A DNA stretch of 27,740 bases from a virus (Duplodnaviria; Caudoviricetes), in IMG/VR virus record IMGVR_UViG_3300049139_000146, positions 1 through 27,740 of that record; one strand, given 5' to 3'. How positions within the stretch are numbered: position 1 is the first letter of the stretch; each line of letters begins with the position of its first letter. The notes below the pieces were generated by a model that worked only from the letters and a program-made list of their open reading frames with translations, had not been told where the DNA came from and made no database searches. A program made the position numbers and the translations under genes. Positions 1 to 27,740 of the stretch are shown here, in pieces.

Positions 1-1
1 A

Positions 2-1642
2 CTCAACGCCGCCGCGATCAAGGCACTCGAGGCGGTGGGGCTGAAGACCAAGCAGCTCCCGGACGGCCGCACCGAGGTCTTTACGCGGAACGGTCAGGCC
101 CTCGGCTCGATCGCTGCAGTGCGGCAAGCCCTGAACGCGCTCAACGGCAAGACGGCCACCACATACACGAACCATCTCATCACCACCCGCCGGCGCACGA
201 TCGTCGAGGCCAACACCGTCGGCCGCCCCATCCAGGGCGAGGGCGGCATGTCGAAGCACGCCAGGGGCGGACGGGTGCCCCGCTACGCCAGCGGTGGCGA
301 CGTGCAGGCGTTCCCGGTCGGCGGCTACGTCGCCGGGCCCGGCAGCAGCACGTCGGACAGCATCCTCGCCCTCATGGGCTCCGGCGCCGCAGCGATGGTC
401 TCCGACACCGAGTACGTGATGCGTGGCGCGGCCGTGGCCAAGTACGGCGTCGCTTTCATGGATGCGATCAACACTGGGCGGCTGCGTCTGCCGGGGTTCG
501 CGAAGGGAGGGAAGCTCACCGAGAAGCAGAAGGCCGAACAGCAACGGCAGAAGGAAGCCCGCGGCTTCCTGACGGGCAACTCGACCCTCACCGACATGTC
601 GGTGATCGCCGGGGTGCAGAACGCGGAGATCAGCAGCAAGCTCGGCAAAGAGCGCTCAGAGTCCGCCTTGGTGGACTTCCTCAACCAGCTACAGACACAG
701 GTGTCGAAAGCCGGCTTCTCCAAGGGGACCAACGCTGCTCTGCAGAAGCAGATCACGTCGTCGGCGAAGAAGCTGTTTGCCCTGAACGACCAGTACGACA
801 AGGTCACCGCGTCGCTGGAGAAGGCGAAGGGCAGCCTCGAAGACCTGAAGGGCAAGTTCGACAACCTGAAGACGTCGGTGGCGTCCTCCCTCGTCGGCTT
901 CGGCAACATCACCAAGCTCGGCAAGTACGGCACCAGCGCCGACACCCTCATCAACCAGCTGCGGTCCGACACCTCACGCACGACCGAGTTCGCCACACAG
1001 CTTGAACAACTCAAGGCGAAGGGCCTCAACGCCACCGCGATCGGCAACATCGCACAGGCCGGAGTCGCCGGCGGCGGCATGGCCACCGCCCAGTCCCTCC
1101 TGAACGCCACACCTGAGCAGATCGCCGAGATCAACGCCCTGCAAAAGCAGCTCGAAGCGTCCGCGAACAAGGCCGGCACGGTCACCGCGGACGCCATGTA
1201 CGGGGCGGGCATCAAGGCCGCCGAAGGCTTGGTGAAGGGGCTGACGGCACAGCAGAAGCAGATCGAGAACGCGATGATGAACATCGCGAAAGCGATGGAA
1301 GCCAGCATCAAGAAGGCGCTCGGCATCAAGTCCCCGGCCAAACTCATGCAGCCAATCGGCGACTACGCGTTCCAAGGCGTTGAGCAGGGCTGGGTTAAGC
1401 GCATGGCCCAGGGCAACACCCTCCTCACCGGCAAAGCTGCCGGGCTGCGCACGAAGCCGAGCATGCTGCGCACCGCCGTACCGGCCGCAGCATCTGCCGT
1501 GGCGGCGCCCACGGTGAACCTCACGGCAACGTTCCACTCGATGACGCTGCCGTCCGCGTCCGAGCGGAAGACGTTCGCCCAGGCCATGGCGAAGGACATC
1601 AACGACGCCCTCCTCGACTACCAGAAGGGCAGGCGCCGCTGA
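2..1642 (+). CDS. Tape measure protein, C-terminal part (5' truncated by window)
   Basis: Frame open from base 2; Ala/Lys/Gln-rich helical sequence; GPGSSTSDSI...VSDTEYV and ALGIKSP motifs typical of TMP C-termini; followed by minor tail genes. Confidence 0.88.
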   Translation, partial: LNAAAIKALEAVGLKTKQLPDGRTEVFTRNGQALGSIAAVRQALNALNGKTATTYTNHLITTRRRTIVEANTVGRPIQGEGGMSKHARGGRVPRYASGGDVQAFPVGGYVAGPGSSTSDSILALMGSGAAAMVSDTEYVMRGAAVAKYGVAFMDAINTGRLRLPGFAKGGKLTEKQKAEQQRQKEARGFLTGNSTLTDMSVIAGVQNAEISSKLGKERSESALVDFLNQLQTQVSKAGFSKGTNAALQKQITSSAKKLFALNDQYDKVTASLEKAKGSLEDLKGKFDNLKTSVASSLVGFGNITKLGKYGTSADTLINQLRSDTSRTTEFATQLEQLKAKGLNATAIGNIAQAGVAGGGMATAQSLLNATPEQIAEINALQKQLEASANKAGTVTADAMYGAGIKAAEGLVKGLTAQQKQIENAMMNIAKAMEASIKKALGIKSPAKLMQPIGDYAFQGVEQGWVKRMAQGNTLLTGKAAGLRTKPSMLRTAVPAAASAVAAPTVNLTATFHSMTLPSASERKTFAQAMAKDINDALLDYQKGRRR

Positions 1643-2847
1643 TGCCACAGGGAGACTGGGGAGACCTCAAGGTCGGCCGCCTGCTGCTACGGGAAACGTT
1701 CAAAGAGGGCGAGTCGGCTGGCACCGCGCGCACACTCGACCTTGAGGGGCAGGAGTCGTCGCCTCCGCTGACGCGGAACGAGCTGGTGTGGCGGCACGAC
1801 AACCTGACCGCCTTGGAGTCCGGCACGGTGATGCCGTTGACGTTCACTGACAAGCCGGAGCGGAACGCTTACGTCAACGTTGACTCCCTTTCGGCGGATT
1901 ACACGGAGTGGCGCACCGACGTCGTCACCTCGGACTGGAAGCTGGGCCTGACCCGGCTCGGCTCCGACACGGAGGTCGACCTGCAGAGCAGGCTCACCGG
2001 CGTCGCACGGGTCAACGACTTCTCTCTGACGGGGGAGCGCTGGCATGCCCCGCCGATCGGCCACTACGGCTACCAGACCGGCACCTCGAACCCAACGACG
2101 ATGACCCGCACCGGAGCTGACGGCGCCATCACCGTCTACCGCAGCATCCCCGCCGGGGTATCCCCACGCTGGGGCTGCGCCACCACCGCCTACCTGAACG
2201 GGCGGGTGCGGCTCACCTCGAGTGGTACCGAACTGTGCGGGGTCGACCAATCCCTGTCGCCGACCGGCTGGGCTCTCACCAACGGCCTCGTCAACATCAC
2301 CCCGGGCGCCTCGGCAACGTTCGACGTGCAGGCCTACACCGGCGGCGCCTGGCGGTCGAAACTCTGGAACGTCTCCGTGGCAGGCTCGGCCGCCAGCATC
2401 ACCTCGTGGGACGGCGCCACCCTGCTCCGCAACGACCCCGAGCACGTCATCGTCCGGCTCACGACGGGACTCAACCCGGGGCGCGCCACCCTCGATCTCA
2501 CGCTGCGCCGCGGGAGCCGCACCGTCGAGGGCTACCTCCAGACCACCACGTCGAACACCCTGGCCGCCTACCGGTCGACCCTAGAAGCCACCACCAGCTT
2601 CGCAGCGTCCGGCTACGTCGTGGCCACCAGCAACGACGCGGACGGGAACCGCTTCGCCATCGGCTCAGCCCGCACCTTCACCGCCCACACCAACGGCGGC
2701 GTGCAGAAAGCCGCGACGACCACCCTGGACTTCTGGATCGGGGCAGTCGCCGGCGGCGGCTCGGCAGTCTCCGGGGACACAGCGACTGACCTGCGGAACC
2801 AGTACATCGGCGCCTTGCCCGAGACGATCTACTGTGTGAGGCGGTGA
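1642..2847 (+). CDS. Minor tail protein (distal-tail position)
   Basis: TGATG overlap with TMP stop; 401 aa Thr/Gly-rich beta protein directly after TMP. Confidence 0.75.
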   Translation: MPQGDWGDLKVGRLLLRETFKEGESAGTARTLDLEGQESSPPLTRNELVWRHDNLTALESGTVMPLTFTDKPERNAYVNVDSLSADYTEWRTDVVTSDWKLGLTRLGSDTEVDLQSRLTGVARVNDFSLTGERWHAPPIGHYGYQTGTSNPTTMTRTGADGAITVYRSIPAGVSPRWGCATTAYLNGRVRLTSSGTELCGVDQSLSPTGWALTNGLVNITPGASATFDVQAYTGGAWRSKLWNVSVAGSAASITSWDGATLLRNDPEHVIVRLTTGLNPGRATLDLTLRRGSRTVEGYLQTTTSNTLAAYRSTLEATTSFAASGYVVATSNDADGNRFAIGSARTFTAHTNGGVQKAATTTLDFWIGAVAGGGSAVSGDTATDLRNQYIGALPETIYCVRR

Positions 2848-2850
2848 CCA

Positions 2851-5721
2851 GTGGCCGTCAATCAGGTACTCGGCGCCCTCGGCTCCTGGGACATCACCCT
2901 CAAGTCCACGACCCCGCCCGACCTGTGGGACCGCCTCGACTACTTCGGGCATGTCGCGCTCATTCCCGGACGGCTCGACCCCACCCAGTACGGCGACAAC
3001 CTCCTTGACGCGGCCCGCTATGTCGGCGTCGTCCGCAAACGCGACAACTCCGGCGACGACCGGCGCACCAAGCAGATCGAGCAGGGCTACGAGCTCGGCG
3101 GCGTCGGCATGAACTTCTGGCTCGGCGACGACGAAGACAAAGGCGACGTCTACGAAACCGCCGTCACCATCAACAACGCCACGTTCGCCAACAGCATCCG
3201 GGCTCTGCTGCCCGCTTCCGGCGCCGTCACGGAAGGGACGCTGCACAGCGTCCCCGGCACCTACTCGGGCCGCCACCAGTACGAGACGCCTCGCAAGGCC
3301 GTCCAGTACGTCGCCGAGACGTTCACCGCCTCCTCCGGGCAGAAGGTCGGCTACCGGGTCAACAATGACGCAACCCTCGACGCCGGCTTCGAGAGCGACC
3401 TGTACGTCACCGACCCGCGCTGCGTGATCTCCCGCAAAACCGCAGGCAAGGACACCAGCGGCCTCGAATCCGTGCCCGGCGCGTTCGGCGTCAGCCGCGA
3501 CATGGAGGACTACACCACTCGCGTGGTGCTGCTCGCTGAGGGGGAGGGCGAATCGATCGCCACCGGCACCGCCGACATCTCACCCGGCCTGAACCCGTAC
3601 AAAAACATCCACGGCGGGTCCCTGAAGCTCACGCGGCTGGCGTCGGAGTCGGATACCGGCGTAACGCTCGCCGACACCCGGGCCGAGCTGCTGCTGTCCC
3701 AGTACACGGCGTCTCAGGATGAGCTCGTCGTCGAGACCGACAACTACTACATCGAAGGCTCGTTCAACGTCGGCGACTACGTCTGGGTGTGGGACCCCAA
3801 CGCCGGACTCGTCGACCCCGACAACGAGATTACCTTCCGAGGCGAGCGTCTCAACCCCATCAAGCTTCAGGTCACCGAGGCCAAGTGGCCCGTGACCGAG
3901 GGGTACACGGTCGCCTACCGGGCCGCTGACGGCGTCTGGTACGACCTCACTGACCACGTCGAATGGGACAACAGCCACACTGTCTACGTCACCGTCGGCG
4001 GCTTCGCCCGCGCCCTCGAAGGATCCGGCGCACAGCCCATCGGCACCCGCCCCAGCCAAGACACCTCGGTACCTGGCGTACCCACCTTCGTCAGCCCGTT
4101 CACCGGCAGCGCCTACCTCGACTCCCGCGGCTACACCCGAGCCCGCACGATCCTGACCTGGAACGCCCCGAACAACGTCGACGGCAGCACCGTGCTGGAC
4201 GGCGACCACTACGAGATCCGCTACGCCGTCGACGCCGACCTCATCTACCCCGCCACCTGGACCCAGGTCTCCCAAATCACCTGGGCCGACATGGAAACCT
4301 GGGGACAACCCTTCGTCGCCCCCACCGGCCAGTGGCAGACGATGTTCGTCGCCTGGGGTGAATCGACAGCGCAGCTGAACGACCTCAGCCCCGGCGTTGG
4401 CTACGACGTGCAGATCAGGGCCGTCGACAAGGCCGGCAACCGGGGCGCCTGGTCCAACACGGCCACGTTCGTTGCGTCCGAGGACAACATCCCCCCGTCC
4501 ACGCCGGCCGCCCCGGCGGTAGCCGGATCCCGGATCGCCCTGCAGATCACACACAGCCTCGGTAAGAGCAGCGGCGGCACGTACAACCTTGAGTCGGACC
4601 TGCAGCATCTGGAGATTCACGTCTCCTACGAGCCCGGTTTTACGCCTACCGAGGCCACGCTCATGGGCAAGGTCAGCGCCACCGCCGGGATGATTCAGGC
4701 GCAGATCCCGGCCGTGACCACGGTGCAGGTCGAGGAAGTCTCGACCCGCTACGTGCGGGTCGTGGCGGTCGACAAGACCGGCAACAAGTCCGGACCGTCC
4801 GACGCGGCCAGCGCGACCGCGCTGCTCATCGACGACGCCCACATCTCCGACCTGACCGTCACCAAGGTCACCGCGGGCACCATCTCAGCTGACTGGGTCG
4901 TCGGCGCCCGCATCAAGACCGCCGACACCGGAGCCCGCGTCGAACTCAACTCGGGTGGCATCGGATGCTGGAACGCCGCCGGTCAGCAAACTGTCGCTAT
5001 CGCCGCGGCAGACGGGTCGGTTTCCATCCTCGGCCAGCTCATCTCGGGCACCTCCGGCCGCCGCCTGGAAATCATGCCCACCTCGACGCTGCTGCCAGAG
5101 CTACGCTTCTACGCCAGCAGCGGCAGCAACTACGCGTTCATCAACGCCAGCAGCACAGGCACAGACTCAAACGTCGGCATCAACTCAGGCACCTTCGACG
5201 ACGGCGGAGTCACTGTCTTCACACGCGCCTACCTCACGAGCGGCACGAGTGAGATTGCCATCATCCGTGAAGACACGCAGGCCCGCCGCGGCGGCTACAC
5301 CCGCTACACCACCAGCAACTTCTTCGCCGGATACAACAGCGGCGGTCTCGACGGAGGCGTGTACTCGGCAACCGCCACCCAAGCCAAGATCGGCTGGGAC
5401 AACGGCACCGCCTCCACCGCGAACTACATGCTGTTCGAGAGCGGCCTGACCCGCCACATCGGCCGCTACCGGGACTTCGTCGCCGTCGACTCCAACGAAG
5501 GCCTGTTCACAGGCTCGGTCTCGCCGCCGAGCGGCGCTTCCAGTTGGGCGGCGAGCTTCGGCCCGACGATGCTCACCCAGCTACTGCCGATCGTGTCGAT
5601 CCGCGACGACGTCGTCCACTCCAGCACGATCACGGACAGCACGACGACCGGTTTCACCGTGACCATCAGCCCCGCTGCCAGCGGCGCTTGGAGCGTTTAC
5701 TTCTGGGCCTTCCGGATCTAA
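2851..5721 (+). CDS. Large minor tail / baseplate hub-central fibre protein with fibronectin-III-like domain
   Basis: 956 aa; FN3-like segment LSPGVGYDVQIRAVDKAGNRGAWS; ISDLTVTKVTAGTI trimer-type motif; position after Dit-like gene. Confidence 0.8.
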   Translation: MAVNQVLGALGSWDITLKSTTPPDLWDRLDYFGHVALIPGRLDPTQYGDNLLDAARYVGVVRKRDNSGDDRRTKQIEQGYELGGVGMNFWLGDDEDKGDVYETAVTINNATFANSIRALLPASGAVTEGTLHSVPGTYSGRHQYETPRKAVQYVAETFTASSGQKVGYRVNNDATLDAGFESDLYVTDPRCVISRKTAGKDTSGLESVPGAFGVSRDMEDYTTRVVLLAEGEGESIATGTADISPGLNPYKNIHGGSLKLTRLASESDTGVTLADTRAELLLSQYTASQDELVVETDNYYIEGSFNVGDYVWVWDPNAGLVDPDNEITFRGERLNPIKLQVTEAKWPVTEGYTVAYRAADGVWYDLTDHVEWDNSHTVYVTVGGFARALEGSGAQPIGTRPSQDTSVPGVPTFVSPFTGSAYLDSRGYTRARTILTWNAPNNVDGSTVLDGDHYEIRYAVDADLIYPATWTQVSQITWADMETWGQPFVAPTGQWQTMFVAWGESTAQLNDLSPGVGYDVQIRAVDKAGNRGAWSNTATFVASEDNIPPSTPAAPAVAGSRIALQITHSLGKSSGGTYNLESDLQHLEIHVSYEPGFTPTEATLMGKVSATAGMIQAQIPAVTTVQVEEVSTRYVRVVAVDKTGNKSGPSDAASATALLIDDAHISDLTVTKVTAGTISADWVVGARIKTADTGARVELNSGGIGCWNAAGQQTVAIAAADGSVSILGQLISGTSGRRLEIMPTSTLLPELRFYASSGSNYAFINASSTGTDSNVGINSGTFDDGGVTVFTRAYLTSGTSEIAIIREDTQARRGGYTRYTTSNFFAGYNSGGLDGGVYSATATQAKIGWDNGTASTANYMLFESGLTRHIGRYRDFVAVDSNEGLFTGSVSPPSGASSWAASFGPTMLTQLLPIVSIRDDVVHSSTITDSTTTGFTVTISPAASGAWSVYFWAFRI

Positions 5722-5730
5722 GGGAACCTC

Positions 5731-6312
5731 ATGGACATCTATCAGGTGGAAGCCGTCGAAGCCATGGCCACAGCGCAGGGCACACCCATCTGGATGGTGT
5801 CCATGCGCAAGCCCGACGGCACGATCCACGCCCACAGCTTCCCCCCGTCGACCATCGAATGGCGCATGGCCGAGTACGGGCTGGACAGCGTCGATGAAGC
5901 GCTCGACATCATCCTCCACGAGCCCTGGGCCACCGATCCCACCGACCCGATAGGGGCCCGCGAAGACCCTGCCGCCCGAGTCGGCATGACCGTCCTCCAA
6001 GCAGGGGCCGCGACGGCGGAGCCGATCCGCCTGCACAACGCACCGACGATCGCCGACGCCCGCGAGGCACACCGGCTGCGCATCGCCGACGCTAAAACCC
6101 GCGTCCGGATCACAGCCCCAAAGGGCCAGCAGGATCCACTCGACATCATCAGGCAGCAGCACGGCGTCACCGGCGAAGGCCTACGCCAGAAGGCGGCACT
6201 CGTCGACGCGGCACGGCGCGCTGTCCGCGGTGAGACCACGCCACGCAAACCCGACATCGTCATCGACCCCGAGGCGCATGCCCGCACCGTGAAGGAGACC
6301 CGTCGTGCCTGA
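5731..6312 (+). CDS. Hypothetical tail-module protein
   Basis: RBS AGGGAA, ATG; 193 aa; overlaps next start. Confidence 0.7.
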   Translation: MDIYQVEAVEAMATAQGTPIWMVSMRKPDGTIHAHSFPPSTIEWRMAEYGLDSVDEALDIILHEPWATDPTDPIGAREDPAARVGMTVLQAGAATAEPIRLHNAPTIADAREAHRLRIADAKTRVRITAPKGQQDPLDIIRQQHGVTGEGLRQKAALVDAARRAVRGETTPRKPDIVIDPEAHARTVKETRRA

Positions 6313-7351
6313 CACCCCCACCACACGGCTGGGCATGTACAAGTCCGCCTCCGACGGCTCCGAAGACGTGTCCTACACGCAGGACATCGGCCAGAACCTG
6401 GACAAGCTCGACGCGGCGGTCGGCTTCCAGATCGTCACCTCATCAACGCGCCCGTCATCGCCGTACCCCGGCAAGCCCATCGCCGAGTCCGACACGTCCT
6501 ACCGGACGTACTTCTCCAACGGCACATCGCCCGCCTCCGCCTCCTGGGTCGAGATCCCCAACAGTTCAGCCAGCTACAACAGCAACCTCAACCTCGCCTC
6601 GGGCAGGCAGATCAACATAGGCGGCAGCGGATCCAGCGCACCGTTCGCCACCGTGCTGGCCGCCGCCGGCAACAACGCGATCTCCCTCCGGGTGAGCGGC
6701 GACACCGCATCCCGCTTCTTCCAGAACGCCGACGGCAGCATGAACTGGGGCCCGGGCGGCAGCTCCAGCATTGACGTCACCCTCTCCAGGGTGGCCGCCG
6801 GACGACTCGCCCTCACCGGCACCAACGCCGGCCTCGTCATCGGCTCGGCGACCTACCAGAACGCGCTCACGGCCGCCGCGACAACGGTCGCGAACACCAC
6901 TACCGAAACGGTGGTGGGCACGTTCACGATCCCGGCCAGTGATGCCGTGGTCGGGGCCACCTACCGTGCCCGCCTCATCGCCAACGTGAGTTTCCTGGCG
7001 TCCGCGCAGCTCACATGGAGGGCCCGCCTGGGCGGCGTCGCCGGAACCCAACTCGCCCAAGCCGGGCCCACCACCCTCAGCGGGACCGCTCAGACCAACA
7101 AGGAATCCGTCGTTGAGGTCGACCTCGTATGCGTCTCCACTGGGGCGAGCGGTACCTGGTTCGCCATGCTGGCCGAGCAGCGCAACACCACCCAGACCGG
7201 CAGCGTCGGCGACATACAGCTCGGCTCCAGCGACGGCACCATCACGCGCGACACCACAGCGTCCAACGCGTTCGTCATCACCGCACAGTGGGCCGCCGCA
7301 TCCACTTCGAACACCCTGACCGCCCGCTGCGTCATGGAACGCGTCGCCTAG
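6305..7351 (+). CDS. Tail fibre / receptor-binding-like protein
   Basis: RBS AAGGAG; N-terminus PDTPTTRLGMYK...NLDKLDAAVG resembles fibre anchors; Ser/Thr-rich beta C-terminus. Confidence 0.7.
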   Translation: MPDTPTTRLGMYKSASDGSEDVSYTQDIGQNLDKLDAAVGFQIVTSSTRPSSPYPGKPIAESDTSYRTYFSNGTSPASASWVEIPNSSASYNSNLNLASGRQINIGGSGSSAPFATVLAAAGNNAISLRVSGDTASRFFQNADGSMNWGPGGSSSIDVTLSRVAAGRLALTGTNAGLVIGSATYQNALTAAATTVANTTTETVVGTFTIPASDAVVGATYRARLIANVSFLASAQLTWRARLGGVAGTQLAQAGPTTLSGTAQTNKESVVEVDLVCVSTGASGTWFAMLAEQRNTTQTGSVGDIQLGSSDGTITRDTTASNAFVITAQWAAASTSNTLTARCVMERVA

Positions 7352-7363
7352 AAAGGAACCCTC

Positions 7364-7444
7364 ATGGACACCTTCCAGGTCATCCTGCTCATCGAGGTCG
7401 GCATCATCGCCATCGGAAGCCTGCTCGGCTGGCGGCGCCCCTAG
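7364..7444 (+). CDS. 26-aa single-TM peptide MDTFQVILLIEVGIIAIGSLLGWRRP
   Basis: Strong RBS GAAAGGAA; hydrophobic core with basic tail; below ORF-track cutoff. Confidence 0.65.
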   Translation: MDTFQVILLIEVGIIAIGSLLGWRRP

Positions 7445-7452
7445 CCGCCCGG

Positions 7453-7638
7453 CTATTGCTCGGCTACGGGCGTCGGTGTGGGCTCCGGGCCCGGGGCTAC
7501 CTGCGCGCGGAGCTGCTCGTTCTCCTTCTCCACCTCCGCGAGCTGCGCCTCCAAGAGGACGTTCGCCTCCAATAGGTGGGCGCACTTCTTGCGGAACGCT
7601 TCGAGTCCCGCCTCCATGCTGATCTGGCGTCCCATCAC
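7453..7638 (-). CDS. Small coiled-coil protein, last gene of reverse cassette
   Basis: 4-bp overlap with upstream stop; heptad pattern LLEANVLLEAQLAEVEKENEQLRAQ. Confidence 0.7.
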   Translation of the reverse strand: MMGRQISMEAGLEAFRKKCAHLLEANVLLEAQLAEVEKENEQLRAQVAPGPEPTPTPVAEQ

Positions 7639-8498
7639 GCCACCGCCTTATCTGCGAGCTCCCGGTACCGGTCCAGGAGATCCGTGTTGTTGAGGAACGG
7701 ATGCTGCGGGAAGAAGCTCCAGTGCGACACGACCGCGTCGCCTCGGAGGATGTTCGGCCGGCCAGTGGCGATCGGCTGGTGCACCGTGTGCCACGACTCC
7801 TCCTCATCGGGGACGAGGACGCCGGGCTTGGCCAGTGCCGCGTAGTCTTCGCCACGGGAGGCGAAGCAGCTCACGGAGAACTGGGTGCCGGGCTGGAGCG
7901 GGAAGTCCTGGTAGAGGTACAGGTCTTCGACCGTGCCCGTCTCAATGTGTGAGAGCAGCATCTCGTGGAGCTTCACGGCGAACGGCCCGTTGGCCCAGCC
8001 GGTGGGGTCCATGCAGTAGGCGGCCACCTGCCCCCACTCCATGGGGATCTTCCCGCAGGCTTGCAGAAAGTGGGAGCAGATCGCGTTGTTGACGATGATC
8101 GGGAACACGGCGACCGGCGCGGGCATCTCGATCCGCGCCCGCACCAGGTTCTCGATGGCGTCGTCGTGGATGTAGACGACGTCGTCGTCTAGGCGCACGT
8201 AGATCGTGTCGGGGTCGGTCATGTACCGGTATGCGAGCCCGGTGTAGCGCTGCTTGGGTAGCCGGCCGAGGTTGATGCCGTCGGGGCGGTGGACGAGCCG
8301 GAACCAGTCGTGTTGCTCGTCGAGTTCGTGGGCGTAGGCGATGTCGTCTTCCTGGCCCTGCGGGTCGGTGTTCATGTACGCCCAGGCCTCGTCGATGAGC
8401 CCGCGCTCGACGTCCCGCTGCAGATACTTGGCCAGGATGCTGTACGTCCGGCGTCTCCCGTAGGGCGTCCAAGCGACCACACGGCGGCCATCGATCAC
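7635..8498 (-). CDS. Putative GT-A-fold glycosyltransferase (287 aa)
   Basis: GTG start with RBS AAGGAG; VVAWTPYGR N-terminal strand; IYVRLDDDVVYI DxD motif; C-terminal VSHWSF. Confidence 0.7.
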   Translation of the reverse strand: MIDGRRVVAWTPYGRRRTYSILAKYLQRDVERGLIDEAWAYMNTDPQGQEDDIAYAHELDEQHDWFRLVHRPDGINLGRLPKQRYTGLAYRYMTDPDTIYVRLDDDVVYIHDDAIENLVRARIEMPAPVAVFPIIVNNAICSHFLQACGKIPMEWGQVAAYCMDPTGWANGPFAVKLHEMLLSHIETGTVEDLYLYQDFPLQPGTQFSVSCFASRGEDYAALAKPGVLVPDEEESWHTVHQPIATGRPNILRGDAVVSHWSFFPQHPFLNNTDLLDRYRELADKAVA

Positions 8499-8737
8499 GG
8501 TCGTTCTCCTTCGCTCGGGACGGTTTCGAGTGAGGTGATCCGGGCCAGCCGGAACATCCGCTTGGTCATGGGCTGATCGTCCTGGGTGCGGCAGAGGAGC
8601 CACATGACGGCTTCGCTGTTGCCCCACTCTGGTGTACCGATCAGACGCCGAAACTCCAGCAGCCAGGGCTCGGCAATGTCGACAGTGAGGGTCTCGGGCT
8701 GCCCGTTGTCGGGGATCCAAGTAAGGCGGGCGATCAC
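8495..8737 (-). CDS. Hypothetical protein (80 aa)
   Basis: GTGA overlaps at both ends; MIARLTWIPDNGQPETLTVDI... Confidence 0.65.
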   Translation of the reverse strand: MIARLTWIPDNGQPETLTVDIAEPWLLEFRRLIGTPEWGNSEAVMWLLCRTQDDQPMTKRMFRLARITSLETVPSEGERP

Positions 8738-9753
8738 GCCACCACCCCCACGGGCGCCATGAGCGCTGCTTCCCACTGCCGATTGACCGCCTGCAGGATC
8801 GATCCCGACGCCTCCGCCCGGGCCGCCATGCCGACCCGCTGCCGCAGCTCCGGGGCGTCGGCGAGCTGCTTGAGGATGCGGCCCCACTCGTGCTCCCGCT
8901 TGACGAGGAACCCGTTCTCCCCGTGCCGGATCACCCGCCGATACGGCTCGACGTCCGACGCGACCAGCGGGATGCCGAGCATCGACGCCTCGAGGAACTT
9001 CGTCGGGAACTTCGCCCGGTTGAACGGGATGTCCCTGTACGGCGCCACCCACACGTCGAACTCCTTCACCGCCTGGAGGTAGTGCCCGAAGTTCTCCACC
9101 CAGCCCAGCGCACCCAGACGATCCCCGCGCAGGCCGCTCGCCATCGCCGTGCGGGCATCGATTCCGACCAGCCGCACGAAGGTCTCGCCGGGCCGGCGGT
9201 AGCCGGAGATCCGATTTAGCGCCCGTACCACGCCCGGCACCTGCAGCTCGTGGACCGTCGACGCAGTGCCGGCCCATCCGACCGAGAGCGTCTCCGGGTC
9301 GTAGTCGCGGACCTCGCCCAGGTACTGGGCGGGCAGCCCGTTGCCGACGACCCGCACGTCGTCGTGGTGCTCGCGCAGCAAGGCAGCCAGCGGCTCGGAG
9401 CAGCAGGTGACGGTGTGCGCCACCTGCATGTTGTCGATCAGACCTTGCCGCAGGGCGGGGTCGTTCCACAGTTGGTAGGCGGCCGTGTTGGACGGGTCGA
9501 GGTGGAAGTAGTCATCGTCCAAGTCGAGCACGAGACGGATGCCGTGGTCGCGCATCTCCCGCCACGCCTTGGACGGCTCCGGCTTGGCGACACGGCAGCC
9601 GACGACCACGTCCAGGCCCTGGTCCCGCCAACTGCCGGGCAGGTACGGGCTGGCGCTCGTGTCGTGGCCGAGCCAGTTGAGGGCCATCGCAGGGAGTACC
9701 CCGCGGTACAGGCCGGAGCCTGCCGTGTCGGCCGTCCAGAAGTGGATGCGCAC
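8734..9753 (-). CDS. GT-B-fold (GT4-like) glycosyltransferase (339 aa)
   Basis: GTG start; GSGLYRG, LDLDDDYF and FNRAKFPTKFLEASMLGIPLVASDVEPY...GENGFLV motifs. Confidence 0.88.
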   Translation of the reverse strand: MRIHFWTADTAGSGLYRGVLPAMALNWLGHDTSASPYLPGSWRDQGLDVVVGCRVAKPEPSKAWREMRDHGIRLVLDLDDDYFHLDPSNTAAYQLWNDPALRQGLIDNMQVAHTVTCCSEPLAALLREHHDDVRVVGNGLPAQYLGEVRDYDPETLSVGWAGTASTVHELQVPGVVRALNRISGYRRPGETFVRLVGIDARTAMASGLRGDRLGALGWVENFGHYLQAVKEFDVWVAPYRDIPFNRAKFPTKFLEASMLGIPLVASDVEPYRRVIRHGENGFLVKREHEWGRILKQLADAPELRQRVGMAARAEASGSILQAVNRQWEAALMAPVGVVA

Positions 9754-9754
9754 T

Positions 9755-10708
9755 TCAGGCCGCCAGGTAGCCGGGGAGCCAGTGCTCGGCGTAGTAGCGG
9801 ACGGTGTGGTGGATGCCCTCGTCGAGGGGCACGAAGTCGGCGGCGGTGAGGCCGATCTGCTGGAGGGTGCTGGTGTCGGAGGTGACGACGGCGTTGGGGA
9901 CTTCGCCGGGCCGCATGGGCAGGTGCTTGATGCCGACGGGCTGGAGACCGGTGTAGCCGGTGGCCTCCTCGGCGACGAGGCGGGCGATGTCGTTGACCGT
10001 GCACGATTCGAGCGGGCCGACCTCAACCGGACGCTCGGTGGGCCCGTGTTCGGCGGTGTGCTCGAGCGCGGCGACGAAAGCGCGGGCGACGTCGGCGACG
10101 TACACACAGTCGCTGATCTGGGTGCCGTCCCCGTACACCTCAATGTCGGTGCCTGTGAGGGCTCGGCACACGAACGATGGTGCGATCTTGCGGACCTTGC
10201 TCGTGCCGTAGGGGGCGGCGATGGACTGGCCCGGGCCGTAGGCGTTGACCGGGCGGACGATAGTGATGCGCCCGCCGTCGCGGTAGAGGTTGTACATGCG
10301 GGCGAGGTCTTCGGCGGCCGACTTGGTGATCGTGTAGCAGCCGGTTCCCTGGAGCCGCATGGCGTGGTTGCCGACCCCGGCGTAGACGGTGGGGAGCCGG
10401 TACTGGGTGGCGGCCTCGAAGACGTTGAGCGAGCCGAGGATGTTCGTCTCGGCGGACGGCCGCGGGTTGCTTATGGTCTCCTGTGTGCCGAGGACGGCGG
10501 CGAGGTGGATGATCCCGTCGACGTGGGCGGCGGCTTCTGTGACGGCGGTGGCGTCGCGGACGTCGCCGAGGAAGAACTCCTCGCCGTCGGCCAGCTGCTG
10601 GCGCCGGTCCTGGTGGTCGAAGACCAGCGCCTGGTGGCCACGGGCGATGAGCTCCTTGCGGGTCCACGACGCGAGGAAGCCGCTGCCGCCGGTGATCAGT
10701 ACCTTCAT
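9755..10708 (-). CDS. NAD-dependent NDP-sugar epimerase/dehydratase (extended SDR, 317 aa)
   Basis: MKVLITGGSGFLAS Rossmann motif, IIHLAA, YTITK (YxxxK), NAYGPGQ, YGDGTQISDCVYVADVARA. Confidence 0.93.
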   Translation of the reverse strand: MKVLITGGSGFLASWTRKELIARGHQALVFDHQDRRQQLADGEEFFLGDVRDATAVTEAAAHVDGIIHLAAVLGTQETISNPRPSAETNILGSLNVFEAATQYRLPTVYAGVGNHAMRLQGTGCYTITKSAAEDLARMYNLYRDGGRITIVRPVNAYGPGQSIAAPYGTSKVRKIAPSFVCRALTGTDIEVYGDGTQISDCVYVADVARAFVAALEHTAEHGPTERPVEVGPLESCTVNDIARLVAEEATGYTGLQPVGIKHLPMRPGEVPNAVVTSDTSTLQQIGLTAADFVPLDEGIHHTVRYYAEHWLPGYLAA

Positions 10709-10899
10709 GCCTGCTGCTCCTTGCTGAGGGGGATCGGTGAGGCGGCCTGTGCGGCGCGGGTGACGGCGTCCCAGAACTCGCGGGCCGCAGCGTCGGGCTG
10801 GTAGCGGGGGCCGGTGGTGATGTGGCCGTCGGGGCGGATGCCGACGATGAGCGTGCCGTCGTCCTCCCGCAGGGCCAGCGCGAACTCGGGCTCGGTCAC
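10705..10899 (-). CDS. Hypothetical protein (64 aa)
   Basis: RBS GGAGG; coupled at both ends. Confidence 0.7.
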   Translation of the reverse strand: MTEPEFALALREDDGTLIVGIRPDGHITTGPRYQPDAAAREFWDAVTRAAQAASPIPLSKEQQA

Positions 10900-11525
10900 G
10901 GCGCCTCCTGCTGGGTGATGGCGGCGCGGATGCGGCGGGCTGCGTCTTGGTTGGAGTCCCAGGCGCCCCCGTAGGCTTCCTCCGCTTCCAGCTCTTCAGC
11001 GACACGAAGCACCCGATCAAGGGCATCCTGCTTGCCCTGCGCTGACCGGCGGGTCCCTGCTGCTGCGTTGCGGATGTCGTCCCAATCCCGCGTGAGGTCC
11101 ATGCCGAGGGCTTGCTGAAGTTCGCGCCTCCAGTGGGCAAGACGCTGTTCAAGCGCGGCAGCTCGATCGGGCTCGTCGTCGCCGAGGGCTTCGCGTGCGC
11201 GGCGGATCTGGTAGCGGAGGGACTCGGCCGTCGCCTCCGCCACATCCAACGGGGTCTGCGCGGGCGGCACTTCGGGGCGGGTGCCGTCGTCCGGCATCCA
11301 GCCGGGGCATCCGTCGTGAGCGTCGTGCGGGACGCGGTGCACCTGCGGGCAGAGGTGGGCGGGGATGGTGGCGTGCGGGCAGGTCTTGCAGTGGTCGCAC
11401 TGGGTCGCTCCGTCGGGGCAGTCGCAGCGGGGGCAGCGGCGGTCGGCCGGGCACTGGATCGGCGTGCCCCAGCCGTCGGTGTGCACCTCGCCGCCGCACT
11501 CAGGCCGCGTGCACGGGCCGCTCAT
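10896..11525 (-). CDS. Cys/His-rich N-terminal domain plus coiled-coil protein (209 aa)
   Basis: ATGA overlap; CTRPEC, CPRCDC, CDHCKTCPH clusters; helical C-terminus. Confidence 0.65.
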   Translation of the reverse strand: MSGPCTRPECGGEVHTDGWGTPIQCPADRRCPRCDCPDGATQCDHCKTCPHATIPAHLCPQVHRVPHDAHDGCPGWMPDDGTRPEVPPAQTPLDVAEATAESLRYQIRRAREALGDDEPDRAAALEQRLAHWRRELQQALGMDLTRDWDDIRNAAAGTRRSAQGKQDALDRVLRVAEELEAEEAYGGAWDSNQDAARRIRAAITQQEAP

Positions 11526-11635
11526 CGCACGCTCCATGCGGCGGGCGTGTAGTCGATACGTACCTCGACGGGCTGCAGCGACGACAGGACGACGAACGCG
11601 AACAGACAAGCCAACGCCTGGCAGATGACGGTCAC
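11522..11635 (-). CDS. 37-aa hydrophobic peptide
   Basis: GTGA and ATGA overlaps bridge the flanking genes; hydrophobic N-terminus. Confidence 0.5.
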   Translation of the reverse strand: MTVICQALACLFAFVVLSSLQPVEVRIDYTPAAWSVR

Positions 11636-11907
11636 GACCCGTCCCCTTCCGCGTCGGCAACCTCGGCCCGGTAGCGGGTGAGCGCGTAGTCGAGCAGGCC
11701 CATGACTCGGTGAAAGGGGACCTGTCCGCCGCCGTTCGGGAGCGTGATGCCGACCTGCGTGAGCCCGTCGCCGTCCTGGTCGTAGCGCTGAGTGGAAGTG
11801 ACGAGAACCCATTCGGTGAGGACACCCTGGGCGCCTTCGAGACGAACGACTTCCTCAACGGCGTCGGCGAGCCGCTCGTAGGCGGGCTTCAGTTCGGGGT
11901 CGGCCAT
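11632..11907 (-). CDS. Hypothetical protein (91 aa), first gene of reverse cassette
   Basis: RBS AGGAG; MADPELKPAYERL... Confidence 0.75.
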   Translation of the reverse strand: MADPELKPAYERLADAVEEVVRLEGAQGVLTEWVLVTSTQRYDQDGDGLTQVGITLPNGGGQVPFHRVMGLLDYALTRYRAEVADAEGDGS

Positions 11908-12023
11908 GGGCGTACTCCTGGGTGCGGGTTGGTGCGGGTGGGGCGCGGGATTTGGTGTGGCAGGGGAGCAGACCCGCACGGCCACACCCCTGCCACCGGT
12001 TCCTGAGCCAGAACCTCAGCCCA

Positions 12024-12080
12024 CGATACCTGTGATTCGTAGGTTACTGGCGGGGTTCGGGCTACGATTCAAAGGTATCG
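12024..12080. promoter_or_regulatory. 19-bp inverted repeat, candidate twin divergent promoters or operators
   Basis: CTACGAATCACAGGTATCG on minus strand (12024-12042) versus CTACGATTCAAAGGTATCG on plus strand (12062-12080), 17/19 identical. Confidence 0.6.
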
Positions 12081-12099
12081 GCCGTACTGAGGAGACCAC

Positions 12100-13038
12100 A
12101 TGGCCGCACCAATGCCCGCCGCCGACTTCCTGAACTGCCTCCGCGACGAAGGCCTCGACGTCGTCCAAGTCGGCAACTGGGAAACCCACAACCGCAACAG
12201 CAAAGGCCCGTGGGGACCCGTCAACGGCGTGATGATCCACCACACCGTCACCCGCGGCAGCGCCGCCACCGTGGAACTCTGCCGCAACGGCCACAGCACC
12301 CTGCCCGGGCCGCTGTGCCACGGCGTCATCACCAAGGACGGCAAGGTTCACCTCGTCGGCTACGGCCGCGCCAACCACGCCGGCCTCGGCGACCCGGACG
12401 TGCTGGCCGCGATCATCGCCGAGCGCACGCCACCCGCCGACAATGAGGCCACCATCGACGGCAACCGGCACTTCTACGGCTGGGAATGCGAGAACATGGG
12501 CGACGGCAAGGACCCGTGGCCCGACGCCCAGATCGAGGCCATCGTCCGCGTCATCACCGCCCTCTGCCGCCACCACAACTGGTCCGCCCGCTCCGCGATA
12601 CGCCACCTTGACTGGCAGCCCGGCAAAATCGACCCCCGCGGGCCGGGCATGGACTGGGACGACATCCTCGACCGCGTCGCCAAGCGGCTCGCCGGCACCA
12701 CGCCCAGCACGCCGAAGCCGCCCGCCCCGAAGCCGCTGCCGAGGCCGCAGAAGCCGGTCGTTGATCTGTCGAAGCTCGTCGCCGCAGCCAAGTCCAACCC
12801 CGCGGCGAAGGGAACGCCCGTCACCTACAGCGGCGTGCGCACCGTCGAGGCCGCCCTCGTCGACGCTGGGCTGCTCGCCAAGCGATACAGCGACGGCCAC
12901 TACGGCACCACCACCATCGCCGCCTACGCCAAGTGGCAGCACAAGCTCGGCTACCGCGGCAAGGACGCCGACGGCATCCCCGGCCGCACCTCCCTCGAAC
13001 GCCTCGGCGACAAGCACGGCTTCGAGGTGATCGCGTGA
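12100..13038 (+). CDS. Endolysin, N-acetylmuramoyl-L-alanine amidase with C-terminal peptidoglycan-binding domain
   Basis: MIHHT, RANHAG, GWECEN, RHLDW..KIDP Amidase_2 motifs; Pro-rich linker; DGHYG..T and DGIPG PG-binding motifs. Confidence 0.95.
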   Translation: MAAPMPAADFLNCLRDEGLDVVQVGNWETHNRNSKGPWGPVNGVMIHHTVTRGSAATVELCRNGHSTLPGPLCHGVITKDGKVHLVGYGRANHAGLGDPDVLAAIIAERTPPADNEATIDGNRHFYGWECENMGDGKDPWPDAQIEAIVRVITALCRHHNWSARSAIRHLDWQPGKIDPRGPGMDWDDILDRVAKRLAGTTPSTPKPPAPKPLPRPQKPVVDLSKLVAAAKSNPAAKGTPVTYSGVRTVEAALVDAGLLAKRYSDGHYGTTTIAAYAKWQHKLGYRGKDADGIPGRTSLERLGDKHGFEVIA

Positions 13039-13376
13039 TCCTCAACCTGACCCCGCACCCGATCCGCCTCTACTCGAACGAGCGCGAGGATGGCATCGAC
13101 GACCTCGAACCGCACCTGCGTGAGGTGATCGAGCCCGAGCCCGTACCCGCCCGGCTGGCCACTTCCGAAGTCAGCAGCGGCATGTGGCCCGTTCTGGTGG
13201 AGTTCGGGCACGCCCAGAACCTCCCGCCGAAGCGGGATGGCGTCCAGTACATCGTCTCCCTCGTCGTGGCCCTCGCGCTCGCCGACCGGCGAAGCGACCT
13301 GCTCGTCCCCTACCGCGAGGTACGCAACGCCTCCGGGACCGTCATCGGCTGCCGCTCCCTCGCGCAGCCCGTCTGA
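13035..13376 (+). CDS. NLTPH-motif protein (113 aa), possible Crn4-like ring nuclease
   Basis: GTGA overlap with endolysin; NLTPH, ARL, LP...YIVS, RSDLLVP, GTVIGCRSL motifs; function is inference. Confidence 0.6.
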   Translation: MILNLTPHPIRLYSNEREDGIDDLEPHLREVIEPEPVPARLATSEVSSGMWPVLVEFGHAQNLPPKRDGVQYIVSLVVALALADRRSDLLVPYREVRNASGTVIGCRSLAQPV

Positions 13377-13388
13377 AACGAGAAGCCC

Positions 13389-13742
13389 ATGAAGCCGTTC
13401 GGCAGAGAGCCCGCTCTCGTCATCGCCGCCATCTCGGCCGGTCTGTCCCTGCTGGTGACGTTCCAGTTCGGCCTGTCCGCCGAGCAGGCCGGCGCGATCG
13501 TCGCCGTCATCTCCGCCGTGTTCGCCGCAGCCACGGCCGCCGTCACCCGGCCCGTCGCGCCGTCGGCGTTCACCGGTCTCGTCGCCGCGGTCGCCGCGCT
13601 GCTCGCCGCCTACGGGTTGGAGCTCGGACCGGAGAAGATCGGCGCCCTGAACGCGGTCGTCCTCGCCGGGCTCGGCCTGCTCACCCGCGGCCAGGTGTCC
13701 CCGACCAGCCCCTCGGCGCCCACCGGCCCGACGGGCGTCTGA
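13389..13742 (+). CDS. Holin-like membrane protein
   Basis: 117 aa, about 4 TM segments, FGREPAL and TRGQVSP motifs, in lysis cassette. Confidence 0.8.
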   Translation: MKPFGREPALVIAAISAGLSLLVTFQFGLSAEQAGAIVAVISAVFAAATAAVTRPVAPSAFTGLVAAVAALLAAYGLELGPEKIGALNAVVLAGLGLLTRGQVSPTSPSAPTGPTGV

Positions 13743-13757
13743 ATGTAGGAGCGACAC

Positions 13758-14054
13758 GTGGCCGATGAGCCGACCCTCGGCGAGGTCGTCCGCCGGTTCG
13801 AGGATCGGTTCACCGACATCCGCGACGACATCCAGCAACTCGGCCGCCGCATGGACGACAAGGTCGACCAGAAGCTGTACGACCTGCGCCATGAGGCCCT
13901 CGCAGCCCGAGTCGCCACACTGGAAACCCTGCGCGAGAAAGACACCGAGAAACTCGTCGCCACCCGCCGATGGCTGATCGGCGCGGTGATCGTGCCGCTG
14001 ATCGGGATCCTGATGCCGGTCATCATCCTGCTGACACGGGGGGCGGGAACGTGA
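13758..14054 (+). CDS. Coiled-coil protein with C-terminal TM helix (lysis accessory)
   Basis: RBS AGGAG; [23 protein letters not shown]. Confidence 0.75.
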
Positions 14055-14767
14055 GCCGCTCCGCACTCCGCGCACAGGAGCGACGCTGGCGCCGCGGCGA
14101 CCTCCTCGTCATCACGGGCGCCCTGGCCGTCGGCACAGCCTTCGCATGGATCGTGCTCTCCGTACAGGGCCTCACCCACGAGCTGCACACCGCAAACGAG
14201 GCACGCGACCAACTGGCCCGCCAAGTGCAGCAACTGGGAGAGAAGCCGATCGCAGGCCCGCCCGGATCCCGCGGCGAGCCCGGCGACTCCGTGCGCGGAC
14301 CCAAGGGCGACCCAGGGGAGCCGGGCGGGCCTGGAGAATCAGGCGAGCCGGGATCTTCCGGACCGTCTGGTTCGCCAGGGCGGCCCGGGGACGCTGGCGA
14401 GGACGGCAAGCCGGGCTCACCCGGCCCATCCGGCGAACCCGGATCTGACGGAGCCCCAGGATCCGACGGAGCACCGGGAGCGGACGGCGCCGACGGCGAA
14501 CCCGGACCCCCTGGCCCGCAAGGAGAACCGGGGCCTGCCGGACCGCAGGGCCCGACGGGGGAGCGCGGCGAGCGTGGGGAGCAAGGCTCACCCGGGCCCG
14601 CACCGTCCGGCTGGACGTTCACCTACCGGGGCGCCACCTACACCTGCACCCCCGACGGCGACGGCTCCACCCACTACACCTGCCGACAGACCGGCGGAGA
14701 CCAGGATCCCGACCTGCCCGGCCCGCTCGCTGCCGGCCTCGACCCGCAACGTCGCCAGTACCCCTAG
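14051..14767 (+). CDS. Membrane-anchored collagen-like protein (238 aa)
   Basis: GTGA overlap; N-terminal TM and coiled coil; about 38 Gly-X-Y triplets (14255-14602); small two-Cys C-terminal domain. Confidence 0.88.
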
Positions 14768-14777
14768 GAGACCCCAG

Positions 14778-15926
14778 ATGCCGTTTCCGCCCGGTGTTCA
14801 AACTGTCACCCTCACCGCCGGGGCCGCTGGCTACCGGGCTCTGGATGGCGACCCGTATCAGGGCACGATCCGCCTCACACCGTCCGTGCCTCGCGTCGTC
14901 TCCGCCACACACGGCGTCATCGCCCTCGGCCCGGAGAACATCACCCTCGGCGCCTCGGGCGAGTTCTCGAAGGCGCTCCTCGCCATCGACGCCGACGGGT
15001 TCAGCCCTTCAGGCTGGACGTACCGGGTGGACGAAGAGTTCACCAATGCGCCAAGCCGCTCCTACAACATCAGCCTGCCCGCCTCCGCCGGCACGGTCGC
15101 ACTGTCGTCGCTTACGCCGGTGGAGTCGGCCACAGGCGTAGAGATCGGAGCAGAGACCGCAGGAACCGCAGCTGCCGCAGTCGCCGCACACAACGCGGAC
15201 ACCACCGACGTACACGGCATCAGCAGCACCTCACTCTTGGAGACGACGGCCGGCGCCGCGGCCAAAGTCTCAGCGCACGCCGCGGTCGTGACGAACGTCC
15301 ACGGCATCGCCGACACGTCCGTCCTCGAAACCCAGTCGGGCGCCACATCCAAAGTCTCTGTTCACTCCGCAGCGGCCGACCCGCACGGCGACCGGGTGTG
15401 GGCGACAGGCCAGTTCGCCACCCAGACCACCGTCACCACCCTCAACACCTACGTCGACGACACCGTCGTCCGCATCGCCGCCGTTGAGAACGGCACCGCC
15501 TGGCTCGCCGGCGTCAACTCCAGCGGGCCAGTGCTCGTCTCCGGAGCCGATTTGACGGTCAGGGACAACGCCAAGGGGTACAGGCTGCGGCGCGGCGGCA
15601 GCGCGCTGGACTTCGAAGCCACCGGCGCAGACATGATCTTCTCCAACTGGAGCGGCACCGGCTTCAACGGCACCCAACGCGCCTACCTGCGCCTGTCCGC
15701 CGACGCCCAGAACATCCAGATCGCAGGGAAGGTGGAGTATGCCGACGCCCTCTACGGCACCATCCGGCACGTCCTCGACGGCGCAGCGAACCAGGCTGGG
15801 TTCTTCGGCGCCACACCCGTCGGCCGGCCGACTGTCACCGGCTCATGGTCCGGCGGTACAGCTGGCCCGTCGCTCGCCGCAGCCCTGGCCGCTCTCGGGC
15901 TCATCACCGACTCCACCACCGCATAG
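14778..15926 (+). CDS. Fibre-like virion protein (382 aa)
   Basis: RBS AGGAG; N-terminal adaptor-like domain (GWTYRVDEEF); 29-aa His repeats; C-terminal GFFGATPV...LAALGLITDST. Confidence 0.7.
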   Translation: MPFPPGVQTVTLTAGAAGYRALDGDPYQGTIRLTPSVPRVVSATHGVIALGPENITLGASGEFSKALLAIDADGFSPSGWTYRVDEEFTNAPSRSYNISLPASAGTVALSSLTPVESATGVEIGAETAGTAAAAVAAHNADTTDVHGISSTSLLETTAGAAAKVSAHAAVVTNVHGIADTSVLETQSGATSKVSVHSAAADPHGDRVWATGQFATQTTVTTLNTYVDDTVVRIAAVENGTAWLAGVNSSGPVLVSGADLTVRDNAKGYRLRRGGSALDFEATGADMIFSNWSGTGFNGTQRAYLRLSADAQNIQIAGKVEYADALYGTIRHVLDGAANQAGFFGATPVGRPTVTGSWSGGTAGPSLAAALAALGLITDSTTA

Positions 15927-15936
15927 CGAGGCTGTC

Positions 15937-16029
15937 GTGAGCGAGATCGACGACGAGGGCCGGCCGCTGTACCTGTCCCGCTGGCCGTTCCGCGAACCGC
16001 CCTGGCCGCCGGACGACGAACCCGCGTGA
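15937..16029 (+). CDS. 30-aa hypothetical peptide
   Basis: GAGG RBS, GTG start, ends just before terminator. Confidence 0.4.
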   Translation: MSEIDDEGRPLYLSRWPFREPPWPPDDEPA

Positions 16030-16080
16030 ACGACAGCGCCCCGCCCTCTGCTTCGGCAGGGGAGCGGGGCGCTTCGTCGT
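16030..16080. terminator. Bidirectional intrinsic terminator ending the late operon
   Basis: AGCGCCCCGC-CCTCTGC-TTCG-GCAGGGG-A-GCGGGGCGCT hairpin between convergent genes. Confidence 0.85.
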
Positions 16081-16084
16081 GTCG

Positions 16085-16267
16085 TCACTTCTCCAGGAGG
16101 CGGCCAAGCATCCAGGCGCCGCCCGGCGCGATGACGAGGAAGGCGGCGGATGCGACGGCGAACCGCGCACCGTCCATCTCTCCCGGCAGGACGATGGCCG
16201 CGAACACGCCGAGCGCGACGACGACCGGGACGAAGAAGCTGACGTTCGTGCGAGCCGAGCTGTCCAT
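16085..16267 (-). CDS. Two-TM small membrane protein (60 aa)
   Basis: RBS AAGGAG; two hydrophobic stretches. Confidence 0.7.
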   Translation of the reverse strand: MDSSARTNVSFFVPVVVALGVFAAIVLPGEMDGARFAVASAAFLVIAPGGAWMLGRLLEK

Positions 16268-16269
16268 GA

Positions 16270-16572
16270 CTACTCCTTCAGGCCGCTGTGGCCGTCCTTG
16301 GCTTGGTGGCGACGGACGCTGAGGGGAGCGCCCCGGTATCCGCAGACGCACTCCTGCCAGCCTGCCTGCTCCACAGCCGCCCCAGTGACAGAGTGCTGGG
16401 GCCCGTAGCCGTGGGCGTGGAGGAAGTGGGGCACGCTGCCCTCGTACTTGAGGGCGATGAGCGCGGACTCTGCGGTCTTGTCGTGGCCTTGGGCGAAGAA
16501 CTTCCCGAGGCCGACTTCCTTTCCGCAGCCGCACCAGCAGTTGCCGGTGGGCAGGAGGCGGGGCTTGCTCAC
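16270..16572 (-). CDS. Putative zinc-binding protein (100 aa)
   Basis: GTGA overlap; CWCGCG...GHD and CVC...H...H motifs. Confidence 0.75.
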   Translation of the reverse strand: MSKPRLLPTGNCWCGCGKEVGLGKFFAQGHDKTAESALIALKYEGSVPHFLHAHGYGPQHSVTGAAVEQAGWQECVCGYRGAPLSVRRHQAKDGHSGLKE

Positions 16573-16817
16573 TTCCCGCCCTCCAGCAGCGCGCCGATTG
16601 CGGCGACGACGTCGGACACGGCCTGGTTGTACGCCTCGTCCTCCGGCGTTCCGGTCGCGTCCTCCAGGTACTCGCCGCGCGCCGCCTCGATCGCCTTCGC
16701 GAGCGTCTCGGTGTGCTGGGCAGCGTTGTGCTCGGCGAGGATGCTCTCGGCTCCGTCGCGATTCGTGCGCGCGCCCTCCATCAACGCCAAGAGGACGTAC
16801 TCGGTGGGGTTCTGCAT
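16569..16817 (-). CDS. Acidic helical hypothetical protein (82 aa)
   Basis: RBS GAGGAG, ATG. Confidence 0.7.
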   Translation of the reverse strand: MQNPTEYVLLALMEGARTNRDGAESILAEHNAAQHTETLAKAIEAARGEYLEDATGTPEDEAYNQAVSDVVAAIGALLEGGK

Positions 16818-16838
16818 AGCGGGCTCCTCGTTGCTCGT

Positions 16839-16889
16839 CGTACACCCAAGGTAGCAAGTCAAGACTTCAAGTCAAGGGTGTACGTCAAG
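16839..16889 (-). promoter_or_regulatory. Leftward promoter with operator array
   Basis: TTGACT-16-TACCTT on minus strand; GTCAAG at 16858, 16871, 16884; inverted CGTACACCC/GGGTGTACG. Confidence 0.6.
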
Positions 16890-16967
16890 ACATGCGAGTG
16901 TAGAACGTCTCCTGAAGGGCGCCCGGTTGAGCTGTCGACCTCTCGATAACATGCCATATCGCGGGCG

Positions 16968-17195
16968 TTATTTGGGGTGATTGTCCGACTCTCGGCCAGG
17001 GGAGAGTGACCGCCGTGAATCACCCTCCGTCGCTCGCTCGCGCCGCTTCTTCTTGACCCAGTCGTGCATCGCTTCGACGAGCGCGTCGGATGGCGAGCGC
17101 TCCTCCGCCTTGGCGAGCGCTTCGAACTCGTCGCGTAGCGGCCTGGGTGGGCGGAAGCCCATGACCTTGGTCTGCCCTGTGGCGGGTCGCGCCAT
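16968..17195 (-). CDS. Ribbon-helix-helix (Arc/CopG-like) regulator
   Basis: MARPATGQTKVMGFRPPRPLRDEFEALAKAEERSPSDALVEAMHDWV: strand plus two helices; RBS GAGGGGAG. Confidence 0.8.
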   Translation of the reverse strand: MARPATGQTKVMGFRPPRPLRDEFEALAKAEERSPSDALVEAMHDWVKKKRRERATEGDSRRSLSPGRESDNHPK

Positions 17196-17206
17196 CGCTC
17201 CCCCTC

Positions 17207-17293
17207 GGTTTGTGTTTAACAGAATCTAGCATCCAACTGGCGCGATGAGTTGACAAGGGGTGGGGTGTTCGCCATTCTTGTTAAACAGAAACC
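17207..17293. promoter_or_regulatory. Divergent promoters with paired operators
   Basis: TTGACA(17250)-17-CATTCT; inverted repeat GGTTTGTGTTTAACAGAAT / ATTCTTGTTAAACAGAAACC over both -10 regions. Confidence 0.7.
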
Positions 17294-17316
17294 AGCGGCA
17301 AGCAGGGGAGAGCACG

Positions 17317-17637
17317 GTGAACGTCATGGCTGACATCGACTGGACCAACGTCGTTAATTTCGACAACCACGGCAGCGTCTGGGGCGAATCCAGCGTCACG
17401 GAGACGGAAGAGCTGATTGAGCAGGCACAGGCCGACGGCGACCGCGTCGACGAGTGGTACGCGAGGGACCGCGATGGGCTCCGCCACCGGATCGTTCGGA
17501 TCGCCGACCCCGAGTTCCTCGACACCATCTGCGTCTTCCCCGAAGAGTGCGACGACTGCGGCGCGCCCGTCACATCGCTGGCCCGGGTCTCCGACGAGCA
17601 CCACACCAAGTGCCCCCGCCGCGACCCGAACTTCTGA
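17317..17637 (+). CDS. Acidic hypothetical protein with C-terminal CxxC...HxxxC
   Basis: RBS GGGGAG; GTG 17317 or ATG 17326. Confidence 0.7.
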   Translation: MNVMADIDWTNVVNFDNHGSVWGESSVTETEELIEQAQADGDRVDEWYARDRDGLRHRIVRIADPEFLDTICVFPEECDDCGAPVTSLARVSDEHHTKCPRRDPNF

Positions 17638-17651
17638 GAGACCCGCGCAGT

Positions 17652-17680
17652 GACGCCCCGCCCGATGCAGGCGGGGCGTT
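17652..17680 (+). terminator. Intrinsic terminator
   Basis: GACGCCCCGCC...GGCGGGGCGTT. Confidence 0.7.
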
Positions 17681-17763
17681 CGCGCATCAATCTGCGCAGC
17701 CGTCATGCAGGCTGCGAGTTGCGTCGTCCGTAGAAGGTAAGAGACCGACGAGAGGAAGGTTCC

Positions 17764-18255
17764 ATGCCGGATAGCCCCGCCTATGAGCGGCTCCAGCAAG
17801 CGGCAGCGCAGGCTGCCGAGGGAGCGCGGCTGCTCGCCCTGCGCACCCTCAAGGACGTGCATTGGGAATGCGCCGCGCTGGAGGAGGAATGGCGCGACCG
17901 GCAAGGGGAGGGTGCCGAGCACGTGAGGACTGCCCTTGCCCGCATCCGCGCCAAGCTGGCCCCGGCCACCACCAACCCCTACGGGAACACAGGGGCGGAG
18001 AATCACCCTCGCATGAGCCCGCACGGGCCTGGCGTCGTCGCTTACCGGTCAGCGGACGGTCGAATCATTCGCTGCCTGGAGCACGCACCCGATGCGGTCA
18101 GTGAAGGACGCATCGGCGTCCGTGGGGTTGGCGGCACGAGCCTGTTCGTGGAGCTGTCCCCCGTCACAGCCGAGGAGATAGCAGACGGGGAGTCCTGCAC
18201 CCAGATGTGGTGCGGCATCGACATCCTGGCTCAGTCGGAGGTACGCGGTGAATGA
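17764..18255 (+). CDS. Hypothetical protein
   Basis: RBS AGGAAGG; overlaps next gene. Confidence 0.65.
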   Translation: MPDSPAYERLQQAAAQAAEGARLLALRTLKDVHWECAALEEEWRDRQGEGAEHVRTALARIRAKLAPATTNPYGNTGAENHPRMSPHGPGVVAYRSADGRIIRCLEHAPDAVSEGRIGVRGVGGTSLFVELSPVTAEEIADGESCTQMWCGIDILAQSEVRGE

Positions 18256-18676
18256 CCTTTCTGGTCTTACAGACTGGCTGCACGTCCAGCTCGATGAGGA
18301 TGAGCGCGCCGCCAAGGCTCGGCGCGGGATCTTCCCATCCCCTGGCGTGGACGACGACGGGACGGTCTGGCTGCACGTCCGGCCGGGCGGCAACGCCGTG
18401 CTCGTGAGGTACCGGGACCCCGCCGAGGGGTGGGACGACATGGCCAAGCTGAAGAACTGGGCGGACGCCGAACATGGCTGGACGCAGGAAAGGATGCTGC
18501 GCGAGATCGACGCGAAGCGGCGCATCCTAGCCGGAGCTATCGAGACGCGGGCCTGGGCGATCGGGGAGTCCGGAGCGGTAGCCGGGCCCGCCGTCAAGCT
18601 GGCCAACGCAACACTGCGCCTCCTCGCCGCGCCTTACGCGGACCGACCCGGATATCGCGAGGAGTGGCGTCCGTGA
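18248..18676 (+). CDS. DUF6221-like protein
   Basis: WLHVQLDEDERAA, RMLREIDAKRRIL, LRLLAAPYADRPGYREEWRP signature. Confidence 0.8.
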   Translation: MNDLSGLTDWLHVQLDEDERAAKARRGIFPSPGVDDDGTVWLHVRPGGNAVLVRYRDPAEGWDDMAKLKNWADAEHGWTQERMLREIDAKRRILAGAIETRAWAIGESGAVAGPAVKLANATLRLLAAPYADRPGYREEWRP

Positions 18677-19692
18677 CTGACCTCGTCCCCCACCAGCAGG
18701 ACGCCACCCCCGCCGTCTACGACGCTGCGACGCTCGCCGTCCTGCACGCCATGGAAGAGGCAGCCGAGAAGCACCTCGACGCCATCCGCCCCCACAACAC
18801 AAAGCGCGGCTACGCCAACGACTGGGCACTCTGGGAGGAGTTCCACGACTGGCTGGGGGAGCGGACCGGGCACCGCATCGCCTCGACCAACGTCACCAAG
18901 GGCACGCTCGTCGGATTCGTCGTCTGGCTCGACACCATCAAGCTCGCCGCCCCCAACAGCATCGACCGCAGGATCACCGGCGTCACCGTCACCGCGCGGA
19001 ACGAACACGGCATCGAAGTACCCAAAGCCGCCACCGTCGCCGCCCGGCAAGCCCTCAAGCCGCTGAAGAACGACCCCGAACGGCAAGCACGCGGCAGGGG
19101 CAAAGCCGCCGCCGTCACCCCGGAGCAGCTGCGCCAGATGAACGCCGCCGTCGCCGACGGGCTCACCGGACTCCGCGACCGCGCCCTCTGGCTCATGGCC
19201 TTCGCCATCGCAGGCCGCTCCGCCGAAGTCGCCGCCCTCCGCGCCGACACCATCACCCACGTCAGCCAAGGCCTCGAAGTCCACGTCCCCGCAGTGAAGG
19301 GCCGCCCACCCCGAGACGTCGTCGTCCACTACGGCAAGAACCCCGACACCTGCCCCGTCCGCGCCTGGCTCACCTGGCGCGCCGCCGCAGGCATCACGTC
19401 GGGGCCCGCCTTCCTACCCATCACCGTCCACGGCCGCCTCGGCGACCGCGCCCTCTCACCCGAAGCCGTCCGCGAAATCATCGCCCGCAACGCCGAACGC
19501 GCGTGCCTCTCCGTCCGGTTGACCGGACACTCCATGCGGGCCGGGTTCATCACCACCTCTCGACGCGCAGGCAAGCGAGAGGAGAAGATCCGCGAACAGT
19601 CCGGACACGCCGAGAACAGCCCTGCCTTCTGGGGCTACATTCGGGAGGCCGACAAGTGGACCGATGCCGCCTCAGAGGACATCGGCTTGTGA
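18673..19692 (+). CDS. Second tyrosine recombinase (Cre/resolvase-like, 339 aa)
   Basis: GTGA overlap; LRDRAL...GRSAEV (R), VKG (K), GHSMRAG (HxxR), SGH, GYIREA (Y). Confidence 0.9.
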   Translation: MTDLVPHQQDATPAVYDAATLAVLHAMEEAAEKHLDAIRPHNTKRGYANDWALWEEFHDWLGERTGHRIASTNVTKGTLVGFVVWLDTIKLAAPNSIDRRITGVTVTARNEHGIEVPKAATVAARQALKPLKNDPERQARGRGKAAAVTPEQLRQMNAAVADGLTGLRDRALWLMAFAIAGRSAEVAALRADTITHVSQGLEVHVPAVKGRPPRDVVVHYGKNPDTCPVRAWLTWRAAAGITSGPAFLPITVHGRLGDRALSPEAVREIIARNAERACLSVRLTGHSMRAGFITTSRRAGKREEKIREQSGHAENSPAFWGYIREADKWTDAASEDIGL

Positions 19693-19738
19693 GCGCCCGC
19701 CCCCGAGTTGGGGCGACTGCCGACGAAAGTGGCCCCGA

Positions 19739-20074
19739 ATGACAGATGACGACCGCTTCGAGAACGAGATCCTCTCCATGACAACCGCCCCGCCGGGTTG
19801 GACAGTCCGTGCACAGGTCAAGGCTCACAAGCCGGGAACAAGTGAGCGCTGGGTAGAGGAGGAAGAGGTCTTTCCCGTGGTGGGTTGGGCTGTTGTCGCC
19901 TGCCGCTACCGCGATGGCAGCGTCAGCAACAAGGTCGAACCCGTCTTCGTGACGAGCGAAGGCCGGTTGGAACACGAGTCGCTGTACAGGTGGCAATACT
20001 CCGAGCTGGAACCCAAGGCGGGGCATCCGAGGATCACGGTCTCCTTTGAGATTCGCGCACCCTCGGCCGCATAG
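19739..20074 (+). CDS. Hypothetical protein (about 111 aa)
   Basis: APPGW...FPVVGWAVV; start uncertain; followed by terminator. Confidence 0.6.
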   Translation: MTDDDRFENEILSMTTAPPGWTVRAQVKAHKPGTSERWVEEEEVFPVVGWAVVACRYRDGSVSNKVEPVFVTSEGRLEHESLYRWQYSELEPKAGHPRITVSFEIRAPSAA

Positions 20075-20108
20075 GAGTGTCCCTGGCGAGGCGATGCCTA
20101 AGCACGAC

Positions 20109-20142
20109 AACGCCCCCGCAGCCAGTCGGCTGCGGGGGCGTT
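20109..20142. terminator. Bidirectional terminator
   Basis: Perfect 15-bp stem AACGCCCCCGCAGCC-AGTC-GGCTGCGGGGGCGTT. Confidence 0.85.
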
Positions 20143-20156
20143 CTGCTGTCCGGGGC

Positions 20157-20183
20157 TTAGCCCCAGGCCGTGTCGTCGCTCAT
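20157..20183 (-). CDS. Candidate 8-aa peptide MSDDTAWG
   Basis: GGGGAGG RBS, upstream promoter-like sequence and structured leader, downstream terminator. Confidence 0.4.
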   Translation of the reverse strand: MSDDTAWG

Positions 20184-20319
20184 GATGCCTCCCCAGATCG
20201 GTGCGGCCCGCCGAGGTGCCCCCTCGCCCCGAAGGGCCGTCGCGAAGACACGGCGGGCCGCCCGATCACGGTACGCGGAACGTGGCCGTCCTGTCAGGGG
20301 GTCGTGCCACACTTGCCGC

Positions 20320-20351
20320 ATGCCCCGCCGGGCCCCCCGTCTCGGCGGGGT
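20320..20351 (+). ncRNA. Candidate 6C-like single-hairpin RNA (may only be the terminator of the convergent gene)
   Basis: GCCCCGCCGGG-CCCCCCGT-CTCGGCGGGGT directly after TGTCAG-N10-CACACT. Confidence 0.35.
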
Positions 20352-20354
20352 CTG

Positions 20355-20693
20355 TCACGTCTGCCGCAGGCCGGGCTCCGGGTTGCAGACCTGGCACATC
20401 TCCACGTGGAGGCTCTCGTCCTCCAGCGCCAGCAGCGCCTCGTCGCGGGTGAGGAATCCGTGGTCGCCCTTCCAGATGCCGCAGCCGCCGCGGTGGAGGA
20501 CGGTCCGCCTGTCGCGGGCCGGCTCCAACTTCCAGCGGGCCTCGTCGCGCGCCCGCTGCGCCTGCCGCCGTCCTTGCTCCAGCTCTGCTTCGAGCGTGCG
20601 GATCTTCGCCCGGGTGGTGCGCAGCTGGTAGTCCAGCCACTCCTCCAAAGCCGTCAGCTTCGCGAGGCGCTCCTCAGGCGGCATATCGTTCAC
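20355..20693 (-). CDS. DUF6233-like protein
   Basis: Coiled coil, then LHRGGC...TRDEALLAL...CQVCNPE; leaderless GTG 7 nt after TAGAAT. Confidence 0.8.
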   Translation of the reverse strand: MNDMPPEERLAKLTALEEWLDYQLRTTRAKIRTLEAELEQGRRQAQRARDEARWKLEPARDRRTVLHRGGCGIWKGDHGFLTRDEALLALEDESLHVEMCQVCNPEPGLRQT

Positions 20694-20701
20694 GCGTTCG
20701 A
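20686..20701. promoter_or_regulatory. LexA (SOS) box
   Basis: TCGAAC-GCGT-GAACGA on minus strand fits TCGAAC-N4-GNNCGA and covers the predicted TSS/start codon. Confidence 0.7.
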
Positions 20702-20717
20702 TTCTATGATGGCGGGC

Positions 20718-20927
20718 GTGAGCAGCAACCACAGCCCCGACCGCTACCACCTCACCCTCTCCTCCGCCGGCCGTCCGGTGATGCACGGCTGGTGGGGGAG
20801 CGAGCCCGTGGCCCGGGGCAAATTCCGGGACTGGATCGGCGAGCACGGCACCCTGCCCGACGCCCGTATCACCCTCGTCGACGAGGACACCGGCGACGTG
20901 TTGACGACCTGGCCGGACGAAGCGTGA
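20718..20927 (+). CDS. Small hypothetical protein (69 aa)
   Basis: TATGAT-7nt-GTG leaderless; RYHLTL...GRPVMHGWW...LTTWP. Confidence 0.75.
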   Translation: MSSNHSPDRYHLTLSSAGRPVMHGWWGSEPVARGKFRDWIGEHGTLPDARITLVDEDTGDVLTTWPDEA

Positions 20928-20947
20928 CCGTCTGCCATCCTGGCGGC

Positions 20948-21382
20948 ATGGATGAGCCGCACATCACCCTCTACAGCGAAGACCTGCTGTCCAAGTGGGG
21001 GTTCAACGACGGTGATGATCCAGAGGCGTGGCTGGACTACTGCGACGCCAACGGCATCGACTACAACGTCGTCAAGTTCCCCCTGGTGGATCTGGTCCGC
21101 CGCTACCTGCTGCCCGCCCTGGAGCAGGCGGTCGCCGTGGTGGAGGTCGAGACGATCCATAACCCGATCCGGGTCGAGACGGTCGACGGCGTGGATGTCC
21201 GCGCGCACTGGATGGAGAGCGGCCGTGCGGCTATCCGCCTCACGCCGGAGACTGTCGACATCCCGCTGGCTGAGGTGGCGCGCATCGCACAGGAGGGCGG
21301 CGTCGCAGGCTCCATGCCGTCGCAGCCCGGCACCTACGTCCTGTCGACTCGACGCCCCGGCGTTGTCAGTGGCCCGGCGTAG
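20948..21382 (+). CDS. Hypothetical protein (144 aa)
   Basis: CATCCT-6nt-ATG; LLSKWGFNDGD, ETIHNPIR. Confidence 0.7.
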   Translation: MDEPHITLYSEDLLSKWGFNDGDDPEAWLDYCDANGIDYNVVKFPLVDLVRRYLLPALEQAVAVVEVETIHNPIRVETVDGVDVRAHWMESGRAAIRLTPETVDIPLAEVARIAQEGGVAGSMPSQPGTYVLSTRRPGVVSGPA

Positions 21383-21385
21383 CCT
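21364..21385 (+). promoter_or_regulatory. RecA-NDp/PafBC-type promoter motif
   Basis: TGTCAG-N10-TAGCCT. Confidence 0.6.
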
Positions 21386-21391
21386 GAGCAC

Positions 21392-21460
21392 AACATCCCG
21401 ACGAGCAAGTCGGGTTTGCTCTGGCCCCGCCGCGGCGTGATGCACCGAGGCGGGGCTTGC
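21392..21460 (+). ncRNA. Candidate two-hairpin small RNA
   Basis: Follows promoter motif; CCCGAC-GAGCAA-GTCGGG hairpin then terminator hairpin 21424-21456; no credible ORF. Confidence 0.4.
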
Positions 21461-21465
21461 TGCTG

Positions 21466-21669
21466 TCAGCCCTCGACGGGCGCGTGCCACACGACCTTCT
21501 TGAGCGCCATCTCCACGTCGTAGCGCGACATGCCAACGGCCTCGGCGTGCGTGGTGATGGCGTCCTGTACGGCGTTGGCGGTGGCGACGGTGAGCCGCCC
21601 GGCCCGGTGCTCCTCCCAGGCGGCGCGCTCCAGGGCTATCAGATCGTCGGGGAACTCTATGTCGCTCAC
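21466..21669 (-). CDS. Hypothetical protein (67 aa)
   Basis: TAGGAT-6nt-GTG leaderless; FPDDLIAL...RYDVEMALKKVV. Confidence 0.75.
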   Translation of the reverse strand: MSDIEFPDDLIALERAAWEEHRAGRLTVATANAVQDAITTHAEAVGMSRYDVEMALKKVVWHAPVEG

Positions 21670-21749
21670 GAGCGGATCCTATGTGGACGTTTTCACGGCG
21701 GCACCCTGCCCCCTTGACCGTAGCGTGCGCTACATGCATCATTCGCTAC

Positions 21750-21929
21750 ATGAGCGATGATGAGCAGGCGGCGGCAGAGCGGGAGCTGACCCAATACCGG
21801 CACACAGTTGACGGCCGCGACGACATGGTCTGGCGCGCCCGCGCAGCCGGGATCAGCAAGAACCGAATCCACGTCCTGACCGGCATCGCCCGCACCACCA
21901 TCGACCGCATCCTGAAAGAGGAGAGCTGA
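21750..21929 (+). CDS. Small HTH DNA-binding protein (59 aa)
   Basis: AGISKNRIHVLTGIARTTIDRIL; promoter TTGACC-17-CATCAT with palindrome GTAGCG-TG-CGCTAC in spacer. Confidence 0.8.
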   Translation: MSDDEQAAAERELTQYRHTVDGRDDMVWRARAAGISKNRIHVLTGIARTTIDRILKEES

Positions 21930-21931
21930 CC

Positions 21932-22066
21932 ATGAAGGTCTACACGCTGACGATGCGCATCGAGGCGGACGACGAGATCAACGAGGAGCAGATCCGCGAG
22001 GAGATTTACGACGCCTGCCCCGAGGTTCCGTTCGGATTTGCGATCACCAAGGTCGAGGAGGCCTGA
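21932..22066 (+). CDS. 44-aa acidic protein MKVYTLTMRIEADDEINEEQIREEIYDACPEVPFGFAITKVEEA
   Basis: RBS GAGGAG; TGATG overlap with next gene. Confidence 0.7.
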   Translation: MKVYTLTMRIEADDEINEEQIREEIYDACPEVPFGFAITKVEEA

Positions 22067-22278
22067 TGGCGACGAAGCCCCGCGAACCCTGGCGCGTGAT
22101 CCTCACCCAGGGCGGGATCCAGTTGGCTGAGGTCCCGCACACGAGCGAGGCCAAGGCGTTCGCCCACGTCCGCGCCGCTCTCCGATCCGGAGCGGACACC
22201 GCGAAGGTCATGCAGTGGGAAGACGGCCGGTGGTGGCACTTCGAGACCGTGCACGCTGACGAAATCCCTGACGCCTGA
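22066..22278 (+). CDS. Hypothetical protein (70 aa)
   Basis: RBS GGAGG, coupled start. Confidence 0.75.
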   Translation: MATKPREPWRVILTQGGIQLAEVPHTSEAKAFAHVRAALRSGADTAKVMQWEDGRWWHFETVHADEIPDA

Positions 22279-22289
22279 TGCAGGCGTGA

Positions 22290-22326
22290 ACGAAGCCCCG
22301 GCCAGGATCAGTGGCCGGGGCTTCGT
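22290..22326. terminator. Bidirectional terminator
   Basis: ACGAAGCCCCGGCCA...TGGCCGGGGCTTCGT, 15-bp stem. Confidence 0.85.
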
Positions 22327-22334
22327 CGTGCATG

Positions 22335-22514
22335 CTACGCGGCCTCGACGACGTCCCCGCGCTCCACCCGCCGCAGCTCCGCACACAACCGCCCGTACTC
22401 CTCCCGCTGCTCCGCCGTCAGCGGCACCGCAGGATGCGACCACAGCGCGCGGATCGCCGCGTTCAGCTCGGCAGCTGAGCGCAGTGGAGGCTGCGGCGGA
22501 AGGTCCGGGGACAT
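22335..22514 (-). CDS. 59-aa protein MSPDLPPQPPLRSAAELNAAIRALW...GDVVEAA
   Basis: Not in ORF track; TGTCAC-N10-TAGGCT-7nt-ATG upstream; ends at terminator. Confidence 0.7.
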   Translation of the reverse strand: MSPDLPPQPPLRSAAELNAAIRALWSHPAVPLTAEQREEYGRLCAELRRVERGDVVEAA

Positions 22515-22596
22515 GGATCAAAGCCTAGCTGCGAGGTGTGACAGCGGGCTATGGAACAACCCTCCCGACAGAGCCTCAACCCGCCATGATGGACGC

Positions 22597-22974
22597 ATGG
22601 CCACCCGCAGCTTCCCCCTCGCCGACATCCTCTCCGTCACGACCGGACTATTGCTCACCCGCCGCACCGAGAGGCCGGGCAGCGCGCTCGACGAGATCTT
22701 CGAGTTCATGACGGGGGAGAAGCTCGACTGGTGGCAGGCCCCGCGCGCAGCCGACGCCTGCACTGAGGCGTTCAATGCGCAACACCCGTTCCTCGCCGAC
22801 CTCAAGCCGCCGACGGTCTCCAACACGCCAATCGGCAAGGCCGCTCTCGTGTTCTGGCTAGTCGGTGTCGAGATGAAGCACGGAACATCCCTGGAGATCG
22901 AGCCACTCAGGGACTGGGTGCACCAGGACTCCAGCCAGGAGCTGGTCGACAGGATCGAGATCGTCAACCTGTGA
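22597..22974 (+). CDS. Phage hypothetical protein (125 aa)
   Basis: CATGAT-6nt-ATG; FPLADILSVTTGLLL...FMTGE...QHPFL. Confidence 0.75.
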   Translation: MATRSFPLADILSVTTGLLLTRRTERPGSALDEIFEFMTGEKLDWWQAPRAADACTEAFNAQHPFLADLKPPTVSNTPIGKAALVFWLVGVEMKHGTSLEIEPLRDWVHQDSSQELVDRIEIVNL

Positions 22975-23016
22975 GCCACGCTGCAGGAGCCCCGCCACCG
23001 CGTGGGCTTCGGCGCG

Positions 23017-23280
23017 TCAGTCCTCGGCAGGCGGCAGGCCCACGTAGGTGCCGCGGCCCTGCACCTTCCACACGACCTGCTCCTCGACGAGGACGTCAAG
23101 CGCGCGCCGTACCGTCGTCCTCGCGATGCCGTACTCCTGCACCAGACGCGTCTCCGACGCGATCGGCCGGCCTTCCGCCCAGTCGCCGCGGGCGATCCGC
23201 GCCTTCAGGATCTCGGCGAGCTGCCGGTATGGGGTGACGGGCCCCTCGTGATCGATCTCAGCGTCCGGGTCTACGGCCAT
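23017..23280 (-). CDS. Stand-alone GntR-family winged-HTH regulator (87 aa)
   Basis: PYRQLAEIL...IASETRLVQEYGIARTTVRRAL...GRGTYV; leaderless after TAGCGT. Confidence 0.9.
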   Translation of the reverse strand: MAVDPDAEIDHEGPVTPYRQLAEILKARIARGDWAEGRPIASETRLVQEYGIARTTVRRALDVLVEEQVVWKVQGRGTYVGLPPAED

Positions 23281-23324
23281 GATCTCGACGCTATGCAGGC
23301 CCCTACAGGTCAGCATCTCGGGCT

Positions 23325-23371
23325 ACGTATCGATACGTTTCGAGACAGGCCGATACAAGTCGGCGTAGCCT
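23325..23371 (+). promoter_or_regulatory. Operator array and -10 divergent from small GntR
   Basis: Palindrome ACGTATCGATACGT; CGA(T/G)AC at 23331, 23341, 23351; TAGCCT at 23366. Confidence 0.6.
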
Positions 23372-23439
23372 GCAATTGCAGGACCCCCGCGACCGGCGGC
23401 TACCGGCCCGGGGGCATGGCCGACGAGTGGAGCGTCAGC

Positions 23440-23625
23440 GTGGACGAGCCTACGGACCCTGGCAGCGAACGCCAGACCACACCCCAGGAGGCCGCCTGCC
23501 CGTGCGGCAGCAGCGACCACCCACCCCTGCGCATCGGCGACCTGCTCTCACCCAGCGGCAGCACCATAGGGCCCGTCTACGTCTGCCCCGCCGAAAGCCC
23601 CGTCGGACTGCGAGGCGTGCTGTGA
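23440..23625 (+). CDS. Small Cys-containing protein (61 aa)
   Basis: RBS GGAG; CPC...SGSTIGPVYVCP. Confidence 0.6.
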   Translation: MDEPTDPGSERQTTPQEAACPCGSSDHPPLRIGDLLSPSGSTIGPVYVCPAESPVGLRGVL

Positions 23626-23804
23626 AGGGGCGGCAGGCCGACGAGAGTGACGTCTGCGGGCCTTGCCGGATCGGCGAGTGCGGCCACTGCGACGGAAACC
23701 ACGATCTGCGCGTCGGGCCCGGGCCGGCCGTACCGCTCACGAGGTGCGGACACCGCTGTCTCCGTGGGAAGGTGCGGCAGGGAAGGCGGCACGGAAGCAG
23801 TTGA
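23622..23804 (+). CDS. Small Cys-rich protein (60 aa)
   Basis: GTGA overlap; CGPCRIGECGHC...CGHRC. Confidence 0.6.
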   Translation: MKGRQADESDVCGPCRIGECGHCDGNHDLRVGPGPAVPLTRCGHRCLRGKVRQGRRHGSS

Positions 23805-24057
23805 TGAGTGAATAACCGGGCAACTGGCCGGTAGTGACACGTGCAGTTCCAGCCACCCTCCGACTATGCCGAGCCTTACCTCACCTCGGTGACCTGCAGC
23901 AACGCAGGAACGTTTGGCCAACGCTTGACCAGCGGTTACGGAAATGCATCAGGTGCGAACAGATGGTCGAAGAATATGCATGAGACACCTTCCGCCAGGG
24001 CTGAAAGTCAGCTTTACTCCTGAACCCAGGCGCCCCACACGCCCGGCCCGAAAGCGC

Positions 24058-24687
24058 TCACTGCTCACGCACGGGCGTCAACCGAATCAACCAGCGATCC
24101 ATCGGCAGGATCAGGTCAGCAGTCTCCAGGGGGCGACCGGCATGGTCGAAACGAGTGCGCACCACGCGGAAGGCGAGCGTGTCCACGAGCAAGCCCAGCG
24201 CGTGCGCCTGCTCCTCGGTCATTGTCACCGCGCCCACCTCGGCGATGTACAACGCATGCGGCCGGCGCTGGCCGCGCCACCACGACGACACCAGCATCGC
24301 CGACCTGCCGCCCGGATCCAGGCACTCCACCGTCTCGTGCCGCAAGCTCGCGCCCACGCGGACGCCAAGCCGCTCTGCAAGCTCTTCCGTGGCGGCCCGC
24401 GGGCGGGTGTCGGTGGTCTCGCTGGAGAACGGCCAGGGGGCGTCTGCGTCGGTGAGAGTACGCATAGCAGGAGGATGCGCCACATAGACGGCTTTGCGCT
24501 CCTCGCCCTCCAGGACGCCAGTACGGCGCAGCAGAACATAGGCGAGGCGAACGGTTTGAGAGTGCACGCCGAGTTCGGCAGCTAGCTCGGCTCTGGAAGG
24601 CAGGGGCTCGCCCGGCTGCCACTCTCCGGCGGCAATGCGGCGGCGAATGTCAGCAGCGATGCGCCTGTAGCGCGCAGCTTCTGGCAT
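24058..24687 (-). CDS. GntR/HutC-type regulator with UTRA-like domain (KorSA-like)
   Basis: YRRIAADIRRRI...LPSRAELAAELGV; C-terminal RVVRTRFDHAGRPLETADLI. Confidence 0.88.
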   Translation of the reverse strand: MPEAARYRRIAADIRRRIAAGEWQPGEPLPSRAELAAELGVHSQTVRLAYVLLRRTGVLEGEERKAVYVAHPPAMRTLTDADAPWPFSSETTDTRPRAATEELAERLGVRVGASLRHETVECLDPGGRSAMLVSSWWRGQRRPHALYIAEVGAVTMTEEQAHALGLLVDTLAFRVVRTRFDHAGRPLETADLILPMDRWLIRLTPVREQ

Positions 24688-24743
24688 CGAGACCCCCGCC
24701 GAAGATCATGACGTGAGGTCTGACGCTACGAAGCCTCTCCCAA

Positions 24744-24759
24744 GCTGGATATATCCAGC
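24744..24759. promoter_or_regulatory. Perfect 16-bp palindrome, probable operator
   Basis: GCTGGATATATCCAGC upstream of GntR-UTRA gene; minus-strand TAGCGT -10 at 24723-24728. Confidence 0.6.
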
Positions 24760-24988
24760 GTCAGGGGGCAGCTGGTCGAGCGATCCAGGCAACTCAAGAG
24801 AGGTTTCGGCACCGCGGGGGATTCAGGCCCCTGGGGTGCCGAAGGGCCTGCTGCCCGGCCGCGTACCCCCTTTTGCGACCGTGCGGCCGGCCTGGTTGGG
24901 CACCGGGCGGCAACATCGGCTGGGTGTCCACCCGAACGAGTGAACTCGTCGTCGTAATCGACGCACGGGGCACTCGTTGACAGTAGAA

Positions 24989-25060
24989 GCCGGGCCCGGC
25001 CCCCATCGCATCGGCCTCCGAGGACGTCGGAGTTCGAGGGGCCGGGCCCGGCGCTTTTGT
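24989..25060. terminator. Long GC hairpin / terminator beside attP
   Basis: GCCGGGCCCGGCCCC...GGGGCCGGGCCCGGC followed by GCTTTTGT; inner CTCCGA/TCGGAG stem. Confidence 0.6.
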
Positions 25061-25085
25061 ACGTCGCCGTGGGGGACAGTCTGCC

Positions 25086-25324
25086 ACTGGGAAACAAGTG
25101 GGAAACGATCATGCGTACACACGCCCACACATGAGTACAGGCGCACACAACAAGGCCGCTAACTCGCAGGTCAGAGGCTACGCAGCCAGGATCATCCCAG
25201 GTCTATGGGAGGCCCGATCCAGCGGGTGGTCGTTGCTCGGGAACAGACAACATCAGGCTGTTGAAGCCGCTAGACCAGGAGCGTTCCCGGCCCGGACCCC
25301 CGTACTGGGAAACGAGTGGGAAAC
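25086..25324. other. Putative attP bounded by integrase arm-type repeats
   Basis: ACTGGGAAAC(A/G)AGTGGGAAAC at 25086-25106 and 25304-25324, each with two TGGGAAAC copies, directly downstream of integrase. Confidence 0.7.
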
Positions 25325-25334
25325 ACGCTCTCCG

Positions 25335-26621
25335 CTACCCGCCGGCCCGTTCACGCTCGAACCGGTCCCAGCGCTCCTGCAGTGCCTTCATGATGGCACG
25401 CTCCATGGGCACCGTCACGGAGCTGTACGTGCCCTCAACTCCCGGCACCTCGTGCCCCATACGGGACTCCACCGCGAACCGCGGGTGCCCGTCCTCGTCC
25501 AGCCACGCCTTGTGCCCATGCCGGATCAGGTACATGCGCTTGCCCGCGAAGTCCGCCACGGCCGGGATCGCCGGCCTGGTGCGGCCGTTCCCGCGGGCCC
25601 GCGTCCGCTCATCACAACCCCGCGAGATGGGGAACCAGTAACTCTTCGAGAAGGGAGCAGCCTTGAGGCAGCCGCCCCCGATGGCAGGGAAGACCCACAT
25701 GTTGTCGTGCGACGCGAGCAGCTTCTCCAGCATGTCGGCAAGGAACGGCGGCACGACCAGGGTGCGGTAGGAGTAGTACTTCGGCGGCACCTCGGCCACC
25801 GACTGCCCCTGCATCTGCTGCACCTGCTGCTGCACCCGGATGGCAGGCATGAGGCCGTCACCCTTGCCGTAGCGCCGCATGTCCTCCTCGTACCGCTGCT
25901 CTTCGTCGGGATCCGGGCGGGGGTCACTGGCCGGCCAGTTCGGGTAGCAGTACTCGCGGCGGAGGCCGAAGAGTTCACCGGGGCGCATCCCGGTCATCGC
26001 CATGGTCCAGATCATCACGTAGCCGGTGTAGCCGCAGACGACCTCGGCGTTGCGCGCCAGCTGGTCGATGGCGGCGATGTCCATGTCGCGCTTGCGCTCG
26101 CGCCGCGTCTGCTTCACGTACCTGCCGCGCGTCCGCTTCCGCTCGACGGGGGAGACCTTGATGAGTCGCGGCACGGCATCGTCGAGGATCATGCCCAGCA
26201 CGGTCATCACATTCGCCGCGCTCGCGGCGGTCGGCAGCTTCTTGTAGATGTGCTTACGGAAGGCCCGGTAGGCAATGACGTCGATGTCCTTGACCGCAGT
26301 GCCTTTGAAGTAGGGGCGAATGTGCCGGTTGATGATCGACTTGTAGCCTTTGTACGTCGTGTAGGCGTGATCGGTGGCGGCGAACCAGTCGTCGATCCAG
26401 TCGGTCATCAGGGTGGCGCCGTCGCGGTTGGAGATGCCTGTGCCGTGGCGGAGTTCGTACAGCTGATCCTGCCCGAACTCGAACGCCTCGTCCTCGTCGG
26501 TGAACCCGCCCTTGGACTCGAAGCGCTTGCGGCCGTCGTCGCGGTACTCGCCGCTCCACCACTTCACGCGGCAGGTTCCGCCTCGCCACTCGACGTAGAT
26601 GTCCTGAGCGCGTCTGGCCAT
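25335..26621 (-). CDS. int: Tyrosine integrase
   Basis: GGFTDEDEA arm-binding region, core-binding domain, TGMRPGEL, PPKY, YLIRHG, RMGH, TYS; RBS GAGGGGG. Confidence 0.95.
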   Translation of the reverse strand: MARRAQDIYVEWRGGTCRVKWWSGEYRDDGRKRFESKGGFTDEDEAFEFGQDQLYELRHGTGISNRDGATLMTDWIDDWFAATDHAYTTYKGYKSIINRHIRPYFKGTAVKDIDVIAYRAFRKHIYKKLPTAASAANVMTVLGMILDDAVPRLIKVSPVERKRTRGRYVKQTRRERKRDMDIAAIDQLARNAEVVCGYTGYVMIWTMAMTGMRPGELFGLRREYCYPNWPASDPRPDPDEEQRYEEDMRRYGKGDGLMPAIRVQQQVQQMQGQSVAEVPPKYYSYRTLVVPPFLADMLEKLLASHDNMWVFPAIGGGCLKAAPFSKSYWFPISRGCDERTRARGNGRTRPAIPAVADFAGKRMYLIRHGHKAWLDEDGHPRFAVESRMGHEVPGVEGTYSSVTVPMERAIMKALQERWDRFERERAGG

Positions 26622-26699
26622 GTTCGCCCCCTCGTGCGGTCGGTGCGACGCGGTGCCCGGCAGGTACCCCTACCGCCGAGGCTCCGCGTCTGCATGATC

Positions 26700-26900
26700 T
26701 CAGCCCGCGAGCCCCAGAGGGCAGTTCGGGCAGTGACCACATTCACCACCGAGGTCCCGCACCAGCTCCCGCATCGAGGCCTCGGCCTCTGGTCTTTCAC
26801 GGATCTGGCGCGGAACTACACAGACGATCCCCTCATCGGTACGGACTGCGGATCCATCGAACCGCGGCCCGTAGTCGACTATGAGCGCGTCGTTTTGCAT
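26700..26900 (-). CDS. Small protein with CxxCxxC between repressor and integrase
   Basis: RBS AGGGGGAG; ECGHCPNCP. Confidence 0.7.
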   Translation of the reverse strand: MQNDALIVDYGPRFDGSAVRTDEGIVCVVPRQIRERPEAEASMRELVRDLGGECGHCPNCPLGLAG

Positions 26901-27062
26901 GGCTCCCCCTAGGTGTCGCCTGGCAGGGAAGCCTCCGAGGACGTGTCACGACTCTGCCACGTCTTGTATCTGTTGGGACCAGTTGGGACTGAAGTGGTGC
27001 GCGTAGATCGTGTAACAAATAGATAAATGCAAAAGGTTGTACGCCGACCGAGTGGACTCCGG

Positions 27063-27497
27063 CTAAATCAGGCCCCGTTCCCGAAGGTCGTGCACGACAC
27101 GCTCGCTCATCTCCCGCAGCTCCTCTGCTGACGTCCCCTTCGCTGTGGCGATGAGGGCCAACTGCACGGTGGCGAGCGCCTCCTTGCTGGCAGCCTCGGG
27201 CGAGAGCGGGGACTTTTGGGCGCCGCTGGCGTCTGGGTCCTTCATCTCCTCGACGGGTACAGGGTCGCCGCCGTCCAGTACCGACAGGCAGCTGCCGGGT
27301 GCCCACTGCAGCAGGCCGTCGATCTTCACGTAGTTGGTCTCGCGGATCTCGAGACCCTTCTCGACGCGCTGCCAGGTGCCTTTGGAGGTGCCTGCCGCCT
27401 TGGCGTTGGTGTCGTTCAGGGCAAGACCGAGCTCGGCTCGGCGGCGGCGGGCGATGGTCGCCAGCCTTTCGTAGTCGCGTTCGTCGGCGCGTGGCAT
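27063..27497 (-). CDS. XRE-family immunity repressor (144 aa)
   Basis: RRRRAELGL...AAGTSKGTWQRVEKG...IDGLLQWAPGS; CAAGAT-6nt-ATG leaderless; divergent from cro-like gene. Confidence 0.85.
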   Translation of the reverse strand: MPRADERDYERLATIARRRRAELGLALNDTNAKAAGTSKGTWQRVEKGLEIRETNYVKIDGLLQWAPGSCLSVLDGGDPVPVEEMKDPDASGAQKSPLSPEAASKEALATVQLALIATAKGTSAEELREMSERVVHDLRERGLI

Positions 27498-27674
27498 GGG
27501 GCCATCTTGGCAGGACTGGCGGGGACCAGCCAGGACTAGGGGCCACTTAGGCCCGTTCTCGACCATCACTTTACCCAGGTCAAGGGGCATCTAGGGAGCC
27601 CATGTGCCTACATAAGGCCAACTAGTGCGCACAGGCGCCTAGACAGCTGGGGCAACTAAGGCTAACTTCTACGC

Positions 27675-27740
27675 ATGGCACCAACCCCAACCACCTTCGA
27701 GGTGGACGGGACGGCTATATGCACCAAGCGCATGCAAGCG
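27675..27740 (+). CDS. Cro-like protein, N-terminus (truncated by window)
   Basis: TAACTT-6nt-ATG; MAPTPTTFEVDGTAICTKRMQA; divergent from repressor. Confidence 0.65.
   Translation, partial: MAPTPTTFEVDGTAICTKRMQA

Follow-up and report, generated by a model that had tools for sequence, protein, structure and literature searches.

The enterococcal inhibitor peptide iCF10 is a pheromone-like peptide encoded by prgQ on a mobile element and made from a short transcript with structured RNA; it is exported and acts on PrgX, the plasmid's own receptor. In the arbitrium system of phages (AimR-AimP-AimX), AimP is a propeptide of 60-80 aa that is secreted, processed and re-imported, and its cognate RRNPP receptor is encoded in the same phage. 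Cross-talk between Bacillus phages, in which one phage's arbitrium peptide pushes another into lysogeny to the benefit of the emitter, is described in 10.1101/2025.10.13.681967 and PMC13220667.

The locus described here lies in the viral record IMGVR_UViG_3300049139_000146, of which one window, i.e. the whole stretch of 27,740 nucleotides, was analysed. A promoter, a structured leader, a mini-gene and a terminator form a cassette on its minus strand. The likeness to arbitrium lies in a peptide of 6-10 residues that would act in the cell on a DNA-binding receptor. The cassette ORF has only 8 codons, and the absence of a signal peptide, pointed out by the first-pass annotation, was supported. 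Whereas arbitrium phages carry their receptor, no receptor was found in the same genome here, and the candidate receptor is a TrmB/PLD-LuxR protein of Actinobacteria instead of an RRNPP protein. The cassette is neither arbitrium nor an RRNPP system. With iCF10/prgQ it shares a short signal-like peptide on a mobile element and a short structured transcript, but it has neither an export signal nor a receptor of its own.

Layout and setting of the cassette

The elements of the cassette and its neighbours in the window are listed below.

25335-26621: integrase, a tyrosine recombinase
20355..20846, minus strand: open frame holding the DUF6233 gene (PF19746), upstream of the cassette
20323..20350, minus strand: stem-loop with GACGGGGG loop, which probably terminates transcription of the DUF6233 gene (gene end at 20355)
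20303..20312, minus strand: conserved GTGTGGCACG box just 5' of the -35 element, candidate regulator site
20292..20297, minus strand: -35 element CTGACA, kept in homologues, with an 18-nt spacer to the -10 element
20268..20273, minus strand: -10 element TACCGT (TACCGT, TAGCGT or TAACGT in homologues)
20200..20263, minus strand: leader or small RNA, three-way junction from a 24-sequence alignment
20261-20251 with 20213-20203, minus strand: leader stem P1 (11 bp), followed by unpaired UUCGC at 20246-20242
20237-20226, minus strand: leader stem P2 (GCCC-UUCG-GGGC), with a short P3 within 20225-20214
20188..20194, minus strand: ribosome-binding site (RBS) GGGGAGG
20157..20183, minus strand: mini-gene MSDDTAWG-stop, ATG to TAA, 8 codons, acidic
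20109..20142, minus strand: perfect 15-bp terminator hairpin (z -6.64)
18634..19692, plus strand: convergent tyrosine recombinase (PF00589), the commonest neighbour of the cassette

The signals claimed in the first-pass annotation were located: the CTGACA-18-TACCGT promoter-like sequence (20297-20292 and 20273-20268, kept in homologues), the RBS (20194-20188), the ATG..TAA frame (20183-20157) and the terminator (20142-20109). Of its nested hairpin, the 11-bp stem and the GCCC-UUCG-GGGC tip were found, whereas the G-U-rich inner stem belongs to a single-sequence fold only. Transcription is predicted to start near 20263-20261. The leader (z -4.68) and the terminator each fold better than 200 of 200 shuffles. 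The terminator hairpin has no U-tract, and it probably works in both directions, since the convergent plus-strand genes end at 20074 and 19692. Neither promoter nor terminator was flagged by a scan with an E. coli-type consensus, Rfam gave no match at gathering score in the window, and none of the records of cultured phages and plasmids spans the cassette.

The same arrangement of elements was found, more often than by chance, in 34 distinct cassette sequences, in 17 of which the GTGTGGCACG box lies no more than 170 nt 5' of the start codon. The stem-loop at 20323..20350, weak when taken alone (z -0.99 against shuffles), has similar counterparts in many homologues and presumably insulates the cassette. 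On the plus strand of 20303-20350, the box resembles an extended -10 element (TG-C-CACACT) before a hairpin with a C-rich loop, and a divergent small RNA antisense to DUF6233 may possibly start there.

The viral record was estimated to be 33% complete. Its gene content is that of a temperate phage, with tail genes, endolysin, holin and tail fibre all up to 14767; minus-strand glycosyltransferase and NAD-dependent epimerase genes lie between tail and lysis genes (7635-11245). The cassette occupies an accessory region between the lysis genes and the integrase, behind DUF6233 and facing a small ORF and the tyrosine recombinase. We infer Streptomyces as host from relatives of the cassette that sit in Streptomyces genomes.

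Neighbour genes differ among 40 cassette loci, and the cassette is for this reason regarded as mobile. A relative of the recombinase at 18634..19692 was present in 19 of the 40, some of which have short flanks; this recombinase belongs to a conserved family that often abuts the cassette terminator, and a second recombinase lies at 25335-26621. DUF6233 genes were found in 7 of the 40 loci and are therefore no fixed partner. Small LexA-like genes adjoin 8 of the 40 cassettes, and the window has an imperfect sequence resembling the general LexA-box consensus (TCGAAC..GAACGA, 20688-20703) upstream of the DUF6233 gene. In the window, as in the homologues that were read, the genes downstream of the terminator are convergent, and a test for a leader-peptide attenuator found no same-strand regulated operon there. 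The peptide, 8 aa and acidic, does not resemble the hydrophobic membrane peptides of roughly 18-60 aa of type I toxin-antitoxin systems.

A search with the RNA model matched 4 of 151 genomes, including the search centre and one weak, chance-like match, and a DNA search of 401 genomes gave four matches, two of them true. A promoter scan of metagenomes returned at least 119 loci, almost all by chance, with one true case among the matches listed. Among the genomes scanned, the cassette is rare.

The peptide and the leader RNA

Promoter-anchored and terminator-anchored scans were performed without use of the peptide, to avoid circularity. With the promoter as anchor, 11 of 14 loci held the ORF. 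The terminator-anchored scan gave 27 loci, or 26 places after removal of one terminal-repeat copy. In 24 of these, an RBS and a start codon lead to ...D-T-x-W-G-stop directly 5' of the terminator, with GGAG or GGAAG ahead of every start; the other two are unrelated. A loose peptide pattern that allowed any spacing yielded 18 viral loci (two being one terminal repeat), all in frame.

Codon use in the 24 terminator-anchored mini-genes was GAC (23) or GAT (1) for D, ACC (16), ACG (6) or ACA (2) for T, TGG throughout for W, and GGC (18) or GGA (6) for G, followed by TGA (13), TAA (7) or TAG (4); residue x was A (13), G (6), T (2), W (2) or Y (1). D, T, G and the stop vary by synonymous change only, which is the conservation that had been proposed as a check on the ORF. 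Outside x, the variable columns (5 of 15) are exactly the five that allow silent change, a 1 in 3003 coincidence that serves as a guide only, the sequences being related. Codon pattern and peptide-blind scans (24/26 and 11/14 places) together indicate that the cassette encodes a real peptide under coding selection.

The 34 cassettes were gathered with a motif-forcing expression and not used for invariance. Their products have 7-15 aa, and seven cassettes contain two in-frame units, e.g. MSDDTTWGNSDTAWG, with different units joined in six of the seven. In 33 of the 34, the second residue is S, A or G. Aminopeptidase removes the initial methionine according to the nature of residue 2, and by this rule the window product would probably be SDDTAWG, and cassette products in general 6-7-mers. 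A 51-aa protein from an upstream GTG, open in the window, was rejected, since just 6 of 17 homologues keep that frame open.

The consensus of 24 aligned leader homologues is a three-way junction of 17 pairs with 99% of cells paired and both sides changed in 34 cells. None of 500 shuffles scored as high on pairing, both-side changes or covariation, and slid controls were 41-55% paired. Both-side change was seen in five pairs, a count that does not exceed that in shuffles, and the relatedness of the 24 sequences inflates the other leader statistics. The leader thus covaries among its homologues, as a three-way junction that replaces the one long G-U-rich hairpin of the earlier model.

RNA and peptide occur together in 21 of the 34 cassettes, and the peptide without the RNA in 13, four of which lie directly behind another gene (a helix-turn-helix gene in L017 and L020). 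Six further loci (L344, L451, L452, L068, L072, L073) have the RNA without the ORF; the first three are promoter-RNA-terminator genes with their own terminator. By this distribution, leader and peptide are separable modules. The first-pass annotation had left a choice between a peptide and a small RNA; both are there, not as alternatives. Mini-gene and separable small RNA are real and belong to none of the families tested.

In the lowest-energy fold of the window transcript, the leader pairs with the ORF and the RBS is partly hidden. The 5' arm of the leader (20242-20254) is complementary to the ORF (20166-20179) over about 12 bases, which is not kept in most homologues; this pairing may possibly act as a translational switch.

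DTxWG propeptides, their regulator and related mini-genes

The unit D-T-[A/G/T]-W-G is repeated in apparently secreted propeptides (export signals judged by eye) of Streptomyces phage-plasmids of about 90 kb (pSAM1 type). Their genes are divergent from a gene for a TrmB/PLD-LuxR regulator, in keeping with the suggested link of DxxWG peptides to LuxR-type regulators. On pSAM1 of S. ambofaciens, the pair consists of propeptide WP_053143246.1 and regulator WP_159042060.1, and an internal TDDTAWG of this propeptide has six residues in common with the window peptide. Among 14 plasmid loci, eight have apparently secreted repeated DT[A/G/T]WG, three DSAWG, two signal-less RDSAWGC and one no peptide. 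In ten DTxWG precursors beside the regulator, x is A, G or T only; 21 of the 24 mini-genes end in a unit of these precursors, and three (W, W, Y) match none.

The regulator was modelled (pLDDT 87.5) as a TrmB/TrmBL2-like PLD fold with a LuxR-type end, and a viral record of 89,658 bp with the identical regulator carries a terminase. Relatives at E<=1e-60 are present in 11 of 401 genomes; of these 11 closest genomic regulators, two have DTTWG precursors, two RDSAWGC, and seven no peptide nearby. The propeptide-regulator pair is probably a cell-to-cell signalling system. A cultured phage of S. venezuelae, Chymera (gp30/gp29, L292:3550-4825), has a precursor with two DPGWG units divergent from the regulator and offers a ready test system; its pair lies near an integrase and a repressor. 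Close relatives of the regulator in L444, L445, L514 and L516 are accompanied by signal-less peptides of 25-35 aa ending in RDSAWGC.

A conserved structured leader of about 130 nt lies between regulator and propeptide in L273:2984-3291, L274, L275, L439-L443 and L512. Within it, UCGCAGC is bulged out, and there are a promoter of the form TTGA..-17-CA.C/GT and TGCG-N6-CGCA repeats in tandem, which are likely operators. On pSAM1, two such repeats precede the propeptide promoter. UCGCAGC is also the unpaired strand of many mini-gene leaders (window version UUCGCGAC), and it is bulged out in the leaders of all eight propeptide genes of the ~90-kb plasmids. Homology of the two kinds of leader was rejected, as the RNA model has no match there. 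Mini-gene and pSAM1-type propeptide are alike in the C-terminal D-T-[A/G/T]-W-G unit, a structured leader with UCGCAG/C and an accessory region near DUF6233. The mini-gene differs in having 7-15 codons versus precursors of 50-80 aa with an apparent export signal and repeated units, and in its missing divergent regulator, non-homologous leader and integrating phages.

Chromosomal Streptomyces propeptides that were examined end in DSGWG, DSVWS, DDQWG or DAGWQ. Of the earlier suggestion that the peptide mimics a host signal, the signal match stood, but its closest counterpart is the DT[AGT]WG of phage-plasmids and not a chromosomal signal. The bld261 signal of S. coelicolor has a mass of 655 Da, and identity with it was rejected, as none of seven computed candidate masses equals this value. 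A literature search (main texts, with few subscription papers) gave no account of this mini-gene, of DTxWG peptides as a family or of an orphan signal mimic in the cytoplasm. The words 'orphan' and 'Streptomyces' are absent from the accessible text of 10.1101/2025.10.13.681967, whose supplements could list orphan peptides.

In the phages that carry the cassette, the regulator was found in none of 27 cassette-type viral records with a single query, and a profile of 98 rows (positive control 2.7e-174) likewise found it in none of two sets of 17 and 8 records; 16 of these 25 records are at least 90% complete, and the sets include a few RNA-only records. When the window and ten near-complete phages were searched in six frames, unfiltered and with two profiles, nothing but the LuxR helix-turn-helix part was matched. 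LuxR genes that the phages themselves encode, present in 13 of the 27 records, were rejected as receptors, since their products are short stand-alone helix-turn-helix proteins. An adjacent TPR-type receptor was likewise sought, and no such family occurs among the 53 ORFs of the 33%-complete window, immediate neighbours included. The possibility that the phage itself encodes a hidden, secreted propeptide was also rejected: each mini-gene phage has one D[TS][AG]WG site, a terminal-repeat copy apart, and in the window and the ten near-complete phages no second gene ending in DxxW stood out. The DSGWG site of G026 is part of an unrelated protein, and the triple-repeat pattern had no match in viral contigs.

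Other actinomycetes have chromosomal mini-genes. Tandem arrays of eight and five (M/V)RD(T/I)GWG mini-genes (L030:1860-2471 and L059:2001-2328), in which every mini-gene has a separate RBS, are flanked on one side by pheT (joined in L059 by an MFS_3 gene) and on the other by a divergent gene for a membrane GGDEF protein, as a candidate peptide-to-c-di-GMP system; in L037 and L079, a single copy stands ahead of an MFS gene. The MRDTGWG genes (L030, L059, L037, L028) resemble the cassette as signal-less RBS-ATG-..DTGWG-stop genes, but they are tandem, lie beside GGDEF/MFS genes and have neither leader RNA nor phage terminator. Streptomyces chromosomal MGD(D/G)NDTGWG mini-genes with RBS and terminator (L036, L038, L041, L042 and L045, at about 2001-2044) adjoin an AAA_33 kinase-like gene. 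An order-wide scan around G005 found chromosomal mini-genes in 2 of 81 genomes, one being the centre, and they are therefore sporadic.

Possible roles of the cassette

We judge the chances about even (roughly 0.5) that the cassette peptide is an orphan cytoplasmic copy of another element's signal, which occupies that element's receptor and probably damps lysis in a shared host. By analogy, it most probably works like arbitrium cross-talk, but through a dedicated gene without a receptor. The prophage would express the cassette in the lysogen, and removal of methionine would leave a 6-7-mer like the processed signal, made in the cytoplasm with neither export nor re-import. If a phage-plasmid enters or already shares the cell, the peptide would fill the PLD-like ligand domain of the plasmid-borne regulator. 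The phage-plasmid would read that hosts are already occupied and lyse less, whereby host cell and prophage would be protected; that occupancy favours dormancy is assumed by analogy with arbitrium. Two-unit versions (DTTWG and DTAWG) would cover two signal types. The leader RNA would stabilise the message and probably also serves another purpose independent of this.

This reading is favoured by the coding selection (24/26, 11/14) and the two-unit cassettes (7/34), by the propeptide units at the end of 21 of 24 mini-genes together with the TDDTAWG match of pSAM1, and by the absence of regulator and propeptide from the cassette phages searched. The confident model of the regulator as a TrmB/TrmBL2-like PLD fold and the terminase on the 89,658-bp record with the regulator also argue for it. 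A precedent for its fitness logic, a prophage that benefits if a superinfecting phage is driven to lysogenise, is given in 10.1101/2025.10.13.681967. Against it count the three mini-genes ending in DTWWG or DTYWG, which are found in no propeptide examined, the scarcity of presumed targets (11/401 genomes at E<=1e-60), the six loci that keep the RNA and have lost the peptide, and the predicted leader-ORF fold that partly hides the RBS in the window. Signal-less peptides also occur beside receptors (RDSAWGC) and MFS exporters, so the missing signal peptide is no proof of cytoplasmic action.

Host receptors are alternative targets, since 3-7 proteins distantly related to the regulator are encoded in each of five Streptomyces host genomes, and no such peptide adjoins 7 of the 11 closest genomic relatives. 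The peptide could then be a ligand of chromosomal TrmB/PLD-LuxR members that rewires development, secondary metabolism or defence, and chromosomal DxxW propeptides and MGD(D/G)NDTGWG mini-genes do exist. We consider this unlikely, as the chromosomal propeptides use DSGWG, DSVWS, DDQWG and DAGWQ, and the DT[AGT]WG set is that of the phage-plasmid propeptides.

Still lower is the probability assigned to a true extracellular signal for the phage's own communication, exported by a host MFS protein and perceived through a membrane receptor or a phage protein not recognised as such. Signal-less MRDTGWG genes of other actinomycetes do have a membrane GGDEF gene, an MFS_3 exporter gene or both as neighbours, but the GGDEF membrane domain of the arrays was not found in three Streptomyces hosts with the query used, and no exporter adjoins the phage cassette in the window or the cassette loci. 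A GntR-type regulator is common to the window and all ten near-complete cassette phages; it is a general trait of the phage group, close to the cassette in only 4 of the 40 loci.

The RNA, as a small regulatory RNA or protein-binding decoy, could be the main product and the peptide a secondary passenger, for which leader covariation, the six loci with RNA and no ORF, and the UCGCAGC strand bulged in 8 of 8 propeptide leaders may be cited. We give this little credence: the peptide-only cassettes (13/34), four behind another gene, indicate a peptide selected on its own, and the propeptide leaders give no match to the RNA model. An inhibitor of an unrelated host or phage protein, such as an acidic-aromatic tail mimic or a mini-toxin, is equally improbable, for although short acidic peptides that end in an aromatic residue often serve as docking motifs and W and Y occur at x, the five-residue identity, the same three main variants and the mixed dimers are explained more simply by a shared receptor family than by convergence.

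Returning to the copied signal, it is possible, at somewhat less than even odds, that Streptomyces prophages counterfeit the quorum peptide of another mobile element, made in its mature form within the cell by a mini-gene that has no receptor, and so silence competing phage-plasmids, with two-unit forms for two signal types and, on the same transcript, a small RNA that has a seed in common with the competitor's signalling transcript. If this is correct, the cassette would represent a form of prophage defence that is new in kind, and a peptide-signalling family so far undescribed in Actinobacteria would come to light. If the peptide is a mimic, signal forgery would be the task of a dedicated gene and not a by-product of two complete communication systems, and such genes would lie below the size limit of every gene caller. 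The 27 nucleotides of the mini-gene provide a handle on peptide signalling in Streptomyces, with a defined, easily synthesised ligand of 6-8 aa, natural variants of it and a named candidate receptor on pSAM1 of S. ambofaciens.
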